A DNA stretch of 64,000 nt from NCBI RefSeq assembly GCF_035998645.1, contig NZ_DASYHL010000005.1, positions 807,487-871,486 of the forward strand, written 5' to 3'. Made by a program: the position numbers and the translations under genes. The notes under the pieces are model-generated. The model did not search any database. It was given only the letters and a program-made list of their open reading frames with translations, and was not told the DNA's origin. Shown in pieces: positions 1 through 64,000 of this stretch; the stretch's first letter is position 1, and every line of letters begins with the position of its first letter. Source of the DNA: Sphingomonas sp. Lineage in GTDB: Bacteria > Pseudomonadota > Alphaproteobacteria > Sphingomonadales > Sphingomonadaceae.

Positions 1-1485
1 GCGGTCGAGCGGCCGGACATCGACCGTCACCACGCCGTCCTTCGGCGAAAATTTGAGCGCGTTGGACAAGAGGTTGGCAAACACCTGCATCAGCCGGTCC
101 TCGTCCCCAAGCACTGCGGCGTTCGATGGGGGCGGGACCAGATCAATGCGCACGTCGAGTTGCCCGGCGAAACCAGAACTCTGCACCACAGCATTCTGCA
201 ACAACGTGTCGAGTCGCAACGGGCGGACATCGAACTGCATTCGCCCCGCCTCGATCTTTTCGATATCCAGAATGTCGTTGATCAAGCGGACGAGACGCGC
301 AGAATTGCTATGTGCAATCCCGACGAGCCGTGCGGCCTTCGCGGGCAACTCGCCAGCCGCACCCCCGTTGATCAGACCGAGCGAGCCCGCGATCGAGGTC
401 AGCGGTGTCCGCAGTTCGTGACTCACAGTGGCAACGAACTCGGTCTTCATCTGCTCCATCTCGCGTCGCTCGCTGATATCGCGGATGACGGCAAGATAGA
501 GGGTGACATCAGCAAGGCGGACCGGGCTAATCGACACCTCGACAGGTATTGTCGTCAGATCGGAACGGCGCGCGACGAACTCCTCGACCTGTCCGTTGGC
601 GTCCCGTCGGTTTGCCCCGAGGCGTCGCAAAAAGCTCTCGACTCGACCGCGGTCGGGCGCGACTTCGAACAATACGCCGATGTCACGGCGGAGCAGCGCG
701 TCGGGATCGTATCGAAATAGCGCAGCGGCCGCTGGATTCAGGCTCTCGATACTTCCGCTCGGGTTGATCACGATCATCCCGTCCTTGGCGCTTTCAAAGA
801 TGATCTCCTGTCGGGCCGCTGAGTCCTCGGCTCGGCGTAGCGCCGCCTGCCGCGCGGCGGTGCTGCGCTGGACCAGCCAAACCGCAAGTGCGAGCAGCAG
901 GATGAGCGTGATTTGCAGTGCGACCGTCTGCACGCGCAACCCGCCGCGAGCAGCGGCGGCAATTTCCGTCCGTTCGGCCAGGCGCGAGCGCTGAAGGCGG
1001 GAGAGTTCGGCGATATCCGCACGGATTCGGTCCATCATCCGCTTGCCTTCGCCGCCGCTGACGAGCGCGCGTGCTTCATCGCGCTGTCCCTGCGTGTACA
1101 GCGCCAGCGTGCGTTCGACGAACCGACGCTTCGCTTCCGAATCCACCTTCAGCCGCGCGAGACGCTCCCGGTCCGCGGGATCGACATCCGCAGTCGAAAG
1201 CGCATCGATCGACTGCCGCACATTCCGCTGCGCATCACGATACGGGGTTAAGAACGCCTCCTCGCCCGTAATCAGATACCCACGCTGACCCAGTTCGATG
1301 TCCTGATGAAGCGAAAGCACCCGATTGAGCGCTGCCCGCGTCTCGTAGGAGCGCTCGATCTCCACCCGCAGTCGCTCAGTTTCGTCAAATCCGCGATTTG
1401 CCAAGGTTGTGAGGATAAGAAGGATCAGCGGCACGCTCGCGGCGGCGGCGATAACCCCCATACGACCCCAGCGGATCCGGCCCAT
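1..1485 (-). CDS. CHASE3-PAS sensor histidine kinase (runs off left edge)
   Basis: Translated by hand from ATG at 1485: N-terminal TM, CHASE3-like QDIELGQRGYLITGEEAFLTPY, then HATPase N-box DRLMQVFANLLSNALKFSP near the edge. Not in the ORF track because it is truncated. Confidence 0.85.
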   Translation of the reverse strand, partial: MGRIRWGRMGVIAAAASVPLILLILTTLANRGFDETERLRVEIERSYETRAALNRVLSLHQDIELGQRGYLITGEEAFLTPYRDAQRNVRQSIDALSTADVDPADRERLARLKVDSEAKRRFVERTLALYTQGQRDEARALVSGGEGKRMMDRIRADIAELSRLQRSRLAERTEIAAAARGGLRVQTVALQITLILLLALAVWLVQRSTAARQAALRRAEDSAARQEIIFESAKDGMIVINPSGSIESLNPAAAALFRYDPDALLRRDIGVLFEVAPDRGRVESFLRRLGANRRDANGQVEEFVARRSDLTTIPVEVSISPVRLADVTLYLAVIRDISERREMEQMKTEFVATVSHELRTPLTSIAGSLGLINGGAAGELPAKAARLVGIAHSNSARLVRLINDILDIEKIEAGRMQFDVRPLRLDTLLQNAVVQSSGFAGQLDVRIDLVPPPSNAAVLGDEDRLMQVFANLLSNALKFSPKDGVVTVDVRPLDR

Positions 1486-1591
1486 AGCAACACCTCATCC
1501 GTCCATTGTCGGCCAGCGACCGACCTATCGGCGTTGCGCCTGCCTCTAGTCAATTGCCGTGCGGTGGATCGATGGAGTTCTGTCCGGCTGC

Positions 1592-2203
1592 TCAAACGAT
1601 CCGGGCGGCAGTCACCATTCGCACCAAATCCGACAAGGTTTTGGCCTGCATCTTCATCATCAAGTTGGCACGATAGACCTCGACCGTCCGTGCACTGATA
1701 CCCAAATCGAACGCAATCGCCTTGTTCGCGTCTCCCCGAACTAGCCCCTCCATCACCTCAAGCTCGCGCCCGCTCAGCGAGGCAATCCGGTCGCGCACCG
1801 CCAGACGCTCCATCCGGATCACTTCATCGCCAGCGTGGGTGGCGAGCGCCTTGCGGATCGCGGCGAGCATCATCTCATCATCGAACGGCTTCTCGATGAA
1901 ATCTGCAACTCCGGCATGCATCGCCTGAATCGCAAGCGGCACGTCGGCATGGCCAGTAATGACGATGACCGGCGTCCCGGCCCCCGCCCGCTTCATTTCC
2001 TCGACCAGCTCGATCCCGCTGCGCCCCGGCATGCGCACATCAGTGACGATACATGCTCCCGCCAGGGGCGGCGACGCAGTAAGAAAGGCATCTGCGGACA
2101 CGAACGCGCGAACGCGGATCCCGGCACAATCGAGGAGGAACTCGAGCGAGTGGCGCGCCGCTTCGTCATCGTCGATCACATAGACAATCGGGTCACGCGA
2201 CAT
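1592..2203 (-). CDS. fixJ: FixJ-family response regulator (REC + LuxR HTH)
   Basis: [47 protein letters not shown]; directly downstream of fixL. Confidence 0.9.
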
Positions 2204-3782
2204 CGTACACCTCCTCCCGGCCAATGCGCCTCAACGTCAGCCCGAATACCGCGCCGCCGCCGGGACGTGCGCCAGACCAGATATGCCCCCCGTGTGCCTC
2301 GACGATCGTGCGTGAGATCGACAGGCCAACACCCATGCCCGTGCGCTTCGTCGTGACGAAGGGCTGGAACAGGCGTTCCGCGACCTCGGGGTCTATGCCA
2401 GGACCGGTGTCCTCCACCGTGACCTCGGCCATGTTGTCGTCTAACGGCCGGATTGCGATGGTCAGTTCGCGCCGTGTTCCATCGCTCTGTGTCATTGCGT
2501 CGATTGCATTCCGGATCAGGTTCAACAAGACTTGCTGGATCTGGACCTTGTCGGCAAGAACGAGATCGACCGTCGGGTTGAAGGCGAACACCACGCGGAT
2601 CCCGGCCTCTTTTACCCCAACCAGCGCCAGCGCGCTCGCTTCCTCGACCAGCTTGGGAAGGTTCTCTACCCCGCGTTCGGTTTCGCCGCGCGCGACAAAC
2701 TCGCGCAACCGGCGAATGATATCACCGGCGCGCAGCGCCTGTTCCCCCGCGCGCTTCACTGCGTCCCGGACGCGCTCTAGCGGCACATTCTCGCGATCTA
2801 GCAGCAGCGTGCTGCCCTTGAGATAATTTGCGATCGCCGAAAGCGGCTGATTCAGCTCATGGGCGAGTGCCGACGCCATTTCTCCCAGCGCAGTCAACCG
2901 CGACACGTGCACCAACTCGCTCTGCAGTTCCTGGAGACGCGCCTCCGCCTGCTGCCGTTCGGTCAAGTCGCGGATGAAACCTGTGAAATGGCGCTGACTG
3001 CCCACACGCATCTCACCCACCGCCAGCTCCAGCGGGAATGTCGACCCGTCCCGACGCTCGCCGACAACCACGCGCCCTTTGCCGATGATCCGCTTCTCGC
3101 CCGTGTCATAGTAGCGCTGGAGATAACCAGCATGTGCGGTGCGGTACGGGTCCGGCATCAACAGATCTACCTTACGACCTAGCACCTCGTTCGCGTCCCA
3201 TCCGAACATGCGCTCCGCAGCCGGGCTGAAGTCGCGGATCAAGCCGCCTTCGTCGATCACCACAATCGCGTCGGGCACGGTGTCCAGCAGTGATCGCAGA
3301 TGCGCCTCGCGCTGCGCCAGACCTAGGGTCACCCGCTCGGCGTCGGCCCGCGCGCGCTGGAACCATTCGCCGCCCAATGCGATCGCCCCACCGATTACGA
3401 CAAAGGCACCCGACGCAATCCCGCTGCCCGCAGCGATCGGCCCGCTCAGCCAGTCACACCACAGGCCCACCGCCGCACCCGCGAGGCTGGCCAAGATCCC
3501 CGCGCGCAAGCCGCCAAGCGCGCTCGCAAGCACCACGGCAGGGACGAAGAAGATATAGGTCGCGCGCTGCCCCAGATGCTCGGCAAAGCCAATCCGCACC
3601 CCGGCACCCACAGCGACTGCGAGCGCGGCGAGTACCAACGTCACCGCAAGCGGTGGCGAAGGAAGGATCGTGTGGCGCAGGGACAGACGCGGCTGGGTCA
3701 CCGGCCCCTCATGCCCGGTCGCGCCCCCGAAGACCACCTCCGGTAAGGCCCTTAGGGTCATGATCTGAATTTCGGCCATCAC
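2193..3782 (-). CDS. fixL: FixL-family heme-PAS sensor histidine kinase with N-terminal TM region (true start may be downstream of 3782)
   Basis: [31 protein letters not shown]-box [29 protein letters not shown]. Confidence 0.9.
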
Positions 3783-3834
3783 CGGATCGGCCTAGCTCGG
3801 CACCACATCTTCAGCCGATTTCACGGAGACCCAA

Positions 3835-4524
3835 ATGACCCCGCCGTTCATCGACCTTGGCGTCCACCACCAGCCCACGGGCCTGTCCGACCGGATCGCC
3901 TACGGCTTTACGAAATTGCTGCGCTGGACCGCCGACACGTTCTTCGCTGAGCGCTACGGACATCGCGCCGTAGTCCTCGAAACCGTTGCGGCGGTTCCCG
4001 GGATGGTTGGCGCGACGATCACCCACCTCGCCTGCCTGCGCCGCATCTGCGACGACAAGGGGTGGATCAAGACCCTCATGGACGAGGCCGAAAACGAGCG
4101 GATGCACCTGATGACGTTCATCGAGATCTCCAAGCCGACCTGGTTCGAGCGTGCGGTAATCATTGGCGTCCAATGGGTCTTCTATCTATTCTTCTTCGCG
4201 CTCTACCTCGTCAGTTCCAAGACTGCGCACCGGGTGGTGGGCTATTTTGAAGAAGAGGCGGTGATCAGCTACACGCACTACCTCGCCGAGATCGACGAGG
4301 GACGCAGCGCGAATGTCGCCGCGCCGGAAATCGCCAAGCGCTACTGGAACCTGCCCGAGGACGCGATGCTGCGTGATGTGGTGCTGGTCGTCCGCGCCGA
4401 CGAGGCGCACCATCGCGACGTCAATCACGGCTTCGCGAACACGCTTGCCGGACTCCCCAGCGGCCCGATTGCTGACTGCCCGCCGCATGTGGCGCTTGAG
4501 CCGATCTGGAAGAACGTGGCCTGA
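3835..4524 (+). CDS. aox: Alternative oxidase (ubiquinol oxidase, di-iron)
   Basis: LETVAAVPGMVG, EAENERMHL, FEEEAV and ADEAHHRDVNH di-iron motifs. Confidence 0.95.
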   Translation: MTPPFIDLGVHHQPTGLSDRIAYGFTKLLRWTADTFFAERYGHRAVVLETVAAVPGMVGATITHLACLRRICDDKGWIKTLMDEAENERMHLMTFIEISKPTWFERAVIIGVQWVFYLFFFALYLVSSKTAHRVVGYFEEEAVISYTHYLAEIDEGRSANVAAPEIAKRYWNLPEDAMLRDVVLVVRADEAHHRDVNHGFANTLAGLPSGPIADCPPHVALEPIWKNVA

Positions 4525-4575
4525 AGTTCCCGGGCGTAACGGATGCCGCGCCCCACCCTTTCACTGGAGTAGATC

Positions 4576-5025
4576 ATGCGTACTGTCTCGTCGGAAACCA
4601 TGGCCATCGTCAAAGCAACTGCGCCCGCACTGGAGAAGCATGGCGTCGCAATCACCACAGCGATGTACCGCCGCCTTTTTGAGAACTCCGAGATCGAAGC
4701 GATGTTCGATCGCGCCGCGCAACAGAGCGGTGAGCAGCCGCGGCGGCTGGCAGGCGCGATCCTCGCCTACGCCAAGAATATCGACCGATTGCAGAATCTG
4801 GGGGCGGCTGTCGACCGGATGGTGCTTCGCCACGTCCAGACCGGCGTGAAGCCTGAACATTACCCCTATGTTGCAGCAGCGCTGCTTCCCGCCATCCGCG
4901 AGATCCTTGGAGAAGATGTCGCTACCGACGCAGTGCTGGCCGCATGGGGCGAAGCCTATTGGATGCTCGCCGAGATCCTGATTGCCGCAGAGGCAAACGC
5001 CTATGAAGACGCCGCCGCCGGGTGA
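4576..5025 (+). CDS. Single-domain bacterial globin (Vitreoscilla/flavohemoglobin N-domain type)
   Basis: ITTAMYRRLFE, QPRRLAGAILAYA, RHVQTGVKPEHYPYV, AWGEAY. Confidence 0.9.
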   Translation: MRTVSSETMAIVKATAPALEKHGVAITTAMYRRLFENSEIEAMFDRAAQQSGEQPRRLAGAILAYAKNIDRLQNLGAAVDRMVLRHVQTGVKPEHYPYVAAALLPAIREILGEDVATDAVLAAWGEAYWMLAEILIAAEANAYEDAAAG

Positions 5026-5148
5026 TAAAATTGGCGGCTTTCGGGAAGGCGAGGTGGGATGGGAATAGCGGGAATTGGGGCGCTTTGCCGACTGGCTGGC
5101 TTTTGTAATAGCGGACAGGCCGCTCATGGGCCGGGAGTAGACCGTTGG

Positions 5149-5161
5149 CTTTGAGGCGCAA
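5149..5161. repeat. Copy of a short intergenic repeat core (CTTTGAGGCGCAA)
   Basis: Exact reverse complement at 15708-15720; TTGAGGCGCA again at 41358-41367. Confidence 0.5.
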
Positions 5162-5536
5162 CAGCCCCCAAATGGTCACCTAGGCTTGCTTCGCCAACGG
5201 CCACCCCCAAGTCCCCCCATCCTGTCACTCTCTGGAGATAGCCCACGGAATCGTATCCTGCGAAAAATTCGGCACCTCGGTTCTCAACGGAGGCAACAAG
5301 AGCCATCCCCCTGTTCGCACCGGTCAATACGCATATGCTCGAAATGGCCGTGGTGTAGGATGCGCTAGCTGCGACTAGTGCGAAAGGCTGCTAAGTTGAC
5401 GGGTATCACCCCCTGAGTTCGCCGGTGACTGCGCTGTATTCCAGCCCGAAAACCGCCTCTTCTTGACGATCGAAGGTTTGCATGACCAACTGATCGGGCA
5501 AGGCGACTGTAAGTTCGTCAGCGCAGGGAGTTCGCC

Positions 5537-6409
5537 ATGTTGCCATCCCGTCAAACTGCCATCTCGTTCCATCGCATCCGCGCTGTTCAGCAGGCGCGCG
5601 ATCTGCTCATGATCGCAGTTACGGGATTGGCGGTGAGTGGTTGCATGTCGACGGAGCCAGCAGCCGCACCGGGACGGACTTGGGCATATTCGCCTTATGC
5701 TTCAGGTAGCCAGTCCAATCCAATAGCGATTGAAGTTCCGGACTCCGCGCTGTCAGGCGCAGCCCCTTCTGGTCCCAAAACACAGCCCCAGCAAAGTGGT
5801 CCCATATTGGCCGAGCGGCAATTCGAGACCAACCTCGAGTTATTCCAGATCCTTCCGCTCGTCATCGAGCATTTGCAAATGGAAGCCTTGCCGGGAGGCG
5901 CGGCCAAGCTTGCCGCCTTCATCCAGGCAGCCAGGAACACTGCCGAGGTGTCCAACCCATCGTTTCCAAGCCAAGTGGTGGTATCGACACGCGCATGTGG
6001 TCGCGCAGATGGCGCATTACGCCAATGGGCGGAGACCCGGTTCTGCAACGCGGGGTTGACCCGCTACGATGAACTTCGCATCGAGACCTTTGCGAGCTGG
6101 CGCCCTACAACAAATGTTCCCTGTTCCGATTGTGTAACACAATACACGAAGCGGCTGAACGCGTTGACGATAGACACGTTGACGGCACCCCTTGGTTCAA
6201 TCGGTTATACGGGCCGCGGGGTCATCGAGGGCGGACGTGGAGGCCCGTTCCCCTCACCCCTTGTCCATAGCGGCTTTGTCCGCGGACCTGCAGCGCCTCT
6301 GCTGGCTGCAAGCCATCGTCCGCTGGCAGATATGGCGGGCAAGCCGCTCGAGCTTCCGCCGGCCGTCTTCCAGCTGCAAATCTACTTTCCCGCAAGCGCA
6401 GAAAATTGA
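5537..6409 (+). CDS. Hypothetical protein, possible lipoprotein
   Basis: 290-codon ORF; lipobox-like LAVSGC after a hydrophobic stretch; no family recognised. Confidence 0.35.
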   Translation: MLPSRQTAISFHRIRAVQQARDLLMIAVTGLAVSGCMSTEPAAAPGRTWAYSPYASGSQSNPIAIEVPDSALSGAAPSGPKTQPQQSGPILAERQFETNLELFQILPLVIEHLQMEALPGGAAKLAAFIQAARNTAEVSNPSFPSQVVVSTRACGRADGALRQWAETRFCNAGLTRYDELRIETFASWRPTTNVPCSDCVTQYTKRLNALTIDTLTAPLGSIGYTGRGVIEGGRGGPFPSPLVHSGFVRGPAAPLLAASHRPLADMAGKPLELPPAVFQLQIYFPASAEN

Positions 6410-6643
6410 TGATTGGGTTCCAGCCAAACTCCGACCCTCACCTGCAGGAACGGCGATGATGGCCCCAAAGCGCCGCGGCGGGACGAACGGTCGCGTCTGG
6501 GTGCGTGTGCCGGGGTGTTGAGCCACCGAATCTCGGGCGCAGGCTGTCGGCGGAGCCATCAGGTGATCTGGCAGCAGCTTACGGCGCCCCTGCCGGCTTG
6601 GGTTCGGCTCGATACTGCGTGCAGATAACTGACGGGGAAAAAG

Positions 6644-6946
6644 TTGATGTTCAGCTCGAGTGTGACGGCAGCGGTCTTCATGTCAACCGCGCCGATTTCT
6701 TCAGCCACGCCGTTCCAGCAACAGGCGAGTTGCTGGATCAACCATGTCGTCGCCACCAAGAATGGTGTTCGGGTATATTTTCGTCGGAAAGGAGGTCCGC
6801 TTTTCGTGAATCTGGCCGATCGTGTTTTCATACCAGCCGCTGCGCCGGTTGATCCGGCGCGACCGGAGGATGCGGCGGTGGAGGTGATTTTAGGAGATCG
6901 GTCAACCGAAGCGGACAAATTGGCCTTGAGGCTGAAGAATCTTTGA
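6644..6946 (+). CDS. Hypothetical protein
   Basis: 100-codon ORF with ordinary globular composition; no motif recognised. Confidence 0.25.
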   Translation: MMFSSSVTAAVFMSTAPISSATPFQQQASCWINHVVATKNGVRVYFRRKGGPLFVNLADRVFIPAAAPVDPARPEDAAVEVILGDRSTEADKLALRLKNL

Positions 6947-7238
6947 GCCTGCCGGGGCTGCCACCATCGTCGAAACGCTTCATCCCAGCCAGTCACTGAG
7001 CGCCACGATTCCACCTATCAGCGGCGGAACCCCAAACACTTTTACGAATGGCTGCCTTGGGGAGCTTCAACCGACTGCACAAAGACCGACAGTGGTGCGC
7101 CTAGCGGCCATCGCTGCTGGATTTTCCCGGGAACAAATGTCGCTCGTGCGGCCAACCAGAGTCCAAACCCCGATCCCTCGCCCGCGCTTAGTTCAGGAAG
7201 CTGATTGCGGTCCGCACGAAGTCCGATAGACAAGGGCT

Positions 7239-8150
7239 ATGTTCCGGACCCCGATCCTCGCGCTCACCCTGTTCGCCTTGGCCAGCGGCTGCGCCGACGA
7301 GCGGCAGGCGGATGTATCGCGCCCTGCGTCGGCACCGCTCAAGATCACCAGCTGGAACCTCGAGCATCTCGCCGAGCGCAACGGCCAAGGCTGCCGTCCC
7401 CGCACCGATGCCGACTATGCCGAGCTGCGCCGTCATGCCGATGCGCTTGGCGCCGATGTGATCGCGCTCCAGGAGGTCGAGAGCAAGGCTGCAGCCGAAC
7501 GGGTCTTCGATCCGGCCCGCTATGATGTGGTGATGTCAGCGCGCCCACAAAGCCGCCGCGGTGGCAGCTGCTATGGCAAACCGGGACAGAGCATCGGCCA
7601 CCAGGCCGTCGGGTTTGCGATCCGCAAAGGGGTTTCCTGGACCCGCAACGACGATCTGTCGGCGTTGGCGCTCGGCAACCCGGACCTGCGCTGGGGTGTC
7701 GATGTCACGATCGCGGGACGCCGCCCGATGCGTCTCCTTGCCGTTCACCTCAAGTCGGGCTGCAATTCAGGGCGTACGCCGAGCGACGCCGACTGTCCGG
7801 TTCTGTTCGATCAGCTGCCCGTGCTCGAACGCTGGATCGACGGGCGCGCCGCCGCCGGCGAGAGCTTCGCGGTTCTTGGTGACTGGAACCGTCGGATCGC
7901 CGCAAGCAGCGACGCTTTCTATGCCGAAATCGATGACAATGCCCCCGCCGGCGCTGATCTGACGATCGCTTCGGGCAACCAGGCCGCCAGCTGCAAGGCG
8001 CGCTATCGCGAGTTCATCGATCATATCGTGTTGGGCGCGAAAGCCACCGCCCGCACGGTCCCGGGCTCGTTTGAAGAATATCGCTATGACCTGCCCGAGG
8101 ATCGGCATCCCTCGGACCACTGCCCGATCTCGATCAAGGTCGCGCCATAA
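7239..8150 (+). CDS. Endonuclease/exonuclease/phosphatase (EEP) family lipoprotein
   Basis: Lipobox LASGC; SWNLE, ALQEV, LGDWN, IDHI and SDHCP catalytic motifs. Confidence 0.9.
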   Translation: MFRTPILALTLFALASGCADERQADVSRPASAPLKITSWNLEHLAERNGQGCRPRTDADYAELRRHADALGADVIALQEVESKAAAERVFDPARYDVVMSARPQSRRGGSCYGKPGQSIGHQAVGFAIRKGVSWTRNDDLSALALGNPDLRWGVDVTIAGRRPMRLLAVHLKSGCNSGRTPSDADCPVLFDQLPVLERWIDGRAAAGESFAVLGDWNRRIAASSDAFYAEIDDNAPAGADLTIASGNQAASCKARYREFIDHIVLGAKATARTVPGSFEEYRYDLPEDRHPSDHCPISIKVAP

Positions 8151-8395
8151 CGCAGCGCTCCGATCCACCGGCCTGCGTCGGCCGCGTGGGAACGCTCAGG
8201 ACAGCAGCCAGCGGATGCCGCTCCAGATCCCTGCAACCGCCGACGCGCCGACAAGCAGCGCCAGCAGGACGGCCTCGATCATTCCGCCCGTGGAGAACTT
8301 GTCGCGCTTGCGGGCCATGAGCGCAAAACAACCACAGCGAACGGAGGGCGGCCAGCGGAATCGACTCCGGGCCGGTTCGCTGGCACCCTCCGCAT

Positions 8396-9079
8396 ATGTG
8401 CAACCGTTTCCATCAGTCGGAGAAGGTGGTCCACCATCTGGCCGAGTGTGGCGTGATCGTCGACGTCGACATTACCGACCGCCCCCGCCAGATCTTTCCG
8501 ACCGGCAAAAAGACGCCCCGCTTTGGCCTGGTCGTGAAGCGCCAGAGTGCCGGCAATCAGCCGCTCGTTGCCGCCATGCAGGAATGGGGCTTCCCGACCA
8601 CGATCAAGGGCGCCAAGGGTCAGCCGCTTCAGAAGTACGTGACCAACGCGCGCAACCTCGACAGCAGCTTCTGGCGCGCGAGCCTCACCAATCCCGAGCA
8701 GCGCTGCCTGGTCCCGTTCACGCATTTTGCCGAGCCGCATCCCGACGGGGGCAAGGGCGACGATGGCATGCCCAAACAAGCGTGGTTCAGCCTGCCCGAT
8801 CAACCCGTCGCGATGTTTGCGGGACTGTGGCGCCAGACCGAGCGCGGGCCTGCCTTTGCCTTCGCGACGTGCGAGCCGAACGCGATCGTCGGCCCGATCC
8901 ACCCCAAGGCGATGCCCGCGATCCTCACGCCCGCCGAATGGCTGGACTGGCTGAGCGCCGACGCGGGCACCGCAAAGGCACTGGTGCGCCCGTATGACGG
9001 ACCGATGGCGATGCAGGTCGAAACCCCGTTCCTCCCCGGGGAGAGCGCCCAGGACGCGCGCCCCGCTCTGCTGCTATGA
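8396..9079 (+). CDS. SOS response-associated peptidase (SRAP/HMCES/YedK, abasic-site protection)
   Basis: N-terminal MCNRF (catalytic Cys2), TNAR, CLVPFTHFAE, HPKAMPAIL. Confidence 0.9.
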   Translation: MCNRFHQSEKVVHHLAECGVIVDVDITDRPRQIFPTGKKTPRFGLVVKRQSAGNQPLVAAMQEWGFPTTIKGAKGQPLQKYVTNARNLDSSFWRASLTNPEQRCLVPFTHFAEPHPDGGKGDDGMPKQAWFSLPDQPVAMFAGLWRQTERGPAFAFATCEPNAIVGPIHPKAMPAILTPAEWLDWLSADAGTAKALVRPYDGPMAMQVETPFLPGESAQDARPALLL

Positions 9080-9228
9080 CGCCCGACCAGGAGCGATGGG
9101 CCGAGGCGCTCGCGGTCGAGCGATTGCATGGCGCGCTGGCGCTCGCCGGCGATTCGGCAGGCGTCGCGCGGTTCAGGCAGATCGCCGCCAAACTTGAATC
9201 GATCCAGCGCGCGTCTCGCGACGGGTGA
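9076..9228 (+). CDS. Small DUF6961-like protein (50 aa, possibly internally deleted)
   Basis: ATGA overlap with the SRAP stop; MTPDQERWAEALAVERLHGALALAGDSAGVARFRQIAAKL resembles sphingomonad DUF6961 proteins as I recall them. Confidence 0.5.
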   Translation: MTPDQERWAEALAVERLHGALALAGDSAGVARFRQIAAKLESIQRASRDG

Positions 9229-9463
9229 TCCTTCCACCAAAGTCACCGCCGCTTTGGCCGGTTCGACATCGGTCGGGGAGCCCGCGTCCGCTCGGACGCA
9301 GGCGGGACACACGTCGCGCCCTTTTGAGGGCCATCGCCAGCGTGGCTGGCGCATCTTGGGGAGCCGCAGCGCAAGCCCCCCCCGCGCTATCAAGCGCGCA
9401 GCGGAATTCGAGCTCAACCGACCCGCGTCGAGCGACCGAGGCGCGCCGCCACGCCTCCGTCCT

Positions 9464-11431
9464 TCAGATTGAGGAAATCTCTGGACCGCGTCGCCTGCTT
9501 CCAAGCTGCCAGTCGATACCGCCTGATTGCACGGTGCCCGCTACCCGATTGCCGAACTGCCGTTCGAGCACCGGACGCCACGGCACCAGCGTAAACTCGC
9601 GGCTGCGCTCAACGAGCGCGTAGCGACCACTCATCAACGCGATCCGACGCGTCAATCGCCCGTCGATTTTCTCGCCCTGCCTGGACTCGACAAAGACCTT
9701 GCGCAACGAGCCCTCGAGTTCGCCGGCCACGCGCAGCAACTCGCGCCGCTGCAATAGGGCAAGCGCGCCGCGGTTGAACGCGATCCCGCCGGCTACAGGC
9801 TGCGCCAGCCCCTGCTCGATCAACCATTGCCGACGCGCGGCAAGCGCGGCGCGCACCTCGCGACCGAACCCCGCGTCGCGCGCCACGATCGGCTCCTCGC
9901 CCGCAAGCGCCCGATCAAGCCAGGTTGCGGCATTCGCGCCCGGCAATTGATCGAGCGGGGCGCTGGACAGCGTCTCGATCAACACCGGCTGATCGCGCGC
10001 CAGCCGCCCCTCATAGGCACGCACTCGCTCGAGGTGCCGATCGCTGACAATCCAGCTCCCATCGTCCTGCCGCTCGACGACGCCCGCGCGCCGCAATGCC
10101 TCGAGCCTGCGCACATGGGCTTGCGCGAAGGTGCTGCTCGCCGCGGGATCGTCGCGAAGGTGCAACTCGACCGAATAGCGGCCGCCATTGGCAGCGGCGA
10201 TCCGCGCGATCGTCCGGTCGGCCTCGCGGACCTCGGCAACTTGGGCGGTCACGCGCACGATCGCCCCCTCGGGCAACGGGTCCGACGCACCGGCACTGCC
10301 GATATCGAGATAATGAACCCGTCCATCGACCCCATCCACGATCAGATACTGGCGGTCGCGATGTTCGTCTGAGAGCCCGCGCTGGACGACCCGCCCGACG
10401 ACCGGTGCCGCAAGCGTGCCCGCGATCACCCGATCGGCAGGCGCACGCTCGAGCTTCCGCGCGGTCAGTTCGCGCTGCATCAGGCGGATGATGTCGCCGC
10501 GCTCGCCCATGCGCCGCAGCGTATCCTCAAGGCCGTCGGCGAGCCGCCAGCGGCCCTGGCCCAGATCATCGGCAAGACCCATCGCGGCGAGCTTGCGCAA
10601 ACGACCGGTTGCGACCGCCTGCTGGAAGGGGTCGTTGTGCGCGGGACTGGTGATCCGATCGGGGTCCATCCGCGCCAGCAATCGGCGATCGATCGCCGTC
10701 AGCCGCTCCTGCTCGACATCCTGCCGGAGCCGGTTCTCGATCTCGCGGTCGGTTCTTGGTCCCAAATCGAGTGACGCAAGCTCGGCGGCGCGCTCACGGA
10801 AGCCATGCGCGATATATTCCCGAGCGATGACGAGGTTCTCGCCGCGATCATCGACCCCGCGCAGCACGATATGCGTGTGCGGGCGCTCGGTGTTGAAGTG
10901 ATCGACCGCGACCCAGTCGAGCTTCGTTCCAAGGTCATGCTCAGCCTGGGCCATCAGGCGCCGGATGAACGGCTTGAGGTCGGGATACTCAGCGCCATCC
11001 TCGGCCGACACAATGAAGCGGAACAGGTGACGATCGCCGCCGCAGCGCTCGAGAAACGCCTTGCCGTCGGCGGCATCGCGATCGCGCCCGTACAGCGCAC
11101 CCGGCGAACCCTCGCGGGTGACCCCGTCGCGCTGGATATAGCGCAGGTGTGCGCGGGTCGCGGCGAGCGCCGTTCCGCGCATCCGCACGAGCCGGGTTTT
11201 GACGATGGCCCGGCGCGCGCGCAGCCCGACGAAGCGATCGCGGCTCGACAGCAGCCGCCCGATGCTCGCGCCGCGTCCGATCCGGCTGCCATCGAAGCGG
11301 CCCCGCTTTACGCCGCCAGAGCCTCCGGCGAGACGGGCCGCAGCGAGCACGCGTCCGCCATATTTGACAACGCGCTTGCCGTCCTGGCCGCCGGGCTTGC
11401 CGAGCTTGGGGGTGAACTCGTCGTCGCTCAC
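9464..11431 (-). CDS. rlxS: Relaxase, RlxS/VirD2-like with DUF3363 C-terminus
   Basis: HLRYIQRDG (catalytic Tyr), HUH motif AVDHFNTERPHTHIVLRG, C-terminal RYALVERSREFTLVPW. Confidence 0.9.
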   Translation of the reverse strand: MSDDEFTPKLGKPGGQDGKRVVKYGGRVLAAARLAGGSGGVKRGRFDGSRIGRGASIGRLLSSRDRFVGLRARRAIVKTRLVRMRGTALAATRAHLRYIQRDGVTREGSPGALYGRDRDAADGKAFLERCGGDRHLFRFIVSAEDGAEYPDLKPFIRRLMAQAEHDLGTKLDWVAVDHFNTERPHTHIVLRGVDDRGENLVIAREYIAHGFRERAAELASLDLGPRTDREIENRLRQDVEQERLTAIDRRLLARMDPDRITSPAHNDPFQQAVATGRLRKLAAMGLADDLGQGRWRLADGLEDTLRRMGERGDIIRLMQRELTARKLERAPADRVIAGTLAAPVVGRVVQRGLSDEHRDRQYLIVDGVDGRVHYLDIGSAGASDPLPEGAIVRVTAQVAEVREADRTIARIAAANGGRYSVELHLRDDPAASSTFAQAHVRRLEALRRAGVVERQDDGSWIVSDRHLERVRAYEGRLARDQPVLIETLSSAPLDQLPGANAATWLDRALAGEEPIVARDAGFGREVRAALAARRQWLIEQGLAQPVAGGIAFNRGALALLQRRELLRVAGELEGSLRKVFVESRQGEKIDGRLTRRIALMSGRYALVERSREFTLVPWRPVLERQFGNRVAGTVQSGGIDWQLGSRRRGPEISSI

Positions 11432-11499
11432 CGCGCCGCGTCCTCAGTCTCGCGATTTTGCCCGGCAACCCACGCATTTGCGCCATTCTTCGCGATCAT

Positions 11500-11670
11500 G
11501 TCTCGCGCGACCGCTTCGCGGTCTCGCAACAAAAGGATGTGCAGACAATCACTTGAGCAGGGTCGAGAGACACTGCCTTTATCTTGTTTTCCCTTCTCCT
11601 TCCCCCCACCCCCTCCCCGGCTCAAAAAGAACGCCGGGACACGCCACCCCAAGGGCGGCGCATCCCGGCG
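11500..11670. other. Candidate oriT region upstream of the relaxase
   Basis: Non-coding; imperfect IR GCGACCGC-TTC-GCGGTCTCGC next to CACATCCT (minus strand, resembles the MOBP nic core YATCCTG); a second hairpin CGCCGGGA...TCCCGGCG at about 11632-11670. Confidence 0.3.
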
Positions 11671-11686
11671 CTGTGCAGGCAGAACC

Positions 11687-12043
11687 TCAGGCATCCGCGA
11701 ACGCCGCCAGCGCTTGCGATCGCCGTTGGAACGACCGTTTGCACAGCATGCCATGTGGGCTGCCCTCGCCATCCACGAGCATCGTGGCCACGAACCAGCG
11801 CCCCTCGAGACAGCCCAGAATGCGCACCCGATCGAGCTCGATGTCGTCGGCATCATCGTCCAAAAACGGCCCGATCCAGCGCTCCTCGATGCGCGCATCC
11901 CACGCAAAATCCAGCTCTTCTGCGCCCAGAAAGCGCTGCGCCAGCGCCGCGCCGGCATCGTCCCCGAACTCGATCTGCAAGCCGGCGATCAATGCCGAAA
12001 CCACACGCTCCGACGGGACTGAAATGGGTTGAAAGCAAGACAT
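11687..12043 (-). CDS. Hypothetical protein in the transfer operon
   Basis: ATG at 12043; acidic 118-aa globular sequence between the lytic transglycosylase and rlxS. Confidence 0.6.
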   Translation of the reverse strand: MSCFQPISVPSERVVSALIAGLQIEFGDDAGAALAQRFLGAEELDFAWDARIEERWIGPFLDDDADDIELDRVRILGCLEGRWFVATMLVDGEGSPHGMLCKRSFQRRSQALAAFADA

Positions 12044-12264
12044 GATCCGTTCCTTCGCTGTCGCCCTCCGACGTGAGGACCACAGTCGAACGACGGGCGG
12101 CGGAGCGGCTGTCAGGGCCGCCGGAGCGCTAGCGCAGGCGCCGCGAAGCGGACGCGGGGGGAGCCGATTTGCGCAGCAAATTGGGGGGCACCCGCGGGCC
12201 TTGATAGCCGCTTTGCCGCCCGTCATGCTTGGACGACCGAGACGCCACCCTCCCCCGCTCACGA

Positions 12265-12867
12265 TCATTGCGGCACCCTGCGGAGGAAGAAGATCGGATC
12301 GCCGCCATCCCCGGGCGCAGCCGCACGTCCCGCCACATCGGATGCCCGACCCACCACAAACACCTCCGGCGGATCGCCCGCTAGGGTCGCATCCCCCGGC
12401 CCCTGCGCGCCCACAGCCGCGAGATAGGCGACGGTCTCGCCGGGCAGCGATCGTTTGCCCGCAAGCCACGCGCGATAGCGCGCCGGCCCGGCATTATAGG
12501 CCGCAAAACAGCCGGGATATCCGAACTGATCGTACATCGCGCGCAGGTAGAAAGTGCCGGCGAGGATATTGTCGCGCGGATCGTCAGGGTCGGCGCCGAG
12601 CCCGAGCGTCGCGCGCACTTCGCCCCAGGTTCCCGGCATCAGCTGCATCAGCCCGATCGCGCCCTTGACGCTGCGGATCGGACGGCCGCCAAGACGGGTC
12701 CGCCCCCCGCTCTCGGCGCGCATCACCCGCTCGATCCACTCGGCGGGAACGCCGAACCGGGCCGAGGCCTCGGCGATATAGGGCTGCCAGCGCGCGACAT
12801 CGCGCGCCTGCGCAGGCGCTACGGCAACCAGCGCGATCGCAGCCACGGCAAGCCTCAGCGCTGCCAC
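12265..12867 (-). CDS. Lytic transglycosylase (SLT domain, Msi107-like)
   Basis: GTG start overlapping traF; signal peptide; MRAESGG, GAIGLMQLMP, AAYNAGP. Confidence 0.9.
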   Translation of the reverse strand: MAALRLAVAAIALVAVAPAQARDVARWQPYIAEASARFGVPAEWIERVMRAESGGRTRLGGRPIRSVKGAIGLMQLMPGTWGEVRATLGLGADPDDPRDNILAGTFYLRAMYDQFGYPGCFAAYNAGPARYRAWLAGKRSLPGETVAYLAAVGAQGPGDATLAGDPPEVFVVGRASDVAGRAAAPGDGGDPIFFLRRVPQ

Positions 12868-13433
12868 AGCAGCACCGCGCGGCCGACGATATCGGCGCCT
12901 TCCGTAACCCCGAAATAGCGCCCGTCGAACGAGCCGGGCGCGTCCATCAGCAGCAGCTGTTGCCGCCCGGACAGGCGCACGCACCCGCTCCACCACGGCA
13001 TTGCACGCCCCTGCCCGTCGCGGCGCAACCGCCGCGCGACCACCCGGCCACCGACCAGGATCACTGCCCCCGAAGCGCAGACCTCGCTGCCCGCGACGGC
13101 TGCAACGCGCTTCACCAGCGGCACATTCTGCGGGAGATAGCCGCGCACGGCAGCAAGCCGCCGCCACGGCAGCGGCACACGTGCGATCACCATGTCGCCG
13201 ACGGCGGCAGGCGTTCCGGGCGCAACGCGATAGAGCCCGATCGGCGCGCTCGCGCTGGCGTTCCACAGCAGCCGCGGCGCGGGCGGCGCGACGATCGTGC
13301 CTGCCAGCGCGAGCACGCCAGCGCCGATCCCGAGCGCGGCAACCCGCAGCTGCCGCGTCCGCCGCGCCGCGCGAAGCGCCTCGCCCCAGGCGAGCAGCGG
13401 CGCGTCGCCGGTGGAGGTCCGGCGCGCGCTCAT
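12855..13433 (-). CDS. traF: S26 family conjugal-transfer peptidase TraF
   Basis: WNASASAPIGLY, PLVKRVAA, SFDGRYFG. Confidence 0.9.
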   Translation of the reverse strand: MSARRTSTGDAPLLAWGEALRAARRTRQLRVAALGIGAGVLALAGTIVAPPAPRLLWNASASAPIGLYRVAPGTPAAVGDMVIARVPLPWRRLAAVRGYLPQNVPLVKRVAAVAGSEVCASGAVILVGGRVVARRLRRDGQGRAMPWWSGCVRLSGRQQLLLMDAPGSFDGRYFGVTEGADIVGRAVLLWQR

Positions 13434-13660
13434 GGCGCGATCTGCCGCGCGCTATGCTCGCGGCTCCAGTCGTCGAGATCGTCGATATGATATTGAACAA
13501 AGCGGCTATGGCGCCGGAACACCGGCCCCTTCCCGGCCCGGCGCAGGCGCTTCAACCCGCGCACCGAGATCTTGAGATAGGCCGCTGCCTGATCGGTATT
13601 GAGGAAGGGCGAGCCGCGCTTGGCGCGGCCGGCACGATCGATATCGTCGGGATAATCCAT
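13430..13660 (-). CDS. rdfS: Small winged-HTH excisionase / recombination directionality factor (RdfS-like)
   Basis: FLNTDQAAAYLKISVRGLKRLR...GPVF...VQYHIDDLDDW; first gene of the traF-LT-rlxS operon. Confidence 0.7.
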   Translation of the reverse strand: MDYPDDIDRAGRAKRGSPFLNTDQAAAYLKISVRGLKRLRRAGKGPVFRRHSRFVQYHIDDLDDWSREHSARQIAP

Positions 13661-13740
13661 GAGGGGCTTGCTCCGCACCGAAGCGGCCCCATGCCGCTTC
13701 GCGCGGCACTTCATCTGTCGCAGCAGACCCCCGCGCGGCA

Positions 13741-13772
13741 GGGTCGAAAACGCCTAGCAGCGAATTCGACCC
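13741..13772. promoter_or_regulatory. FseA-type inverted repeat GGGTCGAA-N16-TTCGACCC upstream of the rdfS-like gene
   Basis: Perfect 8-bp IR with a 16-nt spacer about 80 bp upstream of the ATG at 13660; same geometry as the GGCGAA-N16-TTCGCC box I recall for ICEMlSym PrdfS. Confidence 0.65.
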
Positions 13773-13790
13773 CCTACCGCTCCGGGCACG

Positions 13791-14696
13791 TCAGATGTCG
13801 GGCTCCGCAAGCCGCCGCTGCGCAATCGCCTTCACCTCGGCCTGCAGAAGTTCGACCCGCTCGACGATCCAGTCGAGCTCCTCGCGGGTGATCCGATAGT
13901 GCGGCGAGTAGCGCGCATTGACATAGGCCTGCTGCAGCAATTCAAAGCAGCGGCGCGCGAATTTGGTGTCGCGCGGCCACACCGGAATGAGGTCGCGCGC
14001 GACATTCTCGGCCTGATCGCGCAGGAAATTGAGCTTGTGCGACTTGGGACTGTAGAGCGTCAGCACAAGTAACAGCGTATGGTAGGCATGCTCGACGGCT
14101 TGGTGCAGAAGAAAGGCCGCGCGGTTGTTATAGCCCTTGTCCACTGCGCCCTGTGCGAGGTCTAAAAACTCGGCAGCGCTCGAATACCACTGAGCGAAAT
14201 TCGCCTGCGCCTCGGCCCGCGCAGCTTCCGGATCAAGCGGCTTCGGCGCCTCGAACGGGTGCCCGTCGAGCTGGTAGAGGGCGACCCCATCGCGCACGAT
14301 ATCGACAAAGAACGGACGCCCCCGCGCGAGCAGGTCGTTTACATCCTTGAGGCTGTGCACGATGAAATTGACCGGCGCCGAGAGCCGCTTGCTGATCGAA
14401 TACTCCCGCAGCAGATGGTCGGCAGCCTTGGCCCAATAGTCGAGCGTATCGGTGAGGCGCTCATCACTGACGACCACGAGAATGTCGTAATCCGAGTAAT
14501 AGCCACCGATCGGATCGGCGACCCAATCGCCACGCGCATAGGAGCCGTAGAGGATCACCTTGAGGATGCGCCCCTGCTTCTTCCATTGCTGGGTCGCAAG
14601 GCGCGTCGCGTCCTCGAATTCAGCGAACAGGATCTCGACAACGCGCTCGAGGTCGCGGCGCTTGGCGGATGGAAGATGATCGAGATCGGTTTTCAT
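13791..14696 (-). CDS. Nucleotidyltransferase (MNT) + HEPN fusion protein
   Basis: LYGSYARGD...SDYDIL (GS/DxD) followed by HEPN AAFLLHQAVEHAY and YVNARYSPHY. Confidence 0.85.
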   Translation of the reverse strand: MKTDLDHLPSAKRRDLERVVEILFAEFEDATRLATQQWKKQGRILKVILYGSYARGDWVADPIGGYYSDYDILVVVSDERLTDTLDYWAKAADHLLREYSISKRLSAPVNFIVHSLKDVNDLLARGRPFFVDIVRDGVALYQLDGHPFEAPKPLDPEAARAEAQANFAQWYSSAAEFLDLAQGAVDKGYNNRAAFLLHQAVEHAYHTLLLVLTLYSPKSHKLNFLRDQAENVARDLIPVWPRDTKFARRCFELLQQAYVNARYSPHYRITREELDWIVERVELLQAEVKAIAQRRLAEPDI

Positions 14697-14760
14697 GATG
14701 GTTCGAATCCTAGCGGGCTTCTGGCCAAGAACAACGGCAACATGAAGCAGAAAGGGAAGA

Positions 14761-14786
14761 GACCCCGCGCCGCTTGGCGCGGGGTC
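14761..14786 (-). terminator. Hairpin terminator after DUF736
   Basis: GACCCCGCGCC-GCTT-GGCGCGGGGTC, an 11-bp perfect stem followed by a pyrimidine-rich tract on the minus strand. Confidence 0.6.
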
Positions 14787-14793
14787 CAGGCGG

Positions 14794-15114
14794 TCAGTCG
14801 GCCGGATTCCAGATGATGGCGAAGCTGTCGTCATCGGTGTGACCAGCGGCGCGACCGAGATTGGCGTAGAGCCGGCGGGGTCCGAACTCGGGTGCAGCGA
14901 GGCTCAGCGACACATAGTCCTTGCCCGAGGTTTCGCTGCGGCGCAGCCACCCCGCGCCGACCTCGACGCCGCCCGAAGTAACCCGATAATCGGGCTGGTT
15001 GTCGCTGGTCTTGCGGTCGTTGGGGGCGATCAGGATATCCGCCCGGATTGAGAGGGTCTTGAGCTCGCCCTTGAAGGCGTTGCCGTCGCGGGTGACGTAA
15101 CCGATAGCAGCCAT
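14794..15114 (-). CDS. DUF736 domain protein
   Basis: MAAIGYV...QPDYRV...EVGAGW...GKDYVSLSLAAPEFG...LYANLG...IIWNP. Confidence 0.9.
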   Translation of the reverse strand: MAAIGYVTRDGNAFKGELKTLSIRADILIAPNDRKTSDNQPDYRVTSGGVEVGAGWLRRSETSGKDYVSLSLAAPEFGPRRLYANLGRAAGHTDDDSFAIIWNPAD

Positions 15115-15982
15115 GATACTTCTCCTTGTGGTTCGCCCCGCGGAATGCCGGGCGATGGGCAGACCAAGGGAACGGTGACAGCGGAACGGCGAACCCGAAG
15201 GGCCGCAGCGTCAGCGGAGGACCGGAGCGAAGCGACTTATTTGCAGCGAAGCGGCCGCGAGGAGCCCGCCTGCGGGCGGGGAAATAAGCCGCCACGCGAT
15301 GGTTTTGTCCGTACCGCGACCGTTCCAGGTCAAGTCCCAAGAGCCGCCTTTCCGTCGGGCGAAATCACGGAGGTTCTCGGTGCAAGCTGTCGGTGTTTAG
15401 CCTACACGCAAACGATCGGGGCGCACTCAACCGAGAACTTGCAAATCCGGCGAATGACGGGCTACGGCCACAGCTGCTACGGAACCCCATTCAAAGTTCG
15501 GGATGCGAATTGACGCTGGGCGGCAAACCGCGGGGCTAATAGCGAGCTCGCGACCGGCTTCGGCGCTTCTCCGAAACGGGCGCATCCGAGCGCACGAAGC
15601 GTGCCCGCCGTGGCGGTTAGCCGCGCGCGACCGCCATGCGCGGCGCCTTTGCAACGGTGCTGAGCTCCCTAACGTGAAGTGTCGTAACTAAGCAACGGTC
15701 GTCAGCTTTGCGCCTCAAAGTCGGTCGTCGAGCCTGCCGGATAAAAGCCGGAAATCTGCCGTTCGCTCACCGCGCGGGCCGCGCATCCGGGAACGGCTGA
15801 GATTGGGAGAAGGCGCCGCTCCTATGCCGCAGATTAAGCGTCAGCTGCTGTCGGGAGGCGACGTGCAGCGCTTGTTCGCGCGGCGTGACGTTAAGATGAA
15901 GCTGGGTCGGCTGGAGACCGGCCGCTTTCAGCAAACGATCCAATGAGCTGGACGTTCGGTGGCGCTCGGTCGCACCGCGCTT

Positions 15983-18900
15983 CTACTGTCCTCGCTTCTT
16001 TCCATTTTTATGGCCCTTTTTCGAGCTTGGTTTCGACATCTTCGCCGCCTTTTTGGCGGCTTTCGCGGCCTTGGTCGCCTTGGTATCGATGCCGCGCTTG
16101 GTCAGATCTATCCCGATGACGCGTATGTCCTCGACGCCGGGGTAGTCGTTAGAGATGAGTGTCCAGTGGCGCTGGAGCTCGTCGACCAGCATCTCGAAGG
16201 TGTCGGCCCGTCGGCCGTTTGGCAGCTCCCAGTACGACTTCGTGCCGAGGTAAACCAAAAGGAAGATGCCGCGGCTTGACCGGACGTCGCGCAGGTAGTC
16301 GCCGCACAGCTGGACCTCGAGTCGTTCGAAGAGGTGCGGTCCGGTCCATTTGTCTGCCAGCTTCAGCTCGGTCGGCACGGGTGCATCGAAGCCGACGCCG
16401 AAGAAGCGGAGGTCCGGCCGCTTGGCGTCCGCTAGTTCCTCTTCCTGCGGGACAACGTAGCGTCCGGCGGCATGGTCGCGGCACCATCCGCCGATGAACT
16501 TCCGGAACTCCGTCTCTTGGTCGATCGCCTGCAGGATCGATGCGATCGAGGAATCGCCGTTCTCGAGGTCGTGTTTCAGCGCGTCGAGCTTGTCGGCGGC
16601 GTGATACCAAAGTTCGCGGTGGTTCGCAGGCGTCGCGACGAGGGACTTTCCGAACTCGCGCACCTGTGCCGGGGTCCAGGCGTCGACGTCCGCATCGGCC
16701 GCGGCCTTCGCCTTCGCGTGGAAGCCCATCCAGGGTCTGCTTCCCTCATCGGGGTGCGCGCGCGCCATCTCGAGCAGCGCGAGGAACGCCGGTTTGCCGG
16801 GCGTCTCGCGGATGAAGGCGATGAGCGCGTTGCGCGCGTCCTGCGCGTCGTCACGCAGGCCCGGCGAGTAGACGCCCTTGCCGGCACGCTGGACGTCATC
16901 CTCCTGCCGTATGTAGCGAGCCATTAGGAGGTAGAGCGACTTCATGTGCTCGACCGTGCGGAAGGCCTGGCGCGCTCGACCCTCCTGCGAACGGCCGCCG
17001 AGCAGGGCGACGACGAAGGCGAGCGCCAGTTTCGTCTGCTCTGCGGGATCGTTCATCCCGGCAAAGCGGGCCGCGAGCGCGGGGATCGCCGCATCCGGGT
17101 CGACGCCGACCCATGTGGCGAACCAGATCGGGGAGAAGGTCAGGTTGCGGGTGGCATTTGCCTTCCGGGACGCGATCGCGGCGATCGTCTTGTCATCCAC
17201 CGACGAGCGGTTGATGATCGCCAGCAGGTAGCCGAGGTTCCTGGTGTTGAGCCGCTTGGCGCGTATCGCTGGTAGTAGGTCCGGCGCGATATGGTCCCAT
17301 ATCCAGTCGCCGCTCCAACTGACGTCATAGAGCGCGTAGTGGCTCTCGCCTGCGGCCGTCTCGGTGGACAGCTCCTGCATGATCTCGCGGCGGATGATGT
17401 CGACGACCTGCGAGGGGAACGTCTTGCTGAGCTGCGGGAGCCAGGTCGGGAAGCCATTCAGCTCCTGAAGCCCATAGCGGGTGGCGATCTCCGCTTGGTC
17501 CGCGTTCAGGCCGGATGGCCAGTTCTCGGTCTCCCGGGCCTCAATCGAGAGGCCGGTGAGCCCGAATATCGTCGTGAAGGGCGTCGTGTTGGCGGCCGCG
17601 CCCTCGGAACGGAGCTTCGGTATGTTCTGTCGCCAGTAGTCGACAGCACCGTCGCGGAACGCCTCCGCGAGGTCTTCGCCGAACTCGTCAATGAGGGAGC
17701 GCCAATTGCCGTCGGTCCAGCGATTATGCTGACCGTCGGTTTCCCGCATCTGGTCGTGGAGATAGGCCTGGTCTTGCGACACCAAGCCCGGTCGGCCGAA
17801 GTTCCGGACGGTGGCGATGCGACCCGCAAGAATCTTCTTCGCCCTCTGCTTCGCCTTCGCCTCTTTCGCGGCCCGCCGGTCGGATTCGCGCTTCCATGCT
17901 GCCTGCTGGCGCTTGAATTTTGCGCCGGCGCCCTTGGGAGGGTTGAGCAGCTTCGCGAGTTCTGCCTCGATCTCTGGCTCGATCGTAGCGGCCTTCTTGA
18001 GACGGTCCCGCCAAGCACGGAGCCGCCCGTTCTGGTAGTACAGCGCGACTGCGAGCGTGAGGGCCGTCAGCTTGTCGTCTTTGAGCGGCCGTCCGGTGAT
18101 CTGCTCGGCCACGTAGTCGAAGTCCGGTCCGCTGAACGCCCAATAGGAACCGAAGATTGACACGAGCCAGTAATCGGTCAGACATTCGCCGCTCTTACGC
18201 TTCCGCGAACGCTCCTCGGCGACGCAGTACCAGAACAACGCGCGGTTGAGCTCAGGCCATGCCTGGACCAGTTTCGGCAGGTCCTTGCGGATTTCCTCGA
18301 ACAGGCTGCGGCCATAGTCCTCGGCGATCGGAAGTTTCCGCAACACCGACAGTGCCGGCTTCTTGAGCGTCTCCGGATTGCGGCCCTGGATCATCTTCAC
18401 AACGATCTGACCGGCGGCCTGCCCAAGCCAGCTGTACCGCTTGGATATCTCGCAGTGGCGCTGCTCGACCACGGGCTTCCGGTTCAAAAGCTTGCTGATC
18501 CCCTCCAGCAGGGTCGCGAGCGATGAAGGCGGGAGCGATGCCACGTATCCGGACAGCGCGTTGGCGAGCGGATCGGTCTCGAACTGCTTCTTGGGTTCGG
18601 TGGCCGCAAGGGCCGAGAGGAGCCAATCCACGTCGGCCGGGGCGTTGCCGAGCCCGTCCAGAAGCTCACCCAGCCAGTCGCGCCTCAGCGGCGGCCGCTC
18701 CGCGACGAACGCCATGCGAACGTCGGCGACGTCCTCAGGCGTCCCCACCTCCACGATGGCCCGTACGGCGGCGATGCGCGCGTATTTCGACCGCGACGTA
18801 AGGGCGAATCGTTTCGCCTTGTCGGCGAGCGCGGCGATGCCGCCCTGTTGGACCATCCGCATGAGGAACCAGACGATGTCGTCGTCGTCCTTGTGGTTCT

Positions 18901-20374
18901 CGAGGAGCTCTCGGATGACGTCTGCGAGATCCGGGTTGGTGAAGCGCTGCACGGCCGAGTATTCGGTGACGCTGCGGCCATGCGCTGGCTGAGCGAGCTG
19001 CTCGCAGGATTCCCGGAGGATCTGGACCCGCGTCTCGAGCGGCAACCGCGCGGGATCGCCGCCCTCAAAAAGGACCTCGGGAGCGAGGCACATGACCCGT
19101 TCAAGGATCCGCTGATCCAGGATCGCCAGCCAAGGGAGGATCGGACGCATCGTTGGGACGACGACCTCGATGCCGTATTGCCGGCGGAAGAACAGGTTCT
19201 CGACGCGCGCGCGCGATCCTTCGTCGATCAGCAGCGAATGAATCCATTCTGCGGTGAGGAACTCGCGGACCGACCGGTGGTGGAAGCGGACAGTACCGTA
19301 GATGCCTTCGTCGAAGATCGGCCTGGTGAGAAGCGTGCGGCAGTCCGCGTCGTCCCAGTCGGTCAGGACCTGCCTGATGTCGAGGCCGCGGTCGTTCTTC
19401 TGTCCGTCTGGGACGCGTACCGCCGATTCCTTGGCCAGGGTGGACGCCGCGGCGACAAGGCGTGCACCTTCGCGAATGCGTTTCTTCGAGATCGGGTTGG
19501 CGTCTGCACGGTCCTGGTCACGCTCCTCAAGACGCTTGTCGATGCTCGCGCGCAGCAGCTCGAGGCGCGAGCCGACGCGGCCGTTCGCGAGCCAAAACTC
19601 GATTGTCTCGGCGAGATCGAGCGGCCGAGTCGTGAACGACCACGCCTCCGCGCGGTCCAGCGCCTTCCTGAACGCGGCGACGTCAATGACACCCTTCGCG
19701 TCCGCGAAGCGATCGACCTGGTTGCCGGCGAGGTCATCGAGCGCGACCATGCGGAACACCGACTTGCGCTGCTTGGAGTTTGCGCCGTCGGTGGTGGTGA
19801 CTGCTTCGTCTGATTCCTGGTCTTCGCCGGGCGCGGTCACTGGCGGGGTCCAGGACAGGTTGGTCTCGCAGAGCAGTAGATCGGTCTTAGGCCGCCATGC
19901 TTCGCCCCGGCTGGTGATGACGATGTGCGCGCGCTGCAGGGCGCCGCGCAGCTTGCGGCCGATCGTCCTTATTGCCCGCTCGAAGTCCTTGGGATCCTTC
20001 AGCCGTGCCTCGTCCACGGAGTCGAGGAGCAGCCAGCCGTCCTCGCCGGACGCGATCCAATCCTCGAATTCCTCCTGTGTCCCTTCCTCGAACGACCCGT
20101 CGAAGTCGAGCGCCAGGTGCTCGATGCGGAGGAAGAAGGCACGCTTCCCGCGGTGCCGGAGATCCCGGCATACATGCCTGATCTCCTCCGTCTTCCCGGA
20201 CCCCGCCTCGGAAAGCAGCACGACGCGTGGTTCGGCGAGCAGGTCGGGCCACTGCGCGGGCTTTTCCCGGCGCATCAGCCGGAAAAGCTCGGTGTCCTTT
20301 CCCTCCTCCTCGTGCAGGGCGAGGTCATGGAAGGTGCGGTGAAGCTGTATGAACTCGTCTAGGTCGTACGACAC
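15983..20374 (-). CDS. Large STAND/NACHT-type NTPase with C-terminal PD-(D/E)xK-like nuclease; Avs2-like anti-phage candidate
   Basis: GTG at 20374 with GAGAGGG RBS; Walker A SEAGSGKT, Walker B LLLDSVDE, ITSR, RFHHRSVREFLTAEW; helical middle; C-terminal EEELADAKRPDL...PTELK. Confidence 0.7.
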   Translation of the reverse strand: MSYDLDEFIQLHRTFHDLALHEEEGKDTELFRLMRREKPAQWPDLLAEPRVVLLSEAGSGKTEEIRHVCRDLRHRGKRAFFLRIEHLALDFDGSFEEGTQEEFEDWIASGEDGWLLLDSVDEARLKDPKDFERAIRTIGRKLRGALQRAHIVITSRGEAWRPKTDLLLCETNLSWTPPVTAPGEDQESDEAVTTTDGANSKQRKSVFRMVALDDLAGNQVDRFADAKGVIDVAAFRKALDRAEAWSFTTRPLDLAETIEFWLANGRVGSRLELLRASIDKRLEERDQDRADANPISKKRIREGARLVAAASTLAKESAVRVPDGQKNDRGLDIRQVLTDWDDADCRTLLTRPIFDEGIYGTVRFHHRSVREFLTAEWIHSLLIDEGSRARVENLFFRRQYGIEVVVPTMRPILPWLAILDQRILERVMCLAPEVLFEGGDPARLPLETRVQILRESCEQLAQPAHGRSVTEYSAVQRFTNPDLADVIRELLENHKDDDDIVWFLMRMVQQGGIAALADKAKRFALTSRSKYARIAAVRAIVEVGTPEDVADVRMAFVAERPPLRRDWLGELLDGLGNAPADVDWLLSALAATEPKKQFETDPLANALSGYVASLPPSSLATLLEGISKLLNRKPVVEQRHCEISKRYSWLGQAAGQIVVKMIQGRNPETLKKPALSVLRKLPIAEDYGRSLFEEIRKDLPKLVQAWPELNRALFWYCVAEERSRKRKSGECLTDYWLVSIFGSYWAFSGPDFDYVAEQITGRPLKDDKLTALTLAVALYYQNGRLRAWRDRLKKAATIEPEIEAELAKLLNPPKGAGAKFKRQQAAWKRESDRRAAKEAKAKQRAKKILAGRIATVRNFGRPGLVSQDQAYLHDQMRETDGQHNRWTDGNWRSLIDEFGEDLAEAFRDGAVDYWRQNIPKLRSEGAAANTTPFTTIFGLTGLSIEARETENWPSGLNADQAEIATRYGLQELNGFPTWLPQLSKTFPSQVVDIIRREIMQELSTETAAGESHYALYDVSWSGDWIWDHIAPDLLPAIRAKRLNTRNLGYLLAIINRSSVDDKTIAAIASRKANATRNLTFSPIWFATWVGVDPDAAIPALAARFAGMNDPAEQTKLALAFVVALLGGRSQEGRARQAFRTVEHMKSLYLLMARYIRQEDDVQRAGKGVYSPGLRDDAQDARNALIAFIRETPGKPAFLALLEMARAHPDEGSRPWMGFHAKAKAAADADVDAWTPAQVREFGKSLVATPANHRELWYHAADKLDALKHDLENGDSSIASILQAIDQETEFRKFIGGWCRDHAAGRYVVPQEEELADAKRPDLRFFGVGFDAPVPTELKLADKWTGPHLFERLEVQLCGDYLRDVRSSRGIFLLVYLGTKSYWELPNGRRADTFEMLVDELQRHWTLISNDYPGVEDIRVIGIDLTKRGIDTKATKAAKAAKKAAKMSKPSSKKGHKNGKKRGQ

Positions 20375-20967
20375 TGAAGCCCTCTCTGGCCGGCCACTTC
20401 TTGGTCCCTCCCCCCAAACTTGCAGGCCTCGTTGACGTGCGGCCATGCCTTTTCATGTAGCACGACTGGCGTGTCTGCTCACGCGCGCGATTCATGTCCG
20501 CTTATGGAGCTTGCAGATAACTGTCAGAGTGTGAGACCTGTGCCGCGTTGTTGCCAGGCACCTTGGGATGGGCGAATGGCGGGTTCTGGAGGAAGCTGTC
20601 GTCCAAAGCCCAATCCGCAAACGACGCATTTTGGTCGGAAGCCGTCTTGCGTGGTCAGTCGATTGCCGCGGCAGCTTTCCAGAGTTGGCCCGCTGAACCG
20701 GCCAGTCCGAAATCGGCCCACGAGCTGCCGAGCTGGTTTCGGCACGAACCGCCAGTCTACAAAGCGCCCCATGATCGGACGTTCAGCCTGTCTCCGCACG
20801 CGCTCGAAACCGGGCGTTTTTTTATCTCACTTAGCCGGTGGTGCGGAAGACGGCCCTTAGAAGTTTGCGGCCGTTCCGACGTTGTGTGCCGACCGGCGGA
20901 TTGTGGTCAGGAGCCGACATCAAAGCAGGTGTGTGCGGGGTGCTCCGGCCCACTCCCACCCACGTCT

Positions 20968-21576
20968 CTAACGCGCGGCACGCTCCCGGATTTGTAAGCG
21001 TATCTCGGCAGTCCGACGTTCGGTTTCGGTCAGCCCCGCCATCATTCCGGCCAGTGGTGCATGCGTGCCGCCCTCGAACTCCAGCCCTGCGCATACCTCC
21101 AGCGCCTTGCGATACTCGGTCCACCGTTCCTGCGCGACCCCAAAGGCCTCGGTCTCCTCGTCGCTCAGCAGCAGCCGGAGATTCACCATGGCTTCCTCCA
21201 AGTTGGCATCGGCAACCCCAAAGTCCGCGCCGGTTCGCGCCTTCATCGCCACATTCGACAGAAAGGCCGCGTATGTGTCCGGCTCATCCTCGATGGCTTC
21301 GACTACTACGGTCGCGGCTGCACTAGTCGCCAAGCTTGGCTTCCGCATAATCTTCTCGAACTGACGAACCTCGTCCAGCGTCGTGCCGCTGGCTTTCAAC
21401 TTCGCGGCTAGGTCCGCCACGCTGTTGAGGTATGCGGCCTGCTCCTGTTTTGGAGCGCCAGTCCACCAGCGATGAATTAAAAACGTGAACCCGCGTCCAA
21501 ACCAGCCGACTAGCCCCGCGACCAAGGTGATTGCGGCGACGATGAGGGTTGCTTGGGGGGCTGTGACCTGGAGCAT
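20968..21576 (-). CDS. Membrane-anchored LprI/DUF1311-like protein
   Basis: N-terminal TM; C-terminal AQERWTEYRKALEVC matches the LprI AQxxWxxYRxxxC pattern. Confidence 0.6.
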   Translation of the reverse strand: MLQVTAPQATLIVAAITLVAGLVGWFGRGFTFLIHRWWTGAPKQEQAAYLNSVADLAAKLKASGTTLDEVRQFEKIMRKPSLATSAAATVVVEAIEDEPDTYAAFLSNVAMKARTGADFGVADANLEEAMVNLRLLLSDEETEAFGVAQERWTEYRKALEVCAGLEFEGGTHAPLAGMMAGLTETERRTAEIRLQIRERAAR

Positions 21577-21660
21577 GTCTCAAGCTATCGTGTGCGGCGG
21601 CGCTTGGCGACCGTTCTACAGCACCGAGGTTAGGCCCCGCCTTGTTGGTTGAATAAGGAT

Positions 21661-21675
21661 GTTCTATCTTCGTTC
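21661..21675 (+). promoter_or_regulatory. Alphaproteobacterial LexA (SOS) box
   Basis: GTTC-TATCTTC-GTTC, 24 bp upstream of the ATG at 21700. Confidence 0.6.
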
Positions 21676-21699
21676 GATCAGCGGGGACGACGCGAGCGC

Positions 21700-24600
21700 A
21701 TGCCATTGGATCCAGTGACGACGACCATTGCGAAGGCGGCTGCGGCTCCAGCGGCTAAGCTCGGCCTCGATTTCATGAAGATTCAACTGGGGCGTCGGAA
21801 CGCACCTTTCGCGGACCTCGAAACGCTTCGAGGCGCTGACACGGAGCTGGACGAAGCAATATCGGTCCTGACCGGCAAGGCTGGTGGACTACCAGCCTCG
21901 CTCCTCGCGAAGCTTAAGGGCGTGATCTCGGACCGACCCGACAGCTTCGCTGACGCGGATTCGCGGCGGTTCCTCGAGGATTCTCGTGTCGTCAATCTGG
22001 TCAAGTCGGGAGCCCGACGCACGGTTCGCGGAGAGGACGTCGAGGAGGAGCGCGCGAAGGCGCGCGAGCTGCATGCCGAGATCTTCGGTGAGGACGGCAT
22101 CTACGGCGAGACACTGATCGAGGACGCGATCGCATTCGGCGCGCTTACGCTTCTCGCCCATCTGACCCCAGCCGACCGGCAGGTGGTCGAGCTGGTCTCC
22201 GACCTGCGGGCCGAGGTGCAAGAAGGCTTCGCGGAGGTCATCGACGCTTTCGAGGCGACAAAGGCCGCCATCGACGGCCGTCCGCTCGACGCCGCTCCGT
22301 TCGACGAGGTGGTTCGCAAGAAGCTGCGACAGCTGCGTCGTCGCCGAATGCTGCCTCAGCTGAAGCTCCCTGACGAGGCGGTTGCCCTCGGCGAACGGGT
22401 GGACAGCGGCCTCAGGCTGGCTTCTCCCGATATCCGAGGCGAGGTTTATAGAGAAGCCGCAGCGCTTCTCATTCGGGCAGATCGTACACCGGAAGCATCT
22501 CCATGGATCGCGAAGGCGAAGGCCGTCGGAGCGGACGTAACCTGCGAAGAGGCGAGGATCGCGACCTCCGAAGACCGCTGCGACGAAGCGCTCCGGATGC
22601 TGCGAGATCGGACGGACGCGCTTGCTCGCGGCCTCCTCTTGGACGCCATCGCCCGTCGCGACGGAGACGTCGCCGCGATCGCATACTTCGAGGAAAATCT
22701 CACCGCAGCCGACCTCACCGGCCATGCGCTTCAAGCGACATCGATGCGTCTCCTGGCGGCCGATCGCGACGGCGACGCGGCCACTCTGCTGGACCAGGCC
22801 ACGGGCGGACAGATCGACGAGAATCCGATGCTGCTATACCTGCGAGCCGGGCTCTCGCTGGCGAAGGCGCTGCCGCCCGACATCGCGAAGCGACTGCTAG
22901 ATAACGATGGCTTCCTTCCGCGCGTGTCCGATCTTCACGACGACGCTGAGGGACGGCGCAACCTGAAGAGAGCGGAGGCCGACCTCGCGGCTCTGACGCG
23001 GGCGCTGCCGGATCTAGAGGCGCCGGACCTCGCCGATCTCGTCGAGATCAAGCTCACCGCATTGAGACTATGCTCCTCCGACGAGACCACGCGGGAGTTG
23101 GCACGATCCGGGCTGGTGGCGAACATGGCGGACGTGGACCGAGCGGTCATGCTCGCACCGATCGCCAAGCAGTATGGCGTGAAGGTGGATTGGGCCGCGC
23201 TGAAGGCGAAGCTCTCGAAGGCCGAAGCCCTTGGCGGTCTCGACGACATGCAGCTCCGCGCCGCCTTCACCATTGTCATGGACGAAGGCGATCCTGCGAC
23301 GATCGCGGACTTCGTCCACCGACACCGCGCCAAGCTCGAGCACTACGTGCTGAACGAGAGCATCGTCGCGCTCGAAATCGAAGCGCTGGCGAAGTCGGAC
23401 AGGCTGGACGACGCGAAGGCGCTGCTAGCAGCCGAGCGGGAGATGATTGGCGAGACCGGAGCGAAGTTTCTCGAGACGACATTCGCGGAGCTGGAAGGCG
23501 CGGATACTGTTCAGCAGCGCCTGGAACAATTCGAGGCTTCGGGATCCACCCATGACCTCGAAATACTCGTCGAGGTCATGCGGCGTCGACGCGATCGCAG
23601 GCTGGGCGACTATCTCGAAAAGCTGTGGCGCATCAGCCGGCAGATCTCGGATGCGCGACGCGCGTGCGAAACGCATCTCCAGCAGGGCGAAGAGCTCAAG
23701 GCTGAGACCTTTCTCGAGGAGATCGGCGACGTCGCTCTTGGCGATCCGCGGCTGCGAACACACCTCGCCTGGACCCGATACCGCCAGGGACGCCTGGACG
23801 ACGCCGAAGCGGAACTGGTCAGCCTGCAATACATGGGGGTCGACGACGCCAACACGCGCCGTCTTCGCGTGCTTCTCCTGGTCGAGACCGGTCGGTGGAA
23901 CGAACTGGAGCCGTATGTCCAGAACGAGCTGGCCGAACGCGAAGAAAGGTCTGCCGACGACCTGATCGTGACGGCCGACGTCGCCCGCGCGATAGGCAGC
24001 GGCACCACGATGGACCTCCTGCGCGCGTCGACGGCCAAGGACCCGAACGACGCCCGGATTGCCGTGCAGGCCTACATGATCGCCACCGGGGCGGGTCTGG
24101 AGAGGAATCCGGAGGTCGGCGACTGGTGGACCGCCGCGATAGCGGACAAGGAGAGCAGCGGACTCGTCGAGAAGACCGATTTCAACGAACTGATCGATCA
24201 CGTCACCGGTTCGAGAGCCGAGGCAGAGCGGATCAGCGGCATGATCAATTCGGCAGCTGTCCCGATTTTCCTAGGCTTGGGAGCGCTCGGCGGCACGCAG
24301 AGCGAGCTGGTGATCCGGCAGATGGGTGCCAACGCTCGCCAGTCGGACAGCCGACGTCGCAGCGTCGTCCCTCTATTCGCAGGCAACAGAATGCTTCGCG
24401 TGGACCTACGACCGAAATCCATCTCGCTCGATCCGATATCGATCCTGCTGCTGGATCAGCTGGGTCTACTGAACACGGTGATCGACGCCTTCGAGGATGT
24501 CGTCCTGCCTTCCGGCACGCTGCACACCTTCTTCGAGGACCGCAGCAAGGCTTCGCACACCCAGCCAAGCCGCGTCGCTCAGGCCAGACGCATCCGTGAC

Positions 24601-25950
24601 GCCATCTCGACCGGGGTCCTCAAGGTGCACGACGGAAGCGCGCCGTCACGTGAGCACGACGTGGATGAGGAATTCTCGACGCTCTTTGCCGCCGCCGAGG
24701 CCCAGGACGGCTTCGTCGTCGACACTGCGCCCCTGCATCCGCCAAGCATTGTCGACACTGTCGTCGACCCCGCTCCTTACGCGCACCGCCTTCTCAGCCC
24801 TGTCGGACTGGTCGCCGCGCTGCATTCTGCTGGGACCGTGAGCCGCACCGTCGCCATCGCCGCCGAGACCGCGGTCGCTGGCAGCGGCAGCACCTTCCCC
24901 AGCGAGGCGGTGCCGCCGCGCGGCAAGCCGATCTTCCTGGCCAACATCGCCGTCCAGTATCTGAGCGACGCCAACCTTCTTCACGAAATCAGGGCGCACG
25001 CAGGCGAAATCTACACGTCGCGCGAGACGATGGATCTGGCCGATCGGGAGATCGCCGCGGCGGCCGCCGCAGAAGAGGTGGCAGCAGGGATCGAACGCGT
25101 TCGCGACACTCTGTCCCGCGCGATCAGCGAGGGGCGAGCGCGCGTCGGGCCGGCAAGACGCACGAAGGACGAGCTCGACCGCGAGGAACGCCGCGGCGAT
25201 CGCGCCGTCCGAATGAGCCCGGTCGTGAGCGTGCTGCGCGATGCAGCTGGGGTCGACGCTTTCGTCTGCGACGACCGCGGCATGAACAAGTATCTCGAAA
25301 TCACGCCGCAGAAGGGCGCCAGCGTGCCCCTCCTCACGACGACGGACATCCTCGCGATCCTGCACGCCAGAAAGGTCATCGACGACGACGCGGTCGACGC
25401 CGCACGAGAGAGAATCCGGCGCTCGGGAGCAGGACTGATGCTCGTCGATCCCGACGAGATGCGGCGCGCGGTCAGAGACAGCAACTGGAGCGTAGGACCG
25501 AATGCCGAGATGCGTGCAATCAGGGATTCGATCCATCTGCCTATCGCTCGCAGGATACTCCAGCTCCCCGAAGAGCGGATCTGGCTTCGTGCGACATCTC
25601 TCTCGATCGCTTATGCGATGCGGAACGCCTGGATCGAGATCGAGGACGACGACGACGCCGAGCGCGCCGCCAACTATCTGTTCGACATGCTTCCAGACCC
25701 TGCGGCGCTGAGCGCCAGCGACGAATCTCCAGATCGCCAGGCCTGGGTCAGCGAGCTCACGCGCTTCTTCGTCTGGGCGGTAGCGGCAATGTTCGACCTG
25801 CGCGACAGCCGGGTCGAGCGCCATCGCTTCTGGTTCGAGAGCCGGATCGAACTGATGGCGGAGCAGCGTGACCCCGGTGCGATTGAGGCCGTCGCCAAGA
25901 GTCTCTACGCCTCCATGACGGGCCCAATGGACCTTGACGATGACGACTGA
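21700..25950 (+). CDS. 1416-aa helical-repeat (TPR-like) protein with C-terminal PIN-like domain(s); defence candidate
   Basis: TPR-like helices (AWTRYRQGRLDDAEAEL, AYFEE); PIN-like ISLDPISILLLDQLGLLNTVIDAFEDVVLP, a second PIN-like block IFLANIAVQYL, and AFVCDDRGM/LLTTTDILAIL. Confidence 0.6.
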   Translation: MPLDPVTTTIAKAAAAPAAKLGLDFMKIQLGRRNAPFADLETLRGADTELDEAISVLTGKAGGLPASLLAKLKGVISDRPDSFADADSRRFLEDSRVVNLVKSGARRTVRGEDVEEERAKARELHAEIFGEDGIYGETLIEDAIAFGALTLLAHLTPADRQVVELVSDLRAEVQEGFAEVIDAFEATKAAIDGRPLDAAPFDEVVRKKLRQLRRRRMLPQLKLPDEAVALGERVDSGLRLASPDIRGEVYREAAALLIRADRTPEASPWIAKAKAVGADVTCEEARIATSEDRCDEALRMLRDRTDALARGLLLDAIARRDGDVAAIAYFEENLTAADLTGHALQATSMRLLAADRDGDAATLLDQATGGQIDENPMLLYLRAGLSLAKALPPDIAKRLLDNDGFLPRVSDLHDDAEGRRNLKRAEADLAALTRALPDLEAPDLADLVEIKLTALRLCSSDETTRELARSGLVANMADVDRAVMLAPIAKQYGVKVDWAALKAKLSKAEALGGLDDMQLRAAFTIVMDEGDPATIADFVHRHRAKLEHYVLNESIVALEIEALAKSDRLDDAKALLAAEREMIGETGAKFLETTFAELEGADTVQQRLEQFEASGSTHDLEILVEVMRRRRDRRLGDYLEKLWRISRQISDARRACETHLQQGEELKAETFLEEIGDVALGDPRLRTHLAWTRYRQGRLDDAEAELVSLQYMGVDDANTRRLRVLLLVETGRWNELEPYVQNELAEREERSADDLIVTADVARAIGSGTTMDLLRASTAKDPNDARIAVQAYMIATGAGLERNPEVGDWWTAAIADKESSGLVEKTDFNELIDHVTGSRAEAERISGMINSAAVPIFLGLGALGGTQSELVIRQMGANARQSDSRRRSVVPLFAGNRMLRVDLRPKSISLDPISILLLDQLGLLNTVIDAFEDVVLPSGTLHTFFEDRSKASHTQPSRVAQARRIRDAISTGVLKVHDGSAPSREHDVDEEFSTLFAAAEAQDGFVVDTAPLHPPSIVDTVVDPAPYAHRLLSPVGLVAALHSAGTVSRTVAIAAETAVAGSGSTFPSEAVPPRGKPIFLANIAVQYLSDANLLHEIRAHAGEIYTSRETMDLADREIAAAAAAEEVAAGIERVRDTLSRAISEGRARVGPARRTKDELDREERRGDRAVRMSPVVSVLRDAAGVDAFVCDDRGMNKYLEITPQKGASVPLLTTTDILAILHARKVIDDDAVDAARERIRRSGAGLMLVDPDEMRRAVRDSNWSVGPNAEMRAIRDSIHLPIARRILQLPEERIWLRATSLSIAYAMRNAWIEIEDDDDAERAANYLFDMLPDPAALSASDESPDRQAWVSELTRFFVWAVAAMFDLRDSRVERHRFWFESRIELMAEQRDPGAIEAVAKSLYASMTGPMDLDDDD

Positions 25951-27892
25951 AGAACGACCGCCACTGGACGAGGGCACGCGCGCCTTCGTCGTCACCATGT
26001 TGCAGAAGATGCCGGAGTCGATCAGCTCCGTCATCCTGGCGGATGAGGCGGCACGCCGGGATCTCGCGCTGCCGGTCGAGGAATCAATCCGAATTTTCGA
26101 CCGACGTTTCTCTCGACGCGCGGTGTTCGACGCGCTGCACGAGGTCGCGAACGGGCGAAAGGCCGAGCTGTCGTCGTCGGAAGGGAAGCTGACAGTCGAC
26201 GAGTCTTCCCTGAGGGACGACGGGAGCGCGATCCTCGTGGCCGGAGGGGAAGGCGCGCGTTTCCGCAATGTGGGACTGATGAGCGACGAGGCGGCGGTCA
26301 GGAGCAGGACGCTCGCCGCCCTGCTTCTCGACGAGGACCTGAGCGAGGAAGAAGAGAGGGGTATCAGGGCAGCAGTCGATGCAGGACCGATCGGCGAGGA
26401 TGCGCTTTCGGACCTTGAGACGCTCGTCAAGGCTACGCCCAAGGCCGTCTACCGCAATCTGGTCGGCGGCTCGGACGACGACGTCCGCTTCGACGAGCTC
26501 GTCCCCGGGGACCGGGAGTTCTTCAAGAAGCTGCTTGGCAGCGAGCCCCCAGCCACGCTCGGTGCTTACCGCGGGGAATGGCTGGTGGCTGCCGCATCGC
26601 TAGACCCGGTGCGGCGCGCGCGGTGGATCGCGCTGACGACACCGATCGCGATCCTGAAGGGCGATCTCATAGTTCCGGTGGTCAAGGATCTGGATCGCGA
26701 GGTCCGACTGAGGCTGGCCCGCTTCCTGAGCGGGGCCGCCGATCCCTTCAGCCAGGTCGCCGCCGTCCAGATTGCCGTCGCGGAGCATTCAGACGAGGAC
26801 TTCCGCGCCGTGGGCGACGAGCTTATCCCCCGCCTGCTCGACCGCAGTCACGAGCGGACGGCCGCTTCCCTTTCCTTTCTGTCGTCCGCCACCGTCCTCA
26901 CCGGCGCGGTGACCGCGCGGCGCAGGATCCTCGATGGCTGGCCCGTCTACGCCAAGCGCCTTGCCACTCATCTCCACGCCAGCCTCATCGTCCGCACCTT
27001 CGGCATTGAGCGCATCGACGTCGAGGACATGCAGCGGATGGTGGGGCGATCCCTCACGCAGAACCATCGGCTCGTCGAGCTGTGCGACGCAAGGTCGGTT
27101 CCGCACAATCTCTGGAGCGCTCCCTCCGCGGAGCGCATACATTCGGCCGTAGTGTCGCGCGTCATTCAGGCGCTCGACCTCATTCCAGAGAACGACCGGC
27201 CCTCGAACTGGATCGAAGCGATCGACAAGGTCGTCGAGACTATCACGTCCGGACCCGAGAGGCTGCCTCACATGGCGCCGGGACCGTTCGATCCGTTCGA
27301 GGACGACTGGAGCGGACTGATCGAGCTCGACAAAAAATCTGCCGAGGAGCTGGTCACCCGCATGATCGCGAAGGAGGTTCCGCAGCACACGGTCAGCGAC
27401 ATCTACAACCTCGTCGTCGCCTTTGACCTTGGATCCGAGGAGCGTGGCGCCGTCTCGCAGAAGCTGCCTGACTTCCTGGAAACCCTTCCCGACGACGGCT
27501 TCACCGTCGCCGTCGACTTCGCGCTCCAGCTTGCCGCGCGCTGGAAGATGTCGCAGCTCGGGGAGCGGCTGATCGACATGTCGTTGGCCCGCGCACGCTC
27601 GGACGGTTTGAAGAACCTGAGCGCGGGTCCGACGTTCAGCCTTCTCGCCGCTGCCAGCAACACCGATCCGGAGGTGTGGTCCCACAAGACCGGCGAATAC
27701 ATGAGCGGCTTCGCGTTCGCGCTGCGACCCGGCCCGGCGATCAGGAACATGATCGCGGCCATCGATCTGATAGGCGACTTCTCCCCCGCGCTGCAGCCGG
27801 CACTGACCTCGGCCAGATCGTTCGCCATGCTGGCGCTGGACGAAGTCCCGCCAGCTCCCGCGCCTCAATCCCTCGAGGTCGACGTAGACTAA
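25940..27892 (+). CDS. 650-aa helical hypothetical protein coupled to the TPR/PIN gene
   Basis: Long ORF; its ATG at 25940 overlaps the upstream stop by 11 nt; same codon style; no catalytic motif recognised. Confidence 0.75.
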   Translation: MTTEERPPLDEGTRAFVVTMLQKMPESISSVILADEAARRDLALPVEESIRIFDRRFSRRAVFDALHEVANGRKAELSSSEGKLTVDESSLRDDGSAILVAGGEGARFRNVGLMSDEAAVRSRTLAALLLDEDLSEEEERGIRAAVDAGPIGEDALSDLETLVKATPKAVYRNLVGGSDDDVRFDELVPGDREFFKKLLGSEPPATLGAYRGEWLVAAASLDPVRRARWIALTTPIAILKGDLIVPVVKDLDREVRLRLARFLSGAADPFSQVAAVQIAVAEHSDEDFRAVGDELIPRLLDRSHERTAASLSFLSSATVLTGAVTARRRILDGWPVYAKRLATHLHASLIVRTFGIERIDVEDMQRMVGRSLTQNHRLVELCDARSVPHNLWSAPSAERIHSAVVSRVIQALDLIPENDRPSNWIEAIDKVVETITSGPERLPHMAPGPFDPFEDDWSGLIELDKKSAEELVTRMIAKEVPQHTVSDIYNLVVAFDLGSEERGAVSQKLPDFLETLPDDGFTVAVDFALQLAARWKMSQLGERLIDMSLARARSDGLKNLSAGPTFSLLAAASNTDPEVWSHKTGEYMSGFAFALRPGPAIRNMIAAIDLIGDFSPALQPALTSARSFAMLALDEVPPAPAPQSLEVDVD

Positions 27893-28418
27893 TCTAGGGC
27901 TGCGGTGCGCTTCGTCTCCAATCCGGGATGCGCTGGTCCCGCTGCAGGCGCAGCCGTCGCCAGTCCAGGGCCGCGAAGATCTCATCGGCGCCGCCATCGC
28001 GGGCGACGGGAGGTGCCGCGGCGACCTCGCGCAGGAAGCGGGGGCCAAGCGCGTCATCGTAGAGGTAGGCCCGCTCCCACGAGCCGAAGCTGTCGGTCAC
28101 ATCAGCGGCTCCAAGTCTGTTGAGTTGGTCGGCAACTATCGTCTGGAATTTTCGACCGGCAGTGGCAGCTATCGCCCGTTGGGCACATGGAAGCTGCGAG
28201 TCCGCAAACGGCCCAAGAGCCGACACGCGACTCTCGATTGAGCGATTGAGCGATGGCCATGTCTCGCAACCTAACGCCGAGCCGAAACTGCGAAGCGTGA
28301 CTCATTGACAATGCCGGCAGCACAATCGCGTGTATTCAGCCGGGTCGCCAAGCGTCGGATTCCCGGCGGCTCCCGCCCCCACGATCCAAGCCAGCTCAGG
28401 CAAACCACGTTGCCTCAC

Positions 28419-28433
28419 GTTCACTTTATGTTC
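28419..28433 (+). promoter_or_regulatory. LexA (SOS) box
   Basis: GTTC-ACTTTAT-GTTC, about 50 bp upstream of the ATG at 28486. Confidence 0.65.
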
Positions 28434-28485
28434 TATCGCACTCCCCACCGCGATTCGCGGCCGTTGACATCGATGGAGCCTGAGC

Positions 28486-28689
28486 ATGGAGCATGACCTC
28501 CAGCTGCGTGCGGCTGCGCGCGCAATCTACGACGCCTGTTATCCGAGCGAGGACTGGTCTCCGCTGGGCTTCGACGAGGCAGAGCGGTTCGGGACAGTCC
28601 ATTATCGCCAGGCGGTTGGCGCTGCGCAGAGCGCCCGGGCGCTGCTGGCAAGCCAGGGCGAACAGCTGGCACTGCCCGTCTTCGCGTAA
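28486..28689 (+). CDS. Small hypothetical protein (67 aa)
   Basis: GGAG RBS, upstream LexA box, MEHDLQLRAAARAIYDACYP. Confidence 0.7.
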   Translation: MEHDLQLRAAARAIYDACYPSEDWSPLGFDEAERFGTVHYRQAVGAAQSARALLASQGEQLALPVFA

Positions 28690-28699
28690 CCGATCGCCC

Positions 28700-29218
28700 G
28701 TGGTCGGCCATCCGAAGAGCCTCTCCGATCTCTATCGCGTCGAAGCGCAGGTGCGGGTCACGTGCCGGGGCTGCAAGGCGACCGAGATCTGGGAGCTGGA
28801 CATGCTGATCCCAGAGGTCCGGCGCAACGGCGGCAATACCGACTGGCGCGCGGCGCGCGCGGCGATCAAATGCCCGCGCCACTGCCCCGCGCCATTGATC
28901 GACCTGTCCCCGATCCCGTTCGGCAAACAGCGCGCCCGGCGGCGCGCGCATCGCGAGGCGCTGGTGAACCTGGCACTCCAGGTTCTGCGCAAAGCGGCGG
29001 ACCGATCCGCGAATGAAGCCGTCGGCACGATCGAGGTCCGGCTGGCGCTGCACGTGCTGCGCCCGTTCGTGCGCGACAGCCACCTGCTCATTGCGTTCTG
29101 GAAGGCCGCGACGTCCGAGCCCCGCCATCCCTGGACCAGCTGCCACCTGCCTTACCGCTGGATCGCGGAGCGGCTGATCGAGCGCGGCGTTCCGATCGAA
29201 GACGCGAACCGGCCCTGA
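28700..29218 (+). CDS. Hypothetical protein with Zn-ribbon-like CxxC...CPxxC
   Basis: GTG at 28700; TCRGCK and KCPRHCP. Confidence 0.65.
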   Translation: MVGHPKSLSDLYRVEAQVRVTCRGCKATEIWELDMLIPEVRRNGGNTDWRAARAAIKCPRHCPAPLIDLSPIPFGKQRARRRAHREALVNLALQVLRKAADRSANEAVGTIEVRLALHVLRPFVRDSHLLIAFWKAATSEPRHPWTSCHLPYRWIAERLIERGVPIEDANRP

Positions 29219-29383
29219 TCTGCTGGGCAACGCTCACGCGATCGGGAAGCCGATCGACCTCCAGTTGCAGGCCAACGACAACGCCTCGGCGCGGTCCCGC
29301 ACGGCTCATCGCAACTGGTGCTACCCTCCCCTTTTCGACGGCGTCTTCGCTCCTAACTCTCTGGGAAAAAAGGGAGAGCGAAC

Positions 29384-29602
29384 ATGACGCAACCAAACAT
29401 GATTGCGCCTGAGGTTATCGCCTGCATCGCCGAAGGGCGCGATCCCAGCCTCGCCGAACTCAACCGGGTCGCCGACAGCATCTGGGCCGATCTCAAGGCC
29501 GCCCGCCCCGCCTTTGCGTGGGACGAGCCCCAAAGCGACAGCGAACGGCTGCTCATCCTGCGCGCCGCCCACGCCGCGCTGCTCGGCGACACCACGCGCT
29601 AG
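29384..29602 (+). CDS. Small hypothetical protein (72 aa)
   Basis: GGGAG RBS; compact helical ORF. Confidence 0.6.
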   Translation: MTQPNMIAPEVIACIAEGRDPSLAELNRVADSIWADLKAARPAFAWDEPQSDSERLLILRAAHAALLGDTTR

Positions 29603-29789
29603 TCGAGCGCGCAGCGTTGGCGCATCGCTCTGCAGCTGCCCACGCGCGCACCGCCGATCGATCATCTTGCAAGACCGACGCGAGCAAGGATTGCCGAGAA
29701 GCGCACTGAGGAAGACGGCGGCAGGTGCATCGCCCCCTCCGCACGGCGCATCAACCGGGCGAGGCCAGGCACCCAATGAGCGGAGACGA

Positions 29790-30020
29790 TCAGCCGGCGC
29801 TGACGATCGGATGCTCAAGCCGGATCATGTCGAGCATGCGCTCAACTTCGGCGATCTCGCGCGTGCCGCCGCTGGGGGCGAGCGACCAGTTGCAATGGGC
29901 ATGGGTCTCGGGATCGTGGACCTTGACGGGGCCGATCACCGAGCGCCACCGCCGCTGCGTTCCCCCGGCATGGCGCACAAGGCGCACGATCAACAGGTCC
30001 TGAAGCTGGCTCGCGGTCAT
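29790..30020 (-). CDS. Small hypothetical protein (76 aa)
   Basis: MTASQLQDLLIVRLVRHAGG...HCNWSLAPSGG; globular composition. Confidence 0.6.
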   Translation of the reverse strand: MTASQLQDLLIVRLVRHAGGTQRRWRSVIGPVKVHDPETHAHCNWSLAPSGGTREIAEVERMLDMIRLEHPIVSAG

Positions 30021-30230
30021 CGGCCCCTTAGGCAGAGACGCCCCGCCCCGCGCAAGCCCCTATTGGCCTAGATCGCGCCCGACCGCGCCGTCGCGTTGGT
30101 CCGAGCAACGACCGCTCGCTGCAGCCGTCAGGGACGAATGCCGAACGGCACCGAGGACTGGTGTAAGGAGAGCTATAGAGCCCCGATGAAAGGAAAAGTG
30201 AGGGCGCTCGCGCGCCCTCCCTCCCGATCG

Positions 30231-31385
30231 CTAATTGCCCTCGACCTTCGCCTTGTCGGTGCCGCCGTCGAGCAGGGCTGACCATTGCGCCGCAGCCTCC
30301 GCAGTGAAGAACGCCGACAAGCGAGAGTCGTGCGGCATGATGCTCTCGACCCGCTGCCCCACCACGATGTCGGGTCGCAGAGCATGCCCGCTGCCAGTCC
30401 GGAACAGCCATGAGGCGAGTGCCTGCTCGGCCAGCCGAGCCTGCCGTGATCGCCGCGCATGGGATTTGACGGCGAGTGCGGCCCGCCGCGTGTTGCGCAC
30501 GCTCTCTCCGGCGAGCACGGCGATGAACGCGGCCAGGTCGAGACCATCCGTGACCAAATCCGCTCCTCGCATCGCCCGGAACCTCAAGACGAACTGATAA
30601 CGCTCGGCGAGCGACAGCGCGGTCTCCCGGATTGCGAGCGGATCGCGCTTGCGCCGATTGAGGCCACTGCTCCGGTCACGCACAAGGTCCGCCAGCTGCG
30701 TCGGCAAAAGTGCTGCCTGGGCCGCGATGATCAAATCTTCCTCGCGCAGGCGACCGCCGTGCCGACGCCTCGTTGCCGGGCTTGCCGAATGGCGGCGCCG
30801 GGCCGCCATATCGCTTTTGTCCAGCATTTCCCGCACCAGCGCGCGCTGGATCGCATGGGGAACACGACTGGCGACTACATCAGACCGGTCGGCAACGACC
30901 CGAGGCCGCGCCATCTCGGCAGCGATCGCCTCAATGATCGGCCTGACCGCATTTCCGTCGCCATGGCCTGGCTCTGTGCCGAGTGCCATGCGCGCAGAGC
31001 GGATGTTTGTAACCTTCTTGGCCCGCTTGCGCTCGCCCAGTGCGAGGATGAAGAAACCGACATTTCCGGTTCCATCAGGATCGATGTCAGGGGGAGCATC
31101 GAAGACGAAATCGACAATCACCATGGCATCGAGCGAGAATTCGAAAATGTACGTGACAGGCCCGTAAACACACCAGCCCGCAAGAGTTAGGCGCGCCCGT
31201 CCACGATGGTCGCACAGGCGATCGATCGCCTCGGCAAAGTGCTCATAGATGAAGATCGCTCCGTTCACCACGTCGAGCCGCGTTTCTTCCTCAAGTAGAT
31301 CCAGCTTGGCCTGAACCAGGTCAAAAAGGATCACGATCTCATCGATCGGAGTGAATTGAGAAACCGCGGGCATGGGCGACTCCAT
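30231..31385 (-). CDS. Hypothetical protein (384 aa)
   Basis: Long ORF with an acidic beta-rich N-terminal ~110 aa and an Arg-rich helical C-terminus; no family recognised. Confidence 0.6.
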   Translation of the reverse strand: MESPMPAVSQFTPIDEIVILFDLVQAKLDLLEEETRLDVVNGAIFIYEHFAEAIDRLCDHRGRARLTLAGWCVYGPVTYIFEFSLDAMVIVDFVFDAPPDIDPDGTGNVGFFILALGERKRAKKVTNIRSARMALGTEPGHGDGNAVRPIIEAIAAEMARPRVVADRSDVVASRVPHAIQRALVREMLDKSDMAARRRHSASPATRRRHGGRLREEDLIIAAQAALLPTQLADLVRDRSSGLNRRKRDPLAIRETALSLAERYQFVLRFRAMRGADLVTDGLDLAAFIAVLAGESVRNTRRAALAVKSHARRSRQARLAEQALASWLFRTGSGHALRPDIVVGQRVESIMPHDSRLSAFFTAEAAAQWSALLDGGTDKAKVEGN

Positions 31386-31549
31386 CGAGCAAGGGTCTGT
31401 TGATTATCCGGTGGGCTGAGGGTTGATGGAATGAGGGCGGGAGAACGAAAAACGCCGCCCCGACCCCAAGGGATCGTGAGCGGCGCCTGCGAGCGTAAGC
31501 ACGGTTGCACCCGTGCCTGCTCGTGACAGGAGGGGGGAAGTCGGGGGCA

Positions 31550-31891
31550 TCATCCGCCCAGAGCCTTTTCGGGGCGGCGCCGGGCTAAGGGTGCGTGCGG
31601 CTCCTCGGCCTCCATCGCAACTTCTTCAGCATCGACTGGAAGCGGGTCAGGTGCCCCGCGGCGGCGCGAGCGCCGCCCGCTCCGGATCGCCGCTTCATCA
31701 CGACGGCCATGTTCAACATCCTTCAGAATCTCGTTGCGATCGTTCGAACGGAGCCACTGCAGCAGCTTCACGCTGATCGCCGACCGGATCAGGTCGCTCT
31801 TGGTCACGTTGAGCTCATGCGCGAGCTGGCGCAGCTGCGCATCCTCCGCAGGGCGCAGATATACAGAACGCATCACCATATCATCGGCCAT
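31550..31891 (-). CDS. Ribbon-helix-helix (CopG-like) DNA-binding protein
   Basis: MRSVYLRPAEDAQLRQLAHELNVTKSDLIRSAI (beta strand plus two helices with the S-x-L-I-R turn). Confidence 0.75.
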   Translation of the reverse strand: MADDMVMRSVYLRPAEDAQLRQLAHELNVTKSDLIRSAISVKLLQWLRSNDRNEILKDVEHGRRDEAAIRSGRRSRRRGAPDPLPVDAEEVAMEAEEPHAPLARRRPEKALGG

Positions 31892-31926
31892 AAAAACTCC
31901 TTTCCCCCTTCGTTACACGGAAAGGT

Positions 31927-31940
31927 ATATATGCATATAT
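31927..31940. promoter_or_regulatory. AT-rich 14-bp palindrome ATATATGCATATAT, candidate RHH operator
   Basis: Perfect palindrome 36 bp upstream of the RHH start in otherwise GC-rich DNA. Confidence 0.45.
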
Positions 31941-31977
31941 GTACTACCGCAAGGTTACTACAAGCTGAACAGCTTCT

Positions 31978-33285
31978 TCACGAAAGATAGGGCTGGAGAA
32001 TCTTGCGCGCCATCAATCCCAGACAACCGAGATTTCCAATGCCAGGTCCCTGGGCCAGGCCAGCCAGCGAAGGGACATGAATACCAGGCGGGAAGCCCTC
32101 GCTTGTCGGGAGCGACAAATCGCCCTGGATTTTCCATTCTACGCCCTTGCGCAACGCATCCAGCGTCACGCGATTGGCGTCGGTGCGTGTCACTGACAGG
32201 GCGGTCGTTTTCGGATGGTCGACAAGCGCCAGGCGGGTCCATGCGTCAAACCCGACTGCGTTGACCACGAAATCGACACTTAGCGGTTCGCGTGGCCGCT
32301 CGTCATAGTCGAGCGACAGCGTGAGCTGTCCGTCCGCATCAACCGCAACGCTGCGCAGATACCCGGCTTCGTAGTCAATAACGCCCGACCCATCGATCAC
32401 GCTCTTGTTGCGCATCGAGATAACGCCTGCCTCGGTGCGCTCGATCAGCTTTCGGCGATGGTCGAGTGTGAGCTTCGACCAGTCCGCGGGATCGGTGAAC
32501 CAGCGTCGCTCAGCATGCCCGTCACCACGGGGAAACAAGGTCCCCATAGGACTGATTGAGATGATCCGACCCTTGCGTTCAGCAAAACGCTGCGCCAGCC
32601 AGGCGACGATCGTTCCTGCAGAACCGCCATCGCCGGCGACTGCCACCAGGGTGCGGCCATGACGCCCGAGCAGAGTTTCGCGATGCTTCCAGAACGAGGC
32701 TGCATCGAACACTCTCTTCGCTGGAACGCCTGCCTCGACATCAACCGGTCGCGGCTCGCCATTTCCGGTCAAAACCACCCCGTCCACGACGCAAGGGTGC
32801 ATGACTCCGGACCGCTCATACTCGACGCACCATTTACCCGTCGGCAGCTGCCAGATCCGTTTAACATCCCCCTGAACGATATCGTGATCCGCGGCGTCGA
32901 ACACCCAATCGAGATAATCGGCAAATCGCTCGTGATCGGGATGGTCGCGGCCACGATCGACCCAGGTCGCGTAGCGGCCGGTTGCGACTAGATAGGCCGA
33001 CCACGAGAAGCGCGCATGAAGGCGGGAGGCAAGCGAGACGAATTCGCCCTCGCCATCCCAAACATCGTCATAAGGGAAGCAGACATCCTTCTCGCCAGGC
33101 GTACAAAGCGACACAAAGCCGCTGCTATATTCGTCGGTCCCGTCCCAAGCCGCTCCGACCTTGGCGCGTTCGAAAACGATCAGCTCAGGAACACGGTGTG
33201 TTCCCAACTCCGCGCGCAATTCAGAAGCACGCGCCACGAGCGCGGCGGCTTTAGGCCCCGCCCCGACAATTGCCAATCGAGTCAT
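31978..33285 (-). CDS. Flavin-dependent N-hydroxylating monooxygenase (SidA/IucD/PvdA family, MbtG-like)
   Basis: LAIVGAGPKA (FAD), TPGEKDVCFPY, SWSAYLVATGRYATWVDRGR, VAGDGGSAG, VPSLAGLAQGPGIGNLGCLGL: blocks I recognise from mycobacterial MbtG. Confidence 0.8.
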   Translation of the reverse strand: MTRLAIVGAGPKAAALVARASELRAELGTHRVPELIVFERAKVGAAWDGTDEYSSGFVSLCTPGEKDVCFPYDDVWDGEGEFVSLASRLHARFSWSAYLVATGRYATWVDRGRDHPDHERFADYLDWVFDAADHDIVQGDVKRIWQLPTGKWCVEYERSGVMHPCVVDGVVLTGNGEPRPVDVEAGVPAKRVFDAASFWKHRETLLGRHGRTLVAVAGDGGSAGTIVAWLAQRFAERKGRIISISPMGTLFPRGDGHAERRWFTDPADWSKLTLDHRRKLIERTEAGVISMRNKSVIDGSGVIDYEAGYLRSVAVDADGQLTLSLDYDERPREPLSVDFVVNAVGFDAWTRLALVDHPKTTALSVTRTDANRVTLDALRKGVEWKIQGDLSLPTSEGFPPGIHVPSLAGLAQGPGIGNLGCLGLMARKILQPYLS

Positions 33286-33459
33286 CGTCCCCCCAGTGCT
33301 CGAACCGGAACCTACAGAAGTGCGTGGACGCCGCGAATTTTCCTAATGCTTTTTTCGAACCATAATGGAGGTATCACCCATCAACGGTTAAGCGCAAACA
33401 TGGCCCATACTTCAGGCAATCAGGTAGGCATCTCGCAAGACAGGGCGCTCTAGTCACGT

Positions 33460-33909
33460 CTAGCGCGCTTCATCGAGCAGTCGAATTGTCTCAGGGTCCG
33501 CGTTGCCGCCGAACCAGCGAACGAGCGCATCTTCGAACAAGGCAAGAGGACGCGCCGCCTCGAACAAGGTCAGCGAAGAACGCAACTTAAGCGCATCCAC
33601 ATCGCCGAACACGGCAACTGCGTCGGCATTGTCGAGGTCCTGCAACTCGCTCACGCACTCAAGGTAGCGGGCACCCAGGATCGGGTCGCGAAGATAAGCG
33701 CGCGCTTCCTCGAGCGAGCGGATCGCAAAGAACTGCGCCGTCTCGCTGCGCCCGAGGCCCGTGAGTTGGGGGAAGATGAACCACATCCAGTGCGACCGCT
33801 TGGCACCAGCGCGGATCTCCGCCAGTGCCAGATCATAAACGCCCTGCTGCGCGGTCACGAACCGGTCCAGATCGATCTCGCCAATACCGCCATGCTCGAT
33901 CACCGCCAC
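33460..33909 (-). CDS. DUF1810 family protein
   Basis: LDRFVTAQ...KRSHWMWFIFPQL...ALKLRSSLTLF; GTG start chosen from the GAAGGGG RBS. Confidence 0.85.
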   Translation of the reverse strand: MAVIEHGGIGEIDLDRFVTAQQGVYDLALAEIRAGAKRSHWMWFIFPQLTGLGRSETAQFFAIRSLEEARAYLRDPILGARYLECVSELQDLDNADAVAVFGDVDALKLRSSLTLFEAARPLALFEDALVRWFGGNADPETIRLLDEAR

Positions 33910-33938
33910 TGCGCGATCCCCCTTCGTCGATTCCCCAT

Positions 33939-33953
33939 GTTCTTGCATTGTTC
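33939..33953 (-). promoter_or_regulatory. LexA (SOS) box
   Basis: GTTC-TTGCATT-GTTC, 30 bp upstream of the DUF1810 GTG start. Confidence 0.6.
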
Positions 33954-34130
33954 GTAGCATAACTGCCTGTCATGTCGACCGCGCTGGCCCTGATCCGGTC
34001 ACATGTTGCGCCGGCTCAAGCAGCTGGACCTGCACGCAGCCGACCCGCTCGCCTCGCGTGCACCGGTCCTGCTGACGGGCGCCTGCAGAGCCGTGCCGAC
34101 CGAGTTCTATGTCTATAAGCCCGTCCGTCG

Positions 34131-34460
34131 TCAGCGCAGCGCGGCGAACCAGTCGGCATAGGGCGTGTTGACCGCCATGCACCGGTTGAAGTCCGGTGCA
34201 CCGTCATCCCACCACATCGGTCCACGCTCGCCCAGCGCGCGCTTGGAGCGATCGACCTGCGCGCGCGCCTGCGCCACCGCCGATGCGTCGCCGGCCTTCC
34301 CCGCAAGCCCGACCGCGCGCCGCGCCGCCATCAGCTCGGCGACCAGCCGCGCGCGCTCGGTTTCGTCAAGCGCCGGATTGCTCCTGCGCCACAGCCGCCC
34401 GCGCACCACGAAATAGCGGCCATCGGGGGTGGTGGGGTAGCGCGGGTCGTCCTGCGACAC
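34131..34460 (-). CDS. Conserved hypothetical protein
   Basis: TPDGRYFVVRGRLWRRSNP...KRALGERGPMWW.D.APDFNR pattern. Confidence 0.7.
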   Translation of the reverse strand: MSQDDPRYPTTPDGRYFVVRGRLWRRSNPALDETERARLVAELMAARRAVGLAGKAGDASAVAQARAQVDRSKRALGERGPMWWDDGAPDFNRCMAVNTPYADWFAALR

Positions 34461-34463
34461 GGA

Positions 34464-35036
34464 TCAGCGCCCTGCCGCGAGGCTGCGAAAGGTGATCGAC
34501 CAGCGCGGTGCCTCAAGCGGGGCGATGCTGTGCTCCCAGCCATGGCGGGCCTCGCCCGCGAGGTGATAGACCGACCCCGGCGCGAGCGGCACACTGCGCC
34601 GTTCGAACTTCGCGCCGACCCGCCGCCGCAAGCGCAGCGCTGCCGCCGCGCCGAGCGAGACCCCGACGACATGCTCAAACACCGGGCGGTCCCTGTGCCA
34701 GCCGATGCTCGCTCCGGGATCATAGCGGATCAGCAGCGCCTGGACGAGCGCGTCGGGCGCTAGCCCGGCGAACGCGGCAGCCCGCATGCGTACCGCCTCG
34801 AGCCAGTCCGGCATGGGCGTGGTCGGGGCAAAGCGTCCGGTATCGAAATCATAGGACCAGCCGAACGATTGCGTGAGCCGCTTGCCGGTCCAGCCCTGGA
34901 AGCGGAACGGGGTCAGCCCGCTGGCATCGATCCCGGCAATCAGCGCCGCCTGCTCGGGCGCGCTCACCAGATCGGGCGCCATCTTGAGCCCGGGAAGCAG
35001 CGGCGCGTCGAACAGGCCGGGCAGCGCCAGCGTCAT
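34464..35036 (-). CDS. AlkB-like 2OG-Fe(II) dioxygenase
   Basis: RYDPGASIGWHRD (HxD), GVSLG, WEHSI, RWSITFR. Confidence 0.9.
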   Translation of the reverse strand: MTLALPGLFDAPLLPGLKMAPDLVSAPEQAALIAGIDASGLTPFRFQGWTGKRLTQSFGWSYDFDTGRFAPTTPMPDWLEAVRMRAAAFAGLAPDALVQALLIRYDPGASIGWHRDRPVFEHVVGVSLGAAAALRLRRRVGAKFERRSVPLAPGSVYHLAGEARHGWEHSIAPLEAPRWSITFRSLAAGR

Positions 35037-35440
35037 CGTCGTCCGCGTCCACCTTCGCCGATCCCGGCGGCGCGCATCCGGTCGCCAAGCGCGACCCCGC
35101 CAAGCGTGCAGCGGGCAACCACCCGGTCGTAGCTGCGCCGGCCCGCGCGGCAGACCAAATTGCGGCCGCGCGTCAGCGTCTCGAGCGCGCGCTTGGCATC
35201 GCGCCCGCCCGGCGCGTTGAGCTCGGGCGCGTAGAAGTCGGCGAGACGGATTTCGATCCAGCGTGCAGGCTGCCCCGCCGGCCCGACGCACAGGCTGTCG
35301 CCATCACCGACATAGCGCACCACCCCGGAGAACTGCGTCCCCGGCGCGGGGAGCTTGCCCTCGCACGGATCGGCCAGCGCGGGCGTCGCCCAGCCGGCAA
35401 GCAGGACGGGGAGGATCAGATATCGAAGGCGCAGGTGCAT
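35033..35440 (-). CDS. Thermonuclease (SNase-like), secreted
   Basis: Signal peptide; GDGDSL, IRLADFYAPE, SYDRVVARC. Confidence 0.85.
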   Translation of the reverse strand: MHLRLRYLILPVLLAGWATPALADPCEGKLPAPGTQFSGVVRYVGDGDSLCVGPAGQPARWIEIRLADFYAPELNAPGGRDAKRALETLTRGRNLVCRAGRRSYDRVVARCTLGGVALGDRMRAAGIGEGGRGRR

Positions 35441-36023
35441 GCGCGCGATATGAGGTTGGAATGTCGGCTTTTCACCCCGGCATGGGCGACAAACACGACG
35501 GACCGAGGTGCCGACCGGCTCCCTGCCCCCTCCCCGTCCTCCCGTCGCTCGGCGCTTCGCCTCCTCCTGCTAACTCAATCACTTCGCGCCGAATTCTCCG
35601 ACCGCTCCTTAGCATCACGACCCTTCCCATGCGTCCCGCGACGGTCATCCGCCTACGCCTTGCGCCGTGCGTCCCAGCCGGTCCCGTGCTCTCGGCAACG
35701 TCCAGCCGCGCAAACCTCTCGCCCCGCACCGTCCCGCGCCCGGTCCGGTCCCCGCGCGCCGCCCTGCCCTCGCCGCCATCCTGTCCTCGCCGTCCCCCTG
35801 CCGTCCCCGTCACGCTTCCCGCTCGCGCGCGCAACTCCGCACTCCCCGCCCGCCTGTGCTCTCCCATTCGTCCGCGTGCCGCGTCCTCACCGCGCCAGCG
35901 GTTGCCGCCCGCCCGCGCCCGGCCACGGGTGCAGGCGGGCGGCCAAATTTTCGATGCGCATCCGTAACAGACGCGACAAGCCCCCCGCGCGCCACACGCG
36001 CGGGGGTAAAGCTGGGCACAGGA

Positions 36024-37826
36024 TCAGGCAGCGAGCCGGGGTTCGTCCTCGGGCACGATCGCGCCTGCTGGGGCGGTGGGATCGGGGTCCTCGGGGGCAT
36101 CCGCCGTCGCCGCTGCCGATGTCGCCGCCGAGGCAGCAGGAGCAGCGGTGCGCACCGTGCCGACCCCGCCGCGCGCGGTATAGGCGGCGGGCGGGAACGC
36201 CATCCAGCGCGGCACCCAGCGCTCGATCCTGGCGCGCCCCCCGGTCCCCTCAAGGCAGTCGCGGATGATTGCCTTGAGCGCCTTGCCCTTCTCGCCTGCA
36301 TTGGCGGTCACGACGGCCTCCCCTGCGACCTCGGCGAGGATCGCGAGCAGCACCTCGCGGTCGCGGATCAGGTCAAAGAACGCGGCATCGGCCTGCCACC
36401 AGTCGGCCATATCGACGCCCAGCTGCAGCCCGGCGGCATCGACCGCTGCGCTGCCGCTCGCCAGCGCCTCGCCCATCACCACCGCGACCACCTCCATCAC
36501 GCACGGGTCGGGAAGCTCGATCAGCCGGTAGAACAGCCCGGCCAGTCCGAACGCGTCACCATGGCCGCCGGTAACCGTTGCCGCCTCGGGGTCGAAGCCG
36601 AGCAGGCCGAGCACCGCGCGGCGCTTGGCGTCGAACACGGCTTCGCCGCGACAGGTCTCGACCGACTCGGCGACCGCATCGCTGCGCACGCTTTGCGGCT
36701 CGGGGGTGACGCGGAACAGGTGCGATCCGACAATCGCGTGGGCGACCATCAGCCGCAGCGCGATGCCCGGCTGATCGACCAGCACCGCGCGCACCGCGGC
36801 ATGGCGATGCAGGTCGAGATAGGTCTGCATGATCGACGTCACCTCGGGCCGTGCGGGCTTGGTCGCCTCGGGCGCGTCGCCCTTGGCGGCGCGGCGCGCC
36901 TCGGCGCGGCTGACATAGCCTTCGTGAAAGATCACCTCGCCATTGGCGCGGACATCGACATAGACGCGCCCGCCCCGGCGCTTGCCCGCCTTTTCAACTT
37001 CCCAGACGTGGAACTGCTCGGACGGCGGCACGATCACGACATCGGCCCAGCCTTCCTCGAGATAGTCGGCGCGGCGCGCATCGATCGCGGCATTCTGCGC
37101 GATCCAGAACGCATCGGGGTCGGCGACATAGGCGTCCTCGCCGAACAGGTCGGCGATGATCGCGACCCCGCTCTCCGCGATCGGGAACAGCGCATTTGCC
37201 GCCTTGATCGCCGCGCCGCCGAACAGCCACGCCTTGAGCTGATAGCCCGATGGGGCGTAGGCGTCCGGATCGTCATATAGCGCCAGCCATGATTTTTGCT
37301 GCGCCTTGCTCGCCATGGTCAAATGGCGGACGGTCGCGGGATCGAGCCTGTCGGCGCGGTAGAGGTCGCGGATGCGCGGCAGCAGGTTGCCGAGCGCGAG
37401 GATGCGCCGCACGGTCAGGTCGGGAAGCCCGAAGGTCGCGCCGATATCCTCCGGCGTCTGGCCCTGCTTGACCAGCCGCACGAACGTCTCCCAGCGGCTG
37501 ACTTCATTGGGGTCGAGCCGCGCGATATTCTCGATCAGCGAGGCCTCGATCGCGGCGGCATCATCGTCATGGTCGAGGATCGCGCAGGGCAGCGGTTCGG
37601 CATGCCCGGTTTCTTCCGCGACGATCTGCGCCGCGCGAAAGCGCCGCGCGCCCGCGACGATCTCGAACGCGCCAGCCTCGCAATTGGGGCGGACCAGCAC
37701 CGGCACGATCACCCCGCGCTTGCGCACGGTGGGCAGGATGTCGGACACATCGGGCGGCTTCTTGCCATAACGCATATTGGTCTTGCTGACCGAGAGGCGG
37801 TCGAGCGGGATATGGTCGAGTTTCAT
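36024..37826 (-). CDS. ParB/RepB/Spo0J-family protein (long mobile-element type)
   Basis: EIVAGARRFRAA, ASLIENIARL, followed by a long helical C-terminus. Confidence 0.9.
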   Translation of the reverse strand: MKLDHIPLDRLSVSKTNMRYGKKPPDVSDILPTVRKRGVIVPVLVRPNCEAGAFEIVAGARRFRAAQIVAEETGHAEPLPCAILDHDDDAAAIEASLIENIARLDPNEVSRWETFVRLVKQGQTPEDIGATFGLPDLTVRRILALGNLLPRIRDLYRADRLDPATVRHLTMASKAQQKSWLALYDDPDAYAPSGYQLKAWLFGGAAIKAANALFPIAESGVAIIADLFGEDAYVADPDAFWIAQNAAIDARRADYLEEGWADVVIVPPSEQFHVWEVEKAGKRRGGRVYVDVRANGEVIFHEGYVSRAEARRAAKGDAPEATKPARPEVTSIMQTYLDLHRHAAVRAVLVDQPGIALRLMVAHAIVGSHLFRVTPEPQSVRSDAVAESVETCRGEAVFDAKRRAVLGLLGFDPEAATVTGGHGDAFGLAGLFYRLIELPDPCVMEVVAVVMGEALASGSAAVDAAGLQLGVDMADWWQADAAFFDLIRDREVLLAILAEVAGEAVVTANAGEKGKALKAIIRDCLEGTGGRARIERWVPRWMAFPPAAYTARGGVGTVRTAAPAASAATSAAATADAPEDPDPTAPAGAIVPEDEPRLAA

Positions 37827-37937
37827 GGGTCTGCTCCTTCTTGGGACCGGTGCGCGCCACGGCGACGCCCCGGTCGGATGGCGGCGGACGGCCGCCCGCG
37901 TTCGGAGGCGGGTCGAAGCGGTGTTCGACCCGCCCCC

Positions 37938-38375
37938 TCAACCGCCTCCCGGTCCGGAGGGCGGAAGCTCGGGGTCGCGCCGCGCGGCGGCGCTGCCGAC
38001 AAAGTCGAGCAGGCGCTGCGCGCCGATGATGCCGCCGGTCAGCTGCGCGGCGTCGAGCCAGACCGAGAGCGGAAAGCGCGTGGCAAAGCCGGGGTCGCGC
38101 GCGATGCGCAGGCCAAAGGGCAGGCGCACCGCGCCGATCTCGCTCAGCGAGAAACAGCCAAGCTCGGGATAGCCAAAGCCAAGATCGGCAAGGCCGAACA
38201 GCGTGTCGCCATCGCGATCGAGTTCGGTGGCAAGCCAGGTCGCCGCGCCGCACGGGTTGAACAATTTGACCAAAGGCACCGGATCGGGGGTCGGGGCGCC
38301 CGCTGCCATGGCGGCATGGCGGTTGCGGTCAGCGGCGCGCAGCGCCGCAATCAGCGCGGGCGGGATCAGGCACAT
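37938..38375 (-). CDS. DUF2958 family protein
   Basis: VKLFNPCGAATWLATELD.DGDTLFGLADLGFGYPELG.FSLSEI. Confidence 0.9.
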   Translation of the reverse strand: MCLIPPALIAALRAADRNRHAAMAAGAPTPDPVPLVKLFNPCGAATWLATELDRDGDTLFGLADLGFGYPELGCFSLSEIGAVRLPFGLRIARDPGFATRFPLSVWLDAAQLTGGIIGAQRLLDFVGSAAARRDPELPPSGPGGG

Positions 38376-39394
38376 GGTGCTTCCTCCCGCGCCTGCGCCT
38401 CGGCATGGCGCGCGAGCAGCCAGTCGGCGGCCTTGCTCGCCTGCGAGGCGGCGCGAAAGATCGCGCGGTTATCCTCCTTGAGCACCGCCAGCCACGCGCC
38501 GAGATAATCGGCGTGGCGCACGGTCGGCGCGATCCCGAGCGCAGCGCACAGGAATGCCGAGCCGAGTTCGGCGACCAGTTCCTCGCGCGCATAATCCTTC
38601 GACCCGAACGGATTGAGGATCTGGCGCGCAAGCCGTGAGGGGTGGCCCGTCGCGTGGGTCAGCTCGTGCAGTGCGGTGCGGTAGTAGTTGATCTGCTCGA
38701 AAAAGGCGGGCTGCGGCGGGACCTGCACGAAATCCTGCGCGGGCGCGTAATAAGCCTGCGCCCCGCCGATCCGGAACGGCACCCCCGAAGCGGCGATCAC
38801 CTGTTCGGCGACCGGCACGATCTCGCGTTCGGCAAGCGGCGCGGGATCGCTTGCGAGTCCCGCGCGCAAGCCTTCGCACTGCGCGACGTTGAACACGGTA
38901 AAGCGCTTGAGGAACGGCACCGCTTTGGCCTCGCCGCCATCGCGCGCGGCGCGCTGCTTCTCGCCCTGCGGCACGAAGCGGTCGGCATAGACCACCCCGG
39001 TGCCGCGCTCGCCCTTGCGCACGCGCCCGCCCGCCTCAATCGCTTGCTTGAAGGTCACCCAGCTTTGCGAGGGCCAGCCCTGTTCGATCACCGCGCCCCA
39101 CAGGATCAGGACATTGATCCCCGAATAGGGCCGGGCGGTGAGCGCGTTGCGCGGCATCGCGACCCCGGTCGCGGCCCCTGACCCCCAAGGCTGCACCCAT
39201 GGCACGCGCCCGGCTTCAAGCTGCGCGATGATCGCGGCGGTCACCTCGGCATAAAGGTCACGGCGCGGCGGCGCTGTCCCGCGCGCGCGTGCGCTTGCCG
39301 CGTCGGCCCGGCTCGCTCGGGTGCGCTTGGTCGACGTCGACGATTGATCGGGGGTCCGGCGGATGGTCCGGACGGAACGTTTGGTAGCAGGCAT
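38366..39394 (-). CDS. ardC: ArdC-family ssDNA-binding antirestriction protein (DUF1738 + zincin)
   Basis: GRVPWVQPW, YSGINVLILW, VRKGERG, ALHELTHATGH (HExxH), YAREELVAELGSAFL. Confidence 0.92.
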   Translation of the reverse strand: MPATKRSVRTIRRTPDQSSTSTKRTRASRADAASARARGTAPPRRDLYAEVTAAIIAQLEAGRVPWVQPWGSGAATGVAMPRNALTARPYSGINVLILWGAVIEQGWPSQSWVTFKQAIEAGGRVRKGERGTGVVYADRFVPQGEKQRAARDGGEAKAVPFLKRFTVFNVAQCEGLRAGLASDPAPLAEREIVPVAEQVIAASGVPFRIGGAQAYYAPAQDFVQVPPQPAFFEQINYYRTALHELTHATGHPSRLARQILNPFGSKDYAREELVAELGSAFLCAALGIAPTVRHADYLGAWLAVLKEDNRAIFRAASQASKAADWLLARHAEAQAREEAPCA

Positions 39395-40404
39395 CAGCGT
39401 CACTCCTTCCCCGCCCCGCACAAGGCCTCCCCGGAAAAGCGGGGGTGGGCGGCACGAGCGACCGCAGAGGCGCGGCAACGAGCGGGGCCTGCACCCTGTC
39501 CGGGGTCCCCGGCGCGCAGCGACGGGGTGGCAGGGCCGCAACGCAGTGAAGGAGCCGCGTCAGCGGCTTGCCGGCCCCGCGGCCGCGCCTAGCAGGGCGC
39601 GCCGCCCATCCCCGCTTGAACGGGAGAGGCCACAAGCAACGCCGCCGCGCGCCAGCGTGGCGACCGCACGCACCCCGCCGGGCGGCAAGCCCGGCGGCAA
39701 CAGAAAACCGGCACCCCGCACCGCGTCGGCCGGAACAGCGGCAGCGCACCGGGCTTCGCAGCCTGGACGGGGCATGGCGTCCGGGCGCGAAACCGGGCGC
39801 GCCGCCCGGCCGCAAGGCGGAGTGCCTGCGGGGCCGCGATCGGGCGCCGCACCCTGTCCGGCGGCTGCGGCCACCCCACCGCGCCAGCGTGTGGGCGGCC
39901 GCAGCCGTCCGGCAGTGTGCGTCAAGAGCCCCGCTCCACGTTCGGCCAGCAGCGCTGGCCCCGCCAGCCGATCGTCACCGCATGGCCGAGACCCGCCCCG
40001 AGGCTCGGTGGGGACGGGACCGGAGCCATAGAGCGGCGATCGCGCGGACAGTCCCGCGCGAGGCGGCAGGGTCCCGACACGACCGATCGCCCCCGCCCAT
40101 CAATCGATGGCAATCTCGAACCGTTACCCGCAGTCTTCGAAGGTGGGACGAACCCCCTGCGCGCATGCGCGCATTTGGTCGAGCTTCTGGTGGAGCGTCT
40201 TCGATTCGCGCACGCCTTGGGCAACCGCCAACGATCCGCGATGTTGTCCGGGGTCAGTTCGCCGACTGGCTGCAGGTTCCGAACCGGGCCGGCGATTTTT
40301 GGGCCGTGAGTGGACTGGCAGGTATCGGGCGCGACGCAACGGATACCCGCCTTGCGGGCGCAGGCGTCGTCATCGCTCTCGGCTGTTTAACAAGGGCGCG
40401 AACG

Positions 40405-41178
40405 TTACCGGCTCGCGTCAAGGATCACGGAGACAGTTTCTTCCGGCTGGTCCCACATAGGAAAATGTCCGCTGTGCTCAAACCAATGCATTTGGGCAGA
40501 AGGAAAGGCAGCCATCGCCCGCGCCGCCTGCGTCGGCAGACACAGCCGATCATGGCGACCCCAACCGATTACAATCCGCTGTGAAGGATCGGCTGCTGGG
40601 CCAACTTGCTCGGGCCCGCTCGCCAGATCTTGAACCAATGCGTCGAATGTCGGAGTTGTACTCAGGCTTCCCAGTTCCGTCGCAACGGTTTGCGGATCAA
40701 GCGCCCAAGGTCGCGCGGACAGCTGCGCCAGCAACGCTGTGCGTGATGCGGCATTATTGCTCAGCGTGGGCAGAGCCGGCCGAATTGCCCGAAGCAGCCG
40801 GCCGGAGACGCCTATAGTCGTCTTGAAGAATGTGCGCTCCCACCCGCGCCAAAAGCCACCAGGGTCAAGTGCCACGACGGAGCCAACGCGGCCTCGCCGT
40901 GCCAGTTCGAGCACGATCCTTGCTCCCATCGAGCTACCGACGACGTCGATGCCGTCCAGTTGGTTGTCGGAGATATACCGCTCAACGCTGCCAACAAGTC
41001 CGAGAAAGGTTCCGCTATCGCGTTCTGCCGGGGTGGCGCCATGACCAGGAAGATCAATCATAATCACCGTCCTTTCGGCGGCGAGCGCGGCCATGACGGT
41101 GCTCCACGATTGCCAACTGCCGCCTAGACCGTGAACAAGTAATAGCCTGCGACCGGTGCCGCGTTGGACTTCGTTCAT
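40405..41178 (-). CDS. Alpha/beta-fold hydrolase
   Basis: LLVHGLGG, DLPGHG, GSSMG nucleophile elbow, WGRHD, SGHFP. Confidence 0.9.
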   Translation of the reverse strand: MNEVQRGTGRRLLLVHGLGGSWQSWSTVMAALAAERTVIMIDLPGHGATPAERDSGTFLGLVGSVERYISDNQLDGIDVVGSSMGARIVLELARRGRVGSVVALDPGGFWRGWERTFFKTTIGVSGRLLRAIRPALPTLSNNAASRTALLAQLSARPWALDPQTVATELGSLSTTPTFDALVQDLASGPEQVGPAADPSQRIVIGWGRHDRLCLPTQAARAMAAFPSAQMHWFEHSGHFPMWDQPEETVSVILDASR

Positions 41179-41635
41179 TCAGGAAACCTCCGATGGATCA
41201 TATTGCTCAACGATCGGAGTTAGACTTCGGGGCCAATCAAGTTTCTCTGTGATCGACTCCTATTTCCGGGTAACTAAGAGCAGCGGGCATGGTCGTTCGT
41301 AAGGCTGAGCCAGTGGCAGCTAACGGGTAACTAAGCCTCAAACCGTAACGACTGAAATTGAGGCGCATTGCGGACAGGGAGTTTGCGCCGAAGCCAGCCG
41401 ACAGATTTTGGCAGCGCCTATAGGACCGTCAGATAATAAGCCGAACCTGCCCCCTCCCCGGAAGCGGACCGTCACCCGCAGGGCCGGGATCCGGCGTCAG
41501 CCGGGCCCGGTCGGCACTAGCCGATAGGGCGGCGGTGAACCTGAAAGGCACCGGACGCCGCGTTGCTGACGACCACCCGGCCCACCCCGTAACCGGTAGC
41601 GCCTGGCGCATCGCAGTGCGATCAAGTCGTCGGCT

Positions 41636-42208
41636 TCACGCCGGCGCGAAGTCGCCCTGGATCGCAGCAACCTGATCTAGCGCCGATGCGATTGCCATTT
41701 CTCGCTGTTCGGGCCCGTAGGCGACACCTTCGGCGATCACGAATTCGGGCTGCGCGATGCCGATAAAGCCAAGCATTGCGCGCAGATGCGTTTCGGCATG
41801 TTCCGATGCAGCCGAGCCATCGGCATAGTGGCCGCCGCGTGCCAGTGCGACCAGGACGCGCTTGCCGCCGGCCAGACCTTCGACCCCGTTCTCGCCATAG
41901 CGGAACGTCTTGCCGGCGATGAGGATGTGGTCGAACCAGCTCTTGAGCTGTGTGGGGATCCCGAAATTGTACATCGCAGCGCCAATCACCACGATGTCGG
42001 CAGCAAGGAACGCGTCGAGCGTGGCGGTCGCCTCGGGCGTGGCGAAGCCGGGAAGGGTCAAGTGTGGCAGCGGCTGTGCGCAAAGATCGCGGTAGGACAG
42101 CTCAAGTCCGCTGTGCGACCGGCGCAGCTGTTCGACGATCGCGGCGGAAAGGATGCGGCTGACCGAAGAGTCGCCTTGGATCGATGAATCAAGATGAAGT
42201 AGGTGCAT
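41636..42208 (-). CDS. azoR: FMN-dependent NADH-azoreductase
   Basis: LHLDSSIQGDSSVSR, MYNFGIPTQLKSWFD, GKTFRYGENG. Confidence 0.9.
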   Translation of the reverse strand: MHLLHLDSSIQGDSSVSRILSAAIVEQLRRSHSGLELSYRDLCAQPLPHLTLPGFATPEATATLDAFLAADIVVIGAAMYNFGIPTQLKSWFDHILIAGKTFRYGENGVEGLAGGKRVLVALARGGHYADGSAASEHAETHLRAMLGFIGIAQPEFVIAEGVAYGPEQREMAIASALDQVAAIQGDFAPA

Positions 42209-42294
42209 GGGGCCTGTTCCTGTCTTACGTGGCCCACACCACGTAGAGTGCCCCTTCGCCCGGCCAAGAACGCATATTTTCGAGACCTAGTCAC

Positions 42295-42675
42295 ATGGAT
42301 ATGACCGCTTCCACGACGCATAACCCCGCCCGATGCCAGGAGGTGGCGCGCCATCTGGGATGGATCGGGGATCGATGGACGTTGCCGGTCGTCGTCGTGC
42401 TTGCGTCGGGTACGCTGCGCTTCAATGAACTGCGCAGGGCTGTCGCGGGGATATCACAACAGATGCTCACCCGCACGCTGCGCCGCCTCGAACGCGATGG
42501 CGTAGTGACCCGGACAGTGCGTCCCACGGTTCCGCCGATGGTCGAATATGCCCTCACCCCGCTGGGGCATTCGCTGGCTGCGCTCGGCCAGGACTTGGGG
42601 CGCTGGGTGGTGGATCAAGAAGCGGCGATCCATGCCAGCCAAGCCGCGTTCGACGCGCGGGTAGCTTCGGAATAA
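42295..42675 (+). CDS. HxlR-family winged-helix regulator, divergent from azoR
   Basis: IGDRWT, LRFNELRR, ISQQMLTRTLRRLERDG, PPMVEYALTPLG. Confidence 0.92.
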   Translation: MDMTASTTHNPARCQEVARHLGWIGDRWTLPVVVVLASGTLRFNELRRAVAGISQQMLTRTLRRLERDGVVTRTVRPTVPPMVEYALTPLGHSLAALGQDLGRWVVDQEAAIHASQAAFDARVASE

Positions 42676-43250
42676 CGGTCTGTGCGATGAACGTGCCGGG
42701 GCGGCGCGACAATTTCCGGGGCTCATCGGGCACTGGGCGCCTGATTGGCTGATATGGCGCTTTGCTAATTGTCAGCTGATGGCGAAACCGGCCCGGCCGT
42801 TTGTGGCCGCTTGCCGCATATCCGCTTTTGGACAGACACCCGCCGAAGCAGACGGTCGAGGACATGTCACTCATTCTCGGTCGAGAGCGTGTGCCGTGGT
42901 TATGGCTCGCAGTATAAGCACGGTTATGGGGGCACGATTAGCGGCTCCGGACACGTTGAGGGGCGAGCTGTGCAAGACGCACCCAAATCGCGAGCACCAC
43001 ACCCACGTGCATCGATCTCAGCGCCGGGCTCGCGCTCAATTATGACGACATTCCAACCGCCACAGGTGGACCGTGCTTTGCGACTCAGCGCACGGTTGAA
43101 TGCCGCTTCAGCGGATCGATTAACCCGGACAGGATGTGCAACTACCGCGTAAAATTGGGCCTGCGCACCGCTCAGTGACCTGAGGCCATGACCCGCCACC
43201 TCGAACGTGCTCCAATCCAATGACTATCTCGACAAGTTGGAGGCCGCTCC

Positions 43251-44174
43251 CTAGCCCGTCAGGAAAATCTGGTAACGCCAAGAGGCGTAGGCCAGTATTT
43301 CGTTGTGGCTTTCCGAAAATAGCGCGAGCCGTTCTGCTGACACGGGGACATAAGGTTTTGGCTCGCCCCCGGAGGCCTTTGCGTCCCGCTGACCGCACCA
43401 TGGCGGTGCCGATTCGGGATCGAGCCCGAAGTGCGCCAGTATTTCGGCGTAGCGCGCGCTAAGTTGTTCGTAGCCCACTGAAATCATATTTTCTCGGGAG
43501 AGCGACGCAAAAGAATCAAGCGCCGCGCAATAGCGGTGAGTCGCTGCAATCAGCACCGGATCCGACTCGGTCGGAGTAATTATCGGCAATGAGATCAACT
43601 CCTTCAACCTGCCCGCCTGAAGATACGGCGGTGGCTTTCGGGAGAGGGATTCCAGCACAGCGCTTGGCTCTCGATGCAGGAAGATGAACCGCGCTGCAGG
43701 CATTCGATCGAGTAGATTGCGGTGGTGAAGGTGCATTTGGCTTCCGAACTTGACCACCAGGGGCGCTCCGCGTTCCTGCGCCCAGCCGCGCCAGGCGTTC
43801 AGCATCGCAAGACAGGCGCGCATCGCCACATCGGCGCTAATGCTGCCCCACATGCGATGACGAAGGATGCGGAAAAATGGTGGCTCGCTCAATACCATAG
43901 CCTGCCCACTCGCTCTGATATTGCTCGCAAGCAATGTCGAGCCGCACCGGGACACATGAAATATGGCGCTAAAGTTAGCGAAGCCATCGCTCACTTCAGG
44001 TTGGACAGAGAGCCACTCGTCGAACCCTATCATGCCAACATGTCCGGTCCTCTCCGCGACGCTCGCGCTGAAAAACGGCTGAGTCATATCGAGCAGATCG
44101 GGATCGATCAGGCGAACAACATTGTGGTGACCATAGCGCTTAAACAGATATGGCAGACGCAAATTGCTGCTCAC
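43251..44174 (-). CDS. Sulfotransferase-fold protein (RiPP tailoring candidate)
   Basis: GTGA overlap with the upstream stop; 5'-PSB-like HVSRCGSTLL, LSEPP, 3'-PB-like IFLHREPSAVLESL. Confidence 0.75.
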   Translation of the reverse strand: MSSNLRLPYLFKRYGHHNVVRLIDPDLLDMTQPFFSASVAERTGHVGMIGFDEWLSVQPEVSDGFANFSAIFHVSRCGSTLLASNIRASGQAMVLSEPPFFRILRHRMWGSISADVAMRACLAMLNAWRGWAQERGAPLVVKFGSQMHLHHRNLLDRMPAARFIFLHREPSAVLESLSRKPPPYLQAGRLKELISLPIITPTESDPVLIAATHRYCAALDSFASLSRENMISVGYEQLSARYAEILAHFGLDPESAPPWCGQRDAKASGGEPKPYVPVSAERLALFSESHNEILAYASWRYQIFLTG

Positions 44175-45076
44175 GGCGTGGCCCAGTGTGACGTGTCGGC
44201 AAGTTTTCGAACATGGCTGCTGACTGCGAAGCGACCGCCCGCGAAGTGATGTTCGGCGAGATGGGTTGGCCCGACCGCATGATAGAACCAGCTGGGAAAC
44301 ACAACTAGCCGGTTCGGGATCGCCGCTACTTTGGTAAACCAGCTGGGCGAGATTTCCTGCCTCCCGAGATCTGTGTCCAGGACCGACAATTCGCCTCCAG
44401 TAAACCGTACCGGGACCTGCGCGAAATAATAGAGCCAAGTAATAGCTCGCCCCGCGCTTGCAACAGGGCCGTGGTTGTCGGCATGAGGCTTGAAGAAGCC
44501 ACCTTCGATATGATTTGTTAGCTTAATCTCGACCCGGTCCACCTTGAACTTCGGCAGACCGAGTGCACGTTGAAATCTCTCGAGATTAGCGTCGAGGAAA
44601 TCGAGAAAATATTGGCGCTTATAAGTGAATTGCGGGTTTACGAGCGTACGCCGCTTTGCCGGATCATAAACCGCGGTTTCCGAGAATGTTCGCGCATCAA
44701 AAAACTGCGGCTCAAGATCGCAAGCGTGTCGATGCAGCGCGTTCATCTCGTCCACGGGCAGAAAATCGTCGATCACTAGAATCGGCGAAATGACGTGGTT
44801 GCCCGGCGACCGGAGGCCCGGCGGGATGACGGCCTCTGGATCGAAAGCCTCTAGTACGTCCTCCGCCCCCACCGCGTTCAGATGGTCGACAAAGGCTGCC
44901 CGCGCTGACCTTAGATCCCCACATCGCCTCAGAAGATTCGCCCGCATGAGATGGGGTTGCGCACCGGCCCTGCCCAAGGCGATGCGCGCGTCCAGCTGCT
45001 CCAGCAATGCGTGCGTGTCACTACGATTGCTCAGTCGCGTCAGCTTCTCATAATATTCCTGCGTCTGGTTCCGCAT
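44171..45076 (-). CDS. 2OG-Fe(II) oxygenase (prolyl-4-hydroxylase-like) with short N-terminal helical/TPR-like extension
   Basis: KPHADN (HxD), ITWLYYF, FTGGEL, NRLVVFPSWFYHAV, RFAVS. Confidence 0.85.
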   Translation of the reverse strand: MRNQTQEYYEKLTRLSNRSDTHALLEQLDARIALGRAGAQPHLMRANLLRRCGDLRSARAAFVDHLNAVGAEDVLEAFDPEAVIPPGLRSPGNHVISPILVIDDFLPVDEMNALHRHACDLEPQFFDARTFSETAVYDPAKRRTLVNPQFTYKRQYFLDFLDANLERFQRALGLPKFKVDRVEIKLTNHIEGGFFKPHADNHGPVASAGRAITWLYYFAQVPVRFTGGELSVLDTDLGRQEISPSWFTKVAAIPNRLVVFPSWFYHAVGPTHLAEHHFAGGRFAVSSHVRKLADTSHWATP

Positions 45077-45084
45077 CTGTGCTG

Positions 45085-45354
45085 TTAATCCGCTCGTTTC
45101 ACGAGTTTTGCAGATTGGAGCCCCGCGAAGAAATTTTTTAGATCCGCCTCACATTGTAACGAAGTTAGCGAGTATTTCTCTTGGATTATTGCGGCGATCT
45201 GATCCAACGTCCGAGCGCCATCAACAAGATCCCAAATGACGCGACCCGTCTTGTTCAGTTCGATGAAATCTCCGGTGTCTATCGACATTAAAATTTTCAT
45301 CTCGCCCGACTCAGCCATCATCACATCATCGGCATATGCGAATACGTCCTGCAT
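45085..45354 (-). CDS. PqqD-family RiPP recognition element (lasso B1/E-like)
   Basis: FIELNKTGRVIWDLVDGARTLDQIAAIIQEKY...CEADLKNFFAGL. Confidence 0.88.
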   Translation of the reverse strand: MQDVFAYADDVMMAESGEMKILMSIDTGDFIELNKTGRVIWDLVDGARTLDQIAAIIQEKYSLTSLQCEADLKNFFAGLQSAKLVKRAD

Positions 45355-45355
45355 T

Positions 45356-46285
45356 TCAGCCAACTGAGCCCCTCCTCCTTCTTTCATCAGCGATTTTCGC
45401 AATGGCGTCCTCCGCTTTGGCCACTACCTCCGCCACCGTATCGTGCGCCGCCGGGCGGGCGATCCGCCAGACCGGTACAGCGTGCGCCAAAGCAGTCCAT
45501 TTTATCAACAATCCCGGCAGCTTGGCCCGCGCGATGAACCGCTTGCGAAAGCTGTGCGCCCATAGCAGGGCAATCGCTTCGCTTACTGGCACGCGTTCCA
45601 AGGAAACCTGAGTAACGCCACGTTGCTCGAGCACGATAACGCCCGAAAGGGGGTAAGGTGTGGCAGCAAAAAGGTGCTCGGTCGGCAGAACGCGTTTCCC
45701 TTTACTGCAGCGCATTTCGGTCTTCATCGTTTGGAAATCGGGTAGCCCGACCAAAACATCGTCAGCCAATTTGGTAACGCGTGGTCCGGCGGGGATCATG
45801 AACTCCGGCGCGTCGCCTACGACGGTGACATCATCTCCCAGCGTCTCGCCGCCGTTAGCCAGCAAGTGCGCGAGAGTCGTAGACTTGCCTGCGCCGCTCC
45901 GCCCACAAATGAGGTAGGCGTGCCCGGCACGGCACAGGCTGCCTCCGTGAAGAACGACGTTGCCGCGCTGATGGTGAATGGTCGCCAAACCGGTGCCCAG
46001 CAGATGGGCAAAAATAGGAGCGTCAGGGCCCGTTGGCGCTCGCTCAAAAACGATTCTCTTGCCCTCGGTGATCAGTAGCCGACCTATCCCTGGCACTTCG
46101 ACAAGGACTTGATCGCCTGAGACCTCGTAGAGGGGGCGAACCTTCTCAGCCTGCTCGAGGGATGCTGGAACATTGCCTTCATCCACTTGCACTTGGTTTT
46201 CGCAAAACGGACTGGACAGGGCTTCGAGCCCGGGGACCGGCAAACCCGCCTGAATCGTCAAGCCCAAAACGTCATAACAATGCAT
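45356..46285 (-). CDS. HPr-kinase-like peptide kinase (lasso K type)
   Basis: VLHGGSL, Walker A GRSGAGKST, LGDDV. Confidence 0.85.
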   Translation of the reverse strand: MHCYDVLGLTIQAGLPVPGLEALSSPFCENQVQVDEGNVPASLEQAEKVRPLYEVSGDQVLVEVPGIGRLLITEGKRIVFERAPTGPDAPIFAHLLGTGLATIHHQRGNVVLHGGSLCRAGHAYLICGRSGAGKSTTLAHLLANGGETLGDDVTVVGDAPEFMIPAGPRVTKLADDVLVGLPDFQTMKTEMRCSKGKRVLPTEHLFAATPYPLSGVIVLEQRGVTQVSLERVPVSEAIALLWAHSFRKRFIARAKLPGLLIKWTALAHAVPVWRIARPAAHDTVAEVVAKAEDAIAKIADERRRRGSVG

Positions 46286-46393
46286 ATGTCATTTGACCGA
46301 ACTCGACACGCCAGTGCCCGCAACAAGCGCCATATCACCCGACGCGAAAGCTGCATCCATGCATCGACGATAGTGCGTGTGGCGGCCTTCCTA

Positions 46394-46525
46394 TCAGGAA
46401 GGGCGTCCGGTGAAATCCTCGTCTAGGTCTATGATCCCGCCGCGGATATCGTCAGTTCCGGCTACGACTGTGAAAGTCGGCGTTTCCCAAGGCATCTTTT
46501 CGTCTGGCTCGGCAGGTGTCGTCAT
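46394..46525 (-). CDS. RiPP precursor peptide, 43 aa: MTTPAEPDEKMPWETPTFTVVAGTDDIRGGIIDLDEDFTGRPS
   Basis: GGGA RBS; lies between cyclase and kinase; WxxP leader motif; Gly-rich junction with Asp/Glu at positions 7-9 of the putative core; C-terminal Ser. Confidence 0.8.
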   Translation of the reverse strand: MTTPAEPDEKMPWETPTFTVVAGTDDIRGGIIDLDEDFTGRPS

Positions 46526-46642
46526 GCTCGATTCCCGGTTTGGATCCAAGTTATTCGCAAGCTTGGCAAAAGTTGTCAATTTCCTATCAAAACCAGACGG
46601 AGATGCAATCCTCGCAAGTCCTTAACTGTGGCTGCAGCTGGC

Positions 46643-48526
46643 TTACCCGGACAGGGCGGACGCCGACTTTTGAAATTCCTGCCATAAGCAAAACTGCGCG
46701 ATACGGTGGAATTGCCTGACGCTGAGCTGACCAACGTTGCCTGCGCTCGCTGCCGACTGGCGCAATTCGTCGACCACGAAATCCATATCGACAAAATCCG
46801 CGACCGCCGGATCAGAGCGATGCCTCTCGAATAAGGCCATGAAATCGCCTGCCTCTGCAAAAAAGCGGGAAATGGCGAACGGTACAGAAGCCCAGGACTT
46901 GTCGTCGCGCATGCGCACGCGATCGGGCAACCGCCCTGACATTGCGGAACGGATGAGCGTCCGGCGCTGCCCACCGGGATGAAGCTTCAGACGATCCGGA
47001 AGTCGCAAACAGAACTCCACGAGACGCAGGTCCAGCATCGGATAGGCATACTCGAATCCAAGGGATCCAGCGCCAACGGCGCTATCCTGTGCGCGATGGC
47101 CAATATGTGGGCTGCTGATGACACTGCGCTCGCGAGAGCCGATTGTGCCCCAATAGGGACGCAACGGAAAACGCATGCGGCGCCGGGCTAGTTCGTCATC
47201 GGACAGTAGAGTGGGGCGAGTCAGGCGCGGCGCCTTTCGGCAACGGAGTTCGAACGCCCGCCGGGCGCGCCAATGTAGCAAAGTGCGGCCGACCGGAGTG
47301 CGCCAAGCGAGCCGGGCCAATGGACTGGCGACCAGTCGCGCGAGATCCTCCCACCGCGCTTCGCGCGCGAGACTTTCCACCAGTCCCGCTCCCTGGGAGG
47401 TCGCGAGCTGATCGCCGCCAAATCCCGATAGCAAAACTCTGCAATCATTCTCGCGCATCGCCTCTGCAACGCCGAGCTGCAGAGAATTGAAATCCCGTCG
47501 ATGCAATCCGCCGTGGCGCGCAATCGTGTCTGCTAGGGCAGAAACTTGAGGGACCGCACTGTTCGCAAGCCAGTAATGTTTGCCTACGGGAATTGCATCT
47601 AGAACGGCTTCAATCTCTACCCGCTCGTCGCTCAGCGGTGCATCGCCGCAGGTGGGCTCATTTAAGACGTGCGAAAGAGTGAGCATTATATCGCCCCGCG
47701 CTGCGATCACTGGCGCAGCGGTCACGGCAATACTTGTGGAATCGAGACCGCCGCTCAGTTCGCTTGCAACAGAGCCTGAAGCAGGCACGCGGCAAGCTAC
47801 AGCCTGATCGAACAGATGCCGATATTCGGCAACCGCGTCAGCGAGTGAGATAGTGTCTAACGACCCTGTAGTGGGTGGCGCCCAGATCTTGTCACGATTC
47901 TCAAAATGCGCCAGCTTTGAAATCCGCGTCGCCGGCGGAACAGCGGCAATTCCCTTGTAGGGCGTCGATCCCGAATCGGGTTTCACAATTTCCAGGAAAT
48001 CGCTGATCCACAACCTGTCTTCCGCGCGATCAACAAAGGGCAGCGCAAGCAGCGCGTCCATGGAACTGGCGAATGCGTAATAGCCTCCTCCTTCGGAGGT
48101 AAACAGGGGTCGGGTGCCCATGGCATCTCGCACAAGCTCCAGACAAGCTCGACCGGAATCCGCAACCGCCAGAGTAAATTCACCGACTAATCGCGCGGCA
48201 AAATCTTTTCCCCAGCGCTTATATGCAGCTAGGATCAGCGATGCATCGTTTCCCCGAATGCTCAACGCGTGCTGCAATTCAGCTCGATTGTGGAGCCGGC
48301 CGTCGATGACGGCACAGCTGTGGCCATCGTTGGCTGTTGCAAAGCCGCCTGGCATGTCGCGGGGTGACTGCGTGCGTTCGTGCACGCCAATGTAGCACTT
48401 GGACGCCGCAAAACGCGCTTGGTGATCGGAGGGCCACCGCCCGGCCCGCGACTCCATAGCTTCTATCCATGCTGTCGGGACAGGGTTTTGACTAAAGGAA
48501 AAGATACCAAATATGATGCTCAACAT
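46643..48526 (-). CDS. Asparagine-synthetase-like lasso cyclase (C protein)
   Basis: No N-terminal catalytic Cys (MLSIIFG); RDAMGTRPL, PP-loop SELSGGLDSTS, LLSGFGGDQ, YPMLDLRLVEF, LPDRVRMRDDK. Confidence 0.85.
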   Translation of the reverse strand: MLSIIFGIFSFSQNPVPTAWIEAMESRAGRWPSDHQARFAASKCYIGVHERTQSPRDMPGGFATANDGHSCAVIDGRLHNRAELQHALSIRGNDASLILAAYKRWGKDFAARLVGEFTLAVADSGRACLELVRDAMGTRPLFTSEGGGYYAFASSMDALLALPFVDRAEDRLWISDFLEIVKPDSGSTPYKGIAAVPPATRISKLAHFENRDKIWAPPTTGSLDTISLADAVAEYRHLFDQAVACRVPASGSVASELSGGLDSTSIAVTAAPVIAARGDIMLTLSHVLNEPTCGDAPLSDERVEIEAVLDAIPVGKHYWLANSAVPQVSALADTIARHGGLHRRDFNSLQLGVAEAMRENDCRVLLSGFGGDQLATSQGAGLVESLAREARWEDLARLVASPLARLAWRTPVGRTLLHWRARRAFELRCRKAPRLTRPTLLSDDELARRRMRFPLRPYWGTIGSRERSVISSPHIGHRAQDSAVGAGSLGFEYAYPMLDLRLVEFCLRLPDRLKLHPGGQRRTLIRSAMSGRLPDRVRMRDDKSWASVPFAISRFFAEAGDFMALFERHRSDPAVADFVDMDFVVDELRQSAASAGNVGQLSVRQFHRIAQFCLWQEFQKSASALSG

Positions 48527-49061
48527 CCACCTGCAAGCGCTTGATTATGCGTCCTCGTCTAATCCTCAAGACCCCGTAGTCAAATCGCGCTCCGAAGGCC
48601 GAACTTTCGTTGCTTGCGTCGTAAACGCCCGGAGCACCCCCTCTTGTCTGTCGGATCATGCTCTGTGCCGCAGTCGGATCGTAGGAAAGAACGACCGCTT
48701 CCGGGAACACCCATAGGGGCGTTCGACGATTGCTCATGGGGTGCATTTCCGACCGGCCGGTTATGCCAATAGCGGCCTGGCTGCTGATGGGCCGTTAGCC
48801 GACTGGCGGCTGTTGGCATGACGAACTACGGAAGCAGCCGTCGCGTCACTTGCGCGGACAGATTGTGTATCCTCTGGAAGAGGCTATCGGATTTCTGCGT
48901 TTTAATCCGCTAATTGCCAGAGATTATCTCTGGCGATCGGTCGCTAGGAGTTGGGTGGCTTCGGGGCGGCGACCGAGGCTATGCGCTTGCTCAGTATACA
49001 TTGCTCGAACCGGTAGGCTGGTTTCGCTAATCTGGCATCGCGAGGTCACGAAGTAGCCGCC

Positions 49062-49412
49062 TTAAAGCCGAACCCCGAACCGTCCCAGCACGATCGTCAT
49101 CCCCGCGTAGAGCAGGACCGTCAGCACGCACCCTGCGGCGAGTGCAGGCCAGAAACCGATGCCGCGCTTGAGCAACAGCGGGATCAACACGAACATCGGC
49201 AAGCTGGGAAGCACATACCAGAAGGTCGCGAGTGCGTGATCGGCCATCAGCGTTACGTCGGGTTTGTCGCGCCAGAGCCAGATCATGCCGAGGACCGAGA
49301 CCAGCGGCAGCGATGCGACCAGCGCGCCGAAGCCGGGAGAGCGGCGGGCGATTTCCGAGACCAGCGCGATGAGCACCCCGGAAATCGCCGCCTTGATCGC
49401 AAGGTAGAGCAT
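49062..49412 (-). CDS. DUF3147 family membrane protein
   Basis: KAAISG...ALVASLPLVS...TFWYVLPSLP. Confidence 0.8.
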   Translation of the reverse strand: MLYLAIKAAISGVLIALVSEIARRSPGFGALVASLPLVSVLGMIWLWRDKPDVTLMADHALATFWYVLPSLPMFVLIPLLLKRGIGFWPALAAGCVLTVLLYAGMTIVLGRFGVRL

Positions 49413-49473
49413 CGGAAGTCCTAAACCACACTGTGCGCATGCGCTGCCATCTTCAGCACTGCCCTTATTTCCT

Positions 49474-50502
49474 TCAGAACCAGGCGCGGACCCCCAGGAC
49501 GAGACTGGTCGAGTGCGTATCCTCTCCGCCCGCACGGGCGAACGACGCGGTTCGTCCGAACTTCCGCTCGTGCACGATGCCCACATAGGGCGCGAACTCG
49601 CGGGCGATTTCGTAGCGGAGCCGGACGCCGGCTTCGCCACTCGACAAGCCGGACCCGATACCGAGCGCAGGAATGTCCTGCGCCGAAAGGTCGAACTCGA
49701 TTTTCGGCTGGAGGATGAGGCGCTGGGTCAGACGCTGGTCATATTCCGCCGACGCACTGGCGCGTAGTTCGCCTTGCGTCGAAAGCGACAGATAGGCATC
49801 GACCTCGAACCAATAGGGGGCAAGTCCCTCGATACCGATCACCGCATGCGTCCGGTCAGGACCATGGCCGATCTCCTGGCGCAGGCCGCCCTGGAGATTG
49901 AAATAGGGGCCGATCGCACGCGAATAGAGTGCCTTCAGATCGACGCCCTCGATTGCTTCGCCGAAGGTGCCTTCGCCCTCAGCCTTCAGAGCGAGGCGGT
50001 TGATGTCGCCACCGAACCAGGCGTCCGTCTCGAAACGATAGCCTTCATGTCCTTTGCTAATGGTCAGTTCGGCCAGATCGATCGTCACCTTGCTGAACGT
50101 GCCGCCGCCGTGATGGCGGCGCAGGTCGTCGCGGGTCGGCTGCATCGCGTCCCGCCCCCAGACGCGGTCGGCATAGTTCGCCGCGACGGGGGCCGGTGCC
50201 GGGCTAGTGCCCGGCACCAGGTCGGTGCCGACCGCATCCTCTGCCGGTGCCGCGTCCTTGGGCGTGCAGTGACCCATTTTTGCGTGTTCGGGGGGACAAT
50301 CCGGGTCGCTGGCGGGTGGGCTTGCCGGAGCTTTGGCATCGGGCATCCGGCAATGCCCCATCGCCGCATGTTCGGGCGTGCAGGCTGACGCGGCCTGGGC
50401 ACTATCCTTGCGGGCGGCCATCGGCGGCATCGTCTGTCCGGCGGGGGCAAGACCCAGGACAGACACGAAGCCGGTCCCGGCGAGAAGCAAGCTGCCGATC
50501 AT
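49474..50502 (-). CDS. copB: Copper resistance protein B
   Basis: His/Met-rich N-terminus; WFGGDINRL, LYSRAIGPYF, GLAPYWFEV, RYEIAREFAPYVG, terminal WF. Confidence 0.92.
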   Translation of the reverse strand: MIGSLLLAGTGFVSVLGLAPAGQTMPPMAARKDSAQAASACTPEHAAMGHCRMPDAKAPASPPASDPDCPPEHAKMGHCTPKDAAPAEDAVGTDLVPGTSPAPAPVAANYADRVWGRDAMQPTRDDLRRHHGGGTFSKVTIDLAELTISKGHEGYRFETDAWFGGDINRLALKAEGEGTFGEAIEGVDLKALYSRAIGPYFNLQGGLRQEIGHGPDRTHAVIGIEGLAPYWFEVDAYLSLSTQGELRASASAEYDQRLTQRLILQPKIEFDLSAQDIPALGIGSGLSSGEAGVRLRYEIAREFAPYVGIVHERKFGRTASFARAGGEDTHSTSLVLGVRAWF

Positions 50503-52268
50503 GCCGCGTCCTCCTGCGGGCGCACCGTCACGACCTGCATCATCCCGGCATGCATGTGATAGAGCATGTGGCAGTGGAACGCCCAGTCGCCCACCGCATC
50601 GGCGGTAAAGTCGAACGCAGCGGTCCCGCCGGGTTGAACGTTGACGGTGTGCTTGCGCGGCGAATGGTCGCCATGCCCCGTCACCAGCTCGAAGAAATGT
50701 CCGTGCAGATGGATCGGGTGGGTCATCATCGTGTCGTTGACCAACGTGACGCGGACCCGCTCGCCTTCGGTGAACGGGATGGGTGCGCGCACTTCCGACA
50801 GCTTCTCGCCGTCGAACGCCCACATATAGCGTTCCATATTGCCGGTCAGGTGGATGCGCACTTCGCGCTCAGGTCCGCGAATGTCGGGGTTGCGATCGAG
50901 CGCGACCAGATCACGATAATTGAGAACACGATGGCCGACATCGTCCAGCCCCTGTCCGGGATCGCCCATCCGGTCGACCGGCATCGGTGAGATCGATTGG
51001 ACCGTCGGCGTCTTGGCAACGCCAGGGGCGACCGAAAAATCGCGCATCGAATGCTTCATCGCTGTGCCACCGCTGTGTTCCGCGCCGTCGCCGCTTGGCA
51101 TCGTGCAATGGCCCATCGCCGCATGCTCAGGCGTGCAGACGGCAGCGCCATGACCGCCCATGTCGCCCATCCCCATATCCTTCATCGTCGCCAGCGGTCG
51201 CTTGCGCAGGGGCGGCACGGCACCGCGCATGCCGGGCCGGGGTGCCAACGTCGCCACGCCCATGCCCGAGCGATCGACCGTCTCGGCGACCAAGGTGTAG
51301 GCGCGGTCCTCGCTTGGCTCGACGATCACGTCATAGGTTTCGGCGACCGCGATCTGAAACTCATCAACGGCCACTGGACGGACGTTCATTCCGTCCGCCT
51401 GCACGATGCTGAGCTTCAGCCCCGGAATGCGCAGGTTGAATGTCGTCATCGCCGACGCATTGACGATGCGCAGCCGCACGCGCTCGCCCGGTCGAAACAG
51501 TCCGGTCCAGTTCTCTTTCGGGCCATGGCCGTTGACGAGGTAGGTGTAGGTCGCGCCCGTGACGTCCGAGATGTCGGTCGGGTCCATACGCATCTTGCCC
51601 CACGCCATCCGCTCGGCGGTCGACATCGGCTCGCCGTCCGTCGCCGTCAGCTTCTGATGGTTGAAGTAGCCGCCCATCTGCTTGAGCTTCTGGAAGATCC
51701 GGTGCGGATGCATGAAGCTGTAGTCGGACAGCACGATCACATGCTCGCGATCCGACACGATCGGATCGGCACCTTCGGGATCGATCACGATCGGGCCGTA
51801 ATGGCCCATCTGCTCCTGCAACCCCGAATGGCTGTGATACCAGTAGGTGCCCGCCTGAACGATCGGGAACTCGTAGGTAAAGGTGGTGCGTGGCTTGATC
51901 CCAGGAAAGCTGACCCCCGGCACCCCGTCCATGTGAAAGGGGAGGATCAGGCCGTGCCAATGAATCGAGCTGTCTTCGTCCAGAGCGTTTTCGACATGAA
52001 GCCGGACATTCTGCCCCTCGCGCAACCGGATCAGCGGCCCCGGCACGGTGCCGTTGATCCCGATCGCATGGCCGTGGCGGCCGTCGAGATGGATCATCTG
52101 GTGCGCAATGCGCAGCCGGATGTCTTCGCCGGACACCGTCTTGAGGTCAGCAACCAGACCGGGAGAATTGCTGCGCGCCCATGCCGGCATCCATTGCGAA
52201 AGCGCAAGGGCAGCGCCCCCCATCCCGACGCCGCCGAGCAGCTGTCGTCGATCCATTGTTCGAACCAT
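50499..52268 (-). CDS. copA: Multicopper oxidase CopA (Tat-exported)
   Basis: RRQLL Tat motif; HWHG, WYHSH, HPIHLHG, HCHMLYHMHAGM. Confidence 0.95.
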   Translation of the reverse strand: MVRTMDRRQLLGGVGMGGAALALSQWMPAWARSNSPGLVADLKTVSGEDIRLRIAHQMIHLDGRHGHAIGINGTVPGPLIRLREGQNVRLHVENALDEDSSIHWHGLILPFHMDGVPGVSFPGIKPRTTFTYEFPIVQAGTYWYHSHSGLQEQMGHYGPIVIDPEGADPIVSDREHVIVLSDYSFMHPHRIFQKLKQMGGYFNHQKLTATDGEPMSTAERMAWGKMRMDPTDISDVTGATYTYLVNGHGPKENWTGLFRPGERVRLRIVNASAMTTFNLRIPGLKLSIVQADGMNVRPVAVDEFQIAVAETYDVIVEPSEDRAYTLVAETVDRSGMGVATLAPRPGMRGAVPPLRKRPLATMKDMGMGDMGGHGAAVCTPEHAAMGHCTMPSGDGAEHSGGTAMKHSMRDFSVAPGVAKTPTVQSISPMPVDRMGDPGQGLDDVGHRVLNYRDLVALDRNPDIRGPEREVRIHLTGNMERYMWAFDGEKLSEVRAPIPFTEGERVRVTLVNDTMMTHPIHLHGHFFELVTGHGDHSPRKHTVNVQPGGTAAFDFTADAVGDWAFHCHMLYHMHAGMMQVVTVRPQEDAA

Positions 52269-52299
52269 GGCTTGTTAAAGCTCCGTTGAATTGCACCTG

Positions 52300-52327
52300 A
52301 CTACGCGCCGATGCGGGTCATCCCTCA
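52300..52327 (-). promoter_or_regulatory. ECF-sigma promoter for copAB
   Basis: TGAGGGA-N15-CGTAGT; same spacing as three other promoters in the cluster. Confidence 0.7.
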
Positions 52328-52347
52328 CGGCGATGCATGCTTTGGGC

Positions 52348-53109
52348 TCAGTGCGTGGCGAGCAGCGATGGTTTTGCCACCATCCACACCGCCATCGCGA
52401 CCATCATCACATTCTCGGTCAGCGAGACGAAACCCAGCGGAACCTTGCTATCGCCGCCGACACAGGCGCATTTGAGCTCCCGCCGCTCGATATAGACGGC
52501 ATAGAACACGGATACCGCGCCGATCGTGCCGATGAACAATGCGATGGGCACCGAAAGCCACATCATCGTCCCCGCGACCATCAGAACGCCGGCGGCCAAC
52601 TCTGCAAAGGGATAGATGCGGCCATAGGGCACCCACCGCTTCGCCAGCAGGTCGTAATTGAGGAACATCGTCGCGAAGCTCTCGACATCCTTGAGCTTCT
52701 GAAGCGCGAGCAGACACATGGCAAACGCGATGAACCACTCGGCCGCGCGAACCGTGAACAGGCTCTGTTCGATCGCCCAGCTCGCCGACAGCGCCATCGC
52801 GGCGGCGACGCCGAACAGAGCGATGACCGGGACATAGGTCACCGCGTCCTTGTCGCGGACGCGCTTGCCCAGATAACGGCGCAAATCGTCATAGCCGCCG
52901 ATCCGCCGCCCGTCGATGAAGACCTGTGGCGTGGTCGCCACCTCATGCTCTGCCTTGAACGCGTCGGTTTCGGACCGCGTCGTCAAATGATGGTCATCGA
53001 CCGAAAAGCCTTCGCGCCGGAGCAGGTCGAGTGCCTTCAGCCCATAGGGGCAGGTGTGCTTGGGCATCACCATGCGAAACAATTCTGCGGTCTTTGCAAT
53101 GCGTGTCAC
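52348..53109 (-). CDS. Glutaredoxin + MauE/DoxX membrane-domain fusion
   Basis: CPYG, TTPQVFIDGRRIGGYDDL, then TM helices and CACVGG. Confidence 0.85.
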   Translation of the reverse strand: MTRIAKTAELFRMVMPKHTCPYGLKALDLLRREGFSVDDHHLTTRSETDAFKAEHEVATTPQVFIDGRRIGGYDDLRRYLGKRVRDKDAVTYVPVIALFGVAAAMALSASWAIEQSLFTVRAAEWFIAFAMCLLALQKLKDVESFATMFLNYDLLAKRWVPYGRIYPFAELAAGVLMVAGTMMWLSVPIALFIGTIGAVSVFYAVYIERRELKCACVGGDSKVPLGFVSLTENVMMVAMAVWMVAKPSLLATH

Positions 53110-53164
53110 GTCGAACTCCTTGAATTTGCGGAGTCGGGGTCACTTCCAACCCCAACGTGATGGG

Positions 53165-53195
53165 CCAATAATCCTTCCAACCATTGGAAGGTCAA
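53165..53195 (-). promoter_or_regulatory. CueR-type MerR promoter/operator
   Basis: Minus strand TTGACC-TTCCAATGGTTGGAAGGA: -35 overlapping the dyad ACCTTCC-N7-GGAAGGA, matching the known CueR box; faces the grx-MauE gene. Confidence 0.85.
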
Positions 53196-53243
53196 GCCGG
53201 TGCCATTATATTTTTTTCCGTCGGTATCAGCGGGCGGGCAGAC

Positions 53244-53657
53244 ATGAATATAGGCACGGCGGCGCGGTTGACGGGCATCTCGGCCAAGATGATCCGCTAT
53301 TATGAAGAGATCGGGCTCATCCCGCCCGCCGATCGCCGCGATTCCGGCTATCGCGACTATTCGGATGCCAATGTCCACGAGCTACGATTCATCGGACGCG
53401 CACGCGACCTGGGATTTTCGGTCGCAGAGATTTCCGAACTGTTGGGCCTGTGGCGCGATCGCGGGCGCAAGAGCGCCGATGTGAAGGCCATGGCCGCGGG
53501 CCACATCCGTAAACTTCAGGCCAAGATCGACTCGTTGCAGGCGATGGTCGACACGCTGAGGGATCTTGCGTCGCACTGCGCGGGGGATGATCGTCCGGAA
53601 TGTCCGATCATCGCGAAGCTGAACGATCCATCGGATCACCCTGCATCCAGCAGATAG
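53244..53657 (+). CDS. cueR: Cu(I)-responsive MerR-family regulator
   Basis: MNIG.AA...IRYYE, SGYRDY, metal loop CAGDDRPEC. Confidence 0.92.
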   Translation: MNIGTAARLTGISAKMIRYYEEIGLIPPADRRDSGYRDYSDANVHELRFIGRARDLGFSVAEISELLGLWRDRGRKSADVKAMAAGHIRKLQAKIDSLQAMVDTLRDLASHCAGDDRPECPIIAKLNDPSDHPASSR

Positions 53658-54190
53658 CGGCGCGCGCGGTATAGCCGCGTCTCGACGGCCTTTTCGCTGA
53701 TCCCGAGCAGTTCGGCGACCTCCGCCTGGGACAGTTCGTCCATCGTCCGCAGCAGCAGCACTTCCCGCAGGCGCGCGGGCATTCCCGCTATCCTCCGTTC
53801 GATGCTGGTCAGTTCGCTGCGGTCGGCCAGCTGGCGATCGGGCAAGGCAGCGTCATCGGCGACATTCTGACCCTCGCCGATCGGCAGCAGTGCCCGAAGC
53901 GCCGCGCGCACGCGCTCCTTGCGCCGCCAGTCCCGCGCCTTGTTGAGCGCGATCCGCGCGAGCCAACCCCGTAGCGGGCGATCGGGATCATACCGCCGGA
54001 GCGCAGCATGCGCCGACACGAACGCCTCCTGAACCAGGTCTAGCGCTTCGTCGGGATCGCCAACCAGCCGGACGATGATGGCGTAGAGATAGCGTTTATA
54101 GCGCCCGACCAGAATGGCGAACGCGTGCTGGTCCCCCGCCAGCGTTCGCGACACCAAAGCGGCATCGCTGACATCGTCGCCGACGCTCAC
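53636..54190 (-). CDS. ECF RNA polymerase sigma factor (CnrH-like)
   Basis: DLVQEAF, WLARIALNKARD, EVAELLGISEKAVETRLYRAR. Confidence 0.9.
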   Translation of the reverse strand: MSVGDDVSDAALVSRTLAGDQHAFAILVGRYKRYLYAIIVRLVGDPDEALDLVQEAFVSAHAALRRYDPDRPLRGWLARIALNKARDWRRKERVRAALRALLPIGEGQNVADDAALPDRQLADRSELTSIERRIAGMPARLREVLLLRTMDELSQAEVAELLGISEKAVETRLYRARRYLLDAG

Positions 54191-54621
54191 TGGGGCGCTT
54201 CGACAAGCGCCTTGGTCACCGCCTCATCGAACACCCCGACCTGATCTTCCCGCAGCAAGGCGCGCATCGCGAATACATGCGCAACGGTCGCCTTTTGCAG
54301 CTCGCCCATCGTCATATGCGTGGCATCGATCGCCGCCTCGACCGCAGGGCCGTTGCGGTGCTCCGCCTGGATCGCGGCGGCCAACCTACGATTGTCTGCG
54401 CGCATCCGCGCCTCGAGCGACCGACGCTGCTCCGCGAAATCGCGCTCCAGAATCTCCAGCTTCTTCGCCTGCTCGACGTCGAGGTTCAGCCGGTCGTGCA
54501 GCACGGCGTGAATATCGACCGAGGGCTTGGTAGGTGCAGGGATCAGAAAATGCGCGACCAACGCGCCGCACAGCGCGGCAGCAAACGCAATCATCGCGAG
54601 TCCGGCGCGGCGGCGGATCAT
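54187..54621 (-). CDS. Periplasmic heavy-metal sensor (CnrX-like)
   Basis: TM anchor; IHAVLHDRLNL, THMTMGELQKATVAHVFAMR. Confidence 0.8.
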   Translation of the reverse strand: MIRRRAGLAMIAFAAALCGALVAHFLIPAPTKPSVDIHAVLHDRLNLDVEQAKKLEILERDFAEQRRSLEARMRADNRRLAAAIQAEHRNGPAVEAAIDATHMTMGELQKATVAHVFAMRALLREDQVGVFDEAVTKALVEAPQ

Positions 54622-54902
54622 TCGGCCGCGCTGCCCAGCAACAACGTGGAGGGGGCGAGCGGCCCCGGCTCAACCAACCCATGCGGCGTTGCGGCCACCG
54701 CGCGCTGGCCGGGCACGCCGCCGACGACCGCGCCGATCATCAGTGCGCTCGCCGCAAGCATCACGGTCATGCGCAGCCCCACCGCGTCGGAACTTCGCGC
54801 ATCAATGCCTGCGATGACGCGGACCTCGATGCCGTCGAGGCCGGGATGCTCGGACCATCGCGTTTGCGCCATGTGCGCGGTATAGTCGATTTCGGTTGTC
54901 AT
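54618..54902 (-). CDS. Anti-sigma factor (CnrY-like)
   Basis: 94 aa, single TM, C-terminal LAPSTLL; first gene of the Y-X-H operon. Confidence 0.65.
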   Translation of the reverse strand: MTTEIDYTAHMAQTRWSEHPGLDGIEVRVIAGIDARSSDAVGLRMTVMLAASALMIGAVVGGVPGQRAVAATPHGLVEPGPLAPSTLLLGSAAE

Positions 54903-54922
54903 CTCTGTCGTCTCCGCCCCTC

Positions 54923-54950
54923 ATTACGTGCGTATGGGCGCGTGCCCTCG
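54923..54950 (-). promoter_or_regulatory. ECF-sigma promoter for the cnrYXH-like operon
   Basis: CGAGGGC-N15-CGTAAT. Confidence 0.7.
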
Positions 54951-54956
54951 AAATTT

Positions 54957-54984
54957 CGAGGGGTGCGATATGCCTGCACGTATC
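54957..54984 (+). promoter_or_regulatory. ECF-sigma promoter for copCD
   Basis: CGAGGGG-N15-CGTATC, back-to-back with the cnrY-like promoter. Confidence 0.7.
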
Positions 54985-55010
54985 ATGCATCGAACCAACT
55001 GGAGTAGTTC

Positions 55011-55400
55011 ATGCGCTTCCTTTCGAAATCCATCTTCGCGGCAGCGATCTTCGCGCTGCTCGCAGTGCCGGGCATCGCGCTGGCTCATCCCAAGCTGCTG
55101 TCGGCGAGCCCAGCCGAGAATGCGACGGTCAAGACCGCCTCGCGTATTGTCCTGAAGTTCAGCGAGCGGCTGACGCCGAAGCTGTCGGGAGCGACGCTGA
55201 CCATGACCGGCATGCCGGGGATGGCCAACCACCCCGACATGAAGATGACCAGCGTCAACGCAGCGATCGGCAGCGACGGCAGCTCGATCGTGCTGACCTC
55301 GCCCAAGCCGCTCCCGGCTGGCACCTATCGGGTCGACTGGCACGTCGTCGGCGGCGACACGCATCGGATTACCGGCACACACAGCTTCACCATCGGCTGA
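55011..55400 (+). CDS. copC: Copper resistance protein CopC
   Basis: ALA|HPKLLSASP (N-terminal His), Met-rich loop, YRVDWHVVGGDTHRITG. Confidence 0.93.
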   Translation: MRFLSKSIFAAAIFALLAVPGIALAHPKLLSASPAENATVKTASRIVLKFSERLTPKLSGATLTMTGMPGMANHPDMKMTSVNAAIGSDGSSIVLTSPKPLPAGTYRVDWHVVGGDTHRITGTHSFTIG

Positions 55401-55401
55401 C

Positions 55402-56274
55402 ATGATCGGGGTGATGGCGGGGGAAGGCGTGACGGTCGCGCTGCGCCTTCTCCTCTACCTCGATCTGATGGCGGTTGCCGGATTGCTCCTCTGCGCGCGG
55501 CGAACCGCGCCGGCCGAGATGTCGCCGCGTTTGATCGCGTTGCTCGCTGGCATTGGCGTGGTGGTCACTGCCGCGCATTTGGCGGCAAGCGCCGCAGCCA
55601 TGGTCGGGGGTGATGCCGCCCTTCTCGATGCCGAAATGCTCCGCTTCATCGCGCTCGAAACGAGCCATGGACAAGGGGCGGCGGTCCGGCTTCTGGCCTT
55701 GGGCGCGCTGGCTATGCTGGCGCGATCCAGCCGCCCCGCCGCGCTGCCAACAGTGCTGGGCGTCGTTGCTCTCGCGAGCCTCGCCTGGTCCGGCCATGCG
55801 GGGGCTGGCGAAGGTGCGACCGGTATCCTGCACAAGGCGTCGGATATCCTCCATCTGATCGCGGCGGCGATGTGGATCAGCACGCTGGCGCTTCTGCTTT
55901 TGTCCGTCGCGCGACTTGAGCCAGCGATCGACGAGATCGTCGTAGCATTGCGCCGCTTCGCCAACACCGGCACCGCAGTCGTTGGCGTGCTGATCGTGAC
56001 CGGCGTGATCAACCTCGCCATGATCGCCGATCTCGCCCGACCAACGGCCTTGATCGCGAGCGCCTACGGCCAGACGCTGGCGGTCAAGGTCGCGCTGTTT
56101 CTCGCCATGCTCGCATTCGCGGCAGCAAACCGCTGGCGCTTCACCCCACAACTCGAACATGCCGCCGGTCGCGACACACGCGCAATCCGCATGAGCCTCA
56201 GCCTCGAATTATGCCTCGGGATCGCCGTTGTGCTGGTTGTCGCGCTGCTCGGGACGCTCTCGCCCGACGCCTAA
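55402..56274 (+). CDS. copD: Copper resistance membrane protein CopD
   Basis: SGHAG, HLIAAAMW, RRFANTG, TGVIN, KVALF, NRWRFTP. Confidence 0.88.
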   Translation: MIGVMAGEGVTVALRLLLYLDLMAVAGLLLCARRTAPAEMSPRLIALLAGIGVVVTAAHLAASAAAMVGGDAALLDAEMLRFIALETSHGQGAAVRLLALGALAMLARSSRPAALPTVLGVVALASLAWSGHAGAGEGATGILHKASDILHLIAAAMWISTLALLLLSVARLEPAIDEIVVALRRFANTGTAVVGVLIVTGVINLAMIADLARPTALIASAYGQTLAVKVALFLAMLAFAAANRWRFTPQLEHAAGRDTRAIRMSLSLELCLGIAVVLVVALLGTLSPDA

Positions 56275-56741
56275 CGCTTGGTCGCGGACGACCAGTGGAT
56301 ATGGACGATCTTCCACGCACCGGCGGCTCGGCGCAGGATCATCGTCTCGGTGCCGGTAAGGGACAGCGCCCGGCCCTTGAAGGTGCCGGCGGTCTCGGTC
56401 TCGCTCGTGACCCAGGCAGTGTCGGTTCCAACCCAGGACGCGCGCTTCACCAGCTTGCGCTGGGTCGCACCGGCGAACTCGGCGTCGGCCTTCAAATGAT
56501 GGCTCGCATATTCCGCCTTGCTCCGCTCGGCGCGACCGGACTCGTAGATCAGCACATCCTCGCTCAGCAGCTTGAGCGCGGCTTCAACCTTCCCTTCGGT
56601 CAACGCCGCGTGAAACCTGTCCACCGTTGCGATTGGTGATTGGGGCGCGGCGATGTCCTCTGCCGTTTTGGCAACCGCGAGGGGTGCCTCGCTCAAACCG
56701 ACAAGAGCCAGCGTCATTGCGGTCAACAGCCCTGTATTCAT
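56271..56741 (-). CDS. Secreted NTF2/DUF4440-family protein
   Basis: Signal peptide; FHAAL, YASHHLKAD, ETMILRR...WKIVHIHWSS. Confidence 0.8.
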   Translation of the reverse strand: MNTGLLTAMTLALVGLSEAPLAVAKTAEDIAAPQSPIATVDRFHAALTEGKVEAALKLLSEDVLIYESGRAERSKAEYASHHLKADAEFAGATQRKLVKRASWVGTDTAWVTSETETAGTFKGRALSLTGTETMILRRAAGAWKIVHIHWSSATKR

Positions 56742-56764
56742 GAGTCCCTCTATACTGGCACTGT

Positions 56765-56792
56765 AATACGTGAACTCCCAACCTGTCCCTCA
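56765..56792 (-). promoter_or_regulatory. ECF-sigma promoter for the NTF2-family gene
   Basis: TGAGGGA-N15-CGTATT. Confidence 0.7.
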
Positions 56793-56987
56793 TCGGGCGT
56801 AACGCTCAGCGGTTCGTCCTTCGCGCTGATCGACAGCTTCCTATCCTTCAGCTCACGCGGTCTCCCAACCGGCAAGCCCAAAAACCCGATCGCTGTTTTG
56901 CAACTTGGCCCCGTCGCTACCCGCGAGAGCAGGCTTGTCGATACGTGCGAGGATGGTATTCTCTCCCCTCCAAATTGGAGGTCGGCG

Positions 56988-57056
56988 ATGAACATGAGCG
57001 ACTGCTGCGATAAGGACTGCCCCTGCTGTGCCAAAGAAAAAGACAAAGGCAAATGA
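56988..57056 (+). CDS. 22-aa Cys-rich peptide MNMSDCCDKDCPCCAKEKDKGK
   Basis: GGAGG RBS 6 nt upstream of the ATG; 5 Cys; at the edge of the copper cluster. Confidence 0.4.
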   Translation: MNMSDCCDKDCPCCAKEKDKGK

Positions 57057-57071
57057 CACTCGGGCCTCGGG

Positions 57072-57659
57072 TTAAACCGAGGCCCCGTCCAGTGATGGCA
57101 ATCCATTCGACGAGGCCGATTTCGATAGGCCACTCAAGGCAAGCATAGCCGCAAGGTCGGCGCGGGTGTTGATGTTGGAGAGGCCCAGACGCGCATCGTC
57201 CACTATTCTCGCATTGGTCGCCCCGATCCAGGACCGCAGTGAACGACAGCCGGATAGGATGTGCAGATCCAGCCGTGGACCAAGATCGGCGGGCCAGAGG
57301 CCAATCAGATGCTGGGTGGCAAACACGCAGGGGCCGGATGAGCCGAGACGATCGACGAGATCCAGCGGGAGCGGAAATACGTCGACGGGTACCGTCACAA
57401 CCGCCTCGTATCCGCGCGCGCGCGCGTCAGCGAGCGCGGCGTTGAGCCCGCCCAACGGCCCGAGCCCAGGCGCAGGGCAATCGGAGATCCAGCGCATTCG
57501 ATGCGATGGGCGGCCACAGAGAACCAGTTCATCCACCTGGGCTTCGAGCGCGCCGCGCGCATGCTCGATCAGGCTGACGCCGCCGATCGTCGCAAGCGCT
57601 TTGTCGCTTCCGAAGCGGCGCGAGGCGCCGCCAGCGATGAGGGCCCCCAGCCGCCGCAT
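57072..57659 (-). CDS. mobA: Molybdenum cofactor guanylyltransferase
   Basis: LIAGGASRRFGSDKA, GPLGGL, VPVDV, NINTRADL. Confidence 0.88.
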   Translation of the reverse strand: MRRLGALIAGGASRRFGSDKALATIGGVSLIEHARGALEAQVDELVLCGRPSHRMRWISDCPAPGLGPLGGLNAALADARARGYEAVVTVPVDVFPLPLDLVDRLGSSGPCVFATQHLIGLWPADLGPRLDLHILSGCRSLRSWIGATNARIVDDARLGLSNINTRADLAAMLALSGLSKSASSNGLPSLDGASV

Positions 57660-57660
57660 C

Positions 57661-58896
57661 TCAATGGCCAAGCGCGAGAGCGGGGACCGGCGCTCCTGCG
57701 GGGAGTGCGGGGGCGTTGGCCGGACGGCGGATGAGAAACCGGGTATGTGCAAGCAGCGCCTGTCCCGACGCCGATTGGCGGTCGAGCATGCGGACGCGGT
57801 CGCCTTCTTCGGCCGCGCAGAGAAAGGCCTCACGCGAACCGTTGGCCGGGACCGCGTCCACAAGAGTTGCGGTGCGCCAATCCAACGCGCTTGCAAGGGG
57901 GCGCCCGCTGAGACCGGCGAGCAAAGGTGCGAGGAACAGGCGGGCGACAGTCAGCGCTGCCGTCGGGTTGCCGGGCAGGCCCAACACCGCAAGTCCGCCG
58001 AGACGCCCGAACCAGACCGGCTTGCCCGGCTTGATCGCCAAATCTGCAAATGCGATCTCCAGTCCCATTGCGGTCAATGCGGCGCGGCAGTGATCTCGGT
58101 CACCGCGCGACGCGCCGCCGGCGATGACCAGCAGATCGGCCTCGGCGAGCGCCTCCCGCGCGGCGGCGCGGATCGCAGGCGGGTCATCGGCGACACGCCG
58201 CGTTGAGATGTCGCCACCGCCCCATTCGCGCGCGAAAGCGCAAAGCGCGATCGACAGGCTGTCGGGGATCGCCTGCGCATTGCCGATCGCCGTCCCCGGT
58301 TCGACGATCTCATCCCCGGTTGCAAGGATGAGGACCCGGGGCTTTCGCCATACCCGCACCACTGCGACATCGGCGGCAGCCACGGTGACCAGTGCGAAGG
58401 GATCCAGCAGCGCGCTACGTGGCAGCAACGTCGCCCCAGCTTGAAAGTCGCTCCCCCGCAACCGGACATGCGCGCGCTCACCGGGAGACGCATGGAGAAC
58501 AACATGGTCGCCTTGCAGAAGGCTCCGCTCGGCGACGATGACCCGATCAGCGCCACGCGGCATCGGCGCGCCCGTCATTACCCGCATCGCCTCGCCCGCC
58601 GCGACCGATCCGGCATCGCACGCACCGGCGTAGCACGTCCCCACAATCCGAAGCGGCGCGCCATCTAGGTCAACGCTTCGCACCGCATAGCCATCCATCG
58701 CCGCGCAATCGCGCCGGGGCGAGTCGATCTGCGCAATCACCGGTTCGGCGAGGACACGGCCGGCCGCCGCTGCAAGCGCAATCTCTTCTTCGCCGAGCGG
58801 GAGAGCGTGCAGAGTGAGGATGGCCTGCGCGACGTCGTAATCCATCGCGGCGGCACAGGGTTCAGGGTTGGCAGCAAGCGCCTCGGGTTTACCCAT
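57661..58896 (-). CDS. moeA: Molybdopterin molybdotransferase
   Basis: AMDGYAV, VMTGAPMP, TGDEI, GGASRGDRD, KPGKP, GLPGNP. Confidence 0.92.
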   Translation of the reverse strand: MGKPEALAANPEPCAAAMDYDVAQAILTLHALPLGEEEIALAAAAGRVLAEPVIAQIDSPRRDCAAMDGYAVRSVDLDGAPLRIVGTCYAGACDAGSVAAGEAMRVMTGAPMPRGADRVIVAERSLLQGDHVVLHASPGERAHVRLRGSDFQAGATLLPRSALLDPFALVTVAAADVAVVRVWRKPRVLILATGDEIVEPGTAIGNAQAIPDSLSIALCAFAREWGGGDISTRRVADDPPAIRAAAREALAEADLLVIAGGASRGDRDHCRAALTAMGLEIAFADLAIKPGKPVWFGRLGGLAVLGLPGNPTAALTVARLFLAPLLAGLSGRPLASALDWRTATLVDAVPANGSREAFLCAAEEGDRVRMLDRQSASGQALLAHTRFLIRRPANAPALPAGAPVPALALGH

Positions 58897-59671
58897 GGGC
58901 GACTCTCCGACCTTTGTCATCGACCAGAGCGACATCCTCGACCCGTACCGCTTCCCCGATCAGGATCAGCGTCGGCGCGTCATCGGCGAATGCACGGGTA
59001 GCAATGTCGAGCAGATCAAGGCGTGTCGAGAGCCGTTTTTCAGTTCCCAAGCTGACGTTGCAAGCAATCAGAACTGGGGTCGCGCGGTCCACGCCCGCCG
59101 CGATCAGCCGTCGTGCAATCTCTCCCGCCGCGCCACGGCCCATATAGAAAGCGAGCGTCGCGCCTGGGGTCGCAAGCGATGTCCAGTCCAGATCGAGTGC
59201 CGCGCCGTTTCGGCTATGCGCGGTCACGAACCGCACCTCGCGCGCAAGACCGCGCAGCGATAGCGACACCCCCGCCGAGGCTGCGGCAGCGCTTGCCGCT
59301 GTTACGCCGGGGCAGACCTGCACGATGCACCCTGCCTCGCGCAGCGCGGTCATTTCCTCGGCCGAGCGTCCAAACAGCGACGGATCGCCCCCCTTGAGCC
59401 GCACCACGCGCCGTCCCGCGCGCGCGGCGGCGACCAGCAGCGCATCGATGCTGCTCTGATCCTTCGAATGCCGCCCGGCGCGCTTACCGACACTGACGCG
59501 CTCGACACCGGCAGGGATCAGGTCGAGAACGCCCTGTCCGACCAATGCGTCATGATAAACGATGTCGGCCGCTTCGATCAGCCGCACCGCCTTGCGCGTC
59601 AGCAGGTCGGGATCGCCCGGACCTGCGCCGACCAGCCAAACGCTACCCCGTGGAAACGCGTCATGCTGCAT
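58889..59671 (-). CDS. cobA: Uroporphyrinogen-III C-methyltransferase (siroheme synthesis)
   Basis: LVGAGPGDPDLLT, RLKGGDP, PGVTAA. Confidence 0.93.
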   Translation of the reverse strand: MQHDAFPRGSVWLVGAGPGDPDLLTRKAVRLIEAADIVYHDALVGQGVLDLIPAGVERVSVGKRAGRHSKDQSSIDALLVAAARAGRRVVRLKGGDPSLFGRSAEEMTALREAGCIVQVCPGVTAASAAAASAGVSLSLRGLAREVRFVTAHSRNGAALDLDWTSLATPGATLAFYMGRGAAGEIARRLIAAGVDRATPVLIACNVSLGTEKRLSTRLDLLDIATRAFADDAPTLILIGEAVRVEDVALVDDKGRRVAHG

Positions 59672-62255
59672 CGGACGTTACCTCCGAAAGAATGCGGGCG
59701 AGCGCCGGACGGCACGATCCGCAATTGGTGCCGGCCTGCAGCGCCCCGCCGATTGCGGCGACATCAGCAAGCCCACGGTCACGGATTGCCGCGACGATGG
59801 AGTTGAGCCCGACATCGAAACAGGCGCAGATCACCGCACCGCGATCGGGCTGCGCCCCCGGCGCGCGACCGGCGAGCAGAGTCGGTGCGGCGTGTTCCTC
59901 GCTGAGTTGTGCGATCAGCCAGTCACGTGTCGGCAACTCGCCGGTGCGGGTAACGAACAGCACCGCCGCCAGCTTTCCGTGAGCGAGCACGGCGATCCGC
60001 CGCGTGCCGCGCGCGGCATCGATCGCCTCGACCCGCTCGCCGCGCGGCAGCAGCGCCTCGATCCGCGTCGCATCGCCATTGCCCGCGAGCTCCCACAGGC
60101 TGCCCTGCGGCACCGCCACCCGCGTCGCCCACAGGCAGCGCGGGGGTGCGGCCAACTCGCCCGACAGGATCAGGAAGCCGCGCCATTCGGTCGCGATGGG
60201 CGCAATCTTCGCCGGCGTCGATTTGAACCCGGGCTGGCCCGAATGCGGATCGGTGAGCGGACGCGGGAGCAGCCCGGTGCGCCCACCGGTCGAAGTGCGG
60301 TCGGTCCAGTGGATCGGCGTGAACAGTTCGCCACGCCGCTGCGTCTCGGTCAGCGCGACGCGGAAGATGCTGTCCCCCTGTGGCGTCGCCACCCGCGCAA
60401 GCCCGCCATCGGTCAGCTCGAGTTCGACGGCATCCTCAGGATGCACCTCGACCAGCGGTTCCTCGCGGTGACGCGCCAGTTTCGGCGACAGGCCGGTGCG
60501 CGTCATCGTGTGCCACTGGTCGCGATAGCGCCCGGTGTTGAGCGTCATCGGCCAGTCGCGCAGCGGCGCGGGGATCGGCTTCTGCGCCACGCTGATCAGC
60601 CGCGCGCGACCGTCCGGGGTCGAAAATCGGCCAGTTGCGAACGGCACGCCACCCCAGCGGAACGGCGTCATCGTGTCATAGGCGGCGTTGCCCCCGGCCC
60701 CGCCATCGGTCAGCGCGAACAGGCGCTTGCCGTCATTGCCATAGGTCGACAGCCGGCAGTGCTCGCGCCAGATTTCGGCGGGGCGGTCATAGGCAAAGGC
60801 GGTTTTCCACCCCATCCGCCGCGCGACCTCTTTGATGATCCACCAGTCGGGTTTCGCCTCACCGGGGAGCGGGAAGAGCGCGCGCTGGCGGCTGATCGTG
60901 CGGTCGCTGTTGGTGACCGTCCCGTCCTTCTCCCCCCAGGCAGCGGCGGGCAGGCGGACATGGGCATAATCTGCGCTGTCGGTCCTCTCGATCACGTCGC
61001 TGACCACGACGAACGGACAGCCAGCCAGCACCTCACGCACCCGCCCCGCGTCGGGCATCGAAACGGCCGGATTGGTCGCCATGATCCACAGCGCCTTGAT
61101 CCGCCCTTCGCCGATCGACCGGAACAGGTCGACCGCCTTGAGTCCCGGCTTCTGAGCGATGGCGGGCGAGGCCCAGAAGCGCTGGACAAGGTCGCGGTTC
61201 TCGGGTGCGAAATCCATGTGCGCAGCGAGGGTGGAGGCGAGCCCTCCTACCTCCCGACCGCCCATCGCATTGGGTTGCCCGGTGATCGAGAATGGCGCGG
61301 CACCCGGCTTACCAATCCGCCCCGTCGCCAGATGGACGTTGAGGATCGCGTTGACCTGATCGGTGCCGGCAAGCGCCTGGTTCACCCCCTGACTGAACAG
61401 CGTCACCGTCCGCGGCGTCGCGGCGAAGAGCTCATAGAAGCGCCTGAGGTCTGATGGCGACACGTCACAGACCCGCGCCACCGACCACAGGTCACTCCCC
61501 TCTCCTACCTCGTCCCAGAATTCCTTGGGCGTCGCGACATGCGCGTTGAGATACGCCTCATCCAGCACACCCGCCTCACGGCACCAGTGGAGCAAGCCGT
61601 TCATCAGAGCGACGTCGCTTCCGGGCCGGATCGGCAGATGCAGATCCGCCTCCTCCGCGGTCTCGGTACGGCGCGGATCGATCACCACCAGTTTCGCACC
61701 CGCCTCGCGCCGCGCGGCGATGCGCTGATAGACCACCGGGTGGCACCATGCGGTGTTGCTCCCCACCAGAACGATCAGGTCGGCGGCGTCGAGATCGTCA
61801 TAGCTGGCGGGAACCACATCCTCGCCAAAAGCGCGGTTATGGCCCGCCACCGCGCTCGACATGCACAGCCGCGAATTGGTGTCGATGTTCGCCGTGCCGA
61901 TGAAGCCCTTCATCAGCTTGTTGGCGACATAATAGTCCTCGGTCAGCAACTGGCCCGAGACGTAGAAGGCGACGCTGCCCGGCCCATGCCGAGCGATCGT
62001 GTCGCGAAAGCGTTTTGCGACGAGGTTGAGGGTCTTGTCCCAGCTAGCGCGCTTGAGGCCGATCATCGGATGGAGCAGCCGCCCTTCCAGACCGACGGTT
62101 TCGCCGAGATGGGTGCCCTTCGAACACAGCCGCCCGCGATTGGCGGGATGGTCGGGATCGCCCTCGATCCGCACCGCGCGCTTACCCGTGACGGTCGCGC
62201 GAATGCCGCAGCCGACCCCACAATAGGCGCAGGTGGTGCGGATCACCTCGTTCAT
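59661..62255 (-). CDS. nasA: Assimilatory nitrate reductase catalytic subunit
   Basis: TTCAYCGVGCG, LCSKG, NSRLCM, GQPNAMGGRE, LNTGRYRDQWH, C-terminal ICAC...CGSC (BFD-like). Confidence 0.95.
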   Translation of the reverse strand: MNEVIRTTCAYCGVGCGIRATVTGKRAVRIEGDPDHPANRGRLCSKGTHLGETVGLEGRLLHPMIGLKRASWDKTLNLVAKRFRDTIARHGPGSVAFYVSGQLLTEDYYVANKLMKGFIGTANIDTNSRLCMSSAVAGHNRAFGEDVVPASYDDLDAADLIVLVGSNTAWCHPVVYQRIAARREAGAKLVVIDPRRTETAEEADLHLPIRPGSDVALMNGLLHWCREAGVLDEAYLNAHVATPKEFWDEVGEGSDLWSVARVCDVSPSDLRRFYELFAATPRTVTLFSQGVNQALAGTDQVNAILNVHLATGRIGKPGAAPFSITGQPNAMGGREVGGLASTLAAHMDFAPENRDLVQRFWASPAIAQKPGLKAVDLFRSIGEGRIKALWIMATNPAVSMPDAGRVREVLAGCPFVVVSDVIERTDSADYAHVRLPAAAWGEKDGTVTNSDRTISRQRALFPLPGEAKPDWWIIKEVARRMGWKTAFAYDRPAEIWREHCRLSTYGNDGKRLFALTDGGAGGNAAYDTMTPFRWGGVPFATGRFSTPDGRARLISVAQKPIPAPLRDWPMTLNTGRYRDQWHTMTRTGLSPKLARHREEPLVEVHPEDAVELELTDGGLARVATPQGDSIFRVALTETQRRGELFTPIHWTDRTSTGGRTGLLPRPLTDPHSGQPGFKSTPAKIAPIATEWRGFLILSGELAAPPRCLWATRVAVPQGSLWELAGNGDATRIEALLPRGERVEAIDAARGTRRIAVLAHGKLAAVLFVTRTGELPTRDWLIAQLSEEHAAPTLLAGRAPGAQPDRGAVICACFDVGLNSIVAAIRDRGLADVAAIGGALQAGTNCGSCRPALARILSEVTSDAA

Positions 62256-62596
62256 CAGGCAGCGGCCTTCAGCGTGCTCGCACGGCAGATCAGCACGCGT
62301 CCCGCGCTGATCTTGACCGGGACGGTCGGCGTGCACCCCTTGTCCTCGCCCAGCGCTTCGCCAGTGGTCAGCGAGATGCGCCAGTTATGAAGCGGACACG
62401 CCACCGCGCCGCCATGGACGATCCCCTGCGACAGCCGCCCATGTTTGTGCGGGCAGCGGTCGCGCAGCGCGAACACCTTATTTTCGCCGGTGCGGAAGAT
62501 CGCGATGTCGTCGCCGCCCTCGACCTGCACCGTGCGGCTGCCGCGCACGGGAATCTCGTTCAGCCAGCCGATATCGAGCCATTCGGCGGTGGTCAT
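62255..62596 (-). CDS. nirD: Nitrite reductase small subunit (Rieske-type)
   Basis: CPHKHG and CPLHNW. Confidence 0.92.
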   Translation of the reverse strand: MTTAEWLDIGWLNEIPVRGSRTVQVEGGDDIAIFRTGENKVFALRDRCPHKHGRLSQGIVHGGAVACPLHNWRISLTTGEALGEDKGCTPTVPVKISAGRVLICRASTLKAAA

Positions 62597-64000
62597 GCCA
62601 TCTCTCCAACGGGGGTGAAGCGCGCCATCGGCGCGTGATGTTCGCGCTCGGCACCCTGCGCGCGCTGCGCCCAAGGGTCGTCCTGCGAGAACGTCTGGGA
62701 ATAGAAGAAGCGCGCGGCGAGGTCGGCGCGGACGGCATCGTCATCGAGCAGCCGCGACCGCACATACTCGACGCCCACCCGCTCGATCCACGGCGCGGTG
62801 CGCTCCAGATAGCGCGCTTCCTCGCGATAAAGCTGGATGAAAGCGGCGCAATGCTCGATCGCCTCGGCCTCCGTCGCAACCTTGCACAACAGGTCGGTGG
62901 CGCGGACATGGATGCCGCCATTGCCGCCGACATGCAGCTCATAGCCGCTGTCGACGCACACTACGCCGAAATCCTTGATCGTCGCCTCGGCGCAGTTGCG
63001 CGGACAGCCGCTGACCGCGATCTTGAATTTGTGCGGCATCCACGACCCCCAGGTCGCGCGCTCGATTCTGACGCCAAGGCCGGTCGAATCCTGCGTGCCG
63101 AACCGGCACCATTCAGAGCCGACGCACGTCTTCACCGTGCGCAGCGACTTGCCATAGGCGTGGCCGCTGACCATCCCGGCGGCGTTGAGGTCGGCCCAGA
63201 CCGCGGGCAGATCCTCTTTCCTGATCCCGAAAATGTCGAGCCGCTGGCCGCCGGTCACCTTGACCATCGGCGCGTTGTACTTCTCCACCACGTCGGCGAT
63301 CGCGCGCAGCTCGCGCGGGTTGGTCAGACCACCCCACATGCGCGGGACGACCGAATAGGTGCCGTCCTTCTGGATATTGGCGTGCATGCGCTCATTGACG
63401 AAGCGGCTTTGCTGGTCGTCGACATACTCGCCCGGCAGCGCGCAGAGCAGGTAATAGTTGAGCGCAGGACGGCACGAGGAACAGCCATCGGGCGTGCTCC
63501 AGTGCAGCTTCTGCATCACCTCCGGTATCGATCGCATGTTCTGTGCGACGATCTCGCGCCGGACATCGTCATGGCCAAAGCTGGTGCATTTGCACATCGT
63601 GCGGGCACCGGCCTGCACTTCATCGCCCAGCGTCAGCGCAAGGACGGTCTCGACCAGCCCGGTGCAGCTCCCGCAGCTCGCCGACGCCTTGCAGATCGCC
63701 CGCACCGTATCGAGGCTATGTGCGCCCTTGGCGATGCACGATACCACCTGCCCCTTGGTCACGCCGTTGCAGCCGCAGATTTCCGCATCATCGGAAAGCG
63801 CCGCAACGGCCGCCTTAGGGTCCGCCGCGCCCCCTCCCTGGGCGAAGGCCTGGCCGAAGATCAGCAGGTCGCGGACATCGGCAACGCTCTCCTGCTTCTT
63901 CAAAAGGTCGAAATACCAATTGCCGTCGGCGGTATCGCCATACAGCACCGCGCCGACGATGCGATCGTCCTTGACCACCACGCGCTTGTACACCCCGCGC
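62593..64000 (-). CDS. nirB: Nitrite reductase large subunit (partial, runs off right edge)
   Basis: ICGCNGV, SCGSC, VKTCVGSEWC, VSGCPRNC (siroheme/4Fe-4S ligands). Confidence 0.95.
   Translation of the reverse strand, partial: RGVYKRVVVKDDRIVGAVLYGDTADGNWYFDLLKKQESVADVRDLLIFGQAFAQGGGAADPKAAVAALSDDAEICGCNGVTKGQVVSCIAKGAHSLDTVRAICKASASCGSCTGLVETVLALTLGDEVQAGARTMCKCTSFGHDDVRREIVAQNMRSIPEVMQKLHWSTPDGCSSCRPALNYYLLCALPGEYVDDQQSRFVNERMHANIQKDGTYSVVPRMWGGLTNPRELRAIADVVEKYNAPMVKVTGGQRLDIFGIRKEDLPAVWADLNAAGMVSGHAYGKSLRTVKTCVGSEWCRFGTQDSTGLGVRIERATWGSWMPHKFKIAVSGCPRNCAEATIKDFGVVCVDSGYELHVGGNGGIHVRATDLLCKVATEAEAIEHCAAFIQLYREEARYLERTAPWIERVGVEYVRSRLLDDDAVRADLAARFFYSQTFSQDDPWAQRAQGAEREHHAPMARFTPVGEMA

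Follow-up and report, generated by a model that had tools for sequence, protein, structure and literature searches.

Described kinase-type lasso peptide clusters

The described systems closest to the one considered here come from the same bacterial order and are represented by SyanA/K/B1/B2/C of Sphingobium yanoikuyae and by the other Sphingomonadales precursors shown by Duan et al. (2023, their Supplementary Figure 14). Clusters of this kinase type share an HprK-like kinase (K) with an HKDD motif, a precursor (A) that carries a W..P leader and ends in Ser, a split B1, and an asparagine-synthetase-like cyclase (C), and Ile or Val occurs at position -2 of precursors in the group (PMC8498205, PMC9266682, PMC10368454). 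The kinase phosphorylates the C-terminal Ser (PMC8498205, PMC9266682), and its activity is boosted by B1 (PMC10368454). The Bsf cluster of Bradymonas sediminis (BsfA/K/B1/B2) resembles them in its Ile(-2), in a B1 that aids the kinase, and in the removal of the leader in vitro beside Ile(-2), but BsfK targets Ser3 rather than the Ser at the C-terminus, and a mature lasso has never been seen from it.

Other systems do with fewer proteins. Pseudomycoidin, from the psm cluster of Bacillus pseudomycoides, is a kinase-type lasso peptide whose production in E. coli and in B. subtilis did not require B1 or B2, so that both are dispensable in vivo, although psm encodes the two (PMC6993621). Zyubko et al. 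(2019) described in Stanieria a cluster of C, A and K that is devoid of both B proteins, and suggested that B-less clusters have been overlooked (PMC6993621). In Bacillota, the clusters for linear polyphosphorylated peptides (LPPs; Popov et al., 2026) combine K with a discrete RiPP recognition element (RRE) in the absence of B2, and share the [Y/W]xxP leader and phosphate-based tailoring; they differ from the lasso clusters in having an SpI-like peptidase, LppS, a leader of the YxxP form, and no cyclase.

The cluster and its genes

The region considered here, within a window of 64 kb (the whole stretch of Sphingomonas DNA that was analysed), comprises A, K and B1, the core of a cluster of six genes and of the kinase type ("phosphorylated", paeninodin/Syan/Bsf-like), which occupies positions 43251 to 48526 on the minus strand in the order C-A-K-B1-oxygenase-sulfotransferase-like gene. 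Unlike the clusters of Sphingobium yanoikuyae, Novosphingobium and Erythrobacter, each with its own B2, and unlike Bsf, where B2, N and D are present in cis, it has neither B2 nor exporter beside it, and it adds to the common set the 2OG oxygenase and the sulfotransferase-like gene. It also lacks the fused B, the isopeptidase and the TonB-dependent receptor of the classic (astexin-type) cluster, and departs from the LPP clusters in possessing C and a WxxP leader like that of paeninodin-like precursors.

The asparagine-synthetase-like C (46643 to 48526, minus strand, 627 aa) matches PF00733 with 99.8 bits (3e-28), besides GATase_7 and GATase_6. Its best NCBIfam match is NF033535 ("lasso peptide isopeptide bond-forming cyclase"), at 238 bits, below the clade-specific cut-off of 525. 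The protein begins MLSII, without a Cys2 nucleophile, and has the PP-loop SGGLDS at residue 258. By family, C is a macrolactam cyclase, an activity that is predicted. The precursor A, MTTPAEPDEKMPWETPTFTVVAGTDDIRGGIIDLDEDFTGRPS, is encoded by 46394 to 46525 (minus strand, 43 aa). K (45356 to 46285, minus strand, 309 aa) is a P-loop protein recognizable as an HprK-like peptide kinase, with weak matches to Hpr_kinase_C, HprK_rel_A and ScmC; its homologs bear PF27840, and its residues H113, K134, D151 and D152 are invariant in 13 paralogs, His-Lys-Asp-Asp being the motif reported for lasso-tailoring kinases (PMC9266682). Searches of PDB sequences with C and K returned no lasso-specific structure.

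B1 (45085 to 45387, minus strand) is a PqqD-type RRE of 100 aa, counted from an ATG placed by homology to its ortholog in locus L009, and scores 58.7 bits against PF05402 (cut-off 23.4) and 48 bits against lasso_PqqD_Bac. The 2OG-Fe(II) oxygenase (44171 to 45076, minus strand, 301 aa; PF13640, 41.6 bits, cut-off 27) starts 9 nt past the end of B1, in agreement with the earlier note on this DNA, which had the RRE followed directly by the oxygenase. It is a putative tailoring hydroxylase and has paralogs at three other loci of the genome where B1, C and K stand together (hereafter, triads). The last gene (43251 to 44174, minus strand) begins at a GTG and shares 4 nt with the end of the oxygenase gene; its 307-aa product has an SRCGST motif and matches Stf0 and Sulfotransfer_3 weakly, below their cut-offs, so that the function as a sulfotransferase is tentative. 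The GC content dips at the cluster, to 0.57-0.58 as against 0.62-0.72. A hairpin with a stem of 6 bp (CCTTCC-TGATA-GGAAGG; 46386 to 46402, minus strand), not called by the terminator scan, can be read in the sequence over the stop codon of the precursor.

The precursor and its leader junction

The leader of the precursor contains WETPTF, which fits the pattern [Y/W]xxPx[L/V/I/F] in the form WxxPxF, and the protein ends in RPS. Loci L008, L011 and L012 each have a called gene for a homologous precursor (43-48 aa), and the elements W-E-x-P, D-I, DEDFTG and P-S are conserved among them. The junctions in the four homologous precursors read DIR|GG, DIR|GG, DIR|SG and DIA|GG; Ile is present in all, which bears out the Ile that the earlier note placed at -2 in the register IR|GG. 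If instead Trp is set at the canonical -17, the core begins one residue further on, with the second Gly, which does not vary (IRG|G), so that Ile falls at -3 and Arg or Ala at -2. The core offers Gly1 and the acceptors Asp7, Glu8 and Asp9, or Glu7 and Asp8 in the second register. Thr, the residue by which B2 recognizes its substrates, stands at -2 in neither. Ile and Val at -2 are documented in phosphorylated lasso peptides, including those of Sphingomonadales (Duan et al., 2023), and BsfB2 cleaves after Ile(-2) (PMC10368454).

A third register, GTD|DIRGG, had been offered as a way to restore Thr to -2. I rejected it, as the Thr column varies (T/T/S/T) and the conserved block is instead D-I-[R/A]. 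Asp1 is not known to have a precedent in lasso cores.

Absence of B2 from the window

Profile searches of the whole genome with PF13471 and NF033537 gave only two real matches, neither of them in the window. Nor was a match found there by tblastn with both of these genomic B2 proteins, by an HMM built from 44 B2 sequences, or, in all six frames, by the motif C[LV]x[RQ][SA]...HAW, which was taken from the earlier note and which recovers both genomic B2 genes. Relaxed settings of tblastn and HMM likewise disclosed no decayed remnant of B2 in the window. Within the same 64 kb there was no match (E<=0.01) to the ABC exporter, NTP-transferase or methyltransferase of Porphyrobacter, or to the isopeptidase or TonB receptor of the genome's own classic cluster. 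The claim that B2, exporter, isopeptidase and TonB receptor are missing thus holds by HMM, BLAST and motif.

A more distant but true homolog, from Porphyrobacter sp. AAP60 (LJHV01000024.1, locus L011; K 45% identical), has the order A-K-B1-Ox-ST with C upstream, and its precursor, ...WEAPELTVVATSKDIRSGAFFDDEDFTGVPS, shares both the D-I-R junction (DIR|SG) and the DEDFTG..PS core. It differs in that it also encodes B2 (PF13471), NTP_transf_5, a methyltransferase, a second oxygenase and an ABC exporter, none of which the window contains. In Porphyrobacter the methyltransferase-N-B2-ABC genes adjoin C, and it is this arm that the present cluster has lost. The earlier note suggested that B2 and Thr(-2) were lost together in a peptidase-independent branch, an interpretation that the Porphyrobacter cluster does not support, since there the Ile junction coexists with B2 and exporter in cis.

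The cluster is not decayed, to judge from comparison with an ortholog (L009) that is 80% identical, lies in the same CopA-CopB-BV97 context, and is likewise without B2. All six genes are intact, and dN/dS runs from 0.14 to 0.40 for the five enzymes, including C (0.17; 85% identical), B1 (0.20), the oxygenase (0.14; 90% identical) and the sulfotransferase-like protein (0.22; 85% identical), with 0.54 for the 43-codon precursor. Decay, which the earlier note had allowed for, accords with neither the constraint nor the shared lack of B2.

Thirteen triads and one split B2 in the same genome

The genome holds 13 triads of B1, C and K, as compared to 0-2 kinase-type clusters in congeners, and B2 is missing in cis from 12 of the 13. 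It also has 14 precursors, every one with WxxP and a terminal Ser. B1 is kept in all 13 triads, B2 alone being missing, in contrast to the Stanieria cluster. The search of the rest of the genome that had been proposed turned up a single split B2 and a single fused B. The split B2 lies on contig 3 (30702-31214), transcribed on its own strand, and reads CLPQA...HAW...D; a role for it in trans is putative. A paralog of the sulfotransferase-like gene sits in the contig-3 cluster. The fused B, 35 kb from the cluster in the window, belongs to a separate one of the classic type with isopeptidase and TonB receptor (contig 2, 890.7-897.8 kb). When the Porphyrobacter B2 was compared to the genome, the contig-3 B2 was the only match (38% over 85 aa, E 7e-13).

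At least eight precursors of B2-less triads admit a canonical Thr(-2) register, so the absence of B2 does not co-vary with the loss of Thr(-2), as it had been proposed to do. For some of these, orthologs that do have B2 show an identical T-x|G1...E8 junction. The substrate proper to the contig-3 B2 has Thr(-2), whereas the window precursor has Ile (or, in the other register, Arg). An alternative protease family common to the triads was looked for and not found; what else three or more of the loci share is confined to sulfotransferases (by motif) and 2OG- or cupin-like oxygenases. TIGR02228, used to look for SpI-like (SipW-type) leader peptidases such as LppS, had no match over cut-off in the genome and none near any triad.

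B2 and the kinase across genomes

Among the isolate or representative genomes sampled, PF13471 was found in 24 of 24 that bear K and in 6 of 73 that do not. In a sample of 81 genera, the corresponding figures were 18 of 18 genomes with full-length K and 5 of the 63 others (Fisher, 7e-14), with B2 not near K in 6 of the 18, and within the window's own genus they were 6 of 6 and 1 of 10. The association is due in part to clusters that have B2 in cis. Counts of K in relatives are not counts of clusters, because full-length K is not always part of a triad: in three genomes (G071, G073, G077) it is alone, without C or B1 beside it. In G073, 730 kb separate it from a cluster of the order A-B1-B2-C-D, the precursor of which has a terminal Ser, an arrangement that implies that parts of the system work from separate loci. 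Two metagenome-assembled genomes (MAGs) with B2-less triads had no PF13471 match over cut-off, though such genomes may be incomplete.

Many Sphingomonadales loci lack B2 in cis. A tree of the cyclases was drawn from 72 loci, distant relatives (<=31% identity) found through a P-loop pattern of K orthologs and used for the cluster statistics as well, and on it the absence of B2 amounts to 14 changes, at least 10 of them forced, with no greater clustering than that of shuffled labels. Given at least 10 independent changes, the absence of B2 is, by the cyclase tree, polyphyletic and does not define a clade. This scatter, together with the published Ile(-2) junctions and the cleavage by BsfB2, does not support the peptidase-independent branch first proposed.

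How the leader may be removed

Of the options raised by the earlier note, the supply of B2 in trans is the best supported. With 12 of 13 triads lacking B2 and a single stand-alone B2 in the genome, a shared peptidase is the likeliest arrangement. On this account, B1 would bind the WxxPxF leader, as expected from its family, and would aid K in phosphorylating the C-terminal Ser, by analogy with SyanK, PadeK and BsfB1; the oxygenase and the sulfotransferase-like enzyme would modify the linear precursor; the contig-3 B2 would remove the leader beside the conserved Asp-Ile-Arg; and C would link the new N-terminal Gly to Asp or Glu at position 7-9. All 13 triads would draw on one peptidase gene. 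No exporter for the product was identified. That the only split B2 of the genome indeed serves this cluster in trans, so that its loss in cis reflects genome-level economy and no peptidase-free chemistry, is a statement I am as ready to believe as to doubt. The docking of one B2 with all 13 B1 proteins is an assumption, since these are mutually only about 20-30% identical and RRE-peptidase pairs can be selective (PMC13381572).

The main rival to B2 in trans is cleavage by a host protease, whereby a housekeeping or unrelated enzyme cuts the leader, C cyclises the released core, and B1 is kept only for K and tailoring. The precedents of pseudomycoidin and Stanieria speak for it, as do the second role of B1 in kinase stimulation (PMC10368454), the 12 triads and many Sphingomonadales loci without B2 in cis, and the two possibly incomplete MAGs. 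I consider it unlikely all the same, in view of the presence of B2 in every sampled genome that bears K, the retention of Thr(-2) in most B2-less precursors, and the want of either a shared alternative peptidase family or an LppS homolog over cut-off or near a triad. The broader proposition, that kinase-type lasso pathways of Sphingomonadales (12 of the 13 here) mature with no dedicated B2, and that some other protease, or else B1, K and C themselves, cut the leaders, seems to me slightly less probable still.

Two further explanations would do away with the lasso or with the product altogether, and both strike me as very improbable. One is that the peptide is not cyclised, ending as a linear phosphorylated (hydroxylated or sulfated) product with its leader kept or trimmed, like LPPs, while C is inactive or performs another reaction such as amidation. 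Systems of K and RRE do make linear polyphosphorylated peptides (PMC13381572), and the lack of B2 in cis and the sub-threshold score of C against NF033535 would fit; on the other hand, C is the most constrained of the large genes, its PP-loop is intact, the core retains a Gly that does not vary as well as the acceptor residues DED (positions 6-9), and the traits of LPP clusters (absence of a cyclase, SpI-type peptidase, YxxP leader) are all missing here. Amidation dependent on glutamine, once suggested for this synthetase, appears unlikely, and I set it aside, because C has no N-terminal Cys nucleophile. The other explanation makes the cluster a silent, non-producing remnant, truncated from a larger one upon insertion beside the cop genes. 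The MT-N-B2-D arm of Porphyrobacter is in fact absent at precisely the point where C meets the cop/BV97 genes, and the low GC content suggests horizontally acquired DNA. Against this, a second genome, diverged by about 15% at the nucleotide level, retains the truncated layout, with all reading frames intact, the enzymes constrained and the precursor conserved, and eleven further B2-less triads with intact precursors would all have to be remnants as well.

Implications and predicted products

If it is true that one split B2 serves 13 clusters, 14 precursors and 13 divergent RREs, then nature has supplied a promiscuous leader peptidase, useful for engineering and a natural test of RRE-peptidase specificity, a question raised by the 2026 work on LPPs. 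If no B2 is needed, a single laboratory observation on pseudomycoidin extends to a natural clade, B2 is no universal requirement for lasso peptides in nature, and mining anchored on B2 has systematically missed a group. Lasso genome mining usually demands B2 (PF13471) beside the cyclase, and clusters of B1, C and K only are therefore likely to be under-counted. A genome with 13 kinase-type clusters is an unusually good one in which to pursue the question of B2.

For the 15-mer core GGIIDLDEDFTGRPS, the calculated monoisotopic masses are 1572.742 for the lasso, 1652.708 with HPO3 added and 1668.703 with a further O; the 14-mer core GIIDLDEDFTGRPS gives 1515.721 for the lasso and 1595.687 with HPO3.

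The window cluster and its class

Six co-directional genes lie on the minus strand of the window (G000:C2:807487-871486, on contig C2 of the Sphingomonas genome) at 43.25-48.53 kb. They encode a cyclase, C (46643-48526; Asn_synthase 99.8 bits; best NCBIfam match the lasso cyclase NF033535 at 238 bits, under its cut-off), which has the SGGLDS PP-loop and lacks the N-terminal Cys, a 43-aa precursor, A (46394-46525), an HprK-like P-loop protein, K (45356-46285), a PqqD-type RRE, B1 (45085-45387), a 2OG-Fe(II) oxygenase (44171-45076) and, by weak similarity, a putative sulfotransferase-like protein (43251-44174). The layout bears out the direct succession from B1 to oxygenase described in the earlier note. 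The precursor ends in Ser, and K retains H113, K134, D151 and D152, invariant over 13 paralogs. This His-Lys-Asp-Asp motif is common to K and the lasso-tailoring kinases PadeK, ThcoK and SyanK (Sphingobium), where it is essential and where the substrate site is the C-terminal Ser of the linear precursor (PMC9266682, PMC8498205). Paeninodin-like precursors almost always have a WxxP leader (PMC13381572). Taken together, the Ser-ending precursor, the kinase motif and the WxxP leader mark the cluster, as judged from sequence, as a kinase-type, "phosphorylated" lasso cluster.

Absence and conservation

The leader peptidase (B2) is absent from the window. The whole 3.88-Mb genome, searched with PF13471 and NF033537, contains exactly two real B2 genes, both outside it. 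Within the window there is no tblastn match to either protein, no match to a B2 HMM built from 44 sequences and, in six frames, no C-L-x-R-S...H-A-W motif, which does recover both genomic genes. The 64 kb likewise yielded no homolog of an ABC exporter, NTP-transferase, isopeptidase or TonB receptor. The gene absences claimed earlier hold.

The closest relative, the metagenome-assembled genome (MAG) GCA_040960375.1 (K 80% identical), has the same layout, CopA-CopB-BV97-C-A-K-B1-oxygenase-sulfotransferase, with no B2 within 10 kb. Pairwise dN/dS values (at dS of 0.31-0.58) are 0.17 for C, 0.40 for K, 0.20 for B1, 0.14 for the oxygenase and 0.22 for the sulfotransferase-like gene, and in the precursor neither the leader motif nor the DEDFTG-PS block has changed. 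The low ratios and unchanged motifs point to a layout maintained by selection without the B2 arm. A decayed cluster, which the earlier note had allowed for, is contradicted by the range of 0.14-0.40 and by the shared layout.

The leader/core junction

Homologous precursors were recovered from four loci: the window (...VAGTDDIRGGIIDLDEDFTGRPS), L008 (...VAGTEDIRGGVIDVDEDFTGSPS), L011 from Porphyrobacter sp. AAP60 (...VATSKDIRSGAFFDDEDFTGVPS) and L012 from a metagenome contig (...VATTADIAGGAIDDDEDFTGNPPPS). The Ile placed at -2 by the register IR/GG (the slash marking the cut) is invariant in all four, in agreement with the earlier reading. That register gives Trp(-16) and acceptors D7/E8/D9; under IRG/G the canonical Trp(-17)/Pro(-14)/Phe(-12) results, with the invariant Gly as Gly1 and acceptors E7/D8. 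Both appear possible, and neither places Thr at -2 in the window precursor. The proposed register GTD/DIRGG, which would restore Thr(-2), is unlikely, since the Thr column varies among the homologs and an Asp1 core has no known precedent.

Ile(-2) is neither new nor linked to loss of B2. Experiments with BsfB1/BsfB2 demonstrated removal of an Ile(-2) leader (Duan et al. 2023, PMC10368454). The Porphyrobacter homolog (K 45% identical) shares gene order and the D-I-R junction with the window cluster, and adjoining its C are genes for a methyltransferase, NTP_transf_5, a PF13471 B2 and an ABC exporter; it thus carries B2 and exporter in cis despite the same junction, whereas the window cluster has neither. 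Conversely, an ordinary Thr(-2) register is available in most precursors of the genome's B2-less clusters, among them ...DTM/NSPGGWPD, ...LTA/TFNGGAGD, ...VTL/SNGNNGGGD and ...ITS/GTGTSGME, the last with a T-x/G1...E8 junction identical in B2-bearing orthologs (Novosphingobium subterraneum and a marine MAG). The absence of B2 therefore does not co-vary with loss of Thr(-2), and the idea of a peptidase-independent branch marked by the two losses must be downgraded. The question of a shared peptidase takes its place.

Expansion of triads and loss of B2

The genome has 13 B1+C+K triads in 12 loci, at C1:217-222k, C1:869-873k, C2:294-298k, C2:300-305k, C2:334-338k, C2:774-777k, C2:912-916k, C2:937-941k, C3:24-31k, C3:625-632k, C4:878-882k, C5:6-10k and 43-48.5k of the window. 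Their 14 precursors are all WxxP-type and Ser-ending. Sulfotransferases, recognised by a sequence motif, also recur between the loci, as do oxygenases of 2OG or cupin-like type; no protease is among the recurring families. Since congeners have 0-2 K genes (other genera at most two of full length), this genome is a marked outlier, in which kinase-type lasso clusters have expanded to an extreme degree.

Among these loci B2 is found only on contig 3 (G000:C3:30702-31214; 7703-8218 of the fetched locus L007). The gene, which encodes 171 aa (CLPQA...HAW...D), is monocistronic and reads from the opposite strand; a TPR-2OG oxygenase gene points away from it, a GNAT gene towards it, and the host locus has two K genes. 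The second B2 domain belongs to a fused B (219 aa) in a classic proteobacterial cluster with C, an S9-family isopeptidase and a TonB-dependent receptor (L006 7712-14798, or G000:C2:890.7-897.8k), about 35 kb past the window cluster.

In a maximum-likelihood tree built from 53 cyclases whose loci contain K, absence of cis B2 requires 14 changes, at least 10 forced by well-supported branches, and clusters no more than shuffled labels do. Every B2-less cyclase of the genome has near relatives with B2; in one pair, about 80% identical, three B2-like ORFs occur in the relative's locus and none in the syntenic locus here. B2 loss thus tracks the host (mostly Sphingomonadales), not a pathway lineage. 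The double triad at G000:C2:294-304k is orthologous, with rearrangement, to L046 from a marine alphaproteobacterial MAG (C about 80% identical by tblastx), where one of three B2-like ORFs is a truncated duplicate. A third layout of this cluster family, with NTP_transf_5 and an ABC exporter, occurs in metagenome contigs L012-L014 (K 39% identical; precursor end ...DEDFTGNPPPS), in which B2 was not detected.

A proposed peptidase in trans

In a family sample of 81 genera, PF13471 is present in 18/18 genomes with full-length K and 5/63 others (Fisher 7e-14); in six of the 18, B2 sits on a different contig or at a distance above 20 kb (Fisher 4e-6). Within the genus, B2 occurs in 6/6 K-bearing and 1/10 K-less species. 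Further genomes with B2-less triads have it elsewhere in 8/10 cases, both exceptions being MAGs. Genome G073 has things the other way round: an A-B1-B2-C-D operon (D, ABC exporter) with a Ser-ending WxxP precursor stands 730 kb from the kinase gene (L015 and L016, G073:C1:142-158k and 870-887k), so the components of the system are evidently often dispersed yet co-inherited. Neither C nor B1 is close to that kinase, the only K homolog of G073; in G071 and G077, K and B2 each stand alone. A search with the B2 from the orthologous Porphyrobacter cluster finds the contig-3 B2 alone in the Sphingomonas genome.

Other lasso tailoring enzymes act on the linear precursor. From family knowledge, B1 would bind the WxxPxF leader, K, aided by B1, would phosphorylate Ser43, and the oxygenase and sulfotransferase-like enzyme would modify the linear precursor; the genomic evidence suggests that the contig-3 B2 then cuts off the leader in trans, and C would close the ring. 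The evidence for this pathway consists of the genes present, their conservation and phyletic association, and their intact motifs.

Leader cutting could instead fall to a host protease, as was shown in two heterologous hosts for pseudomycoidin. That study also drew attention to a B-less K-type cluster in Stanieria and suggested that clusters of this sort go unnoticed (PMC6993621). Against this stand the Thr(-2) retained in B2-less precursors and the perfect association of K with B2 in the sampled genomes, and I consider a host protease improbable. The presence of C and the constraint on it make a linear, LPP-like product (PMC13381572) unlikely, and no SpI-type peptidase such as LPP clusters have was found in the genome. 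The dN/dS values likewise make a silent remnant unlikely. The literature already covers the cluster type, the Ile(-2) junction and the concept of kinase-type clusters without B; I found no description there of the B1-retaining, B2-less triad as a recurrent, selected Sphingomonadales architecture, or of a genome with 13 such triads and a single split B2.

Setting of the cluster

The cluster is flanked by copAB and a small membrane-protein gene on one side and by an HxlR-type regulator and azoreductase on the other. Its GC content is 0.57-0.58 vs 0.62-0.72 in the surroundings, the dip spanning 44000-48000 of the window. The left (cop-side) junction is common to the MAG ortholog and the right is not, which, with the dip, suggests horizontally acquired cargo. 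The membrane-protein gene (49062-49640, minus; four helices, BV97_02767 family, PF28289) separates copB from C, as it does in the 80% ortholog locus, and may be part of either the cop set or the peptide cluster. Across the precursor stop codon (46386-46402, minus) lies a 6-bp hairpin, CCTTCC-TGATA-GGAAGG, not called by the terminator scan, which may be a precursor-stabilising or attenuating element.
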